Below are positions 1-64,000 of a stretch of DNA of 64,000 nucleotides, piece after piece. The first letter of the stretch is position 1, and every line of letters starts with the position of its first letter. The stretch covers positions 4,808 through 68,807 of the forward strand of contig JBDRDJ010000011.1 in assembly GCA_043820815.1 (NCBI GenBank). The letters run 5' to 3'. Under the pieces are notes generated by a model. It saw only the letters and a program-made list of their open reading frames with translations, was not told where the DNA came from and ran no database searches. This DNA comes from Candidatus Omnitrophota bacterium (GTDB lineage Bacteria > Omnitrophota > Gorgyraeia > Duberdicusellales > 4484-171). The position numbers were made by a program, and so were the translations under genes.

Positions 1-1
1 T

Positions 2-3000
2 TCCCAATACACGGTATTCGCCTATAACTATGTTCACGATAACGGCAGCTATGAAGAGTTTTTAAGCGATGACGCCTACGGCCCGCAGGACGCGCTCATA
101 ATAGGCAATATCTTTAAAAAACCGCCCTATTCCACAAAAGACTCATTTACGGTTCTTTATGGATACGACAGGCACGGCGGGACAGGGTATTTTATTAACA
201 ATACGATCATCTCAAATCAATCCGGCAGGTGCGCCGGGATAAAATTGTGGGATAACTACGGTACAGGTTTAGACAAAATAGTGCTCTTTAATAATATTAT
301 TTACAACGCCGCTTATGATACAGCTCCGGTTGTAACCGGCGCCCAGCTTAGCCAGATATCCGGTTCTAATAACTGGGTGCAAACTAATGCAGCCGGCCAC
401 AACGGTTTATTAAATACTCTCTTTGGCACGCATCCGGGATTTGTAGATTTTACAGGCGCCGATTACCGCCTGGCATCCGGATCTGCGTGCATAGACTCAG
501 GCAGTGATGATATATCGCCTCTTCCTGAAATGGAATATATCCACCCGCAAGATGCATACTTTAGGCCGGTTGACGGAAATATCGATATAGGCGCATATGA
601 GTATATAACAGGCGCTCTTGGTATAAGTACCCAGTCGCTTCGTAACGCAGAATTAGGCGCGCCTTACTCTCAAACATTTTCTGCTTATGGCGGACTAAAG
701 CCTTATAGATGGTCAATCTCTAAAGGAAGCCTCCCTCAAGGTTTATCTATCAACCAGGAAACAGGTGATATTTCAGGGATACCTCAAGAGACAGGAATAT
801 TTTCTTTTACAGTTACCGCAGCCGATAACACACAACCGCAAAATATATGTTCAAAAGAACTTTACATAACTGTTAAGAGTGAGCTTTCAAAGTTTACAGT
901 ATCGGTTAATGTTTTAGGCCAGGGCGCCTCCAGCCCAAGCGGTAATGTTGTGGTTACCGAGGGAGGCAATATAACCATAACCGCAAACGCACAAATCGGC
1001 CACCATCTTAAGGATATTGTGGTAGACGGGGTAAGCATGGGTGTTGTATCGCCGTTTGTCACGTTTAAAGATATTGATTCAAATCATACAGTAAATATCA
1101 TATTTGAAATTAATACCTATACATTAGATATAAAAGCTCTAAACGGCCAGGTCATTATAAGGCCTGATTTGCCTGAGTATGACCATGGCACAGTGGTTGA
1201 GCTTGAGCCTATAACTGATCAGGGGTATGGATTTGTAGAATGGTCAGGGCACTTAAGCGGCATATCTGTTCCGGCGCAAATTGTGATGGAGGGTAAAAGA
1301 GCGGTTACCGCAAACTTCAGTCAATATAGAGAAGGGTATGTAACCGAAGTAGATTCAGCTGAAAGCTTACAGGCAGCGCTCAACGAGGCTTATCCCGGAG
1401 ATACCATACTTATCGCTGACGGAACATATAACCTCAGTGCAGCTATTATAACTACTCTGGGCGGAACGCGCGATTACCCTATTACAATAAAGGCGAAGAA
1501 TAGCCGCAAAGCAATATTAACAAGAAAAGGAAGGGTAATTGAGTTTAATAAACCAAATTACAGGATTGAAGGCGTGGTTATTGACGGACAATACAGCACG
1601 ACAAATGGTATATTCAGGGTGCAGACCGCCGCGCACGGGTTATACATCAAAGATTGTGTTATCAAAAATAACATGCGCCATATCGTTAATATGACCAGCC
1701 CAAATGGCGTGATTGTGGATAGTTGTGAGATATACAACGCCTACTGGTTTAGGTTTGAGGAAGGGAAACCAGTGAGGGATGACGCTCACGGCATATCAAC
1801 AGAAGGAGCCACAAACTTAATTATTATAAATACCTCTATTCATGACGTATCTGGTGACTGTCTCCAGCCCGAATACGGCAACTGGGACAATATCTTAGTC
1901 GAGAATTGCCATTTTTATAATGCCCCTGTTACATATGAGAATGCCAGGGCTGTGGGTGAATCCATGGGCCTTACGAGAGTTGATTTAGACATCTTTACAG
2001 GAGACAAGGTTTTAAATACTAATAGCGATCCCAGCGATGACGACAGCGGGCTTACCGGTAAATGGCCGGGTGAGAATGCCATAGATACAAAGTCAAACGC
2101 GCCTCAGGTTAGAGGGCGTATAATCTTGCGAAATTCAGTCTTTAACGGCTGGCACAGTGAGTATATAACTAATTGCGCCGCTTTAAATTTAAAGATGAAT
2201 ATAGATGCGGAAGTTGAGAACTGCACGCTCTATGATAATGAGATTGCCTTTCGCCTTCGCGGAAGAGACTCAGCCCCTGACGGAGCGTTTGTGACGGTCA
2301 AAAACTGCGTTATTTATGATAACCAGTATGCTATACGCTCCGAGGACAGCATAAGGTATCTCCATGTATGGAACAATACATTCGGGCTCGGGAATATAAA
2401 CCCATATATAAGAGTCAGCGGCAACCTGCATGAGACATTCCAGGCGTATAATAATCTTTTTATAAACAGTGTTGTTCCAGCCGATTTTACAGACGCCTCC
2501 AATTTAACTCTTGATACATCAAGTGTAGTTGATGTAAACAGCAATGATTATCACCTTGCTGCAAATTCTTTGGCAATCGACGCAGGTATTAATTTATCCG
2601 AAGTAACCGATGACAAAGACGGAAATCCAAGGCCTTATGGCTTAGGTTATGATATTGGATCTTATGAATATGTAGAAGGCCCCCAGCCTGATACCTACAC
2701 CATAACTGCAACTGCCGGATTAGGCGGTTCAATAAGCCCAAGCGGAGAAGTTTTAGTAACTCAAGGCGGAAGCAAGACCTTTACCATAACAGCTGATAGA
2801 GGCTACCGCATAGAAGATGTATTTGTGGGAGGGGTTTCCAAAGGGCCGATTTCAACATACACATTTGAAAACGTAACCTCTGATAAATTCATCCACGCAG
2901 ACTTTACAGGAGAAATAGTTGATCAATATACAATAACTATTTCTCCTCAACCTCAAAATGGCACAATAGTTATAACTCCCGCAGGCGGCATATATGATGA

Positions 3001-6000
3001 AGGCACGGTTGTTACAGTTGCGGCTAAGCCCGCAAGCGGCTATGTTTTTGAGAAATGGTCAGGCAGCCTGTCAGGAAGCAGTGCCGCCCAAACAATAACC
3101 ATGAACTCCAATAAAACTATATCAGCAAGCTTCTTAGATACAACAGGTAACTTTATCCTGTCGGTTGATATCATAGGTAAAGGTAAAGTTACCCTCAACC
3201 CTTCAAGCCCGGCAGGGTATGCCTATAACACCAAGGTTGAGGCAACAGCTGTGCCTGATGAGGGTTATGAATTCCTGGGATGGGCAGGGGATTTTCCGTC
3301 TAGGCAATACTATATCAGTCCCATAACAGTGTGCATGGATAGAAATAAAGAGATAACCGCTGTATTTAACTGGGTAGGCACAGGTGTTATTACAAGGGGG
3401 CCGTATCTACAGCCCACTGAAGATATGGAGACATCTATAGGTGTAGCGTTCAGAACTTCTTCTGAGAAGGAAGCTGCTATACATTATGGAATCGGGACAG
3501 TGGAAGAAAACACGGCAGTTTCGCCTGCAGAGACAAATCATTACATTATTCTTACAGGCCTTGAGCCTGGAGCGAGATATATGTATAAGGTGGTCTGCGG
3601 TGATGAAGAAACACCCGTTTACTCGTTCAGGACGTCTTCTCCTAACGGATACTACGAGAATCCTGGGATAGGAGAGCCTGAATCCGTTAAGATCCTCGTG
3701 GGTTCTGACTGGCATTTTGGCGGGGACGGACAAAAGACGAATTTCCTGCATGTGTATAGGGATATGTTGAAATTCGATCCCGATGTTATATTTAACACAG
3801 GCGATATAGTGAATATCGGGAATCACCTGTATGAATATGATGACCTTTTCAATACCTGCCGTGAACTTTTCGCTACGGCTGTTCTCGCGCCCACAACAGG
3901 CAACCATGAGTGGGCTTATGATGACGATCTTGAAGTGTATGTAGAACAGTATTATCTTCCGGAAAACGGCCCGGAAGGATATAAGGAGCGCACCTACAGT
4001 TTTAACTATGGCGGCGTGCACTTTGTGTCTGTTGATAGCGGGTATAAGAATTGCGAAGACTGGGCAAAAGACGACTTAGCCGCCGCGAAACAGGGGGGCA
4101 TAAATTTTATTTTTACCGGTATGCACTATCCGGCCTACCTGGATACCTATTGGGACCGCGCGCTTTCCGGCAGTGAATATTACAAGACAATTGATGACGA
4201 GTACGGAGTCGATATACAGTTCGGCGGCCACCGCCACATGTACCAGAGGACATATCCTCTGTTGAGCAATCCTTACAATATTCCGCAAAAAGTTACCGAA
4301 TGGGGAATAATTACAACCCCGGCAAGCGGGGACCCGGATGCTGACCCCAGCGACCTTGATATTGGCCGAGCTTACGGCGCGGATGTTGAAGGCACTATCT
4401 ATGTGCAAAATCGTTCTTTATGGTACAGCAAGCCCATAGGTTACCCTGATCTGCATTATGCCGATCCCGGAGAGAAGACAGGGTTAGGTTTTACGGAAGT
4501 AGAGATCACCGGCAAAGTATGTAAGGCGGAAGCGCTATATTATTCAAAAGATGATCGTGGGATAGGAGCAGACACTTATGTAGAAGATCGCTATGTTATA
4601 GATAAAACTAAAAATACAGAAGAGGATGTACCCGTAATATCGGATGTAAATGTTGCGCGGGTAGGGGGCTTCACGGCGGTTATCGAGTGGCAAAGCGATA
4701 TATCAAGCAGGAGCCTGGTTGAGTTCGGGACATCACCCGGTGAATATAAATATGTGGATATCAGAGAAGATCATAGACAGGTCTTTGAGACAAGCCATAA
4801 AGCCGTACTCCAATGCCTTACGCCAGAGACTACATATTATTTCAGGGTTAAGTCCCGGCGCGCGGGCAAAGAAGGCGTGAGCGAAGAGTATTCCTTTACC
4901 ACTTTGCCTGTAAGCAAAGGAGATGAGGCGGGAGAGTTTGACTTTGGAGGCATAATGTATATGCCGCAAGGCGTAAGGGTATCCACGAACTACTATGAAG
5001 AATCACTGCGCCAGGGATGGATTATACCCGGCTGGCCCTGGCATGTCGGACTCTATACGGCCGGCGGCCATCCGGCAGATAAAGACGACGCTGATGCGAC
5101 AAAGACCTTCCGCTATCGCCAGAACGATGCCTTTCCGGCTACCTGGCGCGCAGCATTACCCAATGGCAAATATGACGTTGAGGTTACCTCATCAAGCGGA
5201 GGATATTTCTTCGGCGATACGCGCATCATCATTGAAGACGGCCAGGGTAAGTTGGAATTTCAAACGCCCGAAGGTACGATAGACGATAGATACCAGGCAA
5301 AGAGAGTCTGGTTGGGCCCTGTTGAGATCAAGGATGGATTCCTCGACCTTTTGGTAGGATATGGCGAGAGCGGTTATTATAGAAATTCCGTAATAAGCAG
5401 GGTACGAATATGGGCCGCAGGGTATTATGACGAAGACAACCAACCGGATATCATACCTCCTGCTCATGTAACGGACCTTAAGATTACCGATGTGGCGCTT
5501 GATGAGGCAACAGGTAAATACAACGCTACCCTTGAATGGACAGCACCCGGAGATGACGGTAATACAGGAAAGGCAAAGGAATACGATATACGTTACTACC
5601 ATTATCTTGGAGGAAGTTATTATTGGGGTGGTTACGCTAATCATGTTGAGGATGAGCCCGAGCCTGCTTTAGCCGGCACGGCTCAAACATTAGTCATAAG
5701 CGGCCTCAACAAAGGATGGGATTACAGTTTTGTAATGAAGGTTATAGATGACGCGGGTAATATTTCTCCATTCTCAAATGAAGTAGCGTTAAGGCCGGAC
5801 ATTGAGCCTCTGACCTTAGGTGTAATGCTTACGGCTGACCCCGTATCAGGCAGCGCTCCTCTCGAAGGAGTATCGTTAAAAGCGGATGTTTACGGCACGC
5901 AGGATGGAAATATAACTTACTATTTCCAGTCAAACAATAGCAGTGGGAGTTTCAAGACCATAAGCAGCGAGGCAACATTCGAGAATGTCGCAGAAACAAG

Positions 6001-9000
6001 TATGACCGCAGAGAATATCGGAAACTACCAAAAACCCTATACCTATTATGGTAAGGTAGTGGTAAAAAGAGGCCCTCTACAGGCCGAAAACAGGGTAGCC
6101 ATAACCGTAACAGGCGACCTTGACATGACCCCGCCGTCACGCGTGAGCGATCTCTCTGTGCCGGCAACAACTGATACGAGCATTACGCTGAAATGGACAG
6201 CGCCCGGTGATGATGGAACTGTGGGCAGAGCTGCTATTTATGATTTGCGCTATTCCTTATCCGAGATAGCCTCTGATTCAGCTTATGATAACGCGTTCCA
6301 TACACAAGGTGAGCCTTTTCCTAATACCGCGGGAAAGACAGAAACATTTGAGGTAACCGGCCTTATTCCCAACACACGTTATTACTTCGCTATCAAAGTA
6401 AAAGACGAGGCGATTAATCTAAGCGCGTTAAGCAATACCGTAAGCGCCACAACATCAGAGCCGCCTCCACAGGTTACCTATTACAACCTTACGGCAAACA
6501 CCCAGGGAACCGGTTCTGTTATGCTTAACCCCGCAGGCGGCAGATACATAGAAGGAACCACAGTCACATTAACAGCTCAGCCTGCTTCAGGCTGGACATT
6601 CCAAAGCTGGTCAGGCAGTCTTTCAGGAACCGCAAACCCTCAAACCCTCACCATGGACTCCAACAAAACCATAACCGCAGCCTTTACCCAGACGCCGGTT
6701 ACAAGCCACACCATTGTTGCAACCGCAGGTTCTGGGGGAACAATTACTCCAAGCGGTGAGGTTCAGGTTGAAGCCGGCTTAAGCAAGACTTTTAGCATAA
6801 CAGCCAACACAGGCCATCACATATTAGACGTATTTGCCGGCGGCCAATCACAAGGCCCGCTGTCAACATATACCTTTAATAATGTAACCTATGATAAATT
6901 CATCCACGCAACTTTTGAAAAAGATACTTACAACCTAACTATTCAATCAACAAACGGCTCAATTACTCTAAATCCCAACCAGGCAACCTATGATTACGGA
7001 ACACAAGTTATCCTAACTGCAATATCTGACTCAGGCTATCAATTCACAGGCTGGAGTGGTAGTGCAAGCGGAACAACTAATCCAATAACCATCACAATGG
7101 ATTCGGATAAAACAATAACCGCTAACTTCTCAATTAAAACATACGCAATCACATCTTCATCAAACAGCGGAGGAACCATAACTCCTTTAGGATCAGTAAG
7201 CAAAGAACACAACCAAAACCAAACCTACACAATCGCACCTCAAACAGGCTGCCACATCGAAGATGTGGTAGTTGATGGTGTATCAGCCGGTGTAATTGAA
7301 AGTTACACATTCACAAACATATCAGCTAATCATTCAATCGAAGCCGTATTTGGAATAAACACCTATACAATAAAGGTGTCTTCTAAGGAAGGAGGAAGCA
7401 TATCGCCTTCAGGAGAAGTTGTGGTAAGCCACGGAAATAACCAAGATTTTAAAATTACCCCAAATAGCGGTTATCATATAGATGATGTTATTGTTGATGG
7501 AGCATCTAAAGGCGAAATATCAACTTACACATTTACCAACGTAACAGAAAATGGCCATACAATTGAGGCAATCTTCATAGACAGAACTCCTCCTGAAATA
7601 ATCATAACTTCTCATTCAAACGGAAGCTTAACCAATCAAACAAGCATAACCTTACAAGGAACAATTGACGGAACTCCTTTTAGCGAAGCAAGGCAATTAC
7701 CTAATGAAGGAAATAACACAATCACAAGAGAAGCCGTTGACCAGGCCGGTAACCGCGCATCAGTATCAATTACTATAGTAAGAGATACAATCGCACCATC
7801 TGCCCCAACCTTAGAAAAGATCACCCCTAACTTAAACAAAGGTTATACGCGCAGCCAGAACATAAATATATCGGGAACAAAAGAAGCCGGCTCTTCTATA
7901 CTTATTAATCAGGCAGAAGTAATTGGTATTGACTCATCAACTTTATGGGAGCACCGCTATCAGTTAGAAGAAGGGCCAAATACTTTAACCATAACCTCAA
8001 GAGACAGAGCCTTTAATGTAAGCAGTCCGATTACTCAAGATGTAACCCTTAAGACAAAAGTAAAAATAATCCCGGTGGGGCCGATAAAGAATATTCTTAA
8101 CTCCCAGGACCTAATCCAAGGCACACAAGACATAATTCTAACCTATACCGTAGATGATGGCGCAGCTCTTTTAACCCAAAGAGCAACCTTAAGCGAAGGC
8201 CAAAATGCAGTAACCATAGAAGCAGAGGATTTCTTAGGCAACAGGGAGTCTTTATCTCAAGACTACATCCTGGATACAACTCCTCCTATAATAAGCATAA
8301 CCTCTAATCAGACAGTTGAGGTTTCGCCTGCCCTGGTAGAAGGTAAAGTAGAGGATTCTTTAAGCCAAGTTAAGGAATTTAAAATTAACGGCCAGCTAAT
8401 CTCATTAAAAGCAAACAGCTTCTCTGAAAGTGTTGCCTTAAGAGACGGCCTTAATACGATTATTTTAGAAGCAGAAGATAATGCCGGTAACGAAGCTACA
8501 GAGACCGCATTCATAACTTATAACGCATTAGAAATAGTTGAATCAGATTTTTCCTCTGCATCTTCTTCATCATCATCAGATAGGATAATTGCCCATATCT
8601 ACAGGCCAAGAAACTATAAAAGCAATTTAGATGGCACATCTAAAGATAGCCTAAACAATAGAAAATTAGAAAGTCAAGAAAGTAGATTATTAAACTCATC
8701 TTCCGAAGGCTCCGGCGATAAAACTTCCGGCATAGACGATGTCTATCCGGAGGCAAAAGATAATTACAGGGATTACCCAAGAGATAGTTATTTAAAAACC
8801 AGCGAAAAACCCGCGCTAAAAGAATCCACTAACAAAAAACAACCAGAAAGAAAAAAGATAACTCTCAGGAAAGATGTAAATATAGCAGGTAATAAAATAC
8901 CGCCTGAGCCTGTAAAATCTTTAACTATGACGGAAAAAGAAGAAACCGGAAAAACACAAATAATAATTAAGGCGTTCCTTACCAAGAAGATTTTCTTATG

Positions 9001-9220
9001 GAGAAGGTATAAGCTGGAATCAGGAGAAGGCTATCCTAAGGCCGTGCGTTTTGAGCTTGTCAAAAGCCACAAGCTTCCCAAAACCCTTAATCTCAACAAA
9101 GAAAAAGGCACAATATACGGCTTTGTATGGGGTAAGCCAATGACATTAAATCTTGAACTTATTGTGACTTTAGAGGATGGCAGTAAGGTTGATGCCACCT
9201 GCGAAATAGAATTAAAATAA
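2..9220 (+). CDS. Giant multidomain secreted/surface protein, 5'-truncated by the window edge (beta-helix, Ig-like, InlB-B-type repeats, FN3, metallophosphoesterase, Ser/Lys-rich tail)
   Basis: Frame 2 has no stop from nt 2 to the TTG at 245 that the ORF track used, so the gene continues upstream. Translation shows DYRLxxxSxxIDxG...DIGAYEY beta-helix caps (twice), about 10 copies of ~70-aa GGxIxPxG / GYxFxxWSGxxSG repeats, 3 FN3 modules with TAPGDDG, and a full metallophosphatase motif set. Confidence 0.85.
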   Translation, partial: SQYTVFAYNYVHDNGSYEEFLSDDAYGPQDALIIGNIFKKPPYSTKDSFTVLYGYDRHGGTGYFINNTIISNQSGRCAGIKLWDNYGTGLDKIVLFNNIIYNAAYDTAPVVTGAQLSQISGSNNWVQTNAAGHNGLLNTLFGTHPGFVDFTGADYRLASGSACIDSGSDDISPLPEMEYIHPQDAYFRPVDGNIDIGAYEYITGALGISTQSLRNAELGAPYSQTFSAYGGLKPYRWSISKGSLPQGLSINQETGDISGIPQETGIFSFTVTAADNTQPQNICSKELYITVKSELSKFTVSVNVLGQGASSPSGNVVVTEGGNITITANAQIGHHLKDIVVDGVSMGVVSPFVTFKDIDSNHTVNIIFEINTYTLDIKALNGQVIIRPDLPEYDHGTVVELEPITDQGYGFVEWSGHLSGISVPAQIVMEGKRAVTANFSQYREGYVTEVDSAESLQAALNEAYPGDTILIADGTYNLSAAIITTLGGTRDYPITIKAKNSRKAILTRKGRVIEFNKPNYRIEGVVIDGQYSTTNGIFRVQTAAHGLYIKDCVIKNNMRHIVNMTSPNGVIVDSCEIYNAYWFRFEEGKPVRDDAHGISTEGATNLIIINTSIHDVSGDCLQPEYGNWDNILVENCHFYNAPVTYENARAVGESMGLTRVDLDIFTGDKVLNTNSDPSDDDSGLTGKWPGENAIDTKSNAPQVRGRIILRNSVFNGWHSEYITNCAALNLKMNIDAEVENCTLYDNEIAFRLRGRDSAPDGAFVTVKNCVIYDNQYAIRSEDSIRYLHVWNNTFGLGNINPYIRVSGNLHETFQAYNNLFINSVVPADFTDASNLTLDTSSVVDVNSNDYHLAANSLAIDAGINLSEVTDDKDGNPRPYGLGYDIGSYEYVEGPQPDTYTITATAGLGGSISPSGEVLVTQGGSKTFTITADRGYRIEDVFVGGVSKGPISTYTFENVTSDKFIHADFTGEIVDQYTITISPQPQNGTIVITPAGGIYDEGTVVTVAAKPASGYVFEKWSGSLSGSSAAQTITMNSNKTISASFLDTTGNFILSVDIIGKGKVTLNPSSPAGYAYNTKVEATAVPDEGYEFLGWAGDFPSRQYYISPITVCMDRNKEITAVFNWVGTGVITRGPYLQPTEDMETSIGVAFRTSSEKEAAIHYGIGTVEENTAVSPAETNHYIILTGLEPGARYMYKVVCGDEETPVYSFRTSSPNGYYENPGIGEPESVKILVGSDWHFGGDGQKTNFLHVYRDMLKFDPDVIFNTGDIVNIGNHLYEYDDLFNTCRELFATAVLAPTTGNHEWAYDDDLEVYVEQYYLPENGPEGYKERTYSFNYGGVHFVSVDSGYKNCEDWAKDDLAAAKQGGINFIFTGMHYPAYLDTYWDRALSGSEYYKTIDDEYGVDIQFGGHRHMYQRTYPLLSNPYNIPQKVTEWGIITTPASGDPDADPSDLDIGRAYGADVEGTIYVQNRSLWYSKPIGYPDLHYADPGEKTGLGFTEVEITGKVCKAEALYYSKDDRGIGADTYVEDRYVIDKTKNTEEDVPVISDVNVARVGGFTAVIEWQSDISSRSLVEFGTSPGEYKYVDIREDHRQVFETSHKAVLQCLTPETTYYFRVKSRRAGKEGVSEEYSFTTLPVSKGDEAGEFDFGGIMYMPQGVRVSTNYYEESLRQGWIIPGWPWHVGLYTAGGHPADKDDADATKTFRYRQNDAFPATWRAALPNGKYDVEVTSSSGGYFFGDTRIIIEDGQGKLEFQTPEGTIDDRYQAKRVWLGPVEIKDGFLDLLVGYGESGYYRNSVISRVRIWAAGYYDEDNQPDIIPPAHVTDLKITDVALDEATGKYNATLEWTAPGDDGNTGKAKEYDIRYYHYLGGSYYWGGYANHVEDEPEPALAGTAQTLVISGLNKGWDYSFVMKVIDDAGNISPFSNEVALRPDIEPLTLGVMLTADPVSGSAPLEGVSLKADVYGTQDGNITYYFQSNNSSGSFKTISSEATFENVAETSMTAENIGNYQKPYTYYGKVVVKRGPLQAENRVAITVTGDLDMTPPSRVSDLSVPATTDTSITLKWTAPGDDGTVGRAAIYDLRYSLSEIASDSAYDNAFHTQGEPFPNTAGKTETFEVTGLIPNTRYYFAIKVKDEAINLSALSNTVSATTSEPPPQVTYYNLTANTQGTGSVMLNPAGGRYIEGTTVTLTAQPASGWTFQSWSGSLSGTANPQTLTMDSNKTITAAFTQTPVTSHTIVATAGSGGTITPSGEVQVEAGLSKTFSITANTGHHILDVFAGGQSQGPLSTYTFNNVTYDKFIHATFEKDTYNLTIQSTNGSITLNPNQATYDYGTQVILTAISDSGYQFTGWSGSASGTTNPITITMDSDKTITANFSIKTYAITSSSNSGGTITPLGSVSKEHNQNQTYTIAPQTGCHIEDVVVDGVSAGVIESYTFTNISANHSIEAVFGINTYTIKVSSKEGGSISPSGEVVVSHGNNQDFKITPNSGYHIDDVIVDGASKGEISTYTFTNVTENGHTIEAIFIDRTPPEIIITSHSNGSLTNQTSITLQGTIDGTPFSEARQLPNEGNNTITREAVDQAGNRASVSITIVRDTIAPSAPTLEKITPNLNKGYTRSQNINISGTKEAGSSILINQAEVIGIDSSTLWEHRYQLEEGPNTLTITSRDRAFNVSSPITQDVTLKTKVKIIPVGPIKNILNSQDLIQGTQDIILTYTVDDGAALLTQRATLSEGQNAVTIEAEDFLGNRESLSQDYILDTTPPIISITSNQTVEVSPALVEGKVEDSLSQVKEFKINGQLISLKANSFSESVALRDGLNTIILEAEDNAGNEATETAFITYNALEIVESDFSSASSSSSSDRIIAHIYRPRNYKSNLDGTSKDSLNNRKLESQESRLLNSSSEGSGDKTSGIDDVYPEAKDNYRDYPRDSYLKTSEKPALKESTNKKQPERKKITLRKDVNIAGNKIPPEPVKSLTMTEKEETGKTQIIIKAFLTKKIFLWRRYKLESGEGYPKAVRFELVKSHKLPKTLNLNKEKGTIYGFVWGKPMTLNLELIVTLEDGSKVDATCEIELK

Positions 9221-9271
9221 AAACAATAACCAAAAAAAATAAAGAAATGAAATCCCAAAAGCTCTTTAGTC

Positions 9272-9299
9272 TTGATTAAAAGCCCTGCGATGCTATAAT
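9272..9299 (+). promoter_or_regulatory. Sigma70-type promoter of the secretion operon (TTGATT, 16 nt, TGcTATAAT)
   Basis: TTGATT at 9272-9277. Extended -10 TGcTATAAT ends at 9299. The gspE ATG at 9307 lies 8 nt downstream with no Shine-Dalgarno between them. Confidence 0.45.
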
Positions 9300-9306
9300 T
9301 GAGCTG

Positions 9307-11013
9307 ATGGAAGAAAGTTTAAAAAAAGAATACAAGCAGAGCAAGTTAATCGGCGATATTTTAATTGAGAAAGGAGTTATAAAACCCGAACAATTAAAGC
9401 GCGCCTTAGACATTCAAGGAAACCAGGGCGGATATATCTGCACGATTATCATAAAATCAGGCTTTGCCAAGCCGCAGACGGTTCTTCAGGTTTTGTCTGA
9501 ACAACTCGGGGTAGAATATATAGACTTAAAGAAAGAAGCCATAGACGCAAAAGCGGTTGAGAAAGTTCCCGTCAAATTAGCTCTCCATTACAAGTTATTC
9601 CCATATAAGATAGAAGGCAAAAAACTGGTTGTTGCGCTTTCCGACCCTTTAAATATGTATAAACTTGACGATTTAAAACTTTTGCTCGATACGGAAATCA
9701 AGGCAGTATTAAGTTATGAGGATGATATCTTAGATAGTATACGCAGGTTTTACGGTTTAGGGGCTGATATTGTTGAAGATATCATGACCCGCGGCGGCCT
9801 TGAAGAAAGAGTTAGAATCGTTACGCCTGTGATAGAAGATTTAGAAGCTGCGGTAGAAGATGCTTCAATAATTAAGTTTGTTAACCAGATATTTACACAG
9901 GCAGTTGAGGAGCGTGCAACGGATATTCATTTTGAGCCGTACGAGGACGAATTAAAAATACGTTTTCGTATTGACGGATTTCTATATGAGGTTCCCGTGC
10001 CTGAGTCTATAAAGCTATTTAATCAGGCTATCATCTCCCGGATTAAAATAATGGCTAATTTAGATATTGCCGAGCACCGCCTGCCCCAAGATGGAAGGAT
10101 AAAAATACGCATTAAAGGCTATGAGGTAGATTTGCGCGTATCAATTCTGCCATCGTATCTTGGCGAAGCCGTTCAGATTAGAATTTTAAGCACAAAGTCA
10201 GATTTTCGCATTGATAATTTGGGTTTACTCCCCGAAGACTGTAACAAGATAGAAACTTTAATAAGCAAGCCTTATGGAATTATTTTTGCAACCGGGCCTA
10301 CGGGAAGCGGAAAATCAACCACGCTTTACGCGGCGCTCAATAAAAAGAATCTTCCCCATATGAAAATAATAACTACCGAAGACCCGGTTGAATACCAGAT
10401 AAAAGGAATAACCCAGATTCAAATAAACCCCCGGGTAGGTTTAAGTTTTGCCGCATGCCTTCGTTCGATATTACGCCATGATCCCGATATCATAATGGTC
10501 GGAGAAGTCAGAGATTTAGAAACCGCCGAAATTACAATACGTTCGGCAATGACCGGCCATCTTGTATTTTCAACCCTGCACACAAATGATGCCCCGAGCA
10601 CGCCTCTTAGGTTAATTGATATGGGAGTCGAGCCGTTCTTGGCAGCTTCTTCTTTGGAAGGCGTTATCGCCCAGAGGTTAGTCAGAATTATATGTTCTGA
10701 ATGCAAAGAAGAAGCTTCAGTGCCGGCGGATTTATTTAGAAAGGAAGGTTTAGAAATAGGCGGCGATTCTGTTAAAGTTCTGAAGGGAAAAGGATGTCAA
10801 AGCTGCCGCAATACCGGCTATAAAGAAAGAACTGCAATCTTTGAGATTATGCTCATGAAAGATGAGATAAGAAATATGATTTTTAAAGGTGTAACCAGCC
10901 AGGCGATTAAAGAACAGGCGATAAAACTCGGCATGCGGACTCTGCGCCAGGACGGTTTAAGAAAAGTTTTAGAAGGTATTACTACTCTGTTTGAGGTGCT
11001 GCGCGTCACCTGA
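9307..11013 (+). CDS. gspE: Type II secretion / type IV pilus assembly ATPase (GspE/PilB family)
   Basis: Walker A GPTGSGKST, Asp box, Walker B DPDIIMVGEVRD, His box TGHLVFSTLHTND, tetracysteine CSEC...CQSC, N-terminal T2SSE_N-type domain. Confidence 0.92.
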   Translation: MEESLKKEYKQSKLIGDILIEKGVIKPEQLKRALDIQGNQGGYICTIIIKSGFAKPQTVLQVLSEQLGVEYIDLKKEAIDAKAVEKVPVKLALHYKLFPYKIEGKKLVVALSDPLNMYKLDDLKLLLDTEIKAVLSYEDDILDSIRRFYGLGADIVEDIMTRGGLEERVRIVTPVIEDLEAAVEDASIIKFVNQIFTQAVEERATDIHFEPYEDELKIRFRIDGFLYEVPVPESIKLFNQAIISRIKIMANLDIAEHRLPQDGRIKIRIKGYEVDLRVSILPSYLGEAVQIRILSTKSDFRIDNLGLLPEDCNKIETLISKPYGIIFATGPTGSGKSTTLYAALNKKNLPHMKIITTEDPVEYQIKGITQIQINPRVGLSFAACLRSILRHDPDIIMVGEVRDLETAEITIRSAMTGHLVFSTLHTNDAPSTPLRLIDMGVEPFLAASSLEGVIAQRLVRIICSECKEEASVPADLFRKEGLEIGGDSVKVLKGKGCQSCRNTGYKERTAIFEIMLMKDEIRNMIFKGVTSQAIKEQAIKLGMRTLRQDGLRKVLEGITTLFEVLRVT

Positions 11014-11068
11014 AGAGATTACAGCGATTGAAGAATAGATTACAGCGATATTTATAAAATGCAAAGTC

Positions 11069-12259
11069 ATGGCCATCTATACATATAAAGCAAAGGAAGG
11101 GCCGCGGAAGATTAAACAAGGACAAATCGAGGCCCTTACCAGGGAAGAAGCTGTTTCTAAAATTGACAATATGGGCCTTTTTCCCATATCAATTGATGAG
11201 AAAAGCTCATCTAAAAAGGCGCCTTCCAGAGTGCCGCTAAAGAACCTGGTTGAATTTACAAATCAGCTCTCAACCCTTGCCAATGCAGGCTATCCTCTTC
11301 TGTCTTCCATTGAAACCCTTGTTTATCAGACAGAACAGGAGAAGTTAAAGCCAATTTTATTAGATGTTATTTCCGAAGTGAAAGACGGCCAGCCATTTTC
11401 GGCTGCTCTTAAGAAATATCCCGGTATTTTCTCTGAGTTGTATACTTCTTTGGTTCAGATAGGCGAAACAAGCGGAACTCTGGGTGAGAATTTAAGAAGG
11501 CTTGCGGAATTTCTTGAGGAGGAAGCGGATTTTAAAGCCAACATTGTTTCGGTATTGCTTTACCCTTGTTTAATATTATCAGTAGGAGTAATTACCGTAT
11601 TTGTGCTTTTACAGTTTGTTGTGCCTAAGCTGGTTGCAGTTTTTCAGGAAATCGGCCAGAATCTTCCTTTTGCTACCAAAGTGTTAATCGGCATATCAGA
11701 ATTCTTCAGCAGGTTTGGCATTGCTATAGCCGCAGGGATTGTTTTTCTTTTTTTTATCGTCCGTAAATATTACTCAAACAATAATAATAGAATAAACCTT
11801 GAGAAATTCAAATTAAAGATACCTCTTCTCGGAGAAGTTATAGCAAAGATTGAGATATCGCGCCTTGCGCGGACTCTTTCCATTCTTCTTCGCAACGGTG
11901 TCCCCATAGACATTTCTCTTCGTGTTCTGGCTGAAACAATATCAAACCTTTTTTTTCGCAGGGAATTGTCCAGATCGGAAAAGAAGATAAAAGAAGGAGC
12001 CTCTTTAAGCGAAGCCTTGAGGGATGCCGGAGTATTTCAGCCTTCATTTATTAATGTTATTACCGTAGGGGAGAATTCCGGAAGGCTCGATAGTGTCTTA
12101 GAAAGCGTATCGCGGGATTATGCCAAGGAAATAAACCGTAAGGTAAGAAACTTAATGAGCCTGCTTGAGCCGGTATTGATTATGGGGGTAGGCTTGATTG
12201 TCATGTTTGTCGTGTTATCGATGCTGCTTCCGATATTTGAGATTGATTTTAACTTTTAA
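11069..12259 (+). CDS. gspF: Type II secretion inner-membrane platform protein (GspF/PilC family)
   Basis: 396 aa with a duplicated GspF-type domain, 3 hydrophobic segments, and a position directly after gspE. Confidence 0.88.
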   Translation: MAIYTYKAKEGPRKIKQGQIEALTREEAVSKIDNMGLFPISIDEKSSSKKAPSRVPLKNLVEFTNQLSTLANAGYPLLSSIETLVYQTEQEKLKPILLDVISEVKDGQPFSAALKKYPGIFSELYTSLVQIGETSGTLGENLRRLAEFLEEEADFKANIVSVLLYPCLILSVGVITVFVLLQFVVPKLVAVFQEIGQNLPFATKVLIGISEFFSRFGIAIAAGIVFLFFIVRKYYSNNNNRINLEKFKLKIPLLGEVIAKIEISRLARTLSILLRNGVPIDISLRVLAETISNLFFRRELSRSEKKIKEGASLSEALRDAGVFQPSFINVITVGENSGRLDSVLESVSRDYAKEINRKVRNLMSLLEPVLIMGVGLIVMFVVLSMLLPIFEIDFNF

Positions 12260-12286
12260 TCTTATTGACGGGGGGGGGGTTATTAT

Positions 12287-12679
12287 ATGAAAAAAAGAAA
12301 AAGCTTTACTTTAGTTGAGTTAATGTTGGTTGTAATTATTATTTTAATTTTAGCGGGGCTTGCTTTTCCGCGGCTTGCAGGACGTGCTGAGAAAGCGCGC
12401 CGGGTTGCCGCAAAGGCGGAAGTTGAAGGCACCATTCCCTCTGCGCTTGACCTTTATGAAATGGATGTAGGAGAGTACCCCGAGAAATTAGAAGATCTGA
12501 TTTCTAATCCCGGCACAGAAGCCTGGGACGGGCCGTATTTAAGAAAAGTTCCTAAAGATCCCTGGAAGTCAGATTACCATTACTCAAGAGAAGGCGAGCA
12601 CGGCTTAGATTATGATTTGGCTTCAAAAGGAAGAGACGGAGTTCTGGGAAGCGAAGACGATATAGTTAACTGGGAATAG
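12287..12679 (+). CDS. gspG: Major pseudopilin GspG
   Basis: Prepilin leader plus FTLVELMLVV N-terminal methylation motif (Glu+5). The T2SS-specific DPWxxxYxY motif is present as DPWKSDYHY. 130 aa. Confidence 0.88.
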   Translation: MKKRKSFTLVELMLVVIIILILAGLAFPRLAGRAEKARRVAAKAEVEGTIPSALDLYEMDVGEYPEKLEDLISNPGTEAWDGPYLRKVPKDPWKSDYHYSREGEHGLDYDLASKGRDGVLGSEDDIVNWE

Positions 12680-12767
12680 TAAAGCTTAAAAACCGCCGCT
12701 GTCGGACAATGACGAATTTCTAATGACCAATGTCGAATTCGGCATTCGGGTTTCGTCATTCCTCATT

Positions 12768-13244
12768 ATGATTAAGTATTCTTCTAAAAAATCTCTTACC
12801 TTTATCGAGCTTCTCTTGGTAACCGTAATAATCTCGATTTTTCTGGGATTGGCCGCGCCCCTTGTCAGGAATACCGCAAGAAAAACAACATTTAAATCCT
12901 TTGTAAATAAAATATTTTTTTTCTTAGACTATGCCAGAAGCCACTCAATAGTTAAGAATGAAGTCGTTGAAGCAGTTATTAATCTTGATAATAATACTAT
13001 TACATTAATCTCTGAAGGAAGCAAAGAAAGAATATTAAAAGAAGCATATATACCGGACGGCATTAATGTTGATTCAGAAATCGAGAAAATATATTTTTTT
13101 CCCGACGGCTCAACTCAAGAATTTGAAATATTTATATATGACGGATATGGGGGGAAGTCTTACATAGTGAGTAAAGGCTTTGACGGCAAAATAAGGATTG
13201 AAAAAGAACCGGCGCGGGGCGATGATTTGCTTTTAACGCAATGA
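12768..13244 (+). CDS. Minor pseudopilin, GspH-like
   Basis: I prefer the internal Met at 12768 (MIKYSSKKSLTFIELLLVTVIISIF), which gives a short basic leader plus a hydrophobic helix with Glu. The track start at 12723 lies inside an intergenic hairpin. Confidence 0.6.
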   Translation: MIKYSSKKSLTFIELLLVTVIISIFLGLAAPLVRNTARKTTFKSFVNKIFFFLDYARSHSIVKNEVVEAVINLDNNTITLISEGSKERILKEAYIPDGINVDSEIEKIYFFPDGSTQEFEIFIYDGYGGKSYIVSKGFDGKIRIEKEPARGDDLLLTQ

Positions 13245-13612
13245 TTAAAATGAAAAATAAGAAATCAGTTCTTCTGTTTGAGGTTGCTATTGTTGTACTT
13301 CTTGTTTCGCTTGCGTCGCTGTTTTTATTCAGAGGCTACGGCGTTTTTATTAAAACAGGTAGAAAAAGCCTGGTGTATTTAAAATTAATATCGCTCGCAG
13401 AAGAAAAAATTTGGGACTTGAAACTTAAGAACTGTTCAGGCGTTAAACTTTCTGAAATTGCAGCCAGCGGGGAATTTGACGGCGGATTTTCATGGCGTAT
13501 TGATTTTACGGATACGGATTTTGAGAATATAAAAGAAACAAGGGTCACCGTTAGAAATATAAAAAATAACATAAGTTTTGACAGTGTCTTATTTCTCGAA
13601 GATAAACCTTGA
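13241..13612 (+). CDS. Minor pseudopilin, GspI-like
   Basis: N-terminus KKSVLLFEVAIVVLLVSL (pilin-like helix with Glu). Size is 123 aa. There is an ATGA overlap with the upstream gene, and the position is between H-like and J-like genes. Confidence 0.5.
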   Translation: MIKMKNKKSVLLFEVAIVVLLVSLASLFLFRGYGVFIKTGRKSLVYLKLISLAEEKIWDLKLKNCSGVKLSEIAASGEFDGGFSWRIDFTDTDFENIKETRVTVRNIKNNISFDSVLFLEDKP

Positions 13613-13678
13613 TTTATGGTTATCTTCGATGGGAAATAATAAAAAAAGATTTGATAAGCAGGATGATTATTTCATAAA

Positions 13679-14251
13679 ATGAGATATAAGAAAAGTTTTA
13701 GTTTAGTTGAGGTTATAGTTGCGGTTGCGATTTTCTCTGCGCTTTCGGTAGCTTTATTTCTTCTTCTTCGCTCAGGTATAAGAATAAGAGAGAGGATTGA
13801 AACCAGCCAGGACATTTCACTGAACATCCATCTTGGTTTAGATAAGCTTGGCAGGGAAATTAGAAACATTATTGACTTTAAAGAAAACGACCCGGATTAT
13901 CATATATTGTCAGGTTCAAGCCAGGATTTAAGCTTTTACACTTTAGGGCTTAGTTACCCTTCTCAAACACCTAAAATTATGCATGTATCATATGCATTTC
14001 AAGAGGGCAAGCTGATAAGGGCTGTAAGAGAGCCTTTAGAAGAAGAGCCCAAAGAGATTTTTTCAATAATAGATAATATAAAGAATGGAAATTTTTTCTA
14101 TGCAACGGGAAGTTTAGAACCTGAAGGAGCCTGGGGAGAGATGTGGGATAGTAAAGTTGATTTGCCTAAGGGAGTAAAAATAGAAATCAATTATAACGAC
14201 ATAAAAGGTAAAGAGCACACTGTTAAAAAATATGTCTATATTAACAAATAA
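13679..14251 (+). CDS. Minor pseudopilin, GspJ-like
   Basis: N-terminus KKSFSLVEVIVAVAIFSAL is a prepilin-type methylation motif. Size is 190 aa and the operon position fits. Confidence 0.6.
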   Translation: MRYKKSFSLVEVIVAVAIFSALSVALFLLLRSGIRIRERIETSQDISLNIHLGLDKLGREIRNIIDFKENDPDYHILSGSSQDLSFYTLGLSYPSQTPKIMHVSYAFQEGKLIRAVREPLEEEPKEIFSIIDNIKNGNFFYATGSLEPEGAWGEMWDSKVDLPKGVKIEINYNDIKGKEHTVKKYVYINK

Positions 14252-15110
14252 AAAGAAAAAATCCTTTTTTCTTATTTTTTCCTTATGGATCTTTTTTATG
14301 CTTTCGATTTTCTGTTTAGGCATGGGCGTAAGAAGCTATATTGAGGTTAGAAGGACCAAGCTGTTAATAGATAAAGCGCGCAGCCGGCAGTTGTCTTTAT
14401 CAGGCATAATTCTGGCAAGAGAAATTCTTAACAGCGACAAGGAGAAATCCATAGACCATCTTAAAGAAGATTGGGCTAAGTTTTCAAGCGGGTTGAGAAA
14501 GATTAATTACTCTAAACCGCAAAGAACAGGGTATCTTAAATTAGAAATAGAGGACGAATCTTCCCGGTTTAATATTTATAACGCTACCCAGGAGAAACTG
14601 GTAAGTTTTTTCGAGTCTTTTGAAATTGATAATGCCCAAGAAAAAACCGGGCGGCTCCTGGATTATACCGATAAAGACACCGATGAACGTTATCCTGATT
14701 CAGAGAGTAAAGCAAAGAATAATCCTTTAAGCATTATTGAAGAGATGCTTCTTGTTGGAGGGATATCTAAGGCGGACTTTGATAAATTAAAAGGCGTAAT
14801 ATCATTATATTCAGGAGAGAAAATAAATATAAATACCGCCCGCCAGGAGCTGTTAAATGCCCTCATTGATGATAGCGATTCTTTAGATACAGTTATGCGT
14901 GTAAGGCTGGGCGATGATATATTAGACCCCGAAGATGATAAATATTTTGAAAAGGAAAGTGATATACCTCAAAATATAACTTCATTATTTTCAATACGTT
15001 CGGATATATTCCGTATTATAAGCACAGCCGAAGCAGGAGGAGTTAAAGAAAAAAATACCTGTATTTTTAACAGAGATTCGGGTAAAATTATATATTGGCA
15101 TGAAGAATAA
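14232..15110 (+). CDS. gspK: Minor pseudopilin GspK
   Basis: GspK hallmarks are present: N-terminal TM, D-E-S-S-R-F-N-I-Y (the xRFNxN motif), DYTDKDTD, and helix-hairpin-helix-like LLLVGGISKADFDKL followed by ININTA. Confidence 0.75.
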   Translation: MSILTNKKKKSFFLIFSLWIFFMLSIFCLGMGVRSYIEVRRTKLLIDKARSRQLSLSGIILAREILNSDKEKSIDHLKEDWAKFSSGLRKINYSKPQRTGYLKLEIEDESSRFNIYNATQEKLVSFFESFEIDNAQEKTGRLLDYTDKDTDERYPDSESKAKNNPLSIIEEMLLVGGISKADFDKLKGVISLYSGEKININTARQELLNALIDDSDSLDTVMRVRLGDDILDPEDDKYFEKESDIPQNITSLFSIRSDIFRIISTAEAGGVKEKNTCIFNRDSGKIIYWHEE

Positions 15111-16461
15111 AAGTTTTCATATAGTCGAACTGGATGAAAATAATGCTAAAATCTTAAGAGCTGTGCCTAAAGGTTTGAAGCCGGCAATTACATCTATTAA
15201 AACCTACGAAGGCTCAGGCAGAGAAGTTCTCAATAAGATATTTTCCCATATCCCGCCTAATGAACACAGCAATATTAGCATTTCGCTTCCCAGGCCGTTT
15301 TTTCTTATGCGATTTGTAAAACTGCCTTCTTTGGACATGAGCGAAATAGAAAGAATGCTGGAATTTCAACTTGCAAAACTGGTGCCTTACCCTTTGAGTG
15401 AAGTTTTATTTGATTTTTCCATTGCCCAGTTAGAAGAAGATTATTGCCGTGTTATTGTTTTCGTTATCCAGAAGAAAAAGATCAAGCATCTTCTTGATTA
15501 TCTAAATGAAAAGGCCATAACTCCTAAATCTTTTACAATAACCAGCGCCGGGCTTTGGCAGTGGATGCTTTATGAAGAGCGCAGGCTTGATTATCCGGCT
15601 GCCGTTATCGATATCGATAGATCTTGCGCGGATTTTTTGGTTTTAGACAATAAGAAGATGATATTTTCCCGTTCTTTTACATATTCCTCCGACACCCAGT
15701 TTAAAGAAGGCCTTAAACATTCACTTATGATTTTTAAGAAAGAGTTTTCAAACAAAACAATAAAGCAGGCTTTTTTTACCGGGTTAAACAATGAAAACTT
15801 CATTGATAAATCTTTATTCGATAAGACAGAATCTATCGATTGCTGGCAAAATTTTCCTCTAAAAAAAGGGGTAAGAAACAATCTTATTCAAAGCTGTTCA
15901 TTCGCCTCAATTTTAGGATTGTCACAGTCTTATCAGAAACTTAATTTCGATTTTTCTTCCGAAGACGTAAAGGGAAGAAGGGCTTTAACCCTTAAGAAAA
16001 AGCGCTGCTTTGACAGCGTTATAATTTTTTTCGAGATGTTGATAATCGGGCTGGTAGCGTTAACCTGGTATGTCGTTGACCGCTGGGCATATCTTGATTT
16101 TCTTGATTTACGGCTTGATAAGATGAAGGTTGAGGTTGCAGAACTTGATAAAGTCGCTAAGAGGCTGAAGGTTCTCGATAAAGATTTTTTATCATCTGCT
16201 GCGATAAGCGATATGCTTTATACGGTGGTAGCTTCAATACCGGAAAATGTTCAGCTTACATTGGTTGATTTACAGGAAAAAGGCGAAATCAGCCTTAAAG
16301 GATACACCGACAATATATCAGGCGTTTTCGGAATAGTAAAGATTTTAAACTCTTCGCCGTTATTTGGCGAAGTAGATATTAAATACGCTTCGCAGGTTAA
16401 ACGGAAGAATAAAACGGAAATTGAGTTTTATATCGAAGGCAAACAAAAGAAGGGCCCTTAG
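15100..16461 (+). CDS. GspL-like assembly protein (PilM-like cytoplasmic domain, TM, PilN-like periplasmic domain)
   Basis: 453 aa with a single central TM (VIIFFEMLIIGLVALTWYVV) and a coiled region after the TM. It is followed by PilO-, PilP- and secretin-like genes. The assignment rests on architecture and context. Confidence 0.6.
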   Translation: MKNKSFHIVELDENNAKILRAVPKGLKPAITSIKTYEGSGREVLNKIFSHIPPNEHSNISISLPRPFFLMRFVKLPSLDMSEIERMLEFQLAKLVPYPLSEVLFDFSIAQLEEDYCRVIVFVIQKKKIKHLLDYLNEKAITPKSFTITSAGLWQWMLYEERRLDYPAAVIDIDRSCADFLVLDNKKMIFSRSFTYSSDTQFKEGLKHSLMIFKKEFSNKTIKQAFFTGLNNENFIDKSLFDKTESIDCWQNFPLKKGVRNNLIQSCSFASILGLSQSYQKLNFDFSSEDVKGRRALTLKKKRCFDSVIIFFEMLIIGLVALTWYVVDRWAYLDFLDLRLDKMKVEVAELDKVAKRLKVLDKDFLSSAAISDMLYTVVASIPENVQLTLVDLQEKGEISLKGYTDNISGVFGIVKILNSSPLFGEVDIKYASQVKRKNKTEIEFYIEGKQKKGP

Positions 16462-16524
16462 CTGACACATTACATAACAGCCACAAAGTATAAAATAAGA
16501 CAAATGTTTTCTGTGGGATGAAAG

Positions 16525-17049
16525 ATGCGTAAATTTACAAAGCGGGAGAAAACAGTAAGTTTTTTTATTGGCTTTTTTATATTGGGCGCGTTAGCTTTCA
16601 ATTTTGTAATTTCCCCCATGTTTTCGCGCATCGATGAGATGAATTCTGAAATTAGCAAGAAAACATCCCTTCTTAAAAGAAGTTCCCGTTTGTTGAGCAA
16701 AGAAGAAGATATTTCTTCGGTTTACGATAAGTATAAGAGTATTCTTGAGAAAGACGTAAGCCCGGATGAGGTAACCGCTGATTTGTACAAAGAGATTGAG
16801 AGCGCAGCCGCGGGCTTTGATATACTAATAAAAAAAGTAAAACCCCTTGACCTTCGCCAGTCCGGTAATTTCAAAGAAGCCGCTTTAGAAGTCGAAGTTG
16901 AAGGCGATTTCGCCTCAATTTTCCAGATGGTAAACAAGCTTGAAAATTCCGTTTCTTTAATTAAAATTGTTTCCTTTCGCCTGATAGCCCAGCCTAAATC
17001 ATCAAAATTACTCCTCTGCAAACTCAACATAGTCCGAGTGTTTTTTTAA
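16525..17049 (+). CDS. GspM/PilO-like assembly protein
   Basis: N-terminal TM (FFIGFFILGALAFNFVISPMF), a coiled segment, and a C-terminal LEVEVEGDFASIFQMVNKLE... block typical of PilO-type domains. Confidence 0.6.
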   Translation: MRKFTKREKTVSFFIGFFILGALAFNFVISPMFSRIDEMNSEISKKTSLLKRSSRLLSKEEDISSVYDKYKSILEKDVSPDEVTADLYKEIESAAAGFDILIKKVKPLDLRQSGNFKEAALEVEVEGDFASIFQMVNKLENSVSLIKIVSFRLIAQPKSSKLLLCKLNIVRVFF

Positions 17050-17192
17050 TGAGACAGCACTTTTGGCGGAGTGTTAACTTAAGAACAAAAATGCGTAGTC
17101 GAATTCCCCGCTTAATTTTTTTCTTTTCGCAATTTCGCCTCTACGGTTTTTTAAATGGGCAAGGCGCGAGAAGAAAAAATCTCTATTTTTTA

Positions 17193-17221
17193 TTGACATA
17201 CGATTAAAAGTACTTGATAAT
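17193..17221 (+). promoter_or_regulatory. Internal sigma70-type promoter (TTGACA, 17 nt, GATAAT) ahead of the gspC/gspD-like genes
   Basis: TTGACA at 17193-17198, GATAAT at 17216-17221. The ATG at 17229 lies 8 nt after the -10 box, with no Shine-Dalgarno. Confidence 0.45.
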
Positions 17222-17228
17222 ATAGTAG

Positions 17229-17720
17229 ATGGGGAGATTTGGCAATAAATTATTAAGCCTTAAAACTATTAAGTTATGGCTCTTTTTTATGATCTTGGTT
17301 TCTGCCAGTTTAAGCGCCGCTAGTTTTATAAACCGCGAGAAAACTTTTGAAATGAGGCTTCCCGATAAAGCTTATTCAGCAAGCCAGAAAGAAACCATTC
17401 TGTTCAGAGAGAAAAAAGATTACTCCGCTTTTATAAATGAAGTTCAATCAAGAAATATTTTTACGCCGGCATTTGCAGAGGCGTCAATATCTGAAACCGA
17501 TGTTGAATATGAGCAGTTGCTTAAGACAATTGAGGGGCTGCGCTTGGTTGGAGTTGTTTCCGATGATACCCGCAAAGCAATTATAGAGGATACCCAGGCA
17601 AAAAAAACCTATTATTTAAAGGAATCTGAGACTTTTCTTGAGCATATTAGTGTTGAGAAAATTTCTGATGGTTCAGTAATTCTTAATTTTTATGAGAATA
17701 GTTTTGAGCTGTACCTTTAA
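17229..17720 (+). CDS. GspC/PilP-like secretin-interacting protein
   Basis: N-terminal TM. C-terminal block LRLVGVVSDDTRKAIIEDTQAKKTYYLKESETFLEHISVEKISDGSVILNF resembles the GspC HR / PilP beta-domain. Confidence 0.55.
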   Translation: MGRFGNKLLSLKTIKLWLFFMILVSASLSAASFINREKTFEMRLPDKAYSASQKETILFREKKDYSAFINEVQSRNIFTPAFAEASISETDVEYEQLLKTIEGLRLVGVVSDDTRKAIIEDTQAKKTYYLKESETFLEHISVEKISDGSVILNFYENSFELYL

Positions 17721-19893
17721 TTTTATCAGAAGTCAGATATATAGAATTAAATCTTTAAGGAGAATAATAGCCTATTTGGTTGTTTTTTCTTTGGTTATTC
17801 CTGCCGGAGCCATCCCCCAAGAAATTAACCCCGCTCCTGCCCAGATAAAAAAGGCCTCGATTCCTACTATTTCTTTGGAAGTTAAAGGGATGGATGTTGT
17901 TGATGCCTTGAAGATTATTGCAGACAAAGGAGACTTAAATCTTTCTATAAGCGGTAATGTTCGAGGCAGAATAACATTATTTCTTAAGAATGTCGATATA
18001 TGGAGCGCTCTTGATATAATTGTTGTCTCTGCCGACCTTGCATATGAAATAAACAACAACATAATTTATGTTATGACCGAGCGCGATTATGAAACTAAAT
18101 ACGGTAAAAAATACTGGGACAAGAGAATAATGCAGGCTTTTGGTTTAAAGTATGCAAAAGCTCAGAAAGCACAGGCAATAGTTTCCCAAATTGCATCTAA
18201 AATAGGTAAAATCATAACCGACGAGTCAACCAATACATTGATAGCGGTAGATACTCCCGATAGAATCGAGCTGATAAAAGATGTGATAAAACGCCTTGAT
18301 AAGCCCATTGAAACAAAGGTATTCGATTTGGACTACCTTCCTGTTGATAAGGTTGAGAAAAAGATATCAGAAATGCTCAGCGCAAACAGCGGTATCATCA
18401 AGATTGATGAGGCGACCAATAAAATTTTAATTGCTGATTATCCCGAAAATATCATTAAGATAGAAAGAATGATTAAAGCGTTTGATGAGAAGCCGCTGCA
18501 AGTATTAATTGATGCAAAGATAATTGAGATAGCACCTTCCAAGAAATTCTATACCGGGATTAACTGGGATTATTGGATTACCAAATATTTTAGAACAAAA
18601 GGCGATTTCGCTATTCCCAGCGGCGTAAACGAAAAAGTCCGTTTTGGGACTATCGGCGTTGCAGATGTCGCCGCAAAAGATGATTATTCGGCAATTATTG
18701 ATTTTCTTGAAATATTTGGCGATTCAAAGATACTTTCAAGCCCGAGGATAGTTGTCCTAAATAATGAAGAAGCTAAAATTATCGTAGGAACGCGCGATGC
18801 CTATATAACTTCTATGTCGTCTGAAATCGGCGATTCTCTAACCACAGCCCAAACTGTTAATTTTGTTGACGTAGGCGTTAAGCTTTTTGTTACTCCGACT
18901 ATCAATAAAGCCGGATATATAACTATGAAAATAAAGCCTGAGATAAGTTCATCAGAAAGAGAAACCCTGACTACAGAAGATAAACAAACAGAAGTTCCTA
19001 TTGTAACTACTTCTGAAGCCGAAACCACCGTAATCGTTAAAGATGGTGTGAGCATCATTATGGGGGGTTTGAGAAAAATAACCAGAACCAAAGAAAGAAA
19101 ACAAATTCCTGTATTAGGAGGTATTCCGGGAATAGGGGCATTTTTCAGAAGTAAAAAGGAAGAATCTACCAAGAATGAACTTGTTATTGTGTTGACGCCC
19201 CGCATTGTTTCCGGAGATAGAGCCATTGAAGAAGAGCTGCGTGATAAGATAATGGGAACTATATGGGAAAAAGAAGCAATAAAAGAATTTGGAACGCTTG
19301 AGAAGATAATCAAGCAAGAAGATAAACCGCCTGTTGTAATAATGCCCAATAAAGAAAAACCGCCGGTAATTGAAGACAAAAAAAAAGACGCCATGCCCCT
19401 AAAAAAAAGTAAAATAGTTAAAAAACCAGAAAAAGAGCTCGCCAAAAAAGAAAAAGAAGTTATCAAAAAAGAAAAACCAGCCGAAGCTGAGAGCTTAGAG
19501 CCCCTTACTGTTGTGCCTTTGTCTGTTAAGCCGAAAGAGATGCCCGAACCTGTCAATGCCGGCAGTTATTACCTTGAAATTGCAGACAAAATAAGAGAGA
19601 AAGCAGCAAGGATGGCATCAAAGATGCCTATCTTTTCTGAAGAAGAACAAATCTCTAAATCAGAAAAGCCCTCTAAGGAATCAAAAATAAAATTACCTCT
19701 AAAGGTTAAGGTTAGATTCGTAGTTTCTAAAGAAGGAGGGCTTGTGGGAGAGCCGGTTGTAGTAGCTGCGGATTCAAACGGCAATCTTAAGAGCTTTGCC
19801 CGGGAAATCATAAAAGAATCTTCGCCTTTTCCTGCTTTTCCCGCCTCAGAGAAAGCAAATCTTCAAACCTTCGAAATCACGCTTATATTCTAG
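17692..19893 (+). CDS. gspD: Secretin (GspD/PilQ family) with a C-terminal Lys/Glu/Pro-rich spacer and a TonB-C-like domain
   Basis: N0-like domain (LEVKGMDVVDALKIIADKGDLNLSI), repeated N-domains, and secretin core ...VPVLGGIPGIGAFFRS...LVIVLTPRIV. About 190 extra aa follow the core (see findings). Confidence 0.85.
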   Translation: MRIVLSCTFNFIRSQIYRIKSLRRIIAYLVVFSLVIPAGAIPQEINPAPAQIKKASIPTISLEVKGMDVVDALKIIADKGDLNLSISGNVRGRITLFLKNVDIWSALDIIVVSADLAYEINNNIIYVMTERDYETKYGKKYWDKRIMQAFGLKYAKAQKAQAIVSQIASKIGKIITDESTNTLIAVDTPDRIELIKDVIKRLDKPIETKVFDLDYLPVDKVEKKISEMLSANSGIIKIDEATNKILIADYPENIIKIERMIKAFDEKPLQVLIDAKIIEIAPSKKFYTGINWDYWITKYFRTKGDFAIPSGVNEKVRFGTIGVADVAAKDDYSAIIDFLEIFGDSKILSSPRIVVLNNEEAKIIVGTRDAYITSMSSEIGDSLTTAQTVNFVDVGVKLFVTPTINKAGYITMKIKPEISSSERETLTTEDKQTEVPIVTTSEAETTVIVKDGVSIIMGGLRKITRTKERKQIPVLGGIPGIGAFFRSKKEESTKNELVIVLTPRIVSGDRAIEEELRDKIMGTIWEKEAIKEFGTLEKIIKQEDKPPVVIMPNKEKPPVIEDKKKDAMPLKKSKIVKKPEKELAKKEKEVIKKEKPAEAESLEPLTVVPLSVKPKEMPEPVNAGSYYLEIADKIREKAARMASKMPIFSEEEQISKSEKPSKESKIKLPLKVKVRFVVSKEGGLVGEPVVVAADSNGNLKSFAREIIKESSPFPAFPASEKANLQTFEITLIF

Positions 19894-20004
19894 TCGTTTA
19901 ATTAAAATTCATATTTAAGATTCAAACAGATTTCAGAGATTAAAAGTGTTGTAGAATAAGGCGAATTATAATCTCAGTAATCTTTCTCCAATCTCAGTAA
20001 TCAA

Positions 20005-20042
20005 ACTGGAGTTTCTTCGATTTTAAAATGGAAAACTCCAGT
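20005..20042 (+). terminator. Hairpin after the secretin gene (10-bp stem ACTGGAGTTT/AAACTCCAGT, 18-nt loop)
   Basis: Perfect 10-bp inverted repeat at 20005-20014 and 20033-20042. It lacks a strong U-tract, so terminator function is uncertain. Confidence 0.35.
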
Positions 20043-20205
20043 ATAAATTTAGGTTGAATGATTGCCGGACAGGGGTAAAATAAATAAAAGGGGTAAATTT
20101 CTTTTAAGATCCTTCGTCCGCCTTTGGGCGGACTCAGGATTCAATTCGGACTTATCCCGCCCCTTTTGGAAAAAGGGCGGGATGTCCTCATTGAAGGAGG
20201 TGGGT

Positions 20206-20763
20206 ATGTTAGTTCCCGTTTTTATTATTGCGATTATTCTATTGGTGCCGGTTGTTATGTATAACAGCCTTGTGGGCAAAAAGAACCAGGTAAGCAATGT
20301 TTTTGCAAGCATCGACGCACTGCTTAAAAAGCGCTATGATTTAATTCCTAATCTAGTTTCAACAGTAAAAACTTATATGAAGCATGAGCAGAATACCCTA
20401 ACGAACATAACTGAAATAAGGGCAAAAGCAACTTCAGGCCGGATTTCAGACGATGAGAAGGTTGACCTTGATAATAAAATGTCTAAGATGCTGGGAGGCA
20501 TTATGGTTGCTGTTGAAAACTATCCTGACCTTAAAGCAAACCAGAACTTTCTTCAGCTTCAAGCGTCCTTAAATGAAATTGAAGAGCAGGTTTCAGCGGC
20601 AAGGCGCGCTTACAATGCCGCTGTTACCGATTATAACAATGCGATAGAGATGTTTCCAACCAACATTATGGCTACAATGATGAATTATAAAAATAAAAGG
20701 CTTTTTGAAATAGCTGAAAATGAACGAGCCAATATCGACGTTGGAAAATTATTTAATAACTGA
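20206..20763 (+). CDS. lemA: LemA family protein
   Basis: The ATG at 20206 is preceded by GAAGGAGG (20193-20200). N-terminal TM, then YNSLVGKKNQVSNVFASIDALLKKRYDLIPNLV...YPDLKAN, the LemA consensus. The track start at 20062 is an upstream over-extension. Confidence 0.85.
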   Translation: MLVPVFIIAIILLVPVVMYNSLVGKKNQVSNVFASIDALLKKRYDLIPNLVSTVKTYMKHEQNTLTNITEIRAKATSGRISDDEKVDLDNKMSKMLGGIMVAVENYPDLKANQNFLQLQASLNEIEEQVSAARRAYNAAVTDYNNAIEMFPTNIMATMMNYKNKRLFEIAENERANIDVGKLFNN

Positions 20764-20798
20764 TAATAATTTATAGAAAAGATTATCTTGTTATCAGG

Positions 20799-21761
20799 AT
20801 GTCCATGAAAACAATAGATGATTTGAGGGATTATTATAACTCGGCATTGGTTAAGGATCTTAGCCTGCTTGAAACTAAGCGAAAGGGCATAGTTAAGAAT
20901 CTGATCTATGCCGCGATACCCATAACAGGCATTTTAACTGTTTTCGCGCTGTTCATTATTCGCTCAAGCCAGGACCCCGGAGTTTTAATTATTTTTGCGG
21001 CTCTTTCTTTGTTTATATTCGCCGCGGTATACTATTTTTTTACAAGAGATTATGTCAGAGAATTTAAATCAGCGATAATACATAAAATAGTAAAATTTAT
21101 CGATAGCGGGCTGGATTATTCCAGAGAAAGGTGTATTGGCGAATCCGTATTTAAAGAATCCCGTATATTTAAAAATAATATCGATAGGTACAGGGGCGAT
21201 GATTATGTTTCGGGAAAGATCGGGGCAACTGAAGTAAAATTCTCTGAAATCCATGCCGAATATGTAACCAGGGACAGTAAAGGAAGAAGGACTTACCATA
21301 CTATTTTTAAAGGAATATTTTTTATCGCTGATTTTAATAAATCTTTTAAGGGCAAAACCGTAGTCCTTCCCGATACGGCGGAACGCCTGTTTGGCCATAT
21401 CGGTAGCATGCTTCAATCCTGGAATTTTACCAGAGGCCAGCTTATTAAATTAGATGACCCTGAATTTGAAAAGATTTTTGCCGTTTACGGCGATGACCAA
21501 ATTGTTGCCCGCTACATTCTCTCAACGAGCCTTATGAAACGCATAACCGATTTTAAGAAAAAGACAAAGAGGCAGATATATTTGTCTTTCATATCCCAAA
21601 ATGTCTATGTTGCCATTTCATACACAAGGAACCTTTTCGAACCCAGGGTATTTAAGACCTTGCTCGATTTTAACCCTATTAAAGAATATTATAACGACCT
21701 TGCCCTTGCGGTTGGCATTGTTGAAGACTTAAACTTAAACACGCGTATCTGGTCGAAATAA
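20799..21761 (+). CDS. DUF3137-like membrane protein (frequent LemA neighbour)
   Basis: Two N-terminal TM segments and a central block YRGDDYVSGKIGATEVKFSEIHAEY...YHTIFKGIFFIADFNK. The family is recalled from memory, not searched. Confidence 0.5.
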   Translation: MSMKTIDDLRDYYNSALVKDLSLLETKRKGIVKNLIYAAIPITGILTVFALFIIRSSQDPGVLIIFAALSLFIFAAVYYFFTRDYVREFKSAIIHKIVKFIDSGLDYSRERCIGESVFKESRIFKNNIDRYRGDDYVSGKIGATEVKFSEIHAEYVTRDSKGRRTYHTIFKGIFFIADFNKSFKGKTVVLPDTAERLFGHIGSMLQSWNFTRGQLIKLDDPEFEKIFAVYGDDQIVARYILSTSLMKRITDFKKKTKRQIYLSFISQNVYVAISYTRNLFEPRVFKTLLDFNPIKEYYNDLALAVGIVEDLNLNTRIWSK

Positions 21762-21774
21762 CATAGGAGCAAAT

Positions 21775-22158
21775 ATGCAAACGCCGAGCATTTTAATAGT
21801 TGAAGACGAAATACAGACTGCAAATGTTATAAAAAACAGCCTGAGGGCTTTTTTCGGCTGCTGCGCTCAAGTCATTGATAACGGAAAGGAAGCAATCGAA
21901 AATATAAAACAGAATAATTACGACCTTGTTATTTTAGATATTAAGATGCCGGGTTTAAGCGGTATCGATGTATTAAGGAATTTAAAAAACGCCCCTAACC
22001 GTCCCGATTTCTTAGTCATTACCGCCTGGGACAGTGAACAGGTTGCAGACGAAGCTATAAAAGAGGGCGTGCGCGATTATATTATTAAACCCGTTGAGCT
22101 TGGAACTTTGAAGGAAAAAGTAGAAGCCATCCTTAAAAAACGAAACAACCCCACCTAA
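21775..22158 (+). CDS. Stand-alone response regulator receiver (CheY-like)
   Basis: ILIVEDE..., phospho-acceptor context DLVILDIKMPGLSG, T/A-W and K-P motifs. 127 aa. Confidence 0.85.
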   Translation: MQTPSILIVEDEIQTANVIKNSLRAFFGCCAQVIDNGKEAIENIKQNNYDLVILDIKMPGLSGIDVLRNLKNAPNRPDFLVITAWDSEQVADEAIKEGVRDYIIKPVELGTLKEKVEAILKKRNNPT

Positions 22159-22180
22159 ATTCCCAGAGCTTGAATAAGCA

Positions 22181-22297
22181 TCAAATCTTAAATTAAAAAT
22201 CAAAATGTAAATATCAAAATGTAAAATTCTTAGAGTCACATCAAGATTTTTAATTTTACATTGCAATTTTGATTTTTAATTTTTGATATTTGATTTT
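22181..22297. repeat. AT-rich inverted-repeat element, copy A (second copy at 62075-62193)
   Basis: 17-bp (22189-22205 / 22266-22282) and 11-bp (22218-22228 / 22252-22262) perfect complementary arms. The ends AAAATCAAAATGTAAATAT and ATTTTTAATTTTTGATATTTGATTT are shared with copy B. It lies between convergent genes. Confidence 0.7.
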
Positions 22298-22300
22298 ATA

Positions 22301-22876
22301 TCAGATGTGGGGGGGGATCTGGACTATAATGCATTGAGACTGGCGGCGGGCTATGTTTTCGAATGAATGAGCGAGGCTGCTGTCAAAAGTCATGGAACTG
22401 CCCTTATCAAGCGTATACTTTTTATCATTTATAATACAAAAAATTTTTCCTTTTGTTACATATACCCATTTCTCATGTTTTGGCTCGGCTTGGGGGTCTT
22501 TTTCTATGCCGGTTTTTCCCTGAGGGTTAAGAGTCAGCTCTAATGCAAGAAATTTCCTTTTCGCGGGCGATAATATGTCAGCATAAGCATTATTATTGTA
22601 TTGATACCTTCCTTCCCTGCGGTTCCTTTTAACAAAGTCTAAGATTCCGTCTTCTTCATCGATATCCTTTTTTAATTCAGAAAAGGTAATTCCTAAGGCA
22701 AGGCATATTTGATAGAGGGAAGTTGCCCTTCCGTCAGTTTCTCCCTTTTCAATTCTTAATAGAGTGCGGTAGCTTAGAGCCTTATCATGAAATAGTTCTA
22801 TAAGCTTTAAATGTACGTCTTTTATGGTTAATTTCTTACTTTTTCTTATAGAAATTATTTTCTGGTGTAACTTCAT
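22301..22876 (-). CDS. XRE-family HTH transcriptional regulator with C-terminal cupin domain
   Basis: N-terminal HTH_3-like region (LTIKDVHLKL...LLRIEKGETDGRATSLYQICLALGI). C-terminal cupin pattern (G...F.....H.FEN). Confidence 0.75.
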   Translation of the reverse strand: MKLHQKIISIRKSKKLTIKDVHLKLIELFHDKALSYRTLLRIEKGETDGRATSLYQICLALGITFSELKKDIDEEDGILDFVKRNRREGRYQYNNNAYADILSPAKRKFLALELTLNPQGKTGIEKDPQAEPKHEKWVYVTKGKIFCIINDKKYTLDKGSSMTFDSSLAHSFENIARRQSQCIIVQIPPHI

Positions 22877-23134
22877 AATTACTATAAATTTAGCTTAAAA
22901 TTAGTCATCTGTCAAGATTTTTATATAAAAACTATATAATGGCATACTATTGGCAGTTATTTTAATGCTACATAACATATTGTACGACAGTATGTTATCT
23001 CGATAAACCAGCAATGATCATATGACATATATTCTGATATTATCTTGACAAATGTCACATCTGTATGGTATATATTAATTGAGGGCATGAAAGCACGCCC
23101 AATAGAAAATTTTCTTAAAAAGGAGGTGATAATT

Positions 23135-23932
23135 ATGGATGCATATAAAAAAAGAGTTTTGGTGGTTGATGATGAACCCGAGACTGTTTCAGTGTTGAAA
23201 CGCTTTCTTTCGCACTACAACTACGATGTAGACGGAGCATCAAACGCAGATCAAGCCTTAGAGATATTAAAAGATTCCGGCGCCGATTTAGTCATGCTTG
23301 ATATTATGATGCCTGGCTTAAAAGGAGATGAGTTAGCAAAAATAATCAGAGCCAAATACCAAGGCATAAAGATAATTGTCCTAACCGGGCATTGCAAGGA
23401 GCTTGAGGTTTTGTTAAAGGATGGCCTCATCGACGGGGCTTTTGTAAAGCCGGTAAGCCTGCATGAATTAAGTAACAAGATTTTTCTAATCTTGTCTGAT
23501 TGTGAAAGCCATCTTAGAGCAGAAAGAACAAAAAAAGACATAAGCGCACATATCATTTCGATTAAGGCTAAACTTCTTTTTATTGAACCGTCTGAGATGA
23601 CATATGAATTCTTAAGCACTTATTTCAAAGGGATGTCTAAGAAAGGCGAATATTACCTGACAGATGTTGCTCACACGCCGCATGAGATAATTGAGAAACT
23701 TGCAATGTTTAACCCTGATATATTTGTTGTTAACGCCTCCTTTTTTAAGGGGGGAAATACAAAAGTCTTTCAGACAATTTTTGATAAAAACTTATGTCCC
23801 GATGAGTGTATTATTTATAATAATTGCAATTTAAATGTAATGCAGGAAACAGAATTGCTGAGGCTTACAAAATCTATCGAAACAACTTGCTTAAGAAAGG
23901 GCCTCATACAGACTAATTCGGTGAAATTATGA
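23135..23932 (+). CDS. Response regulator: receiver domain plus a degenerate second receiver-like domain
   Basis: The ATG at 23135 follows AGGAGGTG. REC motifs are VLVVDDEPE, DLVMLDIMMPGLKG and KP. The C-terminal half (KLLFIEPSE...NPDIFVVNASFF) looks receiver-like but lacks the acidic pocket. The track start at 23045 coincides with a TTGACA -35 box. Confidence 0.75.
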   Translation: MDAYKKRVLVVDDEPETVSVLKRFLSHYNYDVDGASNADQALEILKDSGADLVMLDIMMPGLKGDELAKIIRAKYQGIKIIVLTGHCKELEVLLKDGLIDGAFVKPVSLHELSNKIFLILSDCESHLRAERTKKDISAHIISIKAKLLFIEPSEMTYEFLSTYFKGMSKKGEYYLTDVAHTPHEIIEKLAMFNPDIFVVNASFFKGGNTKVFQTIFDKNLCPDECIIYNNCNLNVMQETELLRLTKSIETTCLRKGLIQTNSVKL

Positions 23933-25635
23933 ATAACATTCAGGGCACACAGGATTATTTTGTCGGCCAGTTATTTATTGAGGAGGGCATTATCACGCAA
24001 GAACAACTTGCTTTGGCCCAAAGCCGGCAGCAGAAAGACAAGAAACCAATTTGCGAAACAATAGTCGAGATGGGTTTTTCATCGCAGGATAAGGTCACAA
24101 ATGCTTTGTACCGGCAGCTAAATACACCCTATGTAACGTTAAGGGATAAAATCATAGACCATGAAGTAATTCAAAAAGTGCCCCTGGAGGTAGCTAACCA
24201 TTATAAAATTGTGCCTCTCGAATTTAAAGATGATTCAATAACTGTTGCCATGTGTAACCTCGATGATTTTAGCGTTTTAGATGAAATTCGCCTGCTTTTA
24301 GGAATGAAAGTCACGGCAGTTTCAGCGAGTGAGTCTGAAATCCAGACGGCAATAAGGGTATATTACGGTGTCGGAGCCCAGACCGTAGATAAAATGATTG
24401 CTAAACGGCATGAAAATCCTGTTGAGAGTATAGCCAAAGAAAATATTGAAGAGGCAAAGTTTTCTCAGGAAGACCATACTATTATACATTTCGTTAACCA
24501 GGTACTTAATGAGGCAGTCAGGTCAAAAGCAACCGATATTCATCTTGAACCCTTTCAGGATGAACTGCGCACGCGTTTTAGAATCGACGGCGTGCTATAT
24601 GATATTCATACTTCCCGGGATATCCGTTTTTTCCATCCGGCAATTGTTTCGCGGATTAAAATTATGGCTAACCTTGATATTTCCGAACACCGCCTGCCTC
24701 AAGACGGGCGCATTACTCTGAAAATTAACAGCCAGGAGCTTGATCTGCGTATATCAATCCTCTCAACTTCCCATGGCGAAGCAGTGCACATAAGAATTTT
24801 GAGCCCTCAGTCCTTCTTAACATTGGATAAGTTAGGGCTTAAAGAAGAGGACCGCATTTTAATAACAGAAGAGTTAAAAAAGCCCCACGGCCTTTTGCTC
24901 GTTGCCGGCCCCACGGGCGCGGGAAAATCTACAACTCTATATGCCTGCCTTTCACAGATAAATTTAGATTCTCTTAAGGTGATAACGGTTGAAGACCCTA
25001 TTGAGTATCACCTGCGCGGCATAAATCAAATTCAAATTAATCCTAAAATAGGGCTTAGCTTTGCAACCGGCCTCCGGCATATACTCCGCCACGACCCCGA
25101 TGTAATGATGGTGGGGGAAATCAGAGATTACGAAACCGCCGAGATAGCGATTCGGGCCGCCTTAACCGGCCACCTTGTTTTTTCAACCCTGCATACGAAT
25201 GATGCCGCAAGTGCCGTTGTCCGTCTTGTAGATATGGGAATCGAACCGTTTTTACTTTCTTCTTCAATGGAATGCATTATTTCTCAGCGCCTGGTTAAAC
25301 TCATTTGTCCCTATTGCCGCAAACCTCTCAAACCAACCCAGCAAATGCGCGAACTTTTGTATTTAGCCGATTGTCAAGCCGCAAACATTGAATTTTATGA
25401 AGGAAACGGTTGCAAGGAATGTCGTAATACCGGTTACCGCGGCAGAACCGGCATCTATGAAATTTTAAAGGTAAACGAGGATATAAAGGAGTTAATTGCC
25501 CAGCGCGCTACATGCAAGAAAATATTTAACCATGCCAAATCCTTAGGTATGCATTCGCTTAAACAGGATGGTTTTCTCAAGGCAGTAAGAGGAATTACAA
25601 CCTTAACTGAAGTGTTAAGGGTAACACAGGAATAA
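23929..25635 (+). CDS. Second GspE/PilB-family secretion ATPase (orphan paralog, no adjacent platform gene)
   Basis: GPTGAGKST, DPDVMMVGEIRD, TGHLVFSTLHTND, CPYC...CKEC. It has the same length (568 aa) as gspE and an ATGA overlap with the upstream regulator. Confidence 0.9.
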   Translation: MNNIQGTQDYFVGQLFIEEGIITQEQLALAQSRQQKDKKPICETIVEMGFSSQDKVTNALYRQLNTPYVTLRDKIIDHEVIQKVPLEVANHYKIVPLEFKDDSITVAMCNLDDFSVLDEIRLLLGMKVTAVSASESEIQTAIRVYYGVGAQTVDKMIAKRHENPVESIAKENIEEAKFSQEDHTIIHFVNQVLNEAVRSKATDIHLEPFQDELRTRFRIDGVLYDIHTSRDIRFFHPAIVSRIKIMANLDISEHRLPQDGRITLKINSQELDLRISILSTSHGEAVHIRILSPQSFLTLDKLGLKEEDRILITEELKKPHGLLLVAGPTGAGKSTTLYACLSQINLDSLKVITVEDPIEYHLRGINQIQINPKIGLSFATGLRHILRHDPDVMMVGEIRDYETAEIAIRAALTGHLVFSTLHTNDAASAVVRLVDMGIEPFLLSSSMECIISQRLVKLICPYCRKPLKPTQQMRELLYLADCQAANIEFYEGNGCKECRNTGYRGRTGIYEILKVNEDIKELIAQRATCKKIFNHAKSLGMHSLKQDGFLKAVRGITTLTEVLRVTQE

Positions 25636-25677
25636 AAGCAGTAATTAAGAAACCTCCTCCCCTCTTTTTCTCGGTAG

Positions 25678-25715
25678 CCCCGTTAGGGGATAACCCCCTA
25701 ACGGGGTTTACTTTA
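25678..25715 (+). terminator. Rho-independent terminator (12-bp GC-rich stem plus T-rich tail)
   Basis: CCCCGTTAGGGG (25678-25689) pairs perfectly with CCCCTAACGGGG (25695-25706). The loop is ATAAC and is followed by TTTACTTTATT. Confidence 0.7.
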
Positions 25716-25741
25716 TTGAAATATCTGATAAAATATCTTAC

Positions 25742-26110
25742 ATGGCTAAAAATAAGCCGAATTTAAACAGGGATGAGAGAAGGCGTGCCGAGCGCCTTAT
25801 TATTTCTTTGCCTGTTGTATACAGGCAGAAGCAAAAGAGCAGGTGGCTTAGGGCAAAGTGTAAGAATGTAAGCGGAATGGGAGTTGGGATATTTACGGGA
25901 AAGCCTTTAACCCCCTCTGATAAAATTGTTGTATGCATCGGGAAGAAAACTCGCTTAATGGATCCTTTTATTATTCATTGTGAGGTAATGCGGTCTAAAA
26001 AAGTAAAGGCAGGCTTGTTTGAAGCAGGCCTGTTGTTTGTTAAAATAGAGGAGAGGGATAAGTTTTTTGAGTTTATCTGTTGTAAAATGGTTGAGAAATC
26101 AATGGATTAA
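25742..26110 (+). CDS. PilZ domain protein
   Basis: RRRAER (RxxxR) and NVSGMG (D/NxSxxG) motifs at PilZ spacing. 122 aa. Confidence 0.8.
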   Translation: MAKNKPNLNRDERRRAERLIISLPVVYRQKQKSRWLRAKCKNVSGMGVGIFTGKPLTPSDKIVVCIGKKTRLMDPFIIHCEVMRSKKVKAGLFEAGLLFVKIEERDKFFEFICCKMVEKSMD

Positions 26111-26150
26111 ATTAAAAATGACAGTACGTTTTCTTGTATAAGGAGGAGCC

Positions 26151-26543
26151 GTGCCTTCGTTAAAACACAAAATAAAAGTGAGAAATGGAGAAAAGAGAAA
26201 ATCCCAGCGTTTGAATATTCCCCTGAACATAAAATTTAAAGGAATGTGGGGCGAAAAATCTTTGCAGGAGATTACAACAAAGGATGTAAGCGGCGGAGGC
26301 ATGAGAATAACGTCTGAGAGGCTATTAGATAAAGGCAGCAAGATTAAGGCTCAGCTTAATTTTCCGCACCAGCCTAAACCGGTTCACCTGATAAGCGAAG
26401 TTGTCTGGTGTAAAAAGAAAAAAATGCGTAAGAAGATTTATTATGAAGCGGGAATAAAACATATTAGGGTTGCACCTTGTGACAGGCAGAGGTTTGTATT
26501 TCTTTTCTGTGAAACAATGCTCAATTACTTAATTCTGCAATAA
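26151..26543 (+). CDS. PilZ domain protein
   Basis: GTG start 6 nt after AAGGAGG. KRKSQR and DVSGGG motifs. 130 aa. Confidence 0.8.
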   Translation: MPSLKHKIKVRNGEKRKSQRLNIPLNIKFKGMWGEKSLQEITTKDVSGGGMRITSERLLDKGSKIKAQLNFPHQPKPVHLISEVVWCKKKKMRKKIYYEAGIKHIRVAPCDRQRFVFLFCETMLNYLILQ

Positions 26544-26556
26544 TTAATTTATCACA

Positions 26557-27330
26557 ATGCCTGAAGAAACAAATAAACAAATAGTTTATCATATAGCAAG
26601 AAATAAAGATGAGCTCGAGCAGTCTTTTTCTCTTGTTTATAAAGAATACGCCTCCAGAGGCTATATTCCTAAATACTATAAAAGCAAGCTTAAGCTTTCT
26701 ATTTTTAATGCCCTCCCTGATACTGCCACGTTTGTGGCAAAGCAGGGCAATAAAGTTGTTGCAACCGTAACTTTGATTCCTGATTCAGGCCTTGGAATAC
26801 CCATGGATAAGATTTTTAAGAAAGAAGTTGACGGCCTGAGGAAGAAGCACAGAAAAGTATCCGAGGTTTCTCAGCTTTCAATCGATGCTAAATTATTCCC
26901 TAAAGGGTGGTTTTCCATGTTTAATTTTAATAAATTGATGTTTGTTTTTAAATTATTTAAACTTGTCTTTGATTATGCCTCTAATGTTTCTAAAATAGAT
27001 GAACTATGTATCGCGGTTAACCCTAAACACCAGTACTTATATAAGTTTCTCTACTTTGAGCCCATGGGAAAACTTAAATACTACGGGTCAGTAAATAAAG
27101 CTCCCGCTTTGGCTTTTCATTTAACCCTTGATAAAAAGCTAAGAGAAAAAGGAAAAAGCAGGAAAGCTCTGTATAATTTATTCTTTGCGAAGAAGTCCGA
27201 CCTGACCGTATTTAAAAATAAATACACTCTAAGCAAATCCGGCCTTAAATATTTTTTTGAGGAGAAGTCAGATATCTTCAAAAAAGCCACCAAAAAGCAA
27301 CTTTCCTACATCCACAATTGCTATAAGTAA
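26557..27330 (+). CDS. GNAT-fold N-acyl amino acid synthase-like acyltransferase (FeeM/OlsB/GlsB-type)
   Basis: The pattern IARNKDELEQSFSLVYKEYASRGYI...FVAKQGNKVVATVTLIPDSGLGIPMDKIF...KVSEVSQLSID resembles the Acetyltransf_5/FeeM family. The call is from memory only. Confidence 0.45.
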   Translation: MPEETNKQIVYHIARNKDELEQSFSLVYKEYASRGYIPKYYKSKLKLSIFNALPDTATFVAKQGNKVVATVTLIPDSGLGIPMDKIFKKEVDGLRKKHRKVSEVSQLSIDAKLFPKGWFSMFNFNKLMFVFKLFKLVFDYASNVSKIDELCIAVNPKHQYLYKFLYFEPMGKLKYYGSVNKAPALAFHLTLDKKLREKGKSRKALYNLFFAKKSDLTVFKNKYTLSKSGLKYFFEEKSDIFKKATKKQLSYIHNCYK

Positions 27331-27339
27331 ATATTGTAG

Positions 27340-27360
27340 GGGCAGGGCTTGCCCCTGCCC
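27340..27360. repeat. GC-rich hairpin of the GTAGGGGC...GCCCGTA family (terminator-like)
   Basis: GGGCAGGG (27340-27347) pairs with CCCTGCCC (27353-27360). It begins 10 nt after the stop codon. A near-identical 28-mer occurs at 53600-53628. Confidence 0.6.
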
Positions 27361-27430
27361 GTAATCATTTCATAATTTTTTTATTCACAATTTAATTGAA
27401 TATCCCTATATATTTAGGTAAGATATCTAT

Positions 27431-29749
27431 GTGGATAAGTTTATAAATAAATTAATAAACTTTGTTTCTAAGTATTCTCTTTCCATAATTGTTATTACCT
27501 GCCTTTTTGCCTCTCTGGCACTGATATTTATCCCAAGAATTAAGCTCGACCACAGCATGGATGCTTTTTTCTACAAAAAAGGCGAAGATTACATAAGCTA
27601 TCAGATCTGGAAGAATGAGTTCGGTAACGACCGCTTTATTGTCTTAGGTTTCTCTGATCGCGGCATATTCACCGAAGAAAATCTAAACTTGATTTCCCGT
27701 TTAAGCCAGAGGCTGGAATCTTTAGAATATGTTAACAGCGTAACCAGCTTAACAACCGTTAACGACATAATCGGGACAGAGGGTGATTTTATTGTCAGGC
27801 CTTTAATCGAGGAAATACCTAAGGGTGCCAAAGAGCTGAGTTTGCTTAAAGAGCAGGCGCTTAAAAACCCCCTTTATTTGGGCGATATAATTTCAAAAGA
27901 CGCAAAAACCGCGGGCATTATCATAGAATTAGAGGATTTTAGGAAAGTTGACCAGTATAAAAGCACAGAAGCGGTAAAACAAATTCAGAGAATTCTAAAA
28001 GAAGAGTTTGCTTACACCAGGAATTATTATTTAAGCGGCCCAAAGGTTATAGAATTTTTCTACACCAGCTACATGAGAGGGGATTTAAAGTTATTCTTGC
28101 CTCTATCCTTAGCGTTAATAGTAGCGATACTTTCCTTCAGCTTAAGAAGCTTAAAGGGCTCGTTATTTTCCTCGTTTTCAATACTTATAAGCCTCTTAGG
28201 CACTTTGTTTTTCTTCTACATATCAGGTTATGCTTTTAACAATGTAACAATCGTAATTCCACCCATAATACTTGCGATTGTTGTAGCGGACAGCATTCAT
28301 TTTGTAGGAGAAGGCCTGCATATAAAAAGGTCCTGCTTGTGTGATCAAGGCGGCCCGGCTCTAAGTGAATCAATGAGGCGCCTTTTTATTCCCTGCCTTT
28401 TAACAAGCCTGACTACTTGCGCGGGCTTTCTTTCTCTTATGGTAAGTAAGGTTTCCCCCATTAAAGAGCTTGGCCTGGTTGTGGGAATCGGGGTATTTTT
28501 TGCTTTTGTTGTTACATTCACATTTCTCGCCGCCCTTATGAAACAGTTTAACCTTTTTGCGCCTTTAAAGAGGGAAGAAATAAAAGAATTGCGCAATTCA
28601 GAAAAAACCGCTAATTCAATATCAAATTTCGATAAATTTATTTATAATCTTGGAAAATTCAGTGTAAAGAATAAGTTTATAATTTTTGGGGCAACTGTAA
28701 TTTTAATACTGCTAAGCCTTGCCGGCTTAATGATGGTAAACGTGGACACCAATGTTTTAGATCACTTTAAAAAGAAAAGTTTCATCTACCAGTCAACGAA
28801 ATTTATCGAAGATAATCTATCCGGCACAGAGTTTCTAAATATTTCTTTAAAAGCCAAAAGCCAGGATTATTTTAAAGGGCCCGAAATATTAGAAAAAATT
28901 GACAGGCTTCAGCGTTTTGTTGAACAGATACCGCAAGTTGATAAAACAACCTCAGTTGCAGATTATTTAAAAGATATCAATAAATCTTTTAACAATGAAG
29001 ATGATAATTTTTACAGAATCCCGGAATCAAAGCGCCTGGTTTCCCAGTATCTTTTGCTCTATGGGGCGCGTGACATGGATGATTATATCGATTCCAAGTG
29101 GCAGTGGGCAACAGTAAGAGCCAGGATAGCAGAGCATTCTACCTCGCGCCTTAAGGGAATAATAATTGAAATCAGAGGCTACATTAAAAGAAATTTTCCC
29201 AGCAATATCGAGGCCCAGGTTTTAGGCTGGCCTGTTCTTGAAGTGGAATCAATGGAATTAGTAGTTAAGGGGCAGCTTCAGAGTTTGGGCCTTGCCATAC
29301 TTATTATTTTTATGATGATGTTTATTGTGTTTAGGTCGTTTTCTGTAGGTTTTGTAAGTATTATTCCTAATATCTTGCCTATACTTATAAATTTCGGGGC
29401 AATGGGCATCTGCGGCATACGCCTTGATACTGCAACATCAATAATATCAGCAATAGGTATCGGAATAATAGTCGATGATACAATACATTTCCTGCATTGT
29501 TTTGGCCGGCAGGTAAAAAAAGACAACGATTACGAGAAAGCGATACATAGGACTTTTGCGCTTAAAGGCAGGCCGATAATATACACTTCAGTTATATTAT
29601 TTTTCGGTTTCGGTGTTGTAGCTTTTTCTAATTTCGTGCCCACAATCTACTTCGGGATACTTAGCGCGTCTATGATGGCAACAGCTCTTTTGGCTGATTT
29701 GATTGTTCTTCCGGCGTTATTGCTGGTTTTTAAACCGCGTTTTAAATAA
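27431..29749 (+). CDS. MMPL/RND-superfamily exporter (COG1033-like, HpnN-like)
   Basis: 772 aa with two blocks of about 6 TM segments, each preceded by a large soluble loop. The conserved D in the TM4-like VADSIHF / IVDDTIHF pair is typical of RND/SSD transporters. Confidence 0.8.
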   Translation: MDKFINKLINFVSKYSLSIIVITCLFASLALIFIPRIKLDHSMDAFFYKKGEDYISYQIWKNEFGNDRFIVLGFSDRGIFTEENLNLISRLSQRLESLEYVNSVTSLTTVNDIIGTEGDFIVRPLIEEIPKGAKELSLLKEQALKNPLYLGDIISKDAKTAGIIIELEDFRKVDQYKSTEAVKQIQRILKEEFAYTRNYYLSGPKVIEFFYTSYMRGDLKLFLPLSLALIVAILSFSLRSLKGSLFSSFSILISLLGTLFFFYISGYAFNNVTIVIPPIILAIVVADSIHFVGEGLHIKRSCLCDQGGPALSESMRRLFIPCLLTSLTTCAGFLSLMVSKVSPIKELGLVVGIGVFFAFVVTFTFLAALMKQFNLFAPLKREEIKELRNSEKTANSISNFDKFIYNLGKFSVKNKFIIFGATVILILLSLAGLMMVNVDTNVLDHFKKKSFIYQSTKFIEDNLSGTEFLNISLKAKSQDYFKGPEILEKIDRLQRFVEQIPQVDKTTSVADYLKDINKSFNNEDDNFYRIPESKRLVSQYLLLYGARDMDDYIDSKWQWATVRARIAEHSTSRLKGIIIEIRGYIKRNFPSNIEAQVLGWPVLEVESMELVVKGQLQSLGLAILIIFMMMFIVFRSFSVGFVSIIPNILPILINFGAMGICGIRLDTATSIISAIGIGIIVDDTIHFLHCFGRQVKKDNDYEKAIHRTFALKGRPIIYTSVILFFGFGVVAFSNFVPTIYFGILSASMMATALLADLIVLPALLLVFKPRFK

Positions 29750-29836
29750 GGTGATTCTTCATAAAAAGCCATTGACATATCATACAAATGTAGTATATTA
29801 TAACTAACTTATGACTATACTTGTAACAAGTTAGCT

Positions 29837-31183
29837 ATGTTTAATAGAAAAATCATTAATTATTTAGTCAATTGGAAGGATAAACCAACCAGAAAACCTT
29901 TAGTTTTGCGGGGCGCAAGGCAGGTTGGAAAAACTTCGGCAGTGCTTTTATTTGCCAAGAAATACTTCGATAATATTATAGATATAAATTTAGAAAAATC
30001 CGACCATTTAAGCCTTTTCCGTGGTGATTGTTCTATGGAAGACTTTGATAAAATCATCCAGATAAAGTTTCAACAAAGGATTGTTCCCGGAAAAACACTC
30101 ATATTTATCGATGAAATTCAGAATTCTAAAAGCCTGATAAAGCTGCTTAGATTCTTTTGTGAAGACAGGCCTGATATCCATATCATAGCGGCAGGATCTT
30201 TGCTTGAAGCTAAAATCGAAAAAAGCGGCCTGGATTTTCCGGTTGGAAGAATTGAATATGCTTATCTTTATCCTCTGGATTTTTTTGAGTATTTAGAAGC
30301 AAAGGGAGATAAAGAGCTTCTTGCTTTTTTGAGAAATGTTTCCTTTAATGAGAAGATTCCTGAGGGAATTCATACAAGCGTTTTAAAGGTTTTTTATGAA
30401 TATGCCATGATTGGCGGAATGCCTGAAGTGGTAAAAGTTTTTTTAAAGACAAACAACAGAAATGATTTGCGAAGCATTTACTCTTCGCTTTTCACTAGTT
30501 ATACCGAGGATGTTTATAGATATTCTTCATTAGCAAATTCTAAATATTTAATTCACATTATTGAGAATTCTCCTCTTTATGCAGGGCTTCCTGTTACTTA
30601 TGAGAAATTTGGCGGTTCTAATTTCAGGAGCCGCGAAATTAGCCGGGCTTTTGAAACTTTGGAAAAAACAATGATTCTTTATCAAGTTAAGGCAACAAAA
30701 TCACAAGAGCTGCCTTTATTGCCTCAAACAAAAAGGCCTAAGAAGCTTTTATTCTTAGACGTAGGCTTGGTCAATTATCAAATGGGAATCCAGGATAATT
30801 TTGTAGGCATTAAAGACTTAAATGATTTCTATCGCGGCAGAATAGCCGAGCAGATAGTCGGACAAAATATCTTAGCCCAATTTACAGATACCCCTGCCAA
30901 GATATTTTATTGGGCGAGAGAAAAACCAAACGCAAGCGCTGAAGTAGATTTCTGTTTGAATAGAGAAGGAAAGATTCTGGGGCTTGAAGTAAAGTCAGGG
31001 GCATTTAATAGGCTTCGGTCACTTTTTATTTTCGGCAGTTTAGTTAAAAATCATGCTCTTGTCAGAATATGCAGCCAAGAGATGAGGAAAGAGATGGTCA
31101 AAGCTGGCAATAAAATTTTTCCTTTAGTCTCGTTGCCGTTTTATTTGATTCCGAGAATTCTGGATGGATCCTTTCAGGAATAA
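29837..31183 (+). CDS. AAA_14-type ATPase with C-terminal DUF4143 / PD-(D/E)XK-like domain (copy 1)
   Basis: Walker A GARQVGKTS, Walker B LIFIDEIQ, C-terminal AEVDF...LEVKSG nuclease-like motif. It has its own TTGACA-16-TATATT promoter at 29772-29799. Confidence 0.8.
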   Translation: MFNRKIINYLVNWKDKPTRKPLVLRGARQVGKTSAVLLFAKKYFDNIIDINLEKSDHLSLFRGDCSMEDFDKIIQIKFQQRIVPGKTLIFIDEIQNSKSLIKLLRFFCEDRPDIHIIAAGSLLEAKIEKSGLDFPVGRIEYAYLYPLDFFEYLEAKGDKELLAFLRNVSFNEKIPEGIHTSVLKVFYEYAMIGGMPEVVKVFLKTNNRNDLRSIYSSLFTSYTEDVYRYSSLANSKYLIHIIENSPLYAGLPVTYEKFGGSNFRSREISRAFETLEKTMILYQVKATKSQELPLLPQTKRPKKLLFLDVGLVNYQMGIQDNFVGIKDLNDFYRGRIAEQIVGQNILAQFTDTPAKIFYWAREKPNASAEVDFCLNREGKILGLEVKSGAFNRLRSLFIFGSLVKNHALVRICSQEMRKEMVKAGNKIFPLVSLPFYLIPRILDGSFQE

Positions 31184-31277
31184 TATATCTTATTAACTTC
31201 TTAAAAGACTATATTTAATCCGTTAAATCCGTGGTTAAAAAAGATCAGATTTATAGAATAATTAAGGCGGAGGTATT

Positions 31278-32054
31278 ATGAAGATTCTTTTCGCTTTGTT
31301 AATAACCGGAGTTCTATTAATATCAATAAGTAGTGTCTATGCAGAAGTTAAACTCACCGGGGATGAGATTGCAAAGAGGGTGTATGAGCGTGATGACGGA
31401 GATGATTCGTTTGCCACAATGGATATGGTTTTAATTGATAAAAGCTCAAACCAAAGGAAGCGTACGCTTACCCTTTACAGCAAGGATTTCGGAAAACTCT
31501 CTAAAAACTTAATCCGGTTTACTTCTCCCGCAGATATCGAAGGCACAGGCTTTCTGTCTTTAGAAAATGAAGCCGCAGATGACACCCAGTATTTGTATTT
31601 GCCTGACCTTGGCCGTTCGCGCCGTATAGTTTCAAGCCAGAAGAATTTGCAGTTTGTAAATACCGATTTTACCTACGAGGATATGCAAAGAAGAAAACTG
31701 GATAAAGACAGCCACGAGCTTATAAAGGAAGAAAGTTTTAAAGGCTATAACTGTTATGTTGTAGAATACATCTCCAAGAATGAAAAAGATTCGCAGTATA
31801 AAAAGATTATCCAGTGGATAGAAAAGAAAAGCTTTGTCCCGGTGAGGATTGATTTCTACAACAAAAAAGATGAACTGTTTAAGAAGATGACTGTTGAGAA
31901 ATTGGAACAGATTCAGGGAGTATGGACCGCCGTTGATACTGTAATGGAGGATTTCTCTGGAAAACATAAAACTATAATTAGCATTAATGCCATAAAATAT
32001 GATCAAGGAGTAGAGGATGATATTTTTAGCGTGCCCAGCCTCGAAAATTATTAA
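31278..32054 (+). CDS. LolA-like outer-membrane lipoprotein-sorting family protein
   Basis: Signal peptide ending SVYA/EV. The block TLTLYSKDFGK...LIRFTSPADIEGTGFLSLE...QYLYLPDLGRSRRI...FVNTDFTYEDM matches the LolA_like family usually paired with COG1033 exporters. Confidence 0.7.
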   Translation: MKILFALLITGVLLISISSVYAEVKLTGDEIAKRVYERDDGDDSFATMDMVLIDKSSNQRKRTLTLYSKDFGKLSKNLIRFTSPADIEGTGFLSLENEAADDTQYLYLPDLGRSRRIVSSQKNLQFVNTDFTYEDMQRRKLDKDSHELIKEESFKGYNCYVVEYISKNEKDSQYKKIIQWIEKKSFVPVRIDFYNKKDELFKKMTVEKLEQIQGVWTAVDTVMEDFSGKHKTIISINAIKYDQGVEDDIFSVPSLENY

Positions 32055-33609
32055 ATCAGCGCTTATTTTTAATTTAAGTTTTTGCGCGCTTGTATTCTGC
32101 TCAAATCAAGAAGGCTCTTATTGCGCTGATGAAAGAAGGCGTCAAATTATTCTCTCTGCCCTAGATGGCATGGATTCCGGCATCAAACAAGAATCACAAG
32201 AACCCTATAAGGAAATATCGCGGTCTTTAAGAATCAAGGAAAGCGTTGTAGCACAGGAAAAGCAGGAAGAAAATGAAGTGCCTTTGGTAAAAGAAGAGCC
32301 TTCAAAGCCTTTTAAGTTTAAAAGCAGGGCTGAACTTTTAAATAGGTTCTACGTTGACACAACCGAAAACAACCCTTATGAATATACCCGTTCCAACCAT
32401 TCCAAGCTCTCAGTAGAGGCAAAACTTGCCTCAGACAAAAGAGATTTTGAAGTGTGCGCCTCGGCACTTGTCTGGTATGACCGGATGGTTAACTCAGAAA
32501 CCGATGAAGATGTTGGCGTTGAGTTAAATGAAGCTTATGCTGCCTTTATGCCCGGCCCATGGGATATCCGCATAGGCCGTCAAACCATAACCTGGGGAAA
32601 GCTTGATGAGGTTACTATTTTTGATATGGTTAACCCTCAAGATTTAACCGAAGGCATTCTTCTGGATAAAAACGACCGCAAGCAGGCGGTGCTCATGGCA
32701 AAAATCGGTTATTTCTGGCCCGATGTTTCCTTAGAAGGTTTTGTTATTCCCTGGTCCAGGCATAGCCGGTTTCATTATTTCCGTTCTGACTGGGGCCTTT
32801 TCAGGCATTTAAAAAAGGGTGTTCAAGAGGGCAATTATACCCAGAGTGTAAAGGATATGGTAACCGATATTAACATAGAGGATTTTGACCTAAAGCGCAC
32901 TCCCAGAAATGCCGAAGGAGGAGTGCGGCTAAGCGGCCGCACTCAAAGCCTGGATTACTCTCTTTACTATATGTATCTTAGAGACCGCTTACCGGCGTTA
33001 CAGGAAAATACTGAAACAGGAAAAACCGTTAAAGCGTTTCTTTTTAACCCCACAGCCGATACCTTGGCCGCCTTAGCTGCCGCTGGCCCCGGCTCGCTTG
33101 ATTTAAAACTTATTGCCGAGTATGCAAGAATGCATAAATTGGGCTTTGACCTTGAAACTACAATGGGCGAATTTGGCGTAAGGGCTGAGGCGGCAGCGTC
33201 ATCAGCGCCCTTATATATCATGGATGATTTTTCTTTAACTCAGAAAGATACAGTAGATGTCGGTATAGGAGTTGACCACACAACAGCCAATAATTTCTAC
33301 TGGAATTTGCAATTCGTTGAGAAGATAATTTTATCTTACCATGATTTATATAAAACCGACCAATTTGGCCATCAGCTTATCGGTATTTTCTCAAAAGATT
33401 TCTGGCGGGGAAAGTTAACCCCTTCCTTATACTGCGGCTATAATATTTCTTACGGTGACAACTTTGTAAATCCCGAAATTACCTATAAGCCTAACGGAAA
33501 CTTAAGTTTATCCTTAGGCGGTTTTATCTTTAATGGAGAAGCGGCAACAACCATGGGCCGCTTTGACACAAACGACTGCCTATACTTGGCAACTGAATAC
33601 AAATTTTAA
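32017..33609 (+). CDS. Putative outer-membrane beta-barrel protein (DUF1302-like)
   Basis: N-terminal hydrophobic signal, alternating amphipathic pattern, and a C-terminal ...LATEYKF ending in Phe, as in OMPs. It follows the MMPL and LolA-like genes. Confidence 0.5.
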   Translation: MIFLACPASKIIKSALIFNLSFCALVFCSNQEGSYCADERRRQIILSALDGMDSGIKQESQEPYKEISRSLRIKESVVAQEKQEENEVPLVKEEPSKPFKFKSRAELLNRFYVDTTENNPYEYTRSNHSKLSVEAKLASDKRDFEVCASALVWYDRMVNSETDEDVGVELNEAYAAFMPGPWDIRIGRQTITWGKLDEVTIFDMVNPQDLTEGILLDKNDRKQAVLMAKIGYFWPDVSLEGFVIPWSRHSRFHYFRSDWGLFRHLKKGVQEGNYTQSVKDMVTDINIEDFDLKRTPRNAEGGVRLSGRTQSLDYSLYYMYLRDRLPALQENTETGKTVKAFLFNPTADTLAALAAAGPGSLDLKLIAEYARMHKLGFDLETTMGEFGVRAEAAASSAPLYIMDDFSLTQKDTVDVGIGVDHTTANNFYWNLQFVEKIILSYHDLYKTDQFGHQLIGIFSKDFWRGKLTPSLYCGYNISYGDNFVNPEITYKPNGNLSLSLGGFIFNGEAATTMGRFDTNDCLYLATEYKF

Positions 33610-33708
33610 TGTTTGCGGCTAAGCCTCGAATAGGAATGATAGCACTATGAGGAAATTAAAGTTTATTATACAAACTTAACGATTTTAGTGAAAGGATGGT
33701 GAAAAAAA

Positions 33709-34101
33709 ATGGCGGAAAGAAGCAAAGATTGGTATAAGCAGGCAGAGAGGGACTTAAAGAGCGCTGGCGCACAACTGAAAGCAGAATTTTTTGAATGGGC
33801 ATGTTTTATCGCCCAACAAGCAGCAGAAAAAGCCGTAAAAGCGGTTTATCAGAAATTAGCTGCTGAAGCATGGGGGCACTCTGTTAATGATCTCTTAAAG
33901 GGCCTTAAAGAGAAATTGGATGTGCCGGACGGACTATTTCAAAGCGCAATCGGGCTGGATAAATTTTATATTCCAGCGCGTTATCCAAACGGCTGGGCGG
34001 CGGGATTTCCCGCAGAGTATATCACAAGAAAGGATGCCGAAAATGCAATCAGTGATTCAAAAAAGATCTTACGGTTCTGTAAAGATATTCTGGCTAAATA
34101 A
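33709..34101 (+). CDS. HEPN domain protein (HEPN-MNT toxin-antitoxin partner)
   Basis: PF05168-like pattern: A..DL..A......F.EWACFIAQQAAEKAVKA...GHSV..LL...FYIPARYP. Confidence 0.75.
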   Translation: MAERSKDWYKQAERDLKSAGAQLKAEFFEWACFIAQQAAEKAVKAVYQKLAAEAWGHSVNDLLKGLKEKLDVPDGLFQSAIGLDKFYIPARYPNGWAAGFPAEYITRKDAENAISDSKKILRFCKDILAK

Positions 34102-34405
34102 GAAATTTTTGTTCAAGGAAATAAGGAAAACAGCCAAAAGGCTTCTTAAAGAGAATAGCAGCGTAGAAAAGGTGGTGCTCTTCGGGTCATTGGCGCAGGA
34201 TAAAGCCACCGCTTTTAGCGACGTGGATATTATAGTGGTGGTAAACAGTTCAGATAAGAAATTTATCGACAGGCCGGATGATTTTAGAAATTATTTTCAG
34301 GACATGGGGATAGCCGTAGATCTATTCATATACACGAAAGAAGAGGCGGAGAAAACGCCATTTGCTTATACGGCTCTTTCCAGGGGGAAATGTATGGCTG
34401 GCTGA
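34034..34405 (+). CDS. Minimal nucleotidyltransferase (MNT/MntA-like)
   Basis: VVLFGSLAQD...FSDVDIIVVV (GS...DxD) motif. I prefer the ATG at 34034 (or 34043), which overlaps the HEPN gene 3' end. The track start at 33920 is an over-extension. Confidence 0.7.
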   Translation: MPKMQSVIQKRSYGSVKIFWLNKKFLFKEIRKTAKRLLKENSSVEKVVLFGSLAQDKATAFSDVDIIVVVNSSDKKFIDRPDDFRNYFQDMGIAVDLFIYTKEEAEKTPFAYTALSRGKCMAG

Positions 34406-34553
34406 GGATGCACTAAAATGCATGAGCGCATTATTTTGCATAACTTATTTTTCGCAGCCGCAAACCCTCCTGCGCCGCCGGCAAACTTGATAGGAACAAA
34501 ATACAGAAAATATACTCAGAAAAATATTGCAACCGCGGAGTATAAGTTTTAAG

Positions 34554-36080
34554 ATGAAAATTTTACTGATAAACTCAAATAGGTTCAAGCAGCCGTGGCC
34601 AGTGGTGCCTTTTGGGCTTTGTTGTGTCGCCGCGTCTTTGGAGAAAGCTAACCATTCGGTAGAAGTCCTTGATTTATGTTTTTCCAAGAATTGCAGAAAA
34701 GATATTAAAAAAGCCATAGATTACTTTAATCCTGATATTATTGGAATAAGCATAAGAAATATCGATATAGGTTCTTGTTTTAACAGTATTTTTCTTCTTG
34801 ATAATACAAAAAAAGAAGTTGTTGCGCATTGCAAAGAGTTTTTTCAAGCACCTATTGTTATCGGCGGCCCGGCGGTTGGCATAAGCGGGCCCGAGATGCT
34901 TGATTTTTTTGATTTAGAATATGCGGTTTGCGGAGACGGCGAGGTAGCAATGGTTGAATTTGCAAACCGCATTGAGAGAAAAAGTCCTTTAGAGGGCCTT
35001 CATGGGTTGATAATCCGAAAAAACGGAAAAATTATTCAAGAACCCAGCCCTTTTATGGTATCTGATTTGGACACTCTTCCTATACCAAGGGTTAATAAAT
35101 ACATTGATGTGCAAAAATACGCTCGCTTTGATTCACCCATACAAATTCAGGCAAAAAGGGGGTGCGCCCTCAGGTGTTTATATTGCGTATATAATAAGAT
35201 CGAAGGACGTGATTACCGTTTTCGTTCCCCCAATATAATAGCAGATGAGATCGAGATTTTAGTAAAGGAAACAGGCATAAATCACATTGAATTTACCGAT
35301 AGCGCTTTTAACGTGCCCATTGATCACGCAAAAAATGTTTTAAAGGCGATTATCAGGAAGAAGCTAAATCTAAGGCTGCGTACATTAGGGCTTAACCCGG
35401 GGGCCGTAGACGAGGAACTTGTTGATTTAATGAAGGAAGCGGGTTTTGAGGAGGTTGATTTAAGCGCCGAGTCTTTGTGTGATGAAACCCTGAAAGGATT
35501 AGGCAAGAATTATGTAAAAAGCGACGTTATTAGAGCAGGGCGCCTCTTGAGCGAGAAGAATATTTTTATAACGTGGTATTTTCTCCTAGGCGCGCCCAAT
35601 GAAACCGAGCAGTCCTTAAAAGAAACGATAAATAGCGCGGTTGATACAGCTTTCGGGCGGGACCTGATTAATTTCTGTATCGGAATACGTTTATACAAAG
35701 GCTCACCTTTGGCAGATGAAGCCTATAAAGAAAATCCTTCAATAACTAAAGATAATTTCCTTCATCTTGTGAGATTAGAGCCGGATAAAATAAGTTTACA
35801 GGAAATAAGGCAACATGTTAAGCGTTTGAGCTTCCGTTATGCTAATATCTATGTAAACGATGAGGACGAAACAACACCCGCGTTTGTGCTTATGCTCGGG
35901 ACAAAACTTTTTAAGATTTTCGGCATAAAGCGCCCTGTATGGACATGGTTTATTATACTTCGCAAAATTGAGACGGCGCTGGGTATAAGGGCGGTTAAGA
36001 AGTGGGTGTGGGAGAGGAAAAATAAGAAGTTTCCCAAACCTTTACTAAAGCGGGAAGCTGGCCAGGCGCAGGTAAGATAG
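34554..36080 (+). CDS. B12-binding domain radical SAM enzyme (class B), copy 1
   Basis: N-terminal MKILLINSN...FGLCCVAASL B12-binding-type domain. Canonical CALRCLYC (Cx3Cx2C) cluster motif. I prefer the ATG at 34554. Confidence 0.8.
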   Translation: MKILLINSNRFKQPWPVVPFGLCCVAASLEKANHSVEVLDLCFSKNCRKDIKKAIDYFNPDIIGISIRNIDIGSCFNSIFLLDNTKKEVVAHCKEFFQAPIVIGGPAVGISGPEMLDFFDLEYAVCGDGEVAMVEFANRIERKSPLEGLHGLIIRKNGKIIQEPSPFMVSDLDTLPIPRVNKYIDVQKYARFDSPIQIQAKRGCALRCLYCVYNKIEGRDYRFRSPNIIADEIEILVKETGINHIEFTDSAFNVPIDHAKNVLKAIIRKKLNLRLRTLGLNPGAVDEELVDLMKEAGFEEVDLSAESLCDETLKGLGKNYVKSDVIRAGRLLSEKNIFITWYFLLGAPNETEQSLKETINSAVDTAFGRDLINFCIGIRLYKGSPLADEAYKENPSITKDNFLHLVRLEPDKISLQEIRQHVKRLSFRYANIYVNDEDETTPAFVLMLGTKLFKIFGIKRPVWTWFIILRKIETALGIRAVKKWVWERKNKKFPKPLLKREAGQAQVR

Positions 36081-36150
36081 TTTTCATTGACAATGAGAAC
36101 TTTAGCTGATATTATTTCATTTAGAACGAGTATAAATAAGGCGGTATTTT

Positions 36151-37419
36151 ATGCAAAAATCCTTGTTAAAAGAGGTCATCTTAGAACAAGAAAAGAGCCG
36201 TAAGGAAATTGATCTTGGTGTAGAAAGGTCAACTTTGGATATAATATCAAAGTATATATCTTTATCTCACGCTGTTGTTATCTCCGGGATACGGCGCTGC
36301 GGTAAATCAACGCTGCTTAACCAGATAATAAATAACTTCTACGAAAAAGGGGTCTATTACCTTAATTTTGAAGATGAGCGGCTTGTAAATTTCGGAGTTA
36401 GCGATTTTAACAATCTTTACGAGACATTCTTAGAGCTTTATGGAGAGAGAAATATCTTCTTTTTTGATGAGATACAGAATGTGTCAAAATGGGAGGTATT
36501 CGTAAGGAGGATCCAGGATAAGGGGGGTAAGTTTTTTTTAACCGGCTCTAACGCTTCGCTTCTAAGCAGAGAACTTGGCACAAAATTAACGGGACGGTGC
36601 GCAAATATAGAAATTTATCCATTTTCTTTCAAAGAATTTCTCCTTTTTAAAGGCTGCAAATTTCAAAAGAACGCCCTATTCCATACCGCCCAGAGGGCTA
36701 ATATAAAGAAATACTTTGCACAATATTTAGAGCATGGCGGCATGCCGGAGTATTTAAAATATAAAGACAAGACACTTCTAAAGCGCGTTTACGAAGATAT
36801 ATTGTACCGGGATATCGTAGCAAGATATGATATCAAGCAGGTTAAGGCCTTGCGGGAGTTAGGGCTGTATCTTTTAAGCAATATCGGAGGCCTCTTTTCA
36901 TACAACAACCTTAAGAAGATATTGGGGCTTGGAAGCATGAATACCATAAAAAGATACGCGGATTTTATGGAGAATAGCTTCTTAATATTTCTGATAAACA
37001 AATTCTCATATTCGTTAAAACAACAATTTATAGCAAATAAGAAAATCTATTGCATAGATAACGGCCTGGCAGAGTCAGTCGCTTTTCAGTTTTCAAAAAA
37101 TAAAGGAAAATTTTTGGAGAATTTGGTGTTCCTTGAGCTTAAACGCAGGTTCCCGGAGATTTATTATTATAAAACCTCTAATAATTTAGAGGTAGACTTT
37201 TTGGTAAAAAGCGGCGAGAAAAATATCGCTCTTATTCAGGTAGCGGACAACTTGGATAACGAAAAGACAAGGCAAAGGGAAATAAATTCACTTAAGTACG
37301 CCATGGATGAGCTTAAACTAAAAAAAGCCCTTATTCTTACTGCAGATCACGAAGAAGAAATAAAGTTGAAAAGAAAAGTTATCTCAGTGGTGCCTATCTA
37401 TAAGTGGCTTATGCAATAA
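36151..37419 (+). CDS. AAA_14-type ATPase with DUF4143 / PD-(D/E)XK-like domain (copy 2)
   Basis: GIRRCGKST, FFFDEIQN, C-terminal LEVDFLVKSGE...ALIQV. It has its own promoter TTGACA-17-TGaTATTAT at 36087-36115. Confidence 0.8.
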   Translation: MQKSLLKEVILEQEKSRKEIDLGVERSTLDIISKYISLSHAVVISGIRRCGKSTLLNQIINNFYEKGVYYLNFEDERLVNFGVSDFNNLYETFLELYGERNIFFFDEIQNVSKWEVFVRRIQDKGGKFFLTGSNASLLSRELGTKLTGRCANIEIYPFSFKEFLLFKGCKFQKNALFHTAQRANIKKYFAQYLEHGGMPEYLKYKDKTLLKRVYEDILYRDIVARYDIKQVKALRELGLYLLSNIGGLFSYNNLKKILGLGSMNTIKRYADFMENSFLIFLINKFSYSLKQQFIANKKIYCIDNGLAESVAFQFSKNKGKFLENLVFLELKRRFPEIYYYKTSNNLEVDFLVKSGEKNIALIQVADNLDNEKTRQREINSLKYAMDELKLKKALILTADHEEEIKLKRKVISVVPIYKWLMQ

Positions 37420-37512
37420 TTTTTAAGATGCGCTTAAGGTTTTAGGGGATATCTGATGTTACGATGTTCATCGTAACGAACTTCATCGTAATAAAAAAAT
37501 TGGAAGCTTGAT

Positions 37513-38208
37513 ATGAAGAGAAAATTTATTGATAAAGAGGTAATTGAGAGCATTGGTGAAGTCTTAGTATACGATAAGATGCTTAAGACATACCATTTCT
37601 GGATGTGCCGGCCTCAAATTAATACTGTTTTAAGAATTGCAAAGAAAATTCAAAGCCAAAAGCAGGCAGAGGGGGGGGTATCTATTCTAGACATCGGCTG
37701 CGGCACGGCAAGGATTCCAATAACAGTTGCTAAAAAGTTGATAGATTGCAATGTTACGGCTGTTGATCTTTCTCAAAATATGCTGGAAGTTGCCAAAAAT
37801 GACACAAAAGAAGCGGGAATTTCAGACAGAATTGATTTTAAGCTCTCAGACGGCAGTAAGCTTGATTTTGCCGATAACTCTTTTGATATTGTCATGTGTT
37901 CGAATATGCTTCACCACCAAAAGGAACCGGTTAAATTATTAAAAGAGATGAAACGCATGGTAAAAGGAAACGGGGCAGTTTTTGTATTTGATCTTCTAAG
38001 GCCATTCTCAAAATGGATTATAGAGTTTTATGTTGCGGTAGTGGGCATTCCTTACAATAAAGCGCAAAAACAAAGTTACCGTGAGTCGCTTTACAGTTCT
38101 TTTTCTTTAAAAGAAATTAAAGATGCACTTCAGAGTGCAGGATTAAAAGGAGCCATGATTTCTGCACATTTTCCGCATTTTTTAAAATTATTATGGACAC
38201 ATAATTAG
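37513..38208 (+). CDS. Class I SAM-dependent methyltransferase (paralog 1)
   Basis: Motif I ILDIGCGTARI, then acidic VTAVDLS, then post-I/II FDIVMCSNMLHH. Confidence 0.8.
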   Translation: MKRKFIDKEVIESIGEVLVYDKMLKTYHFWMCRPQINTVLRIAKKIQSQKQAEGGVSILDIGCGTARIPITVAKKLIDCNVTAVDLSQNMLEVAKNDTKEAGISDRIDFKLSDGSKLDFADNSFDIVMCSNMLHHQKEPVKLLKEMKRMVKGNGAVFVFDLLRPFSKWIIEFYVAVVGIPYNKAQKQSYRESLYSSFSLKEIKDALQSAGLKGAMISAHFPHFLKLLWTHN

Positions 38209-38256
38209 GGGACGTTCTTAACTATTGTGGAAACATGTTTTTAGAAAGTTACCCTA

Positions 38257-38285
38257 TTGACAACCGTTTCCTGCCGGTTTAGAAT
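38257..38285 (+). promoter_or_regulatory. abiE promoter (TTGACA, 17 nt, TAGAAT)
   Basis: TTGACA at 38257-38262 and TAGAAT at 38280-38285. A perfect palindrome follows immediately. Confidence 0.5.
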
Positions 38286-38287
38286 AT

Positions 38288-38325
38288 ATTTCGTATAAGT
38301 GCTATTATTAGCACTTATACGAAAT
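38288..38325. promoter_or_regulatory. Perfect 17-bp inverted repeat, candidate AbiEi operator
   Basis: ATTTCGTATAAGTGCTA (38288-38304), TTAT, TAGCACTTATACGAAAT (38309-38325). It lies between the -10 box and the abiEi start. Confidence 0.5.
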
Positions 38326-38352
38326 AGTAACCAGATTAAATTATAAATCACA

Positions 38353-38964
38353 ATGCAGTATATTCGATTAAAAGAGTACCTAAAAGATTTTACGGTGTTT
38401 TCGCTTGGCGACATCAAAAAGCTTGATAGGGATTTTCACCGCAGGAGGCTAAATGAATGGCAGGATAAAGGCTATATAAATAAGGTGGTTAAGGGTTACT
38501 ATATTTTTTCTGACTTAGAGCTCAATGAAAATATTCTTTTTGAGATTGCAAACCGGATATACGCGCCTTCGTATATTTCTTTTGAAATGGCGCTTTCTTA
38601 TTATCATTTAATTCCTGAGAGCGTATATCATATAACTTCTGCAACATCACGCAGGACATATAAGTTTGCAACCAAAATAGGAAGTTTTAACTATAGAACC
38701 GTTAACCCTAAGATTTTCTTCGGGTATGATATTATTAGCCATGGCGGGAAACATTTTAAAATAGCAAGTATTGAAAAGGCGGTAATTGACTATTTTTACC
38801 TCAATCCGCAGATAAAAGAAGAAAAGGATTTTAGCAGTCTTCGTTTTGGTAAAAAAGTTTTTTTAAAGAAGGCTAACCATAAGAAATTGAAAGCTTTTCT
38901 TAAGAGAATAGGCAAGAAGAGCTTGTCAGAAAGGTTAGCATCGTTTCTTGATTCTTTAAATTAA
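38353..38964 (+). CDS. abiEi: AbiEi-family antitoxin / transcriptional regulator (type IV TA)
   Basis: N-terminal wHTH-like region LKEYLKDFTVFSLGDIKKL...LNEWQDKGYINKVVKGYYIF is typical of AbiEi_4-type proteins. It is paired with an AbiEii gene. Confidence 0.7.
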   Translation: MQYIRLKEYLKDFTVFSLGDIKKLDRDFHRRRLNEWQDKGYINKVVKGYYIFSDLELNENILFEIANRIYAPSYISFEMALSYYHLIPESVYHITSATSRRTYKFATKIGSFNYRTVNPKIFFGYDIISHGGKHFKIASIEKAVIDYFYLNPQIKEEKDFSSLRFGKKVFLKKANHKKLKAFLKRIGKKSLSERLASFLDSLN

Positions 38965-38976
38965 AGGATTTTTAAT

Positions 38977-39753
38977 ATGCTTGATATTAACCAGATAATT
39001 TCTTTCTACCCCAAACATCTAAGGTCTTTTAAGCTGAATATCCTTCGTGAATACCTTCAGTATAAGATTTTAGAGATTGTGTTTGACTCAGAGGAAGGTA
39101 ATAAATTAGCTTTTATGGGCGGGACTGCAGCCCACATAATACATTCAAACAGCCGGTTTTCCCAAGATTTAGATTTTGATAATCTCGGCTTGAGCAGGAA
39201 AAGTTTTATTAAAATGAGCGAATTAATAAAAAAAAAGCTTAAACTTCAAGGCTATAACTGCGAAATTAAGAATGTTTTTAAAGGCGCTCTTCGCAGTTAT
39301 ATTAGAATTTCCGATATTCTTTTTAAAAGCGGTTTATCCGGGCACAAAGAAGAAAAATTGCTGATTAACCTTGATGTGGAAGCGCAGGGTTTCGATTACC
39401 TCCCTGATAAAATAATTTTAAATAAATTTGATGTTTTTCTATATATCAATGTTGTTCCTCAGGATATTCTGCTTTCTCAGAAGATATTATGCATTTTTAA
39501 TCGTAAACGCCCTATGGGAAGGGATTTCTACGATACGGTATTTCTTTTGGGCAAAACCAAACCCAATATGAATTATTTAAGGTCAAAATTAGGCATAAAG
39601 GACAAAAGGGGTTTGAAAAAGAAATTGGGTTTAAGAATTAAGAGTATGGACTTTAAAGCCTTGGCACGGGATGCCGAGCCGTTTTTATTCGCAGGCGGTG
39701 ATTGCAAAAAAGTTTTATTATTCAGTGAGTATATAAAGAATTATGAATTTTGA
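38977..39753 (+). CDS. abiEii: AbiEii/AbiGii-family nucleotidyltransferase toxin
   Basis: LAFMGGTA...FSQDLDFD nucleotidyltransferase motif, a later GRDFYD block, and about 258 aa. It lies immediately downstream of abiEi. Confidence 0.75.
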   Translation: MLDINQIISFYPKHLRSFKLNILREYLQYKILEIVFDSEEGNKLAFMGGTAAHIIHSNSRFSQDLDFDNLGLSRKSFIKMSELIKKKLKLQGYNCEIKNVFKGALRSYIRISDILFKSGLSGHKEEKLLINLDVEAQGFDYLPDKIILNKFDVFLYINVVPQDILLSQKILCIFNRKRPMGRDFYDTVFLLGKTKPNMNYLRSKLGIKDKRGLKKKLGLRIKSMDFKALARDAEPFLFAGGDCKKVLLFSEYIKNYEF

Positions 39754-39884
39754 AGAGCCGGCAAGATAATATTGTGTAGAAAGATACAGGGCTTTAAAAG
39801 GCATAACAGGAGTTACAAGGATATCAAGGCAATGTGATATAAAGGCTAAAAAAGGGCAATAAGGATAGAAAGGGCAGAAGGGGT

Positions 39885-40577
39885 ATGGAAAGAAAATTTA
39901 CTGAAGAAGAGGGGCTTGATACAAAAGAAGTGGCAGAGGCTTACAGCAGGCTTCAGAAAATATACCATTTCTGGATATGCCGGCCTCAAATTAATACTGT
40001 TTTAAGAATTGCAAAGAAAATTCAAAGCCAAAAGCAGGCAGAGGGGGGGGTATCTATCTTAGATATCGGCTGCGGCCCGGGACAAATACCCATTGATATT
40101 GCAAAGAGGCTGGCAGATTGTAAGGTTACGGCAGTTGATATATCTTCCAACATGCTTGAAGTAGCAAGAAATAACGCAAAAGTTGCAGGGGTTTTAGATA
40201 GAGTAAGTTTTAAGCTTGCCGACGGCAACAAACTTGGTTTTGCCGATAACTCATTTGATATTGTTATGTGTTCGAATATGCTTCACCACCAGAAGAATCC
40301 TTATGCGCTTTTAAGCGAGATGAAAAGGACTGTTAATAAAGGCGGTGTAATAGTTATCGTAGATATAGTCCGTCCGCCTTCAAGGTTTATTGTGAATATG
40401 TTAGCGGCAGCACTAGGTTTTTGGCAGACAAAGATAATGAAGGAAGATTATCGAGCATCGTTTTATAGTGCTTTTTCAATTGAAGAGTTTAAAGGCATGC
40501 TGGAGAGTGCAGGTTTACAAAATTCTATATTTCGGAAGTTTTTCCCCTATTCTGTAATTATTGTAAATGGAAAATAA
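39885..40577 (+). CDS. Class I SAM-dependent methyltransferase (paralog 2)
   Basis: ILDIGCGPGQI, VTAVDIS, FDIVMCSNMLHH. It shares a 94/95-nt tract with paralog 1. Confidence 0.8.
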   Translation: MERKFTEEEGLDTKEVAEAYSRLQKIYHFWICRPQINTVLRIAKKIQSQKQAEGGVSILDIGCGPGQIPIDIAKRLADCKVTAVDISSNMLEVARNNAKVAGVLDRVSFKLADGNKLGFADNSFDIVMCSNMLHHQKNPYALLSEMKRTVNKGGVIVIVDIVRPPSRFIVNMLAAALGFWQTKIMKEDYRASFYSAFSIEEFKGMLESAGLQNSIFRKFFPYSVIIVNGK

Positions 40578-40590
40578 TCAGGGGTCCCAA

Positions 40591-41013
40591 ATGAATAAAA
40601 ATAGAAAATTTTTATTTGCCTGGTTTTTAAGCGGGGCGGCTGTTAATCTTACCGAGCTTTGTGTTTGGACGCTCTTTAAAGGGGTATATCAAATTCCCCC
40701 GCATATATTTAAACAGCCTTTATTGGGATTAACTTGCCCTTTTTTATTTAAATCGGCAATATACAATTTCATAATTTGCGCTTTGTTTGTTTTTATATAT
40801 ACCTACGTTTCCAATGTAATTCCTTTTAAAGGGCTGGGCAAGGGTTTGGTGTTTGGATTATTTTTGTGGCTTTTAGCTTGGATTGTGCCTTTCTTTCATA
40901 TCGCACTGTGTATAGATATCTCAAGGGCAGTTCAAATTTACTGGACATTGCTTAACTTAATCGTTTTAATATCGAGCGGGTTAATTATTGCCGCAATTTA
41001 CGAAAGAGGATAA
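40591..41013 (+). CDS. Small integral membrane protein, unknown function (about 4 TM)
   Basis: Four hydrophobic segments and no recognisable motif. The start at 40591 (MNKNRKF) is preferred, but 40567 is possible. Confidence 0.5.
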   Translation: MNKNRKFLFAWFLSGAAVNLTELCVWTLFKGVYQIPPHIFKQPLLGLTCPFLFKSAIYNFIICALFVFIYTYVSNVIPFKGLGKGLVFGLFLWLLAWIVPFFHIALCIDISRAVQIYWTLLNLIVLISSGLIIAAIYERG

Positions 41014-41019
41014 AGTGTA

Positions 41020-42612
41020 ATGGCAGGTTTAAGAAATATTTTCGCTAAATTTTATTTACAAGAAATAAAACGCCTTAAATTGCCCAGAGATCTGATAATG
41101 TGCGCGGTTAAAAGAAACGGCGATAAAATCGCAGTTATTGACCGAGAAAGAGAGATTAACTATAGAGAATTATACGCGAGGTCTAAAAAATTAGCCAATT
41201 CTTTAAAAAATCTGGGGATAAAAAAGGGCGATAAGCTTGCGGTTTTATTATATAACTGCAGGGAGTATTTTGAGATAAGAATAGCGGCATATCTTACGGG
41301 AATAATTCTTGTTCCCATTGTTTGGGATTTAAACTTAGATAATATAAAGTTTATTCTTAACAACTGTCATGCAAAAGCTTTAATTTATCACCCCGAAATA
41401 TTAGGAAGCAATATATCACATCTAAAACAGGAAACAAAAGTTGAATATTTTATCCCTGTATCGCCAAAGCAGTCAGACGATTGTTATGAAACGTTAGTTT
41501 CTAAAGGCAAAACTTCCGATCCTGAAGCTGTGCTTAACAGAGATGATTTAGCCTCGATAAATTTCTCATCAGGCACAACCGGCCGGCCAAAGGGCGTGAT
41601 TCTTACACAAAACAGCTGGATGAACAGTTTTTACAACTTTGTTTTAAATTCAACCAAGGGGAAAGAAGATAATTTAACCTTGCTTCATATTTTATCTCTG
41701 GCAACTGCGGGAGGAGTGGCATTTTTGCCGGCATTCTTTTTAGGTTTTAAAAATATTTTTTTAGAAAAGTTCGATACAGAAAAAACAGTCAGCATTATTA
41801 TAAACCATAAAGTTAACGGCCTTTTCTTAACCCCCAGCCTTTTCATAAGTATTTTTGATTACTGCAAAAGCCGCAATATTAAACCGCCTTTAACAAATAT
41901 CGTCTTAGCCTCAGAGGCTATGCCTGAAAGTAAATTTAAGGAAGCTGTTGAATCTTTCGGCCCCATAATCAGGCATGGTTACGGAATGGTCGAGATTTTG
42001 CCGCCTTTGACTTTGATTTTTTCTAAGGATTATATGATAAACAATAACCGGCAAATCGATTCAAAGAAATTTCTTTCAGCAGGAAAGCCGCTAAAAGGGG
42101 TATGCGTTAAGATAGTAGATAAAGAAAACAAAGAATGTCAAAGTGGAGTAACAGGCAGGGTTATTGTAAAAAGCGCGACAATTTCCAAGGGTTACTTTAA
42201 TAACCCCGAATTGACCGCTAAGCATTACAAGGGCGGCTGGTTTTATACCAATGACTTTGGCTATAAGGATGAGCAGGGTTATATTTATATTATGGGCAGA
42301 AAAGAAGATATTGTAAAAGAGGCAGGCGGCAAACCTGTTTTTAGCCGTGAGATAGAGGAAGTATTGCATAAACACCCCGATGTCTTGTCAGCCTGTGTAT
42401 TTTGTCAAGATGAGGCAAAGGTTGTTGCCTGTGTTTTTCCAAGGGCAAATTCAAAGGCGCTCTCTCAAAAGGAACTTAGTAACTTTTGCAAGGAGAATCT
42501 TAAAGAGAGGGCTGTTCCCGATGAAATCTGCATTTTACCCAAAGTGATAGTGCGCGCAACCGGTAAACTTGACAGAAGCGCAATACAAAAAGAATACAGG
42601 GGACGTCCTTAA
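41020..42612 (+). CDS. AMP-dependent synthetase/ligase (acyl-CoA synthetase family)
   Basis: AMP-binding motif FSSGTTGRPKGV, then GYGMVE, then YTNDFGYKDEQGYIYIMGRKEDIVK and a terminal GKLDR. Confidence 0.88.
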   Translation: MAGLRNIFAKFYLQEIKRLKLPRDLIMCAVKRNGDKIAVIDREREINYRELYARSKKLANSLKNLGIKKGDKLAVLLYNCREYFEIRIAAYLTGIILVPIVWDLNLDNIKFILNNCHAKALIYHPEILGSNISHLKQETKVEYFIPVSPKQSDDCYETLVSKGKTSDPEAVLNRDDLASINFSSGTTGRPKGVILTQNSWMNSFYNFVLNSTKGKEDNLTLLHILSLATAGGVAFLPAFFLGFKNIFLEKFDTEKTVSIIINHKVNGLFLTPSLFISIFDYCKSRNIKPPLTNIVLASEAMPESKFKEAVESFGPIIRHGYGMVEILPPLTLIFSKDYMINNNRQIDSKKFLSAGKPLKGVCVKIVDKENKECQSGVTGRVIVKSATISKGYFNNPELTAKHYKGGWFYTNDFGYKDEQGYIYIMGRKEDIVKEAGGKPVFSREIEEVLHKHPDVLSACVFCQDEAKVVACVFPRANSKALSQKELSNFCKENLKERAVPDEICILPKVIVRATGKLDRSAIQKEYRGRP

Positions 42613-42971
42613 CTTTATTAACTTAGCGTTTATTCATAAAAGGATTCAAGGCTATAAAAGGCCGGGAAGGCAAAAAAGCTAGAAAGGGAAAGGGCAGTAA
42701 GATAGAAACTAATGATGTTATGATGTATTTGCCAACACTATAAAGGGTTAGTGTATAATTACTCAATACATTGAGATAATATATGGAATATTCACAACTT
42801 ACTTTGTATAAAAGAGATATAGCAAAAGAAATAAGTAATTACCTCTTGAGAAAGCGGCATGAGATTGGCGTATGAGGCTTCTAAGATATCTTCCTTTGAA
42901 TAAGTATGAAATATCTACTTTTTATCCTTGATGGAAGTATGAATAAATGAGATAATTATGCTGGAGGAGAA

Positions 42972-44264
42972 ATGGTTGCAAAAGATAAGTTAAAAGAGAT
43001 TATTCTTGCTAACAGGGATTTTATAGCCCGTGAGATTAATGGGCTGGCCAGAAGAGAAAATATCAATGCGCCCGAGAATACTAGAAAAATTGTTATATTT
43101 TATGGAGTAAGACGAAGCGGTAAAACGTTTATACTTTTTGACTTAATGAAAAGATATTTTCCTCAGGCCCTCTATATAGATTTTGAAGATGAGCGCCTAG
43201 GTGATTTTACAGGTAAAGACCTTGAAAATTTAAAAGATGCATTTTGTGAACTTTTCCCTGAATTGCTTGAAAAGAAGAAATATTTTTTCTTAGACGAGAT
43301 TCAAAATGTAAAAGGGTGGGAGAAATTTTGCCGCAGGGCAGTAGAAAGAGAAAATATAAGCATATTTACGGCTGATTCATCATCAAAAATTCATCCCTTA
43401 GAAATTCATACCTCACTCAGGGGAAGGCAATGGAGCATAGAAATTACCCCTTTTTCCTTTAGGGAGTATTTATCAGCGAATAACATTCCCCACACGAATG
43501 AATATTTGTTTGGCCCCAAGAAAATTATAGTGAAAAAGCATTTCTCTGGATATATGAAATGGGGAGGTTTTCCCGAAGTAGTATTATCAAGAAATGATTT
43601 CGACAAAAAGAAATTACTTAATGAATATATGCAGGCTATGTTCTTTAGAGATTTGGTAGAAAGGTTCGGGATGAATAACACGCATCTTTTGGATAGCCTG
43701 GCAGATAAATTATTTTCTTCATTTGCCTGCAAGTTTTCCATAAACGCTTTTTTCAAACAATATAAAAATAGATTTCCATTCTCTAAAGACAGTTTATACG
43801 AATATTACAAAAACTTTATTAAAAGTATGCTCATTTTTGAAGTAAAAATTTTTGCCGAATCAACGTATAAAAGGCAGAGAAATCCGGTTAAGATTTATGT
43901 GGCAGACCCCGGAATAGCCCGTAAAATAACTTCGCAGGATAGGGGGCGGGTTTTAGAAAACATCGTCTTTTTAGAATTGCGAAAAAACAGCTCGGATATA
44001 TTTTACTTTACTGGAAGAGGAGAATGCGATTTTGTGGCAAAGTCGGAAAAAGGCAGCTTTGCCTGCCAGGTCTGTTTTGAATTAAACGAAGAAAATAAAG
44101 AAAGAGAAATTCAGGGATTGTTGGAATGCTGCGGATTTTTAGGCGAAAAAAGAGGGGTAATCTTAACTCATGACCAGGAAGATAAAATAAAGGTAAATAA
44201 TATAGAAGTAATAATCCTTCCGGCCTGGAAATGGCTGTTGGCAAAAAACAAAATAAATGGCTGA
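42972..44264 (+). CDS. AAA_14-type ATPase with DUF4143 / PD-(D/E)XK-like domain (copy 3)
   Basis: GVRRSGKTF, FFLDEIQN, C-terminal GECDFVAKSEKG...CQVCFEL. Its stop overlaps the ATG of the radical-SAM 5' fragment (ATGGCTGA). Confidence 0.8.
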   Translation: MVAKDKLKEIILANRDFIAREINGLARRENINAPENTRKIVIFYGVRRSGKTFILFDLMKRYFPQALYIDFEDERLGDFTGKDLENLKDAFCELFPELLEKKKYFFLDEIQNVKGWEKFCRRAVERENISIFTADSSSKIHPLEIHTSLRGRQWSIEITPFSFREYLSANNIPHTNEYLFGPKKIIVKKHFSGYMKWGGFPEVVLSRNDFDKKKLLNEYMQAMFFRDLVERFGMNNTHLLDSLADKLFSSFACKFSINAFFKQYKNRFPFSKDSLYEYYKNFIKSMLIFEVKIFAESTYKRQRNPVKIYVADPGIARKITSQDRGRVLENIVFLELRKNSSDIFYFTGRGECDFVAKSEKGSFACQVCFELNEENKEREIQGLLECCGFLGEKRGVILTHDQEDKIKVNNIEVIILPAWKWLLAKNKING

Positions 44265-44327
44265 GATTTGGCTCTGGAATTCAATACCAACGCGTAAAAG
44301 GGCGCCTTCGGACGGGTTCTTGGAGAA
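44257..44327 (+). pseudogene. Orphan 5' fragment (71 nt) of a B12-radical SAM gene; duplicate of 45640-45710
   Basis: 66/71 nt identical to the start of the 45640 gene and encodes the identical MAEIWLWNSIPTRKRAPSDGFLE. Homology stops abruptly at 44328, where the promoter region of the next ATPase begins. Confidence 0.7.
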
Positions 44328-44413
44328 TGACCAGAATTTTTATATTATGCCAAAGTATAAAATGTTAGCTTTAAATTTATACTATGGTATAATATGTAAG
44401 AGGAAGGGTTTAG

Positions 44414-45592
44414 ATGTTCAGAAGATATCTGGAAAAACATATATTAGAGGATTTAGAGGATAAAATGGTTTTTATCAGCGGCCCCCGGCAGGTGGGTAAA
44501 ACCACACTGTCCTTACAGATTGCCGATAATTATTTCTCCCAGAAATATAGCTATTTAAACTGGGACAACAGGCAAGACAGAAAATTGATACTAAACGGAA
44601 CACTGCCGGCCCAGAAGCAATTGTTGATTTTTGACGAAATTCATAAATACCGAAAATGGAAAAATTATCTAAAGGGTGAACACGACAAGCATAAGGATAG
44701 ATTTAAGATACTGGTAACCGGCAGTGCCCGGTTAGATATATACAGAAAAGGCGGGGATTCTCTTTTAGGCAGATACCGCTCCTATGGCCTGCACCCGTTA
44801 ACATTAGCGGAACTTTTAGGCGCGCAAGCTTCTCAAACTCCTTTTAATGAAATTTCTTTTTCAGGCAGGCATAAAGAATGTAAACGGTTATTTGATATCC
44901 TGTTTAAATTCGGCGGTTTTCCGGAATTAGTGGTTAAACAAAATGAAAGGGCTCTTAGGCGCTGGCATAATGAAAGAGCAGACAGGTTAATCAAGGAAGA
45001 TATCAGAGATATTGAAAATCTAAGGGACTTATCCTCTTTACAAGTTTTAGTTGAGATTTTACCGGATAAGGTTGCTTCGCTGTTCTCGTTAAATTCGCTG
45101 CGGGAAGATTTAAACGTTACTCATAAGACCATATCTTCCTGGGTTGACATACTTGAGCGGTTTTACTATCATTTTAGAATTTATCCTTTCCAGAACAGAT
45201 TTATAAAGAGCCTGAGGAAAGAACCAAAGATTTATTTATGGGATTGGTCAGAGGTCAAAGATGAAAATATAAGATTAGAAAATATGATAGCTTCACACCT
45301 GCTTAAATTCTGCCACTTTCTTTTTGATGTCCAGGGGTATAAAGCGCAGTTGCATTATTTGAGGGATAGAGAGCAAAGAGAGGTTGATTTTCTTGTAAGC
45401 GTAGATAAGAAGCCCTGGTTTTGCGTTGAAGTAAAAAGCGTATTTAAAAAAGTACCCGCCTCTTTAAGATATTTTGGCAGCAGGTTAAAAGTTCCCTTTG
45501 TATTTGAAGTGATAAAAGAGGAAAACATTGATTTTATTAAGGAGAATACCCGCATTATTAGCGCAAGCAAATTTCTTAGCGGGCTTGTTTAG
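44414..45592 (+). CDS. AAA_14-type ATPase with DUF4143 / PD-(D/E)XK-like domain (copy 4)
   Basis: GPRQVGKTT, LIFDEIHK, C-terminal REVDFLVSVDKKPWFCVEVKS. An extended -10 TGgTATAAT lies upstream. Confidence 0.8.
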   Translation: MFRRYLEKHILEDLEDKMVFISGPRQVGKTTLSLQIADNYFSQKYSYLNWDNRQDRKLILNGTLPAQKQLLIFDEIHKYRKWKNYLKGEHDKHKDRFKILVTGSARLDIYRKGGDSLLGRYRSYGLHPLTLAELLGAQASQTPFNEISFSGRHKECKRLFDILFKFGGFPELVVKQNERALRRWHNERADRLIKEDIRDIENLRDLSSLQVLVEILPDKVASLFSLNSLREDLNVTHKTISSWVDILERFYYHFRIYPFQNRFIKSLRKEPKIYLWDWSEVKDENIRLENMIASHLLKFCHFLFDVQGYKAQLHYLRDREQREVDFLVSVDKKPWFCVEVKSVFKKVPASLRYFGSRLKVPFVFEVIKEENIDFIKENTRIISASKFLSGLV

Positions 45593-45639
45593 GTAATTTA
45601 GCAATAATTATTAAATAGTGATACATTGTGAGATAAAAT

Positions 45640-47418
45640 ATGGCTGAAATTTGGCTTTGGAATTCGATACCAACGCGTAAAAGAGCGCCTTCCGACGGGT
45701 TCTTGGAGAACGGGCTCTCGATTCTTAAAGGCTATGTTGAGGAGCGCGGGCATAAGGCGCGCGTTATCGACTGGCAAAAAAGCTCTTTTTACGGCAGTTT
45801 ATGTTTTAGATGGCTTCTTGCGATAAACCGGCTTTCGACAATTTTAATATTCCGGCTTGCCAGGAAGGGGAGAAGCTTTGCAAAAGCATATTTTCCCGTC
45901 TTTAATCTCATCCAGGAGGCGGTATCTTATGTTAATAAGAAAAGTATGAGCAAGCATTTAGAAAAGCTGGCAGACGAAGCAGTAAATGCGGGAGTTAAAA
46001 TCTTCGGGATTAAGGTGTGGTATGGAGAAGCTTTTGAGTGGGCTGATTGGTTGACAAAGCGCCTTAAAGAAAAAGACCCTTCAATATTAGTTATAGCCGG
46101 CGGTTTTCACACAACCCTTTATGAAGATGACCTTTTAAGAGAATCTTCGTTTGATTTAGGGGTGGTTTCCGAGGGGGAGCGCGCGCTTGAAATAATTCTC
46201 GATATAGCTGATAAGCATATTAATAATTGGGATAAGGATAGAGCGCTTGAGGATGTAAGAAAAGAGATAAATGAAAACAGGCTCAAGAATGTGGTATATA
46301 GGGACGGCAAAGATATTAAGCTTACTGACAGGTACAGCCAGGAACTTCATAATAAAACCTTTCCCAAATATAATAAGGAAGATATCGAAGGAAAATTAAG
46401 AGTTCACATATTGATTGATTCGGTGGGATGCCCCTGGGGCAGGTGCAATTTTTGCACACACTGGCATATACACCCTAATTTTACTCCCAGGCCAATTGAT
46501 GATATTGTTTCCGAAATAGAGTATATGCTAAAGAAAGGCGTAGGCGTATTTAGGTTTGCCGGTTCGGAAACTCCTCCTGGTTTTGGCGCGCGCATTGCAA
46601 AGGCTATTTTAAATAAAGATTTAAAAATAAAATATGCCATAGGATGCCGCGCTATAAAGGGGATAACATCTGATGAAGAAAGATATGAAATGGTTGTTTC
46701 GGAATTTGAAGTGATGTTACAATCGGGCTTGTGCGGTATATTTATGGGCGGTGAGAGCGGAAACGATATAATAAACGATAAAATGATGAATAAAGGGATA
46801 AATTGCGCTGAAATAATAGAAACCGCCCGGGCATACAGGGAGGCGCAGGAAAAAACAGGCATATCAGCTTTTTTTGGGTTAGCTTTAATATACCCGCACC
46901 CCTTAGTTGATGGTATTACTTTTGAGCAGGCGTTTAACGATGATCTTAATCTTATTAAAGCTCTTAATCCGGATTCTGTTATTGTAACGCCTTCATCTCC
47001 TTTTAAAAACAGTGTTTGGTATAGAGAAAAAGAGAAGTTTCATTTTGATATTCCCGATGATTACATAAAGAGGATGATTAGATACGAATATGTGCTTTAT
47101 AAGCCGCCTTCTCTGTGGCCTTCGCTGGGGGATGTATCTGCTCAAGGAGTAGGTTTTAAACAGGCGCTTTTGATGTGTGAAGGCTTAAGAAAGGCAATTG
47201 AGAAAATTGGCATCCAAACTGACTTAACTGATGATTGTTTTCTTCTTATGCAGGCGGCAGGCTATTTGGGAAAAGAAGGCATGGCTCGGTTTAAGAGAGA
47301 GACTTCAGTTGACCTTGTTTCAGCTGATTACCGAAATATTGACCAAATCGCCGAACAGCTTAACGAATACAGCAAAACCCTCGCCGAATCCAATTACTCA
47401 TTAAATGATGGTTTTTGA
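45640..47418 (+). CDS. B12-binding domain radical SAM enzyme, copy 2 (non-canonical Cx4Cx2C)
   Basis: N-terminal B12-binding-like domain (GLSILKGYVEERGHKARVID...VIAGGFHTT). The cluster motif reads CPWGRCNFC at 46429-46455. Confidence 0.75.
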   Translation: MAEIWLWNSIPTRKRAPSDGFLENGLSILKGYVEERGHKARVIDWQKSSFYGSLCFRWLLAINRLSTILIFRLARKGRSFAKAYFPVFNLIQEAVSYVNKKSMSKHLEKLADEAVNAGVKIFGIKVWYGEAFEWADWLTKRLKEKDPSILVIAGGFHTTLYEDDLLRESSFDLGVVSEGERALEIILDIADKHINNWDKDRALEDVRKEINENRLKNVVYRDGKDIKLTDRYSQELHNKTFPKYNKEDIEGKLRVHILIDSVGCPWGRCNFCTHWHIHPNFTPRPIDDIVSEIEYMLKKGVGVFRFAGSETPPGFGARIAKAILNKDLKIKYAIGCRAIKGITSDEERYEMVVSEFEVMLQSGLCGIFMGGESGNDIINDKMMNKGINCAEIIETARAYREAQEKTGISAFFGLALIYPHPLVDGITFEQAFNDDLNLIKALNPDSVIVTPSSPFKNSVWYREKEKFHFDIPDDYIKRMIRYEYVLYKPPSLWPSLGDVSAQGVGFKQALLMCEGLRKAIEKIGIQTDLTDDCFLLMQAAGYLGKEGMARFKRETSVDLVSADYRNIDQIAEQLNEYSKTLAESNYSLNDGF

Positions 47419-47439
47419 ATATTACAATAAAAGGTTTTG

Positions 47440-47880
47440 AAACCACGAATAACACTAATAATCACGAATGGATATAGAAATAATATTTAAAGAAGAGAGT
47501 TATAAGATAATTGGGGCATGTATTCAGGTCTACAACGAAAAAGGTAATGGATTTCTTGAGGCAGTATATCAAGAGTGTTTAGCCATTGAATTTAAAGAAC
47601 AAGCGATTCCTTTTGTTGAGAAGCCGAAGATTGATATTACTTATAAACGTAAGACATTGCGACAAACCTATGAACCAGACTTTTTATGTTTTAATGAAAT
47701 AATTATTGAACTTAAAGCAACGAAATCGCTCGCTGATGAGCATAGAGCACAGATTCTTAACTATCTCAAAGCCACAGGTAAACGCTTAGGAATTTTAATA
47801 AACTTCGGTAGTTACCCAAAACTTACCTATGAACGCCTTGTAAAATAACTATTCGTGACAATTTGTGTAATTCGTGGTTT
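47440..47880 (+). mobile_element. GxxExxY gene bracketed by 30-bp imperfect terminal inverted repeats (candidate miniature element)
   Basis: Left AAACCACGAATAACACTAATAATCACGAAT (47440-47469) matches the reverse complement of 47851-47880 at 26/30 positions. The left arm overlaps the start codon. The right arm starts 3 nt after the stop. Confidence 0.4.
47468..47848 (+). CDS. GxxExxY protein (PD-(D/E)XK nuclease superfamily)
   Basis: GNGFLEAVYQECL contains the eponymous GxxExxY motif. The downstream YEPDFLCFNEIIIELKA gives D...ExK. 126 aa. Confidence 0.85.
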   Translation: MDIEIIFKEESYKIIGACIQVYNEKGNGFLEAVYQECLAIEFKEQAIPFVEKPKIDITYKRKTLRQTYEPDFLCFNEIIIELKATKSLADEHRAQILNYLKATGKRLGILINFGSYPKLTYERLVK

Positions 47881-47971
47881 AAAAATAAATAGAAAATAGA
47901 CAAAAATACAAATAAATTACAGAGATTAAATAATTATTATCTCAGTATTAGGCCTGCGGGTTTTTGTTTTT

Positions 47972-48643
47972 CTATAGACAGGTTTGGCTTTGAATCCGGC
48001 GAGTCTTTAGTTCTTCAATTTTTGACATTATGAAATCGGTTTTCTCTTGGAGGATTTCTTCGCTTATTCTTTCTTGTTCAATTTTCTCAAATGTAAACGG
48101 TTTTCCAATGCGGACAATTATGGGGTGGCGGGGGTTGTATTTAAAATCCCTTGGCGGTAAAACAATATCCGCGCCTGTAATTCCAACCGGTATTATAGGC
48201 ACACCTGTTGTCAGTCCGATTATGGCAGCGCCTTTTCCCGGCTTTCTCTTTTTTATCTCCCGCGGCGGGCACCAAACTTTACCGCCCTCCGGGTAAATTA
48301 CTATCCATCGATTGGCAGAGAGATCTTTATTTGCCTTTTCAATTGTACCGTTAACCGCTATAGGCTTAAATACTAACCAAAGCGGCTTTAAACACCACAG
48401 CCGGTAGTTATTTCTTGAAACCACCCAGCTTAAGTTTATTAAATTCTGAAAAACCGCAACTGCAACAACAATAATATCAAGATAGCTTGAATGGTTGGCG
48501 ACAATTATGGCGCCGCGTTCTGTGTGTTTTGGCAGATTCTCAAGGCCATTAACAAAGATTTTTAAATTAATCCTGACAAAGACCCTCATTAAGTAGTATA
48601 TTACCCTGAGGATTACTGATCTTATGAATCTTAATATAAACAT
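47972..48643 (-). CDS. Lysophospholipid (1-acyl-sn-glycerol-3-phosphate) acyltransferase family protein
   Basis: HxxxxD motif NHSSYLD, YPEGG motif, and an N-terminal hydrophobic segment. Confidence 0.8.
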   Translation of the reverse strand: MFILRFIRSVILRVIYYLMRVFVRINLKIFVNGLENLPKHTERGAIIVANHSSYLDIIVVAVAVFQNLINLSWVVSRNNYRLWCLKPLWLVFKPIAVNGTIEKANKDLSANRWIVIYPEGGKVWCPPREIKKRKPGKGAAIIGLTTGVPIIPVGITGADIVLPPRDFKYNPRHPIIVRIGKPFTFEKIEQERISEEILQEKTDFIMSKIEELKTRRIQSQTCL

Positions 48644-48753
48644 TTTCTTTTACGGTTACAGTAGGGGGCGGCAGATCTTGCCGCCCTTACAATATTTTGT
48701 TATTTTTTTAGGTCCGGTATAAGTTTATCATTTCTTTAAGGAAAGTTCAACAT

Positions 48754-48815
48754 AAAAGGGGTCACACCTATTTTTCCGGATTTCTTCCCCAATAAAAATA
48801 GGTGTGACCCCTTTT
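48754..48815. repeat. Perfect 22-bp inverted repeat with an 18-nt loop in a divergent promoter region
   Basis: AAAAGGGGTCACACCTATTTTT (48754-48775) and AAAAATAGGTGTGACCCCTTTT (48794-48815) are exact reverse complements. Confidence 0.8.
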
Positions 48816-48914
48816 ACTTTGAAAGTTTCTCTTTTTTTCCATTGATAATTGTGCTATAATTAGCCCCAATCTAAAAAGGAGATATTAAGCAGGGCACGGC
48901 CTGCTGTAAATTTA

Positions 48915-50165
48915 ATGAATTCCCCAAGAAAAGTTGTTGTTACAGGAATAGGTGTTCTATCTTCCAACGGTATAGGTAAGAGCGATTTTTGGAATTCTAA
49001 TTTGGCCGGTACCTCAGGTATCAGCGAAATTACTTCCTTTGATGCCACTTTACTGCGTTCAAAGATTGCCGGCCAGATAAAGGATTTCAATCCCCTTGAT
49101 TACCTGCCTCCTAAAACAGTTATAAAAACAGACAGGTTTGTGCATTTAGGCCTTGTTTCCTGCGGTTTAGCGCTCAATGATTCAAAGCTTAATCTTGAAA
49201 ATGAAGACCGCTATAAAATAGGGGTAATTATAGGTTCCGGGCTTGGCGGGGTAATTTTTCATGAAGAGCAGATAATGACCGGTTATGAAAAGGGCTTGCA
49301 TAGGCTTAATCCATTCTCTGTTCCCAGAATTTCGCCAAACGCAGTTTCATCCCAAATAGCCATTCACTATGATATCCGCGGCCCAAATATCGTAATTTCA
49401 ACTGCCTGTTCATCTAGCACAATCGCCATAGGCGAGGCCATGCGAAAAATTCAATATGGAGATATTGATATTTGTGTTGCCGGCGGTGCCGAAAGCCCTT
49501 TAACCCCATTTACTTTTGGTGCTTATGATGCTTTAAAGGCTTTATCAAGAAGAAATGACTCCCCGCCTGAAGCGAGCCGTCCTTTTGATAAGGAACGGGA
49601 CGGGTTTGTGCTGGGAGAAGGTGCGGCAATGCTTATTTTAGAAGAGGCAGGGCATGCAAGAAAAAGAGGGGCAAAAATATATGTCGAACTTATTGGTTAT
49701 GCTTCCAATTCAGGGGCATACCATATGACAATGTTAAGGCCTTGTGCAACAGATATAATACAGGTTATAATCGATTCATTGAAAGATGCCGGCGTAGGCC
49801 CCGGTGAAATCGATTATATAAACGCTCACGGAACCTCAACTCTTCAGAACGATAAAGTTGAGACAAAAGCTATAAAAGAGGTATTTTCTGACAGGGCTTA
49901 TAAAATCCCAATATCTTCAACAAAGTCAATGGTCGGCCATACTGTGGGAGCGGCAGGGGCGATTGAGGTGTGCGTGTGCTGCCTTTGCCTTGAGCATCAG
50001 CTTATACCGCCTACGATAAATTACAAAAACCCTGACCCGGAATGCGACCTTGATTATGTTCCAAATGAGGCCCGCCAGGCGAAGCTGCGCACTGTTATGT
50101 CAAATTCGTTTGGATTCGGGTCAAATAACGCTATCATCATTTTCAGTAAATACAACGGAGGATAG
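48915..50165 (+). CDS. fabF: Beta-ketoacyl-ACP synthase II
   Basis: VVVTGIGVLS, active-site ACSSS, HGTST and GHTVGAAG motifs. 416 aa. Confidence 0.9.
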   Translation: MNSPRKVVVTGIGVLSSNGIGKSDFWNSNLAGTSGISEITSFDATLLRSKIAGQIKDFNPLDYLPPKTVIKTDRFVHLGLVSCGLALNDSKLNLENEDRYKIGVIIGSGLGGVIFHEEQIMTGYEKGLHRLNPFSVPRISPNAVSSQIAIHYDIRGPNIVISTACSSSTIAIGEAMRKIQYGDIDICVAGGAESPLTPFTFGAYDALKALSRRNDSPPEASRPFDKERDGFVLGEGAAMLILEEAGHARKRGAKIYVELIGYASNSGAYHMTMLRPCATDIIQVIIDSLKDAGVGPGEIDYINAHGTSTLQNDKVETKAIKEVFSDRAYKIPISSTKSMVGHTVGAAGAIEVCVCCLCLEHQLIPPTINYKNPDPECDLDYVPNEARQAKLRTVMSNSFGFGSNNAIIIFSKYNGG

Positions 50166-50168
50166 GTA

Positions 50169-50570
50169 ATGAATAAGAAGACGGCAATGATTGTTGAAGA
50201 TGATAAGGAAACAAGGGATATGCTCTCGGCATTCTTATGCAAAAAGAATTTTTCTGTAATAGAAGCAGAGAATGGGAAAGAAGCGCTTGCGAAAATCAAG
50301 GCTCAACTTCCGGATTTAATCATTTCAGACATAATTATGCCGGAAATGGACGGATTTAAACTGCTTAAGTTTATAAAATCAGGAAGGCAGACAAAGAATA
50401 TCCCAACAATTATGCTTACTTCCAAAAAAGAAGCAGAGAGCTTAGATAAGGGTATTTCTTTAGGGGCTGATTTCTATCTGCCTAAGCCGTTTTCCTTTGA
50501 TAATTTAAGCCAGTTTATTGAGCTTATTTTCGGCCAGGAAACCCTTGACTCAGGAAAGAGTGTGTGTTAA
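50169..50570 (+). CDS. Stand-alone response regulator receiver (CheY-like)
   Basis: AMIVEDD, DLIISDIIMPEMDG, LTS, KP motifs. 133 aa. Confidence 0.85.
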   Translation: MNKKTAMIVEDDKETRDMLSAFLCKKNFSVIEAENGKEALAKIKAQLPDLIISDIIMPEMDGFKLLKFIKSGRQTKNIPTIMLTSKKEAESLDKGISLGADFYLPKPFSFDNLSQFIELIFGQETLDSGKSVC

Positions 50571-50628
50571 TATTTTGCATTGTTAATTTTTTAATGATTA
50601 CACAGATGATAAAACAAGTGAGGTAAAT

Positions 50629-50949
50629 ATGTGGGCAGTAGTTGAGATTGGAAAGAAACAATATTTGGTTGAAAAAGGCATGAGCATTCAGGTTGAAAAG
50701 CTTAAAGTCGAGGAAGGACAGAAAGAAGTTGTTTTTGACAGGGTTTTGCTTTTAACCGACGGTAAGAAAAATATAAAAATAGGAACGCCTTATGTTGAAG
50801 AAGCAAAAGTCACGGCTAAATTCGAAGGTGAAAAAAAAGGCAAGAAAGTGATAGTTTATAAATACAAGAGAAGAAAAAAATACCGCAAAAAACAAGGACA
50901 TCGTCAAAATTACACCCTCCTTAAGATTTCCAAGATCACAGCTTCTTAA
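50629..50949 (+). CDS. rplU: 50S ribosomal protein L21
   Basis: MWAVVEIGKKQYLVEKG... has an L21 N-terminus and a basic C-terminus. 106 aa. Confidence 0.9.
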   Translation: MWAVVEIGKKQYLVEKGMSIQVEKLKVEEGQKEVVFDRVLLLTDGKKNIKIGTPYVEEAKVTAKFEGEKKGKKVIVYKYKRRKKYRKKQGHRQNYTLLKISKITAS

Positions 50950-50963
50950 ATTTCTTGTTTAAG

Positions 50964-52013
50964 ATGAAAAAAGTTGTTGTAAAAGCAGGAAGCAGCGTAA
51001 TCGCCCCCAACGGTAAGCTTGACAGCCTGCTCATAGGCAGGATAGTTAAGAGCATTGTCAAAGCCCACGATTTAGGCTATAAAATAGCATTGGTTAGTTC
51101 CGGCGCAATCGCCTGCGGATTGAACAAAATCAATCTTAAGAAACGCCCCCAGGATACCCATTCTCTAATGGCACTTTCTTCTTTAGGCCAGATTGCCCTT
51201 ATGGATATGTATGAAGCAAAATTTAAAAGGCACAGCAGGCATTGCGCCCAGGTGCTTCTTACATGGGATGATTTTGACAGCCGCCGCAGGTTTATGAACG
51301 CAAAACATACAATCAATAAGCTGTTCGCAATGGGCATAACCCCGATTATCAATGAAAACGATGCTGTCAGTTTTGACGAGATCCGCTTCGGCGATAACGA
51401 TAAGCTTTCTGCCCTTGTGGGAGATTTAATCGGAGCCGAGCGGCTCATTATGCTTTCCAATGTTAGCGGCCTTATGGACGGCGGTAATTTAGTGCGTTTT
51501 GTAGAGTGCGTAGACGCAAAAATGTTTTCTCTCGTCAGAAAGAAAAAAAGCATGTTTACGGCAGGGGGAATGGAAGCTAAACTTCAAGCCGCAAAAACTG
51601 CGGCGCTTTCGGGGATAAGGACCGTTATAGCAAACGGCAGAGAAAAATCGGTAATTGAGCGCCTGCTCAAGGGTGAGAAAATCGGAACCGAGTTTAAGCC
51701 TTTAAAAGATATCACCAAGGCTCGCAAACGGTGGATTGCTTTCAGCAAAAAAGTAAAAGGTGCCATATATATAGATAACGGAGCCAAAGAGGCGATAGCC
51801 AATAAAGGAAAAAGCCTTTTATCTGTGGGGATTGAGAAAACAGAAGGCGATTTTAAAAAAGGCGATTCAGTAGAGATTCTCGATTATCAGGGTGCCTCAA
51901 TAGGCTGCGGTATTGTAAATTATTCCTGTCAGGAGCTTAAAGATTGCAGGCATAAAAAGCTGGATCGAGAAGTAATCCATAGGGATGATCTGGTACTGGG
52001 GGATAAGAAATAG
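50964..52013 (+). CDS. proB: Glutamate 5-kinase (with PUA domain)
   Basis: VVKAGSSV, SSGA, NENDAV...FGDND, and a C-terminal PUA-like region (IYIDNGAKEAI...KGDSVEI). Confidence 0.9.
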   Translation: MKKVVVKAGSSVIAPNGKLDSLLIGRIVKSIVKAHDLGYKIALVSSGAIACGLNKINLKKRPQDTHSLMALSSLGQIALMDMYEAKFKRHSRHCAQVLLTWDDFDSRRRFMNAKHTINKLFAMGITPIINENDAVSFDEIRFGDNDKLSALVGDLIGAERLIMLSNVSGLMDGGNLVRFVECVDAKMFSLVRKKKSMFTAGGMEAKLQAAKTAALSGIRTVIANGREKSVIERLLKGEKIGTEFKPLKDITKARKRWIAFSKKVKGAIYIDNGAKEAIANKGKSLLSVGIEKTEGDFKKGDSVEILDYQGASIGCGIVNYSCQELKDCRHKKLDREVIHRDDLVLGDKK

Positions 52014-52101
52014 GAGAATATCAAAAATTTTGTAAAAGGTACTGCCAAAATAAAGTGAAAAAAATATGAAATAATTTCGACGTAAAATTGCAGGGTTTTC
52101 T

Positions 52102-52260
52102 AACAACGAATTTCACGAATTACCACGAATAATCTTAATATTCTTATTCACACAGAGACACAAAGGCCGCTAAGGTTTTCTAAATAATATATTTTCTCTA
52201 TTATTCTTTGTGGTTTAGTGCGAGATTCTTATTCGTGAATATTTGTGCAATTAGTAGTTT
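52102..52260. repeat. ORF-less copy of the CACGAAT-repeat element (compare 47440-47880)
   Basis: The left side has three xCACGAAT units (52102-52130). The right arm ATTCGTGAATATTTGTGCAATTAGTAGTTT (52231-52260) matches 47851-47880 at 25/30 positions, and both are followed by AAAAA. Confidence 0.55.
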
Positions 52261-52349
52261 AAAAAAGGCATTGATGTTTTATTTATCCTGACAATTATGT
52301 AAATCCTGTCAAAAAATCGTGATTAAGAAGATTAAAAAGAGATAGTTTT

Positions 52350-53600
52350 ATGGTAAATTATGTGAAAAAATTAGTTAAAGATGCGCGCCAATCAAGCTAT
52401 AAACTTGCCAAGCTAAGCGCTAAGGCCAAAAACAAAGCATTAGCAAAAATGGCCGGTTATCTTTTAAAAGAAAAAGATTATATCTTGCGCCAGAATGATA
52501 AAGATGTCGAGTTGGCAAAAAAGAATAAAACCAAAAGCAGCTTTATAGACCGCCTTTGCCTTAATCAAGAACGCATAAATGAAATGAGCACGTCACTTCA
52601 GGAAATTGCCCGGCTTCCCGACTGCATAAACCGCGTTATTACAAGCTGGCAGAGGCCTAACGGCCTTTTAATCCAGAAAGTTCGGGTTCCCATAGGAGTT
52701 GTCCTTATAATTTATGAAGCCCGCCCTAATGTTACCAGCGACTGCGCAGGGCTTTTGTTCAAAACATCCAATGCGGGCATTTTAAGAGGCGGCAAAGATG
52801 CACTGCATTCCAACAAAGCGATATATAATGTTTTGCTTAAGGCGGTATCCGAGAGCGGCATAGATTTTATCCCTTTCTTTCTTGTTGATAAAACAGCTCA
52901 CAGGGCAGTAGATTTGCTTCTTAAGGAGAATGATTATATTGACATGGTTATACCCAGAGGCGGCGAAGCTTTGGTGAGGAAAGTTGTTGAGCTTTCAAGG
53001 ATTCCCGTAATTAAGCATTACAAAGGCGTGTGCCATATTTTTATCGATAAAAATATAAACTTTAAAACCGCATTAGATATATGCGTTAATGCCAAAGTCC
53101 AGAGGCCTTCGGTTTGTAACGCCGTTGAAACCATACTCATACACGAGAAAACCGCGCCTAAATTTCTGCCTTTGCTTAAGAGTGAATTCGATAAATATAA
53201 AGTTCAGATGCTCGGCGATACAAAAACACGCAAAATATTAAAGAGGGTAAAAAAAGCCCAGGAAAAAGATTGGAGTGAGGAATACCTTGATTTGATAGTT
53301 TCGATAAAAGTCGTAAAAGATGTTGATGAAGCGATAAACCATATAAACCGTTACGGTTCAAAGCATACAGACGCAATCATCACGAAGAATATCGCCAATA
53401 TTTCCAAGTTCACAAGGGAAGTAGATTCTGCCTGTTGTTTTTCCAATATCTCAACGCGCTTTAGCGACGGGTATCAATTTGGGTTAGGAGCGGAAATCGG
53501 AATTTCAACGGATAAGCTTCACGCCAGAGGCCCTATGGGGGCCGAGGAGCTTACTACCTATAAATATGTGGTTTACGGAAACGGGCAGATCCGTACATAG
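52350..53600 (+). CDS. proA: Gamma-glutamyl phosphate reductase
   Basis: Aldehyde-dehydrogenase fold with IYEARPNV, the catalytic-Cys context SVCNAVETILIH, and a GNGQIR C-terminus. Confidence 0.9.
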   Translation: MVNYVKKLVKDARQSSYKLAKLSAKAKNKALAKMAGYLLKEKDYILRQNDKDVELAKKNKTKSSFIDRLCLNQERINEMSTSLQEIARLPDCINRVITSWQRPNGLLIQKVRVPIGVVLIIYEARPNVTSDCAGLLFKTSNAGILRGGKDALHSNKAIYNVLLKAVSESGIDFIPFFLVDKTAHRAVDLLLKENDYIDMVIPRGGEALVRKVVELSRIPVIKHYKGVCHIFIDKNINFKTALDICVNAKVQRPSVCNAVETILIHEKTAPKFLPLLKSEFDKYKVQMLGDTKTRKILKRVKKAQEKDWSEEYLDLIVSIKVVKDVDEAINHINRYGSKHTDAIITKNIANISKFTREVDSACCFSNISTRFSDGYQFGLGAEIGISTDKLHARGPMGAEELTTYKYVVYGNGQIRT

Positions 53601-53648
53601 TAGAGGCAGGGCTTGTCTCTGCCCGTAACTAATCGCCGTAATTATTTT

Positions 53649-54209
53649 ATGAAAGTAGGTATATTAGGAGGGACATTTAACCCGCCGCACATAGGGCATC
53701 TGGTTTTAGCCAGGGAAACACTTGAGGCATTAAAGCTCGATAAAGTTTTTTTTATCCCTACAAACACGCCCCCGCATAAAGTAAACGACAATATTTCAGC
53801 TAACCACCGTTATGCGATGGTTAAACTCGCTATCATTGGAGAGCCCTGTTTTGAGGTTTTAGATATCGAAATTGAGCGAAAAGGCGTATCTTTTACCGTA
53901 GATACGGTTAAGCAATTAAGGAAGAAGTACCCCGGCTATGAATTTTTTCTTGTGGCTGGTTCAGAGCTGGCTCGTGATTTTGCAGAATGGAAGGATTTCG
54001 AAACTATTAAAAAGAATGTAAAAATCGTTGTTGCTCAAAGAGAAATTTGCCCTTTGGATAAAACAGACGGTTTTATTGAACTAAAGATAAGCCAGATCGG
54101 GATTTCTTCATCGCAAATTCGTAAGCTTCTACAGCAGGGTAAATCTGCAAAATATTTTGTGCGCGATAACGTCCTTGATTATATTAATAAACATAAATTG
54201 TACATGTAG
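53649..54209 (+). CDS. nadD: Nicotinate-nucleotide adenylyltransferase
   Basis: GILGGTFNPPHIGH (the H/TxGH motif) and a late ISSSQIR motif. I prefer the ATG at 53649. The track start at 53613 lies in a hairpin repeat. Confidence 0.88.
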   Translation: MKVGILGGTFNPPHIGHLVLARETLEALKLDKVFFIPTNTPPHKVNDNISANHRYAMVKLAIIGEPCFEVLDIEIERKGVSFTVDTVKQLRKKYPGYEFFLVAGSELARDFAEWKDFETIKKNVKIVVAQREICPLDKTDGFIELKISQIGISSSQIRKLLQQGKSAKYFVRDNVLDYINKHKLYM

Positions 54210-54236
54210 AGACGCGATTAATCGCGTCTCTACATG
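54203..54236. terminator. Perfect 34-nt palindrome overlapping the nadD stop codon
   Basis: CATGTAGAGACGCGATTAATCGCGTCTCTACATG is fully self-complementary (15-bp stem, TTAA loop). Confidence 0.55.
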
Positions 54237-54255
54237 GTTATAATGGAGAAAAAAA

Positions 54256-55650
54256 ATGATTAAATTCGGAACAGACGGCTGGCGCGCCGTCATAGCAGAG
54301 GATTTTACTTTTGAAAATATAAAAATTGTATCTCAGGCTATTTCTGATTATCTGAATAACCAAATAAAGAACAAAAAGAAGAAAGTCGTTATCGGTTATG
54401 ACACACGGTTTTTATCGGCTGAGTTTGCAAAGACAGTTGGCTTGGTTTTAGCGGCTAATAATATTAAGGTTGTTTTATCAGATAAATATATCCCCACGCC
54501 GGTTGTGAGCTTTCATGGCCTGCATGACAGGTATGATTTAGGAATTATGCTTACGGCATCGCATAATCCCGCTAATTTTAACGGATTGAAGATTAAGACT
54601 AAAGAGGGCGGTTCTGCGGACAAGAGCATCACAGATAAGGTCGAGAAATTGCTGAATAAGAAAAAGCCTAAAATTATCGGGCTAAAAGAAGCAAAAGAAA
54701 GAGGATTGTTTGAAATTAAGGATTTAACCGCTTCTTATGTTGATTTTCTTAAGAGTTTTGTTGATATCTTAAACATCAGGAAGCTTAAAGCAAGGATTCT
54801 CATAGACACCATGTATGGCACAGGCGGCAGTTTTATCGAGAAGGTTATCGGTGGGAGCCGGTTGTCAATAGATTATATACATAATGAATTTAACCCTTCA
54901 TTTGGCGGTATACATCCCGAGCCTGTTGAGTCAAACTTAAAAGGATTAATGGGGAGAGTAAAAAAAGAAGGCTACGATATGGGGGTTGCTTTGGATGGCG
55001 ATGCCGATAGGATTGCTATTATCGATTCTAAGGGTAACTATATTAACGCGCAGGTGCTCCTTCCTCTTTTGGCAATTCACATGATAAAAAATCGTAAAGA
55101 AAAAGGAGGCATCGGGAAAACAGTCGTAGGCAGCAACGTAATAGATGAAGTCGCGCTTTCTTTGGGGGCCGCTTGCTATGAGACTCCCGTGGGCTTTAAA
55201 TATCTTTCCAGCCTGTTTAAAGAAAATCTTATATGTGTGGGCGGAGAAGAAGCCGGAGGCATTGGTTTTCGCGGCTACATACCCGAGCGTGACGCATCCT
55301 GCGCTTTCCTTCTTCTTTTAGAAATGCTTGCTTTTACAAGGCAAGACTTGGATAAAGTCCTTTTAAATTTTTATAAATCTTACGGCCGCTGGTTTTATAG
55401 CCGGATATCGGTCCCAGCTAAGAGCCTGAAGAAAGGCTTAGAAAGCCTTAAACTTCTTGATAATATCTGCGGGAAAAAAGTTGAAAGAATCAATACTCTT
55501 GACGGTATAAAACTAATAGCAAGGGACTGCTGGTTAATGTTTAGAAAGTCGGGAACCGAACCGATTGTCCGTGTATACGCTGAGGCAAAGAGCCAAAAGG
55601 AAGCAGACAGACTGCTTGGCCTTGGAAAAAGAATGATCAATGATTTATAG
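54256..55650 (+). CDS. Phosphoglucomutase/phosphomannomutase family protein
   Basis: FGTDGWRA, active-site TASHNP, Mg site DGDADR, and a GEEAGG sugar-binding loop. Confidence 0.88.
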   Translation: MIKFGTDGWRAVIAEDFTFENIKIVSQAISDYLNNQIKNKKKKVVIGYDTRFLSAEFAKTVGLVLAANNIKVVLSDKYIPTPVVSFHGLHDRYDLGIMLTASHNPANFNGLKIKTKEGGSADKSITDKVEKLLNKKKPKIIGLKEAKERGLFEIKDLTASYVDFLKSFVDILNIRKLKARILIDTMYGTGGSFIEKVIGGSRLSIDYIHNEFNPSFGGIHPEPVESNLKGLMGRVKKEGYDMGVALDGDADRIAIIDSKGNYINAQVLLPLLAIHMIKNRKEKGGIGKTVVGSNVIDEVALSLGAACYETPVGFKYLSSLFKENLICVGGEEAGGIGFRGYIPERDASCAFLLLLEMLAFTRQDLDKVLLNFYKSYGRWFYSRISVPAKSLKKGLESLKLLDNICGKKVERINTLDGIKLIARDCWLMFRKSGTEPIVRVYAEAKSQKEADRLLGLGKRMINDL

Positions 55651-56218
55651 TTTTATACGATTTCTGTTTTTTATTTTATTCGTGCCGGTTTTAAGAGTAA
55701 AAGTAGAAGGTAGAGAATATATTACCGGCACAGCCCCGTGTATTATAGCCTCAAACCATCTAAGCTATCTTGACCCGCCGCTTATCGGTGTGATTCTTAA
55801 GGCAAAGATGTTTTCTCTCGGGAAAGAGGAGCTGTTCAAGAAGAGCGGGATTCTTGCTTTTATCCTGCGCTCTATAAATGTGATACCGGTAAGAAGAGGT
55901 AAAACAGATATCCGTGCCATAAAAACCGCCCTAAAGGCGCTTAAGAGCAAGCCTTTGCTTATTTTCCCTCAAGGGACCCGAAAGCATTCGTATGATGTAT
56001 TTAACGATGGCGTAGGTTTTCTTTGCAAGAAATCAGGGGTTGGTGTTGTTGCTTGTAAAATTTACGGGACTGATGAAATTCTTCCCGCCGGCAAAAAACT
56101 CCTTAGATTGAAACCGGGCAAAATCAGGTTAGTTTTTGATAAAGTTGATAACATAAAAGAATCCGACAGTTACCGGGATATTTCAATTAAAGTTATTGAG
56201 AAGATAAAGTCCCTTTAG
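55640..56218 (+). CDS. plsC: 1-acyl-sn-glycerol-3-phosphate acyltransferase
   Basis: NHLSYLD (HxxxxD), FPQGTR, and an N-terminal hydrophobic segment. 192 aa. Confidence 0.85.
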   Translation: MIYSFIRFLFFILFVPVLRVKVEGREYITGTAPCIIASNHLSYLDPPLIGVILKAKMFSLGKEELFKKSGILAFILRSINVIPVRRGKTDIRAIKTALKALKSKPLLIFPQGTRKHSYDVFNDGVGFLCKKSGVGVVACKIYGTDEILPAGKKLLRLKPGKIRLVFDKVDNIKESDSYRDISIKVIEKIKSL

Positions 56219-56382
56219 GGATGCAGATTAATGCACCTGCGGCTATCTGCGTCTAACGTTTTTGTTATTGACAAAGGCAGCTATTTAGGAGATAATTCTA
56301 AAAATTTAAATGAGGCAGTATCTTTTGGCAAGCGAAGCGCAGCCATAAATTGCGGCCTTACTCAAGGAGGAACAAGCAAAAC

Positions 56383-57147
56383 ATGGAAGAAGTCTTAACA
56401 GAACTGCAAAATGCATACTACGAAACTATCAAGGAATTAACCGAAGGCGAGATTGTTAAAGGGAAAGTCATCGGTTCTACCACCAGAGATGTCATCGTTG
56501 ACGTTGGTTACAAATCTGAGGGCATGATTCCCCGCGAAGAATTCAGAGGTTCATCCATTGATGAATTGGGCGAAATCGATGTATACGTTGAGAATGTTGA
56601 GGATGAGGAAGGAAAGATCGTACTTTCATTTAAGAAAGCCAACGAAACAAAGGGGTGGCAAACCCTTGTCGATACATATAAAGAGAAAGACCTTGTTGAA
56701 GGCACAATTACCCGCCGCGTTAAGGGCGGTTACATGGTGAGCACTTTCGGGGTTGAAGGTTTCTTGCCTCAGAGCCTTGCGTCCTTTAGGAATATGAGCC
56801 CTAACGAAATAGAAGGCAATAAATATTATTTCCAGATTGTTAAGATGAATAAGGCCAAAGGTAATTTTATCCTTTCGCGCAAAGACGCCGTGCGGATTGA
56901 GCGTGAGATTCAAAGGAAAAAGATTTGGGAAGAGCTCAAAGCAGGCACAGAGGTCAAGGGAAAAGTCAAAAGCATTACTAATTTCGGCTCTTTTGTTGAT
57001 TTAGGAGGTGTAGACGGGCTTCTTCATATCGCTGATATGAGCTGGAAAAGATCACGCATCCTTCAGAGGTTGTTGCGGTTGGCGATGAGATACAGGTTAT
57101 TGTTTTGGCTTTTGACAGAGAGAAAGGAAAAGTGTCTCTGGGGCTGA
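56383..57147 (+). CDS. rpsA: 30S ribosomal protein S1, N-terminal part (reading frame broken near 57046-57049)
   Basis: Repeated S1 motifs (GxVxGxV...GxFVDLGG.DGLLHI). After ...ADMSWKR the translation becomes nonsense (SRILQRLLRLAMRY...). Confidence 0.85.
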   Translation: MEEVLTELQNAYYETIKELTEGEIVKGKVIGSTTRDVIVDVGYKSEGMIPREEFRGSSIDELGEIDVYVENVEDEEGKIVLSFKKANETKGWQTLVDTYKEKDLVEGTITRRVKGGYMVSTFGVEGFLPQSLASFRNMSPNEIEGNKYYFQIVKMNKAKGNFILSRKDAVRIEREIQRKKIWEELKAGTEVKGKVKSITNFGSFVDLGGVDGLLHIADMSWKRSRILQRLLRLAMRYRLLFWLLTERKEKCLWG

Positions 57148-57947
57148 AGCAGACAACGCCTGATCCATGGATGGAGATAGACCGTAAGTATCCGGTTTCA
57201 TCTACCGTAACAGGCAGGATTACCAATATTCAGAATTACGGCGTGTTTGTTGAGCTGGAAAAAGGAATTGAAGGATTAGTGCACATAAGTGAAGTATCCT
57301 GGGCAAAACGATTTATAAACCTATTTGAGATGTTTGCGATAGGCGATGCTGTTGAAGCTAAGGTTATTGGCGTTGAGCCTCGTGAAAGAAAAATTTCCTT
57401 GAGCATAAAACAACTTGAGAAAGACCCCTGGGACGAAGCTGAGAATACAGTAACTATTGATTCGGTGACAGACGGAAAGGTTACCGGTTATGGAGAAGGG
57501 TGCGCTTATGTTGAACTAAACAACGGCCTCGAGGGGGTTATTTATAACGAAGATATATCCTGGACCAAGAGAATAAGCCGGACCCAAGAGGCGTTAAGAA
57601 GAGGCCATAATTACGATTTTAAGGTTTTGGGAATTGACAGGTCCAACAAAAGGATAATTCTGGGTGTTAAACAGCTTAAAGATGACCCCTGGCCTGATAT
57701 ACTGGAGAAGTTTCCTGTCGGTATGGTTATAGAAGGGGAAGTGCTCAAAGTAACCAAGTTCGGAGCATTTGTTAAGATTGACGACGGCCTGGAAGGTTTG
57801 GTGTTTGCCTCGGAAATCGACGAAGAGTTGGCTGAGAAACTGATTCCGAGGAGTAAAGTGCAGGTAAAGATAATAAAGATAGATCCCGGATCAGCGAAAA
57901 TCGGCCTTTCTACAAAAACAGACGGCTCAAGCGATGATTTGCAGTGA
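57105..57947 (+). CDS. rpsA: 30S ribosomal protein S1, C-terminal part (continues in the -1 frame)
   Basis: The -1 frame from 57050 reads ITHPSEVVAVGDEIQVIVLAFDREKGKVSLGLKQ, the expected S1 continuation. Three more S1 domains follow. Confidence 0.85.
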   Translation: MAFDREKGKVSLGLKQTTPDPWMEIDRKYPVSSTVTGRITNIQNYGVFVELEKGIEGLVHISEVSWAKRFINLFEMFAIGDAVEAKVIGVEPRERKISLSIKQLEKDPWDEAENTVTIDSVTDGKVTGYGEGCAYVELNNGLEGVIYNEDISWTKRISRTQEALRRGHNYDFKVLGIDRSNKRIILGVKQLKDDPWPDILEKFPVGMVIEGEVLKVTKFGAFVKIDDGLEGLVFASEIDEELAEKLIPRSKVQVKIIKIDPGSAKIGLSTKTDGSSDDLQ

Positions 57948-57997
57948 TGACCTTTAGGCAGTCCATTATCACTGACAGCAACTTTAATTACAGCTAA

Positions 57998-58028
57998 ACC
58001 CCGTTAGAAATTACATTTCTAACGGGGT
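57998..58028. terminator. Perfect 14-bp hairpin after rpsA (shares the CCCCGTTAG/CTAACGGGG core with the 25678 terminator)
   Basis: ACCCCGTTAGAAAT, TAC, ATTTCTAACGGGGT. There is no clear U-tract. Confidence 0.5.
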
Positions 58029-58068
58029 AAATAAGGAGTCTTTTGCGAATAATGCAAAGGTAAAACAG

Positions 58069-59283
58069 GTGAACGGCGAAGCACTTAAACACCTTAATGC
58101 AATAAAGGATAATAGTGTTGACCTTATTGCCGAAGACGAACTACTGTTAAAGATCCAGAATTCTCTTACCGCTAAAAAGCCCCTTAAGTTAAAGATTGGT
58201 TTCGACCCTACCGCCCGTGATATTCATCTTGGCCACACAGTATGTTTAAGAAAATTAAGAAAATTGCAGGATTTAGGCCATTGCGTTTATCTTATAATAG
58301 GCGATTTTACCGCTAAAATCGGAGATCCGTCCGGAAGATCCGCTCTTCGCCCGGTATTATCAGAGGAACAAATAAAAGATAATGCAAGAACATACACGGA
58401 CCAGGTCTTTAAAATATTAGATAAAAGTAAAACAAAAGTAATTTATAACAGTACTTGGTATAAAGGTATTTCGGTTTCGGAATTTCTTTCTTTGCTTTCA
58501 TGTTATACTGTTGCCAGGATGCTCGAAAGAGACGATTTTTCAAAGAGAATGAAAGAAAACCGCCCGCTTACTATCCTTGAGCTGGTTTATCCTCTCATTC
58601 AGGGTTATGATTCCGTTAAACTTGAGGCGGATATCGAATTCGGAGGCACGGACCAGAAATTCAATCTTATCGTGGGCAGGCACCTTCAGGATGTTTTTGG
58701 GCAAAAGCCCCAAGGTGTCGTTACCATGCCGCTGCTTGTAGGTTTAGACGGAACTAATAAAATGTCCAAGTCGTTAAACAATTATGTAGGGGTAACAGAG
58801 GATTCTAAAAGCATGTTCGGCAAATTGATGAGTATTTCTGATTGTGCCATGTGGGAATATTTCCGCCTGTTAACCGATTGCGATATTAAAGAGGTTAAAG
58901 CCATGCACCCTAAAGATGCGAAAATGTTTTTAGCAGAGACAATTGTCTCTTTGTATCATACGCAAGCTCTTGCCCAAAAAGAGAAAATCGAGTTTGAAAG
59001 TGTATTTTCCCAAAAGAAAATCCCCAGGGAAATTCCCGTGTATGAGGCTAAGTTCGCCGATATCGATGTGATAGAAGTTTTATCTGAAAACAAAATAGTG
59101 GGCTCAAAAAATGAAGCCAGGCGCTTATTGGCGCAAGGCGGTATTTCTATTGTAAATATTGCCGGCAGTATTTCCGCAACCGTTTTAACCGGGCATACTC
59201 TTAAGATTCCCGCCGAAGGCGTTGTGGTTAAGATCGGCAAGAAGAAATTTTTAAAGATAGTTTTAACCGGGAAAACGCAGTAG
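58069..59283 (+). CDS. tyrS: Tyrosyl-tRNA synthetase
   Basis: GFDPTARDIHLGH (HIGH), KMSKS, and a C-terminal S4-like domain. GTG start. Confidence 0.88.
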   Translation: MNGEALKHLNAIKDNSVDLIAEDELLLKIQNSLTAKKPLKLKIGFDPTARDIHLGHTVCLRKLRKLQDLGHCVYLIIGDFTAKIGDPSGRSALRPVLSEEQIKDNARTYTDQVFKILDKSKTKVIYNSTWYKGISVSEFLSLLSCYTVARMLERDDFSKRMKENRPLTILELVYPLIQGYDSVKLEADIEFGGTDQKFNLIVGRHLQDVFGQKPQGVVTMPLLVGLDGTNKMSKSLNNYVGVTEDSKSMFGKLMSISDCAMWEYFRLLTDCDIKEVKAMHPKDAKMFLAETIVSLYHTQALAQKEKIEFESVFSQKKIPREIPVYEAKFADIDVIEVLSENKIVGSKNEARRLLAQGGISIVNIAGSISATVLTGHTLKIPAEGVVVKIGKKKFLKIVLTGKTQ

Positions 59284-59326
59284 TATTTTTCTGGTTAAAA
59301 CTTAAAATTGTGGTAAAGTATAAATA

Positions 59327-60298
59327 ATGATAAAGGAAATCGCTACACCTAAATTAAAAGAACCGTTTTTTATCGCAGTTTGGCCGGGAATGGGCGAGGT
59401 TGCTTACCGTATAGGTTTATTCCTAAGGGAAGTGTTAGGCTTTAAAATGTTTGCGAAACTTGAAGCGGGTGATTTCTTTAAGCCCGCCGCCGTTGTAGTG
59501 GAGAATGGTGTCCTTGAATTTCCATCTATGCCGGCCGGCCTGTTTTATTACGCAAAAGCTAAAGGCATGCCTGATATTATTCTTTTTTTAGGGGAAGCTC
59601 AGCCTCCGTTAGAGCATGCGCAGGCTCTTTCGGAAACTATTATAAATTTTGTTAAGAAATACAATGCAAAGTTTATTTTTACTTTTGCCGCCAAGCCTGA
59701 ACCAATTGACCATAAGGCTGAACCTGCTGTTTGGATCGCCGCAACGCATAAAGATGTTCTGGGTGATTTTAAAGATTTTGAATTAAGAGCGGTTAGCGAC
59801 GGTCAAATAAGCGGGCTAAACGGCATTATTTTAGGGTTAGCAAAGCATAAAAAACTGCCCGGTGCATGTTTGCTGGGAGAAATTCCTTTTTATACGGTGC
59901 AGATTGAGAATCCAAAAGCAAGCACTAACGTGCTCAAGGTTTTAGATAAGCATCTCAATTTGAAATTAAATTTTTCTCCCCTAATAGAGAAGGCTAAATT
60001 TTTTGAGGAGGAAATCGATAAACTTATAAGTTATCTAAAAGGAGATGCTCCGCAACAGGGGCCCATTCCTTTAAGCGATGAAGATATCGCAAGAATAAAA
60101 AAAGATTTATCCGCGTATACCAAACTTCCTCAATCGGCAAGGGAAAAGATTGAGAAATTCTTCGAAGCTTCCAGGAGTGACATTACTTTCGCCAGTAAAC
60201 TTAAAGAAGAACTTGACCGGTGGAATGTTTATAAGGAATACGAAGACAGATTTCTCGATCTGTTTAAGAAAAAGGGAAACCTCGACGAAAGTAACTAA
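59327..60298 (+). CDS. PAC2 (proteasome assembly chaperone 2-like) family protein
   Basis: The pattern PFFIAVWPGMGEVA...ILFLGEAQPP...GLNGIILGLA...GEIPFY...PKAS resembles PF09754. The call is from memory. Confidence 0.5.
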   Translation: MIKEIATPKLKEPFFIAVWPGMGEVAYRIGLFLREVLGFKMFAKLEAGDFFKPAAVVVENGVLEFPSMPAGLFYYAKAKGMPDIILFLGEAQPPLEHAQALSETIINFVKKYNAKFIFTFAAKPEPIDHKAEPAVWIAATHKDVLGDFKDFELRAVSDGQISGLNGIILGLAKHKKLPGACLLGEIPFYTVQIENPKASTNVLKVLDKHLNLKLNFSPLIEKAKFFEEEIDKLISYLKGDAPQQGPIPLSDEDIARIKKDLSAYTKLPQSAREKIEKFFEASRSDITFASKLKEELDRWNVYKEYEDRFLDLFKKKGNLDESN

Positions 60299-60344
60299 AT
60301 AGGACCAAACTCCCCCAATTACTTCTTAACTAAAAATTACCTTT

Positions 60345-61067
60345 TTGGATATGGCATGTAAAAAAAATATAGATAGCCGGGATAACCGGGATGATTTAGC
60401 TAAGTTGAGCTTGCCGGTTGATGCGATACGCAGGCTCGAAGAAAAAGCAAAGCAGATTGGCTTAGAGGAATGGATTTTAATCGAGAATGCCTCAAGCAAT
60501 CTATTTTCAGCAATCGATGCCCTCAACATGGGAAGTAAAGTGCTCGTTGTTGCAGGAAGAGGCAATAACGGCGCAGATGTCTTAAGCTGTGCCCGTAAAC
60601 TGGCAAGCAGAGGATATAAGACGGCGGTTGTTACCTTAGAAGAAAAGCCGCTAGGAAAAGAATCGTGTTCTCAAAAACTGATCTTAGAAGCGGCAGGTAT
60701 TAAGGTAAAACCATTAACGCCTGATAATATAGATAGCTTACGCGATTTAACCCAAGAATGCGAGTATATTCTCGAAGGTATTCTAGGTATAGGTTTAAAG
60801 GGTGAGGTTTCACCTTTTTACAAAAAGGTTATTCGCATAATAAATGGAAGCGCAAAAACTGTTGTATCCTGTGATATTCCCTCAGGGCTGTCTCCCGATG
60901 GAGGTATAGTTCTTGGCGAGGCCGTAAAAGCAGATTATACAGTTACATTTATTGCTCCCAAAAATGGTTTTTTTGTTAATCAGGGCCCTTCTTGTTGCGG
61001 GAAAATTTATGTTGTTGACATAGGAATATCGAGGGAAATATTAGAAAGTATTACAGCACAAAAATAA
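60345..61067 (+). CDS. nnrE: NAD(P)H-hydrate epimerase (YjeF N-terminal domain)
   Basis: VLVVAGRGNNGADVLSCARKL and the DIPSGL motif. The exact start is uncertain. Confidence 0.75.
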   Translation: MDMACKKNIDSRDNRDDLAKLSLPVDAIRRLEEKAKQIGLEEWILIENASSNLFSAIDALNMGSKVLVVAGRGNNGADVLSCARKLASRGYKTAVVTLEEKPLGKESCSQKLILEAAGIKVKPLTPDNIDSLRDLTQECEYILEGILGIGLKGEVSPFYKKVIRIINGSAKTVVSCDIPSGLSPDGGIVLGEAVKADYTVTFIAPKNGFFVNQGPSCCGKIYVVDIGISREILESITAQK

Positions 61068-61342
61068 TTTACAAGGCCATAAAAGGCATAACCCCGCCTT
61101 TTTAAATCTTTGGAGGTGGTTAGGGAATGAAAATAACATGGTTGGGTCACCCTTGGGGATTTTAATACTAAGGGTATTAGAATCACGGGAGTAAGTTCAT
61201 TCCACTTCAAAAAGATAGTGGTCTTGGATTACCACCGCTAAATCACGAATTACCACGAATCTAATAACCAGAAAGTAGGGGCGGCCCTTGTGACCGAAGG
61301 GAACCCTGAGTATTCCCGAAGGGCGGCCGCCCGTAAAATAAT

Positions 61343-62056
61343 ATGTACCAAGAAAGGTTTTATAGAAATGCTACCCATTCAGATTATAAGATGGAAATTT
61401 ACTATAAGGAAAGCGATATTCTCTTGTGCACAGATAAACCAATCGACAAACAATATGTAAAGGATTTAATGGTAAAGCACTATGATTTAATAGCAGCCTA
61501 TATAGATAAAAGGCCGCAATTTCAATCTTCTCTTTCACCGATTGATACTGATGGCACAGCCCCTTTAATTGTCCAGGATATGCTCAAATGTTCTCGATAC
61601 ACCGGCATCGGCCCTTTTGCATCCGTTGCAGGGGCAATTTCTCACTACGTAGGCATGGAAATAATAAAGCATGTAAATGAAGTTATAATTGAGAATGGAG
61701 GAGATTTATTCTTAAAAATTACCGAAGATAAAGAAATAGGGGTTTATCTGGGAAGTAATTTTAAGCCGGATGAAATAACAATTAAGGTTAAAAAGAGAAG
61801 CGGGCCTTTTGGTATAGCATCTTCGTCATCTACTATCGGGCACAGCCTGAATTTCGGAAAAACTGACCTTGTTACTGTTATTGCTAAAGATTCAATTGCC
61901 GCCGATGGTTTCGCAACAGCCCTTTCAAACCGGATCAAAAGAGAAGAAGATGCCGGCGTTGTTTTAAAGGATGCCCAAGACAGCCCTTTAATAGACGGAA
62001 TTATAATCGCTTTTAACAAAAAGATTTATCTCTGGGGTGATCTGGAAGTTATATAG
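61343..62056 (+). CDS. UPF0280 family protein (ApbE-like fold)
   Basis: GPFASVAGAISHYVG...VIIENGGDLFL...GIASSSSTIGHSLNFGKTDLVTVIA...AADGFATAL matches my recollection of UPF0280. Confidence 0.55.
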   Translation: MYQERFYRNATHSDYKMEIYYKESDILLCTDKPIDKQYVKDLMVKHYDLIAAYIDKRPQFQSSLSPIDTDGTAPLIVQDMLKCSRYTGIGPFASVAGAISHYVGMEIIKHVNEVIIENGGDLFLKITEDKEIGVYLGSNFKPDEITIKVKKRSGPFGIASSSSTIGHSLNFGKTDLVTVIAKDSIAADGFATALSNRIKREEDAGVVLKDAQDSPLIDGIIIAFNKKIYLWGDLEVI

Positions 62057-62074
62057 GCATGTCCGATTGTTATA

Positions 62075-62193
62075 TCAAAAATCAAAATGTAAATATTAAA
62101 ATAACAAATAAAAATTCAAAATGTTTAGATTTAAATATTAAAATTTTGATTTTTACATTGTCATTTTAATTTTTAATTTTTGATATTTGATTT
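62075..62193. repeat. AT-rich inverted-repeat element, copy B
   Basis: It shares the left end AAAATCAAAATGTAAATAT and the right end ATTTTTAATTTTTGATATTTGATTT with copy A (22181-22297). Confidence 0.65.
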
Positions 62194-62201
62194 ATTATGT
62201 A

Positions 62202-62230
62202 TTGAAAGAATTATGATTCTGTGATATATA
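62202..62230 (+). promoter_or_regulatory. Candidate tRNA-Leu promoter (TTGAAA, 17 nt, TGaTATATA)
   Basis: TTGAAA at 62202-62207. Extended -10 ends at 62230. The mature tRNA 5' end is at 62252. Confidence 0.4.
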
Positions 62231-62251
62231 TATTCTCCCTTTGAATATTTT

Positions 62252-62335
62252 GCGAGGGTGGCGGAATTGGCAGACGCACTAGCTTGAGGGGCTAGCGGTA
62301 GAGATACCGTAGGGGTTCAACTCCCCTCCCTCGCA
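62252..62335 (+). tRNA. tRNA-Leu (anticodon GAG), type II with long variable arm, no encoded CCA
   Basis: Hand-folded. Acceptor GCGAGGG/CCCTCGC plus A. Anticodon stem CTAGC/GCTAG with loop TTGAGGG. Variable arm CGGTA-GAGA-TACCG. T arm AGGGG-TTCAACT-CCCCT. Confidence 0.85.
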
Positions 62336-62417
62336 TTTCTCGTTTTGCGTATTGCGTTGTGCGTAATGCGTAAAAAAGAAAACGCAATACGCAAAACGCA
62401 TAACGCAAAACGAAATT

Positions 62418-63182
62418 ATGGCAAAGGTAGTATTCTTAGGGACTTCATCAAGTATTCCTACTAAAGGCCGCGATAATACCTCTTTTCTTTTTACCGGCAA
62501 AAAAGAAACATTTCTCATAGACTGCCCCGGGTCAATTTGTCAAAAACTTCTTAAAGCAGGCTATGATTTTAGGAAGTTAAGAAATATAATAATAACTCAC
62601 GAGCACCCCGACCATATTTACGGACTCGTTTCACTTATTCACACCCAGGCATATTTCAATAAGATACTTAATATTTTTACCAATTCTTCATGCATCAGGA
62701 TTATAAATAAATTAATTAAGATATTTGATTTGAATAGAAAACATTACCCTGCAGTCAGCTTAATTAACGTATTCGGCAAATCTTCATTTTACCAAAGCAA
62801 ATCTCTTATTCTCTCGGCAATTAGAAATAAACACGTAAGAAGCTCTTTCGGAATTAGATTTGATTTTGGAAAAAAAACCCTCTTGTATAGTTCTGATACG
62901 GCTTTATCAGATAATATTATAAAACAGGCAAGCTTAGCCGATTATCTTATTCATGACTGCACTGCTTCTTCTTATTACTTCAGAAAGCACTCTAAATTAT
63001 ACAAGATACATACTTGCGCAAAAGATTTAGCCTTAAGCCTTGAGCATTTAACGCATACAAGGCTGATTCCCATTCATTTCTTGCTGATGAACAGAAATGA
63101 ATATGGGAGAATAAGAAAAGAATTAAGGCCTTTAGGCAAAAGATGTATCTTTGCAAAAGACTTTGACAGCCTAAACCTTTAG
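62418..63182 (+). CDS. MBL-fold metallo-hydrolase (RNase Z/ElaC-like)
   Basis: KVVFLGTSSSIPTKGRDNTSFLF, FLIDCPG, HEHPDH (HxHxDH), and late D and H residues. Confidence 0.6.
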   Translation: MAKVVFLGTSSSIPTKGRDNTSFLFTGKKETFLIDCPGSICQKLLKAGYDFRKLRNIIITHEHPDHIYGLVSLIHTQAYFNKILNIFTNSSCIRIINKLIKIFDLNRKHYPAVSLINVFGKSSFYQSKSLILSAIRNKHVRSSFGIRFDFGKKTLLYSSDTALSDNIIKQASLADYLIHDCTASSYYFRKHSKLYKIHTCAKDLALSLEHLTHTRLIPIHFLLMNRNEYGRIRKELRPLGKRCIFAKDFDSLNL

Positions 63183-63403
63183 ATTATCAGAATAATGCTC
63201 TTTAAAACCTCCAAAAATAATAGTATTTGCGAGCTTGGCGTCTTAGCGGGTAAAATAAATAAGAATTATAGCGGAGTTTTGTCTACCGAAAGTTAGTGTT
63301 CGCCTACCGGCATGAAGCAATACTGTACCAATAAAACCACTTAAGATATGCGTTATGGTTAATGACTGCGCTGACAGTAAAGTTTGCCACAGGTACACTC
63401 TCG

Positions 63404-64000
63404 CTATTTAGAAAATATAGTTGTTTCCTCTTGCATATATCGTTTCACCCTATGTTCTATTAACTCACAATATTTCTTATCGATGTCATAGGCAACATAC
63501 TTCCTTTTGGTTTTTAATGCTGCTATGCAAACCGTGCCGCTGCCAGCAAAAGGATCGAGAACAACATCTTCTTCAAATGTATAGAGTTGAATTAGACGGT
63601 ATGGTAAATCAACAGGAAAAGGAGCAGGATGGCCTACTTTACTTGCTCGTTCTGCTGAAAAATGCCAGACACTTTTTGTATACTCGAGAAATTCTTCTTT
63701 GGAGATAGTGCTTTTTTTCTTATAGAGATTTCTAAGGCTAAAGGTTTCTTTACAAAAAATTAAAATATATTCGTGCACATCTCTTAATACCGGGTTATTC
63801 GCTTTGAGCCAACTCCCCCATGCCGTAGATGAACTTGCACTTGAGCCTTTATCCCAAAGAATTTCCCCCCGCATTAAGAAACCGATATCGTGCATATCTT
63901 CAATGATAAAACTGTGCAGTGGTATATATGGTTTTCTTCCTAAATTAGCGATGTTAATGCAAACTCTACCGCCAGGTACTAAAACTCGATAGGTCTCTTT
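63404..64000 (-). CDS. DNA methyltransferase, N4/N6 type (PF01555-like, beta class), N-terminus outside the window
   Basis: C-terminal motif I DPFAGSGT. The minus-strand frame stays open from 63895 to 64000 and reads KETYRVLVPGGRVCINIANLGRKPYIPLHSFIIED, typical of this family. The (D/S)PPY motif would lie beyond the window. Confidence 0.8.
   Translation of the reverse strand, partial: KETYRVLVPGGRVCINIANLGRKPYIPLHSFIIEDMHDIGFLMRGEILWDKGSSASSSTAWGSWLKANNPVLRDVHEYILIFCKETFSLRNLYKKKSTISKEEFLEYTKSVWHFSAERASKVGHPAPFPVDLPYRLIQLYTFEEDVVLDPFAGSGTVCIAALKTKRKYVAYDIDKKYCELIEHRVKRYMQEETTIFSK

What the first reader, a model, noticed from the sequence alone, without database searches (positions are those of the whole stretch)
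44257..45710. 71-nt duplicate of a radical-SAM gene 5' end flanks an ATPase cassette; all 5 differences are synonymous
Positions 44257-44327 and 45640-45710 are 66/71 identical. The five differences fall at repeat positions 9, 18, 27, 45 and 54. All are third codon positions, so both copies encode the same MAEIWLWNSIPTRKRAPSDGFLE. Copy 1 overlaps the stop of ATPase 3 (ATGGCTGA, a translational-coupling arrangement) and then breaks off into the promoter of ATPase 4. Copy 2 starts the intact rSAM gene. ATPase 4 is therefore bracketed by direct repeats of host-gene sequence. One explanation is Campbell-type integration of a cassette carrying a surrogate gene 5' end. Another is that the locus is the remnant of two tandem ATPase-rSAM modules, with the first rSAM deleted. 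The synonymous-only pattern means both copies evolved as coding sequence before being juxtaposed.
Basis: seen in the sequence. Interest (0 to 1): 0.65.

Follow-up and report, generated by a model that had tools for sequence, protein, structure and literature searches.

The report
Gene-end duplication flanking inserted defence gene
A self-contained 1.3-kb candidate anti-phage gene was inserted next to a lipid-pathway enzyme gene and left a duplicated stub of that gene's start, and the same scar recurs around this gene family in unrelated microbes, showing how such genes can be added without breaking host genes.

Summary
Positions 44257-44327 and 45640-45710 are 66/71 identical and all five differences are synonymous. 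The repeat really runs about 44250-44329 vs 45635-45712, with a sixth synonymous difference. The 'ATPases' are PADLOC PDC-S01 candidate defence genes (AAA_14 + DUF4143, with an intact PD-(D/E)XK motif). In relatives the AMP-ligase gene directly abuts this rSAM gene, so 42613-45639 is inserted DNA.

ATPase 4 is a compact unit: twin-palindrome promoter plus ORF, with similarity ending at the stop codon. It is 68-76% identical across phyla. The window is not a one-off: 14 of 66 loci of this family carry direct repeats of host gene ends (31-137 nt, 85-100% identical) bracketing the unit, against 0 of 64 controls. Pooled differences between copies look like two functional alleles (25 synonymous, 11 non-synonymous, pN/pS 0.12).

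My best reading is a homology-assisted insertion-duplication (Campbell-type single crossover or a related anchored event) that stacked a second cassette in a hotspot and left a stub of the flanking gene. A transposon-like long target duplication remains a live rival. How the unit makes primary insertions is unknown.

The parts
41020..42612 (+). AMP-binding (acyl-CoA ligase-type) gene. In relatives it is the conserved neighbour immediately upstream of the rSAM gene.
   Evidence: Pfam AMP-binding E = 3.7e-66. It lies directly upstream of the rSAM (gap 10-200 nt) in about 16 related loci and in L050.
42613..42971 (+). Spacer carrying ATPase 3's own promoter-like site. It holds no stubs of neighbouring genes.
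   Evidence: TTGATG-17-GATAAT at 42928-42956. Local alignments to AMP-ligase 3' and rSAM 5' sequence score no more than 13.
42972..44264 (+). ATPase 3, a PDC-S01-type gene (AAA_14 + DUF4143) and the older insertion. Its ORF reads through into rSAM codons 2-3, giving 6-7 extra C-terminal residues (AKNKING).
   Evidence: Pfam. PADLOC PDC-S01 E = 2.7e-93. C-terminus compared with ATPase 2.
44250..44329 (+). Left direct repeat: an orphan stub made of 7 nt of upstream sequence plus the first 24 codons (and 1 nt) of the rSAM gene. The ATG is at 44257.
44257..44463 (+). Residual 68-codon ORF that starts in the stub and runs across the ATPase 4 promoter into the ATPase 4 start. It is probably meaningless.
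   Evidence: ORF list.
44330..44413 (+). Conserved non-coding head of the ATPase 4 unit. It contains degenerate palindromic box 1 (44343-44362), the -35 TTAGCT (44365-44370), palindromic box 2 TTATAC-TATG-GTATAA (44377-44392), which overlaps the extended -10 TGGTATAAT (44385-44393), and then the RBS.
   Evidence: Conserved in nearly all 80 family loci. Palindrome statistics. Similarity between near-identical units in unrelated contexts starts 79-88 nt upstream of the ATG.
44414..45592 (+). ATPase 4: a PDC-S01-type AAA+ ATPase with a winged-helix region and a C-terminal PD-(D/E)XK domain (D325, E339, K341).
   Evidence: Pfam. PADLOC. About 8000 homologues, the best 68-76% identical across phyla. 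Invariant residues. AF2 model pLDDT 88. Foldseek matches RuvB, RFC, ORC and STAND proteins.
45593..45634 (+). 42-nt spacer. It is not part of the conserved unit and matches nothing else. It is either the donor's native rSAM leader or junction filler.
   Evidence: Unit similarity ends at the stop codon. No match elsewhere.
45635..45712 (+). Right direct repeat: the functional copy, forming the 5' end of the intact rSAM gene.
45640..47418 (+). Intact B12-binding radical SAM gene (592 aa). Its N-terminal peptide is among the most conserved parts of the family.
   Evidence: Pfam. 115 homologues. Alignment A1 consensus MAxIWLWNSIATRKRSPSDGFLENGL.

Best explanation
The repeat is an insertion-duplication scar.

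Starting point (shown): the ancestral arrangement was AMP-ligase followed directly by the rSAM gene. An earlier event placed ATPase 3 directly against the rSAM start codon.

The insertion (inferred): a second, unrelated PDC-S01 unit (its own promoter plus ATPase 4) arrived on DNA from a related lineage. In that lineage the unit already sat about 45 nt upstream of that lineage's rSAM gene. The incoming piece recombined with the resident chromosome through the shared rSAM 5' sequence. This was either a single crossover of a circularised fragment (Campbell-type) or a closely related one-sided, homology-anchored event. The other end was joined illegitimately at rSAM nucleotide 73.

The result (shown): the first ~80 nt of the rSAM region are present twice, once from each lineage. 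This is why the copies differ only at synonymous sites. The left copy is a dead stub behind ATPase 3. The right copy heads the working gene, which is now presumably transcribed by read-through from ATPase 4.

Wider pattern (shown): the same process stacks cassettes in hotspots elsewhere.

Still open: the physical intermediate, and how the compact unit makes its very first insertion at a new site.
For: 1. AMP-ligase directly followed by the rSAM is the rule in relatives.
2. ATPase 4 is a horizontally spreading unit. It is 68-76% identical across phyla, while the host rSAM's best hit is 59%. It sits in unrelated contexts.
3. Bracketing direct repeats of host gene ends occur in 14 of 66 family loci, against 0 of 40 rSAM genes and 0 of 24 AMP-ligase genes. 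The best score from 600 mismatched flank pairs is 14, against 31-94 observed. Fisher P = 6e-5.
4. Repeat lengths are broad (31-137 nt) and the arms are ragged (0-175 nt on the left, 3-390 nt on the right).
5. Deleting the cassette plus one repeat restores the host ORF.
6. Differences between copies are allele-like: 25 synonymous against 11 non-synonymous, pN/pS 0.12, and 26 of 36 at third codon positions (P = 2e-6).
7. In L104 both copies end with ...VPE plus a stop, but with different codons (GAG TAG vs GAA TGA). The left junction is therefore a native gene end from another allele.
8. L051, L053 and L132 show one hotspot (GT to EpsH) holding different cassette stacks in hosts that are 91-93% identical, with stubs of the flanking genes between cassettes.
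9. In E. coli, single crossovers of recircularised donor DNA left 109-950 bp duplications flanking foreign DNA in 56 of 60 events (PMC3240628).
Against: - The window's copies share no identical run longer than 17 nt, which is poor substrate for a RecA crossover inside the 73-80 nt segment itself. The model therefore needs either a longer anchor in the rSAM gene or later replacement of one copy by another allele.
- Classical homology-facilitated illegitimate recombination gives deletions, not duplications (PMC3240628).
- Near-identical units in unrelated contexts end at consistent positions, about -79 to -88 and the stop codon +/-6 nt. Random fragment capture does not predict this.
- In the window and in L053, L101 and L122 the repeat abuts the unit almost directly, as a target duplication would.
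- No donor or empty allele of this lineage is available.
- No circular form was observed. L126's identical contig ends are ambiguous.
Confidence: 0.55

Rival explanations
1. The unit (promoter plus ATPase-nuclease gene) is itself a mobile element. Its insertion creates a long, variable target-site duplication, for example by widely staggered breaks that are filled in. The breaks could be made by its own PD-(D/E)XK nuclease/AAA+ protein or by a host pathway it recruits. On this reading the copies were identical at birth. The synonymous-only differences arose later, when ordinary homologous recombination replaced one copy with another allele.
For: - Unit ends are consistent between near-identical copies in unrelated contexts.
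- Repeats directly abut the unit in the window (left side) and in L053, L101 and L122.
- Young insertions have identical or near-identical repeats: L122 31/31, L093 61/62, L102 38/39, L104 78/80.
- The signature recurs in this family and in other PDC-S01 subfamilies (L127 and L064; L096).
- The nuclease triad is conserved.
- The twin palindromes at the left end could be protein-binding sites.
- 41 of 42 upstream neighbours are co-oriented.
Against: - Repeat length is very broad (31-137 nt).
- Unit ends are ragged by several nucleotides, and in some copies the last codons or the stop codon are replaced.
- Many inserts carry 25-390 nt of extra non-unit DNA between the unit and the repeat.
- There are no terminal inverted repeats and no transposase or integrase.
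- L104's left junction looks like a native gene end.
- Allele-like divergence needs an extra step under this model.
- A 314-nt bracketing duplication also occurs around non-ATPase cargo in L092.
- About 75% of loci show no repeat.
Confidence: 0.22
2. The locus once held two complete tandem modules, ATPase 3-rSAM(A) and ATPase 4-rSAM(B). A deletion then removed rSAM(A) from codon 25 up to the ATPase 4 promoter.
For: Both copies evolved as coding sequence. Redundant paralogues are often deleted. A large homologous insertion followed by trimming would give the same end product.
Against: - ATPase 3 and ATPase 4 are only 22% identical, so the modules were not a tandem duplication.
- No relative has two copies of this rSAM in tandem.
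- The deletion end would have to coincide, within a few nt, with the left end of the conserved ATPase 4 unit.
- The same tidy outcome would have to recur at a dozen or more unrelated loci, with stubs of only 31-137 nt.
Confidence: 0.1
3. Assembly artefact: a chimera of two strains, or of a chromosome and a free circular molecule, created a duplication that does not exist.
For: The source is a metagenome-assembled genome. Family members often sit on short contigs that end near the cassette. L126 has identical contig ends.
Against: - The two copies differ every 9-18 nt, so their k-mers are distinct and the path is unambiguous.
- Both novel junctions must exist in reads.
- Equivalent structures with diverged repeats occur in many independent assemblies from different pipelines.
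Confidence: 0.03

Closest known systems
Campbell-type (single-crossover) insertion-duplication of circular or recircularised DNA carrying a short homologous segment
   Same: Foreign DNA ends up bracketed by direct repeats of the homologous host segment, and the repeat length equals the homology that was carried. This was seen experimentally as 109-950 bp lacZ duplications in 56 of 60 events (PMC3240628). The two copies can derive from donor and recipient alleles.
   Different: Here the repeats are shorter (31-137 nt) and in some loci too diverged for an easy crossover within them. No circular intermediate, plasmid backbone or transfer route is known. The cargo is a recurrent, compact single-gene unit.
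Homology-facilitated illegitimate recombination, and the 'orphan' gene arrays it is invoked for (T6SS effector-immunity arrays, Rhs and CDI orphan 3' ends)
   Same: There is one conserved flank acting as an anchor and one illegitimate joint. New modules are added sequentially at a hotspot, with leftover stubs of the conserved gene between modules (PMC5361080).
   Different: The classical outcome is an insertion with a deletion of similar size and 3-10 bp of microhomology (PMC3240628). Here host sequence is duplicated, nothing is lost, and microhomology cannot be assessed without the donor.
Integrative elements that carry a replacement end of their target gene (att duplications, e.g. at tRNA 3' ends). 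This comparison rests on my own knowledge.
   Same: Direct repeats of target-gene sequence flank the element, and the gene stays intact because the element side supplies a copy of its end.
   Different: There is no integrase in the insert. The duplicated sequence differs at every locus. There is no shared identical core. Either the 5' or the 3' gene end can be duplicated.
Transposon target-site duplications. This comparison rests on my own knowledge.
   Same: A direct duplication of the target flanks an inserted unit that has fairly consistent ends.
   Different: Known transposases give short, fixed-length duplications (2-15 bp). Here the lengths are 31-137 nt and variable. There are no terminal inverted repeats, no transposase, and extra DNA often lies between the unit and the repeat.
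PADLOC PDC-S01 candidate defence genes (AAA_14 + DUF4143; COG1373)
   Same: All four window ATPases match PDC-S01 HMMs (E = 1e-51 to 1e-146). The family is described as an ATPase fused to a PD-(D/E)XK domain and as the fourth most common defence candidate in prokaryotes. It is experimentally unvalidated and has been transferred repeatedly between domains (PMC12988326; PMC3424549).
   Different: In the papers I could search, nothing describes the family's self-contained twin-palindrome promoter, its tight unit boundaries or its flanking host-gene duplications.

Membership tests
PDC-S01 (PADLOC candidate single-gene defence system) | Match to PDC-S01 profile HMMs | tested here: met
   ATPase 1-4: E = 5.9e-146, 2.2e-117, 2.7e-93 and 6e-51.
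PDC-S01 (PADLOC candidate single-gene defence system) | AAA_14 ATPase fused to a DUF4143 PD-(D/E)XK domain, with catalytic residues present | tested here: met
   Pfam AAA_14 + DUF4143. Walker A and B motifs, D325, E339 and K341 are conserved. AF2 model pLDDT 88.
PDC-S01 (PADLOC candidate single-gene defence system) | Protects against phage | not testable with these tools
   The literature states that validation is pending (PMC12988326).
Campbell-type insertion-duplication | Foreign DNA bracketed by direct repeats of a host-homologous segment, with host sequence restored when the insert plus one repeat is removed | tested here: met
   The window and 6 further loci with repeats in host coding sequence.
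Campbell-type insertion-duplication | The two repeat copies derive from donor and recipient alleles | tested here: met
   pN/pS 0.12, and 26 of 36 differences at third codon positions. L104 has alternative stop codons.
Campbell-type insertion-duplication | Enough uninterrupted identity within the repeat for a homologous crossover | tested here: inconclusive
   The longest identical run in the window is 17 nt. Young loci are 97-100% identical.
Campbell-type insertion-duplication | A circular intermediate carrying the cassette plus one repeat | not testable with these tools
   Only L126's identical 123-nt contig ends hint at this, and they are ambiguous.
Homology-facilitated illegitimate recombination (classical) | Insertion accompanied by deletion of recipient DNA | tested here: not met
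   Host sequence is duplicated and none is missing. The classical outcome is described in PMC3240628.
Homology-facilitated illegitimate recombination (classical) | 3-10 bp microhomology at the illegitimate joint | not testable with these tools
   The donor's sequence left of the unit is unknown.
Site-specific integrative element with a surrogate gene end | Integrase or recombinase gene within the element | tested here: not met
   The only gene between the repeats is ATPase 4.
Site-specific integrative element with a surrogate gene end | The same att sequence at all copies of the element, with an identical core | tested here: not met
   The repeats differ at every locus. The window has no identical run longer than 17 nt.
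Transposon / insertion sequence | Transposase, terminal inverted repeats and a fixed-length target duplication | tested here: not met
   No transposase domain. No inverted repeats at the unit ends. Repeats are 31-137 nt.
Integron gene cassette | attC site at the cassette boundary, cassette arrays, and an integrase nearby | tested here: inconclusive
   The twin palindromes form one large imperfect palindrome at the unit's 5' end. However, the units sit singly inside operons, no integrase is in the window, and attC models were not run.

The most novel reading that the evidence does not exclude
PDC-S01 genes may be autonomous single-gene mobile elements. On this reading the unit is a 1.26-kb module of a twin-palindrome head plus an AAA+/PD-(D/E)XK protein gene, and its own product binds the head and promotes excision or target breakage. 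Integration would then leave 30-140-nt target duplications. That would be a previously unrecognised kind of mobile element, and it would explain why this is one of the commonest 'defence candidates' in prokaryotes and why it sits inside operons without disrupting them.
Probability: 0.15. Interest if true: 0.9.

Novelty: new variant of a known kind. Interest (0 to 1): 0.6.

Why it matters
Defence and toxin-antitoxin genes turn over quickly in genomic hotspots, often with no recognisable mobile-element machinery, and how they get there is an open question. This locus and its relatives give a readable molecular scar for one route: short duplicated stubs of the conserved flanking gene, carrying allele-type differences. 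The scar shows that cassettes are added next to each other by recombination anchored in the flanking gene, and that the duplication is what keeps the host gene (here an rSAM of a lipid-type pathway) intact.

The work also defines PDC-S01, the fourth most common candidate defence gene, as a compact self-promoted unit with probable self-regulation. It gives concrete predictions for experiments: operator binding, nuclease activity, circle formation, and stub-bearing versus empty alleles in populations. Practically, such stubs can be used to date and orient cassette acquisitions in metagenomes. They also explain assembly breaks around these genes.

Tried and rejected
1. Exact look-ups of the window's rSAM and ATPase 4 proteins found no source contig. 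The MAG is not among the GTDB representatives. I therefore could not search for other paralogues in the same genome, an exact empty allele or a donor.
2. The period-9 spacing of the differences is real in the window but absent from every other repeat pair. I treat it as chance.
3. Rfam found nothing above noise in 40-50 kb. The simple promoter scan missed the ATPase 4 promoter because its -35 is degenerate.
4. The sequence search against solved structures found nothing. Foldseek gave only generic AAA+ relatives.
5. Literature searches on DUF4143 and AAA_14/COG1373 gave almost nothing on function or mobility. The original HFIR papers are not held.
6. The closest ATPase 4 relatives (L135, L136) are in unrelated contexts and not next to an rSAM.
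7. The spacer after ATPase 4 and the left joint match nothing else.
8. Plasmid and phage collections hold only distant relatives (46% identity or less), and five isolate plasmid loci showed no bracketing repeats. That sample is too small to interpret.
9. Many other direct-repeat pairs in the fetched loci turned out to be non-coding REP- or attC-like palindromic repeats. I did not count them as the same phenomenon.
10. Only one of 45 complete contigs has identical ends, so a general 'free circle' interpretation is not supported.
Full report
**1. Observation**

The repeat is real. Positions 44257-44327 and 45640-45710 are 66/71 identical. The five differences fall at repeat positions 9, 18, 27, 45 and 54. 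All are third codon positions and synonymous, and both copies encode MAEIWLWNSIPTRKRAPSDGFLE.

Position 72 (AAT/AAC) is a sixth synonymous difference and position 73 matches, giving 67/73. Self-blastn extends the pair a few bases upstream of the ATG, to 44250-44327 vs 45635-45710, with a 2-nt indel (E = 1.6e-23). Five random substitutions would all be synonymous with probability about 4e-4 to 2e-3.

ATPase 3's TGA (44262-44264) overlaps the copy-1 ATG as ATGGCTGA. Copy 2 heads an intact 592-aa B12-binding radical SAM gene.

**2. Context**

The window comes from a Candidatus Omnitrophota MAG. The nearest rSAM homologue among 5.8 billion proteins is only 59% identical.

The region from 27 to 50 kb is a lipid/polyketide-type operon. 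It encodes:
- an MMPL exporter, a LolA-like protein and a DUF1302 protein;
- two B12-rSAMs;
- two methyltransferases;
- an AMP-ligase, an acyltransferase and a KAS.

Seven accessory modules interrupt it:
- four AAA_14+DUF4143 ATPases;
- a HEPN-MNT pair;
- AbiEi/AbiEii;
- a PDDEXK_3 gene.

All four ATPases match PADLOC's PDC-S01. The literature describes this candidate single-gene defence family as the fourth most common in prokaryotes, an ATPase fused to a PD-(D/E)XK domain, and still unvalidated (PMC12988326; PMC3424549).

**3. Ancestral state**

In 49 loci from GTDB genomes, and in L050, the AMP-ligase gene lies directly upstream of this rSAM type (gap 10-200 nt) in about 16 loci. So 42613-45639 (ATPase 3, the stub, ATPase 4 and the spacer) is inserted DNA.

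The rSAM N-terminal peptide is one of the most conserved parts of the family, with consensus MAxIWLWNSIATRKRSPSDGFLENGL. That explains why working genes tolerate only synonymous change there.

ATPase 3 and ATPase 4 are 22% identical, so the two 'modules' are not a tandem duplication. ATPase 3's ORF carries 6-7 extra residues that read into rSAM codons 2-3.

**4. The ATPase 4 unit**

ATPase 4 has about 8000 strong homologues. The best are 68-76% identical, all about 392 aa, and come from Nitrospinota, Ratteibacteria, Elusimicrobiota, Planctomycetota, Thermodesulfovibrionales and Omnitrophota. They sit in unrelated contexts.

Upstream of nearly every member is a conserved non-coding block. It holds two palindromic boxes (TTTcTAC-N4-GTAgAAA). 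One lies upstream of a TTGACA -35. The other overlaps an extended -10 (TGGTATAAT). The half-sites co-vary between subfamilies. I infer that this is a self-regulated promoter.

Near-identical units (97-99% nt) in unrelated contexts share sequence only from about -79 to -88 through to the stop codon +/-6 nt. In some copies the last codons or the stop codon itself are replaced. So the unit is compact, with ends that are consistent but not exact to the nucleotide.

The protein keeps Walker A and B motifs and a D...ExK nuclease triad. It models confidently (pLDDT 88), and its AAA+/winged-helix part resembles RuvB, RFC, ORC and STAND proteins.

In the window the unit spans about 44330-45592. The stub ends 1-6 nt before it. 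The 42 nt after its stop codon are not part of the unit and match nothing else.

**5. The pattern recurs**

I aligned the 400 nt upstream of the promoter against the 400 nt downstream of the stop in 66 usable family loci.

| Test set | Loci with bracketing repeats | Scores |
|---|---|---|
| ATPase 4 family | 14 of 66 | 31-94 |
| 600 mismatched flank pairs | none | maximum 14 |
| rSAM genes (control) | 0 of 40 | maximum 14 |
| AMP-ligase genes (control) | 0 of 24 | maximum 13 |

Fisher P = 6e-5.

Two of the 14 (L131, a simple repeat, and L050, a REP-like element) are doubtful. The repeats are 31-137 nt long and 85-100% identical. The left copy is continuous with upstream host DNA and the right copy with downstream host DNA.

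Where the repeat lies in clear host coding sequence:

| Loci | What is duplicated |
|---|---|
| L053, L104, L105 | 3' end of the upstream gene |
| Window, L078, L116, L122 | 5' end, including RBS and ATG, of the downstream gene |

Deleting the cassette plus one repeat restores the host ORF.

Other PDC-S01 subfamilies show the same pattern (L127 and L064; L096). A 314-nt duplication that includes the 5' end of a large host gene brackets a non-ATPase insert in L092. Many other repeat pairs in these loci are non-coding palindromic REP- or attC-like elements, and I did not count them.

**6. The copies are two alleles**

Pooled over the six clearly coding pairs:
- 25 synonymous against 11 non-synonymous differences (pN/pS 0.12);
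- 26 of 36 differences at third codon positions (P = 2e-6);
- a synonymous fraction of 0.69 against 0.21 expected under neutrality (P = 6e-10).

For the window alone, dS is about 0.57 and dN is 0.

A stub decaying in place would accumulate mostly non-synonymous changes. L105's orphan copy does carry one frameshifting indel on top of allele-type differences.

In L104 both copies end ...VPE followed by a stop, but with different codons (GAG TAG vs GAA TGA). The junction next to the cassette is therefore a complete native gene end from another allele.

**7. Cassette stacking**

L051 and L053 share GT gene + ATPase unit at 81% nt identity, up to 11 nt past the stop. L053 then has a GT 3' stub followed by a second, unrelated cassette before EpsH.

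L132, whose GT is 93% identical, has the same GT-to-EpsH gap filled with ParD/PemK, a PLD nuclease, a different PDC-S01 gene and AbiE. It then has a 76-codon EpsH stub followed by yet another PDC-S01 unit with its own twin palindromes.

This is the window's architecture: ATPase 3, rSAM stub, ATPase 4, rSAM.

**8. Mechanism**

The best fit is a homology-assisted insertion-duplication. DNA from a related lineage, carrying the unit next to its own rSAM 5' end, recombined through that shared sequence. The other end was joined illegitimately.

Single crossovers of recircularised donor DNA are documented to leave 109-950 bp duplications around foreign DNA, in 56 of 60 events. Classical HFIR instead gives deletions (PMC3240628). 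HFIR-like displacement has been proposed for orphan arrays with leftover stubs (PMC5361080).

This model has weaknesses:
- The window's copies lack any identical run longer than 17 nt.
- The unit's ends are too consistent for random fragment capture.

A transposon-like long target duplication, followed by allelic replacement, therefore remains a serious rival. I put it at about 0.2. Counting against it:
- the breadth of repeat lengths;
- ragged ends;
- extra DNA between unit and repeat;
- the absence of a transposase and of terminal inverted repeats;
- the L104 junction.

I consider the tandem-module-plus-deletion model (about 0.1) and an assembly artefact (about 0.03) unlikely.

**9. Verdict**

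The feature is a scar from acquiring a PDC-S01 cassette, and the duplication is what preserved the rSAM gene. What is new is that the signature recurs in this very common gene family. The unit's compact, self-promoted architecture is also newly described here. How the unit makes its primary insertions remains open.

Noticed in passing
window 47435-47885: The PDDEXK_3 gene (47468-47848) lies exactly between 41-nt inverted repeats (47435-47475 and 47845-47885, 83% complementary), directly after the rSAM stop. It looks like a small element with terminal inverted repeats.
   Followed up: no
window 37513-40577: Two methyltransferase paralogues (58% aa identity) bracket the AbiEi/AbiEii module. They share a 334-nt core at 82.6% nt identity (37590-37923 vs 39962-40295). 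This may be the same insertion-duplication at whole-gene scale, or gene conversion.
   Followed up: partly
window 44257-44329 vs 45640-45712: All six differences fall at multiples of 9 (positions 9, 18, 27, 45, 54 and 72), that is, every third codon. The post hoc probability is about 7e-4. No other repeat pair shows this, so it is probably chance.
   Followed up: yes
window 44343-44393; L052-L131 upstream regions; L132 6770-6867: The promoter of the ATPase 4 family carries two palindromic boxes. Box 2 is the reverse complement of box 1, including the asymmetric 4-nt spacer (CAAA/TTTG). Half-sites co-vary between subfamilies (TAC/GTA, GAC/GTC, TTGCA/TGCAA). This suggests operator sites for the encoded protein. 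Distant plasmid homologues also have repeated upstream motifs.
   Followed up: partly
L093, L097, L099, L100, L105, L117, L129, L064, L072 (unit flanks): Units that are 97-99% identical in unrelated contexts share sequence only from about -79 to -88 through to the stop codon +/-6 nt. Some copies have a different last codon or a different stop codon. The unit has no 3' untranslated part.
   Followed up: yes
L131 7-136 / 1461-1585; L106 and L109 flanks; L083 and L086 flanks: Several units sit inside short tandem repeats that are present on both sides: ACCAAACAG, GGGTTAA and GATTGGTGA types.
   Followed up: no
L050 1480-1611, 3986-4037, 5507-5558; L065, L093, L097, L099, L129 flanks: A REP-like palindrome (AAATAAATGGT..CTGTCCCTATTT) lies next to units in six loci. 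In L050 it was called as a 43-aa 'gene' between the AMP-ligase and the rSAM.
   Followed up: no
L126 1-123 and 2329-2451; 616-721 and 2145-2250: A 2451-nt contig has identical 123-nt ends (a GT2 gene fragment) and an inner 106-nt repeat pair (96% identical) around the ATPase. This could be a nested duplication, a tandem array or a circle.
   Followed up: partly
L066 309-381, ~1720-1790, 2040-2112: Three copies of the same host segment lie around one ATPase unit, which suggests repeated rounds of the same process.
   Followed up: no
L100 283-436/1623-1777; L098 2605-2733/3767-3897; L085 2231-2373/5180-5321; L101 6092-6260/7532-7700; L083 1563-1645/4124-4207: HEPN-MNT, small toxin-antitoxin and HipBA-like modules are bracketed by 80-170-nt non-coding, palindrome-rich direct repeats. 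These may be attC- or REP-like cassette boundaries.
   Followed up: partly
window 22173-22296 and 62070-62196: A palindromic repeat of about 125 nt occurs twice. The second copy lies just upstream of tRNA-Leu (62251-62336).
   Followed up: no
window 48739-48830: A long hairpin (37-nt arms, 86% complementary) lies in the divergent region between the acyltransferase (-) and the KAS (+). It gives only noise-level Rfam hits.
   Followed up: partly
L015 8299-9954: An IS481-like transposase and a DUF559 gene lie between the AMP-ligase and the rSAM in another Omnitrophota genome, so the same junction tolerates other insertions.
   Followed up: partly
L052-L131 (neighbour orientation): The gene upstream of the unit is co-oriented with it in 41 of 42 loci. 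The downstream gene is co-oriented in 26 of 39.
   Followed up: partly
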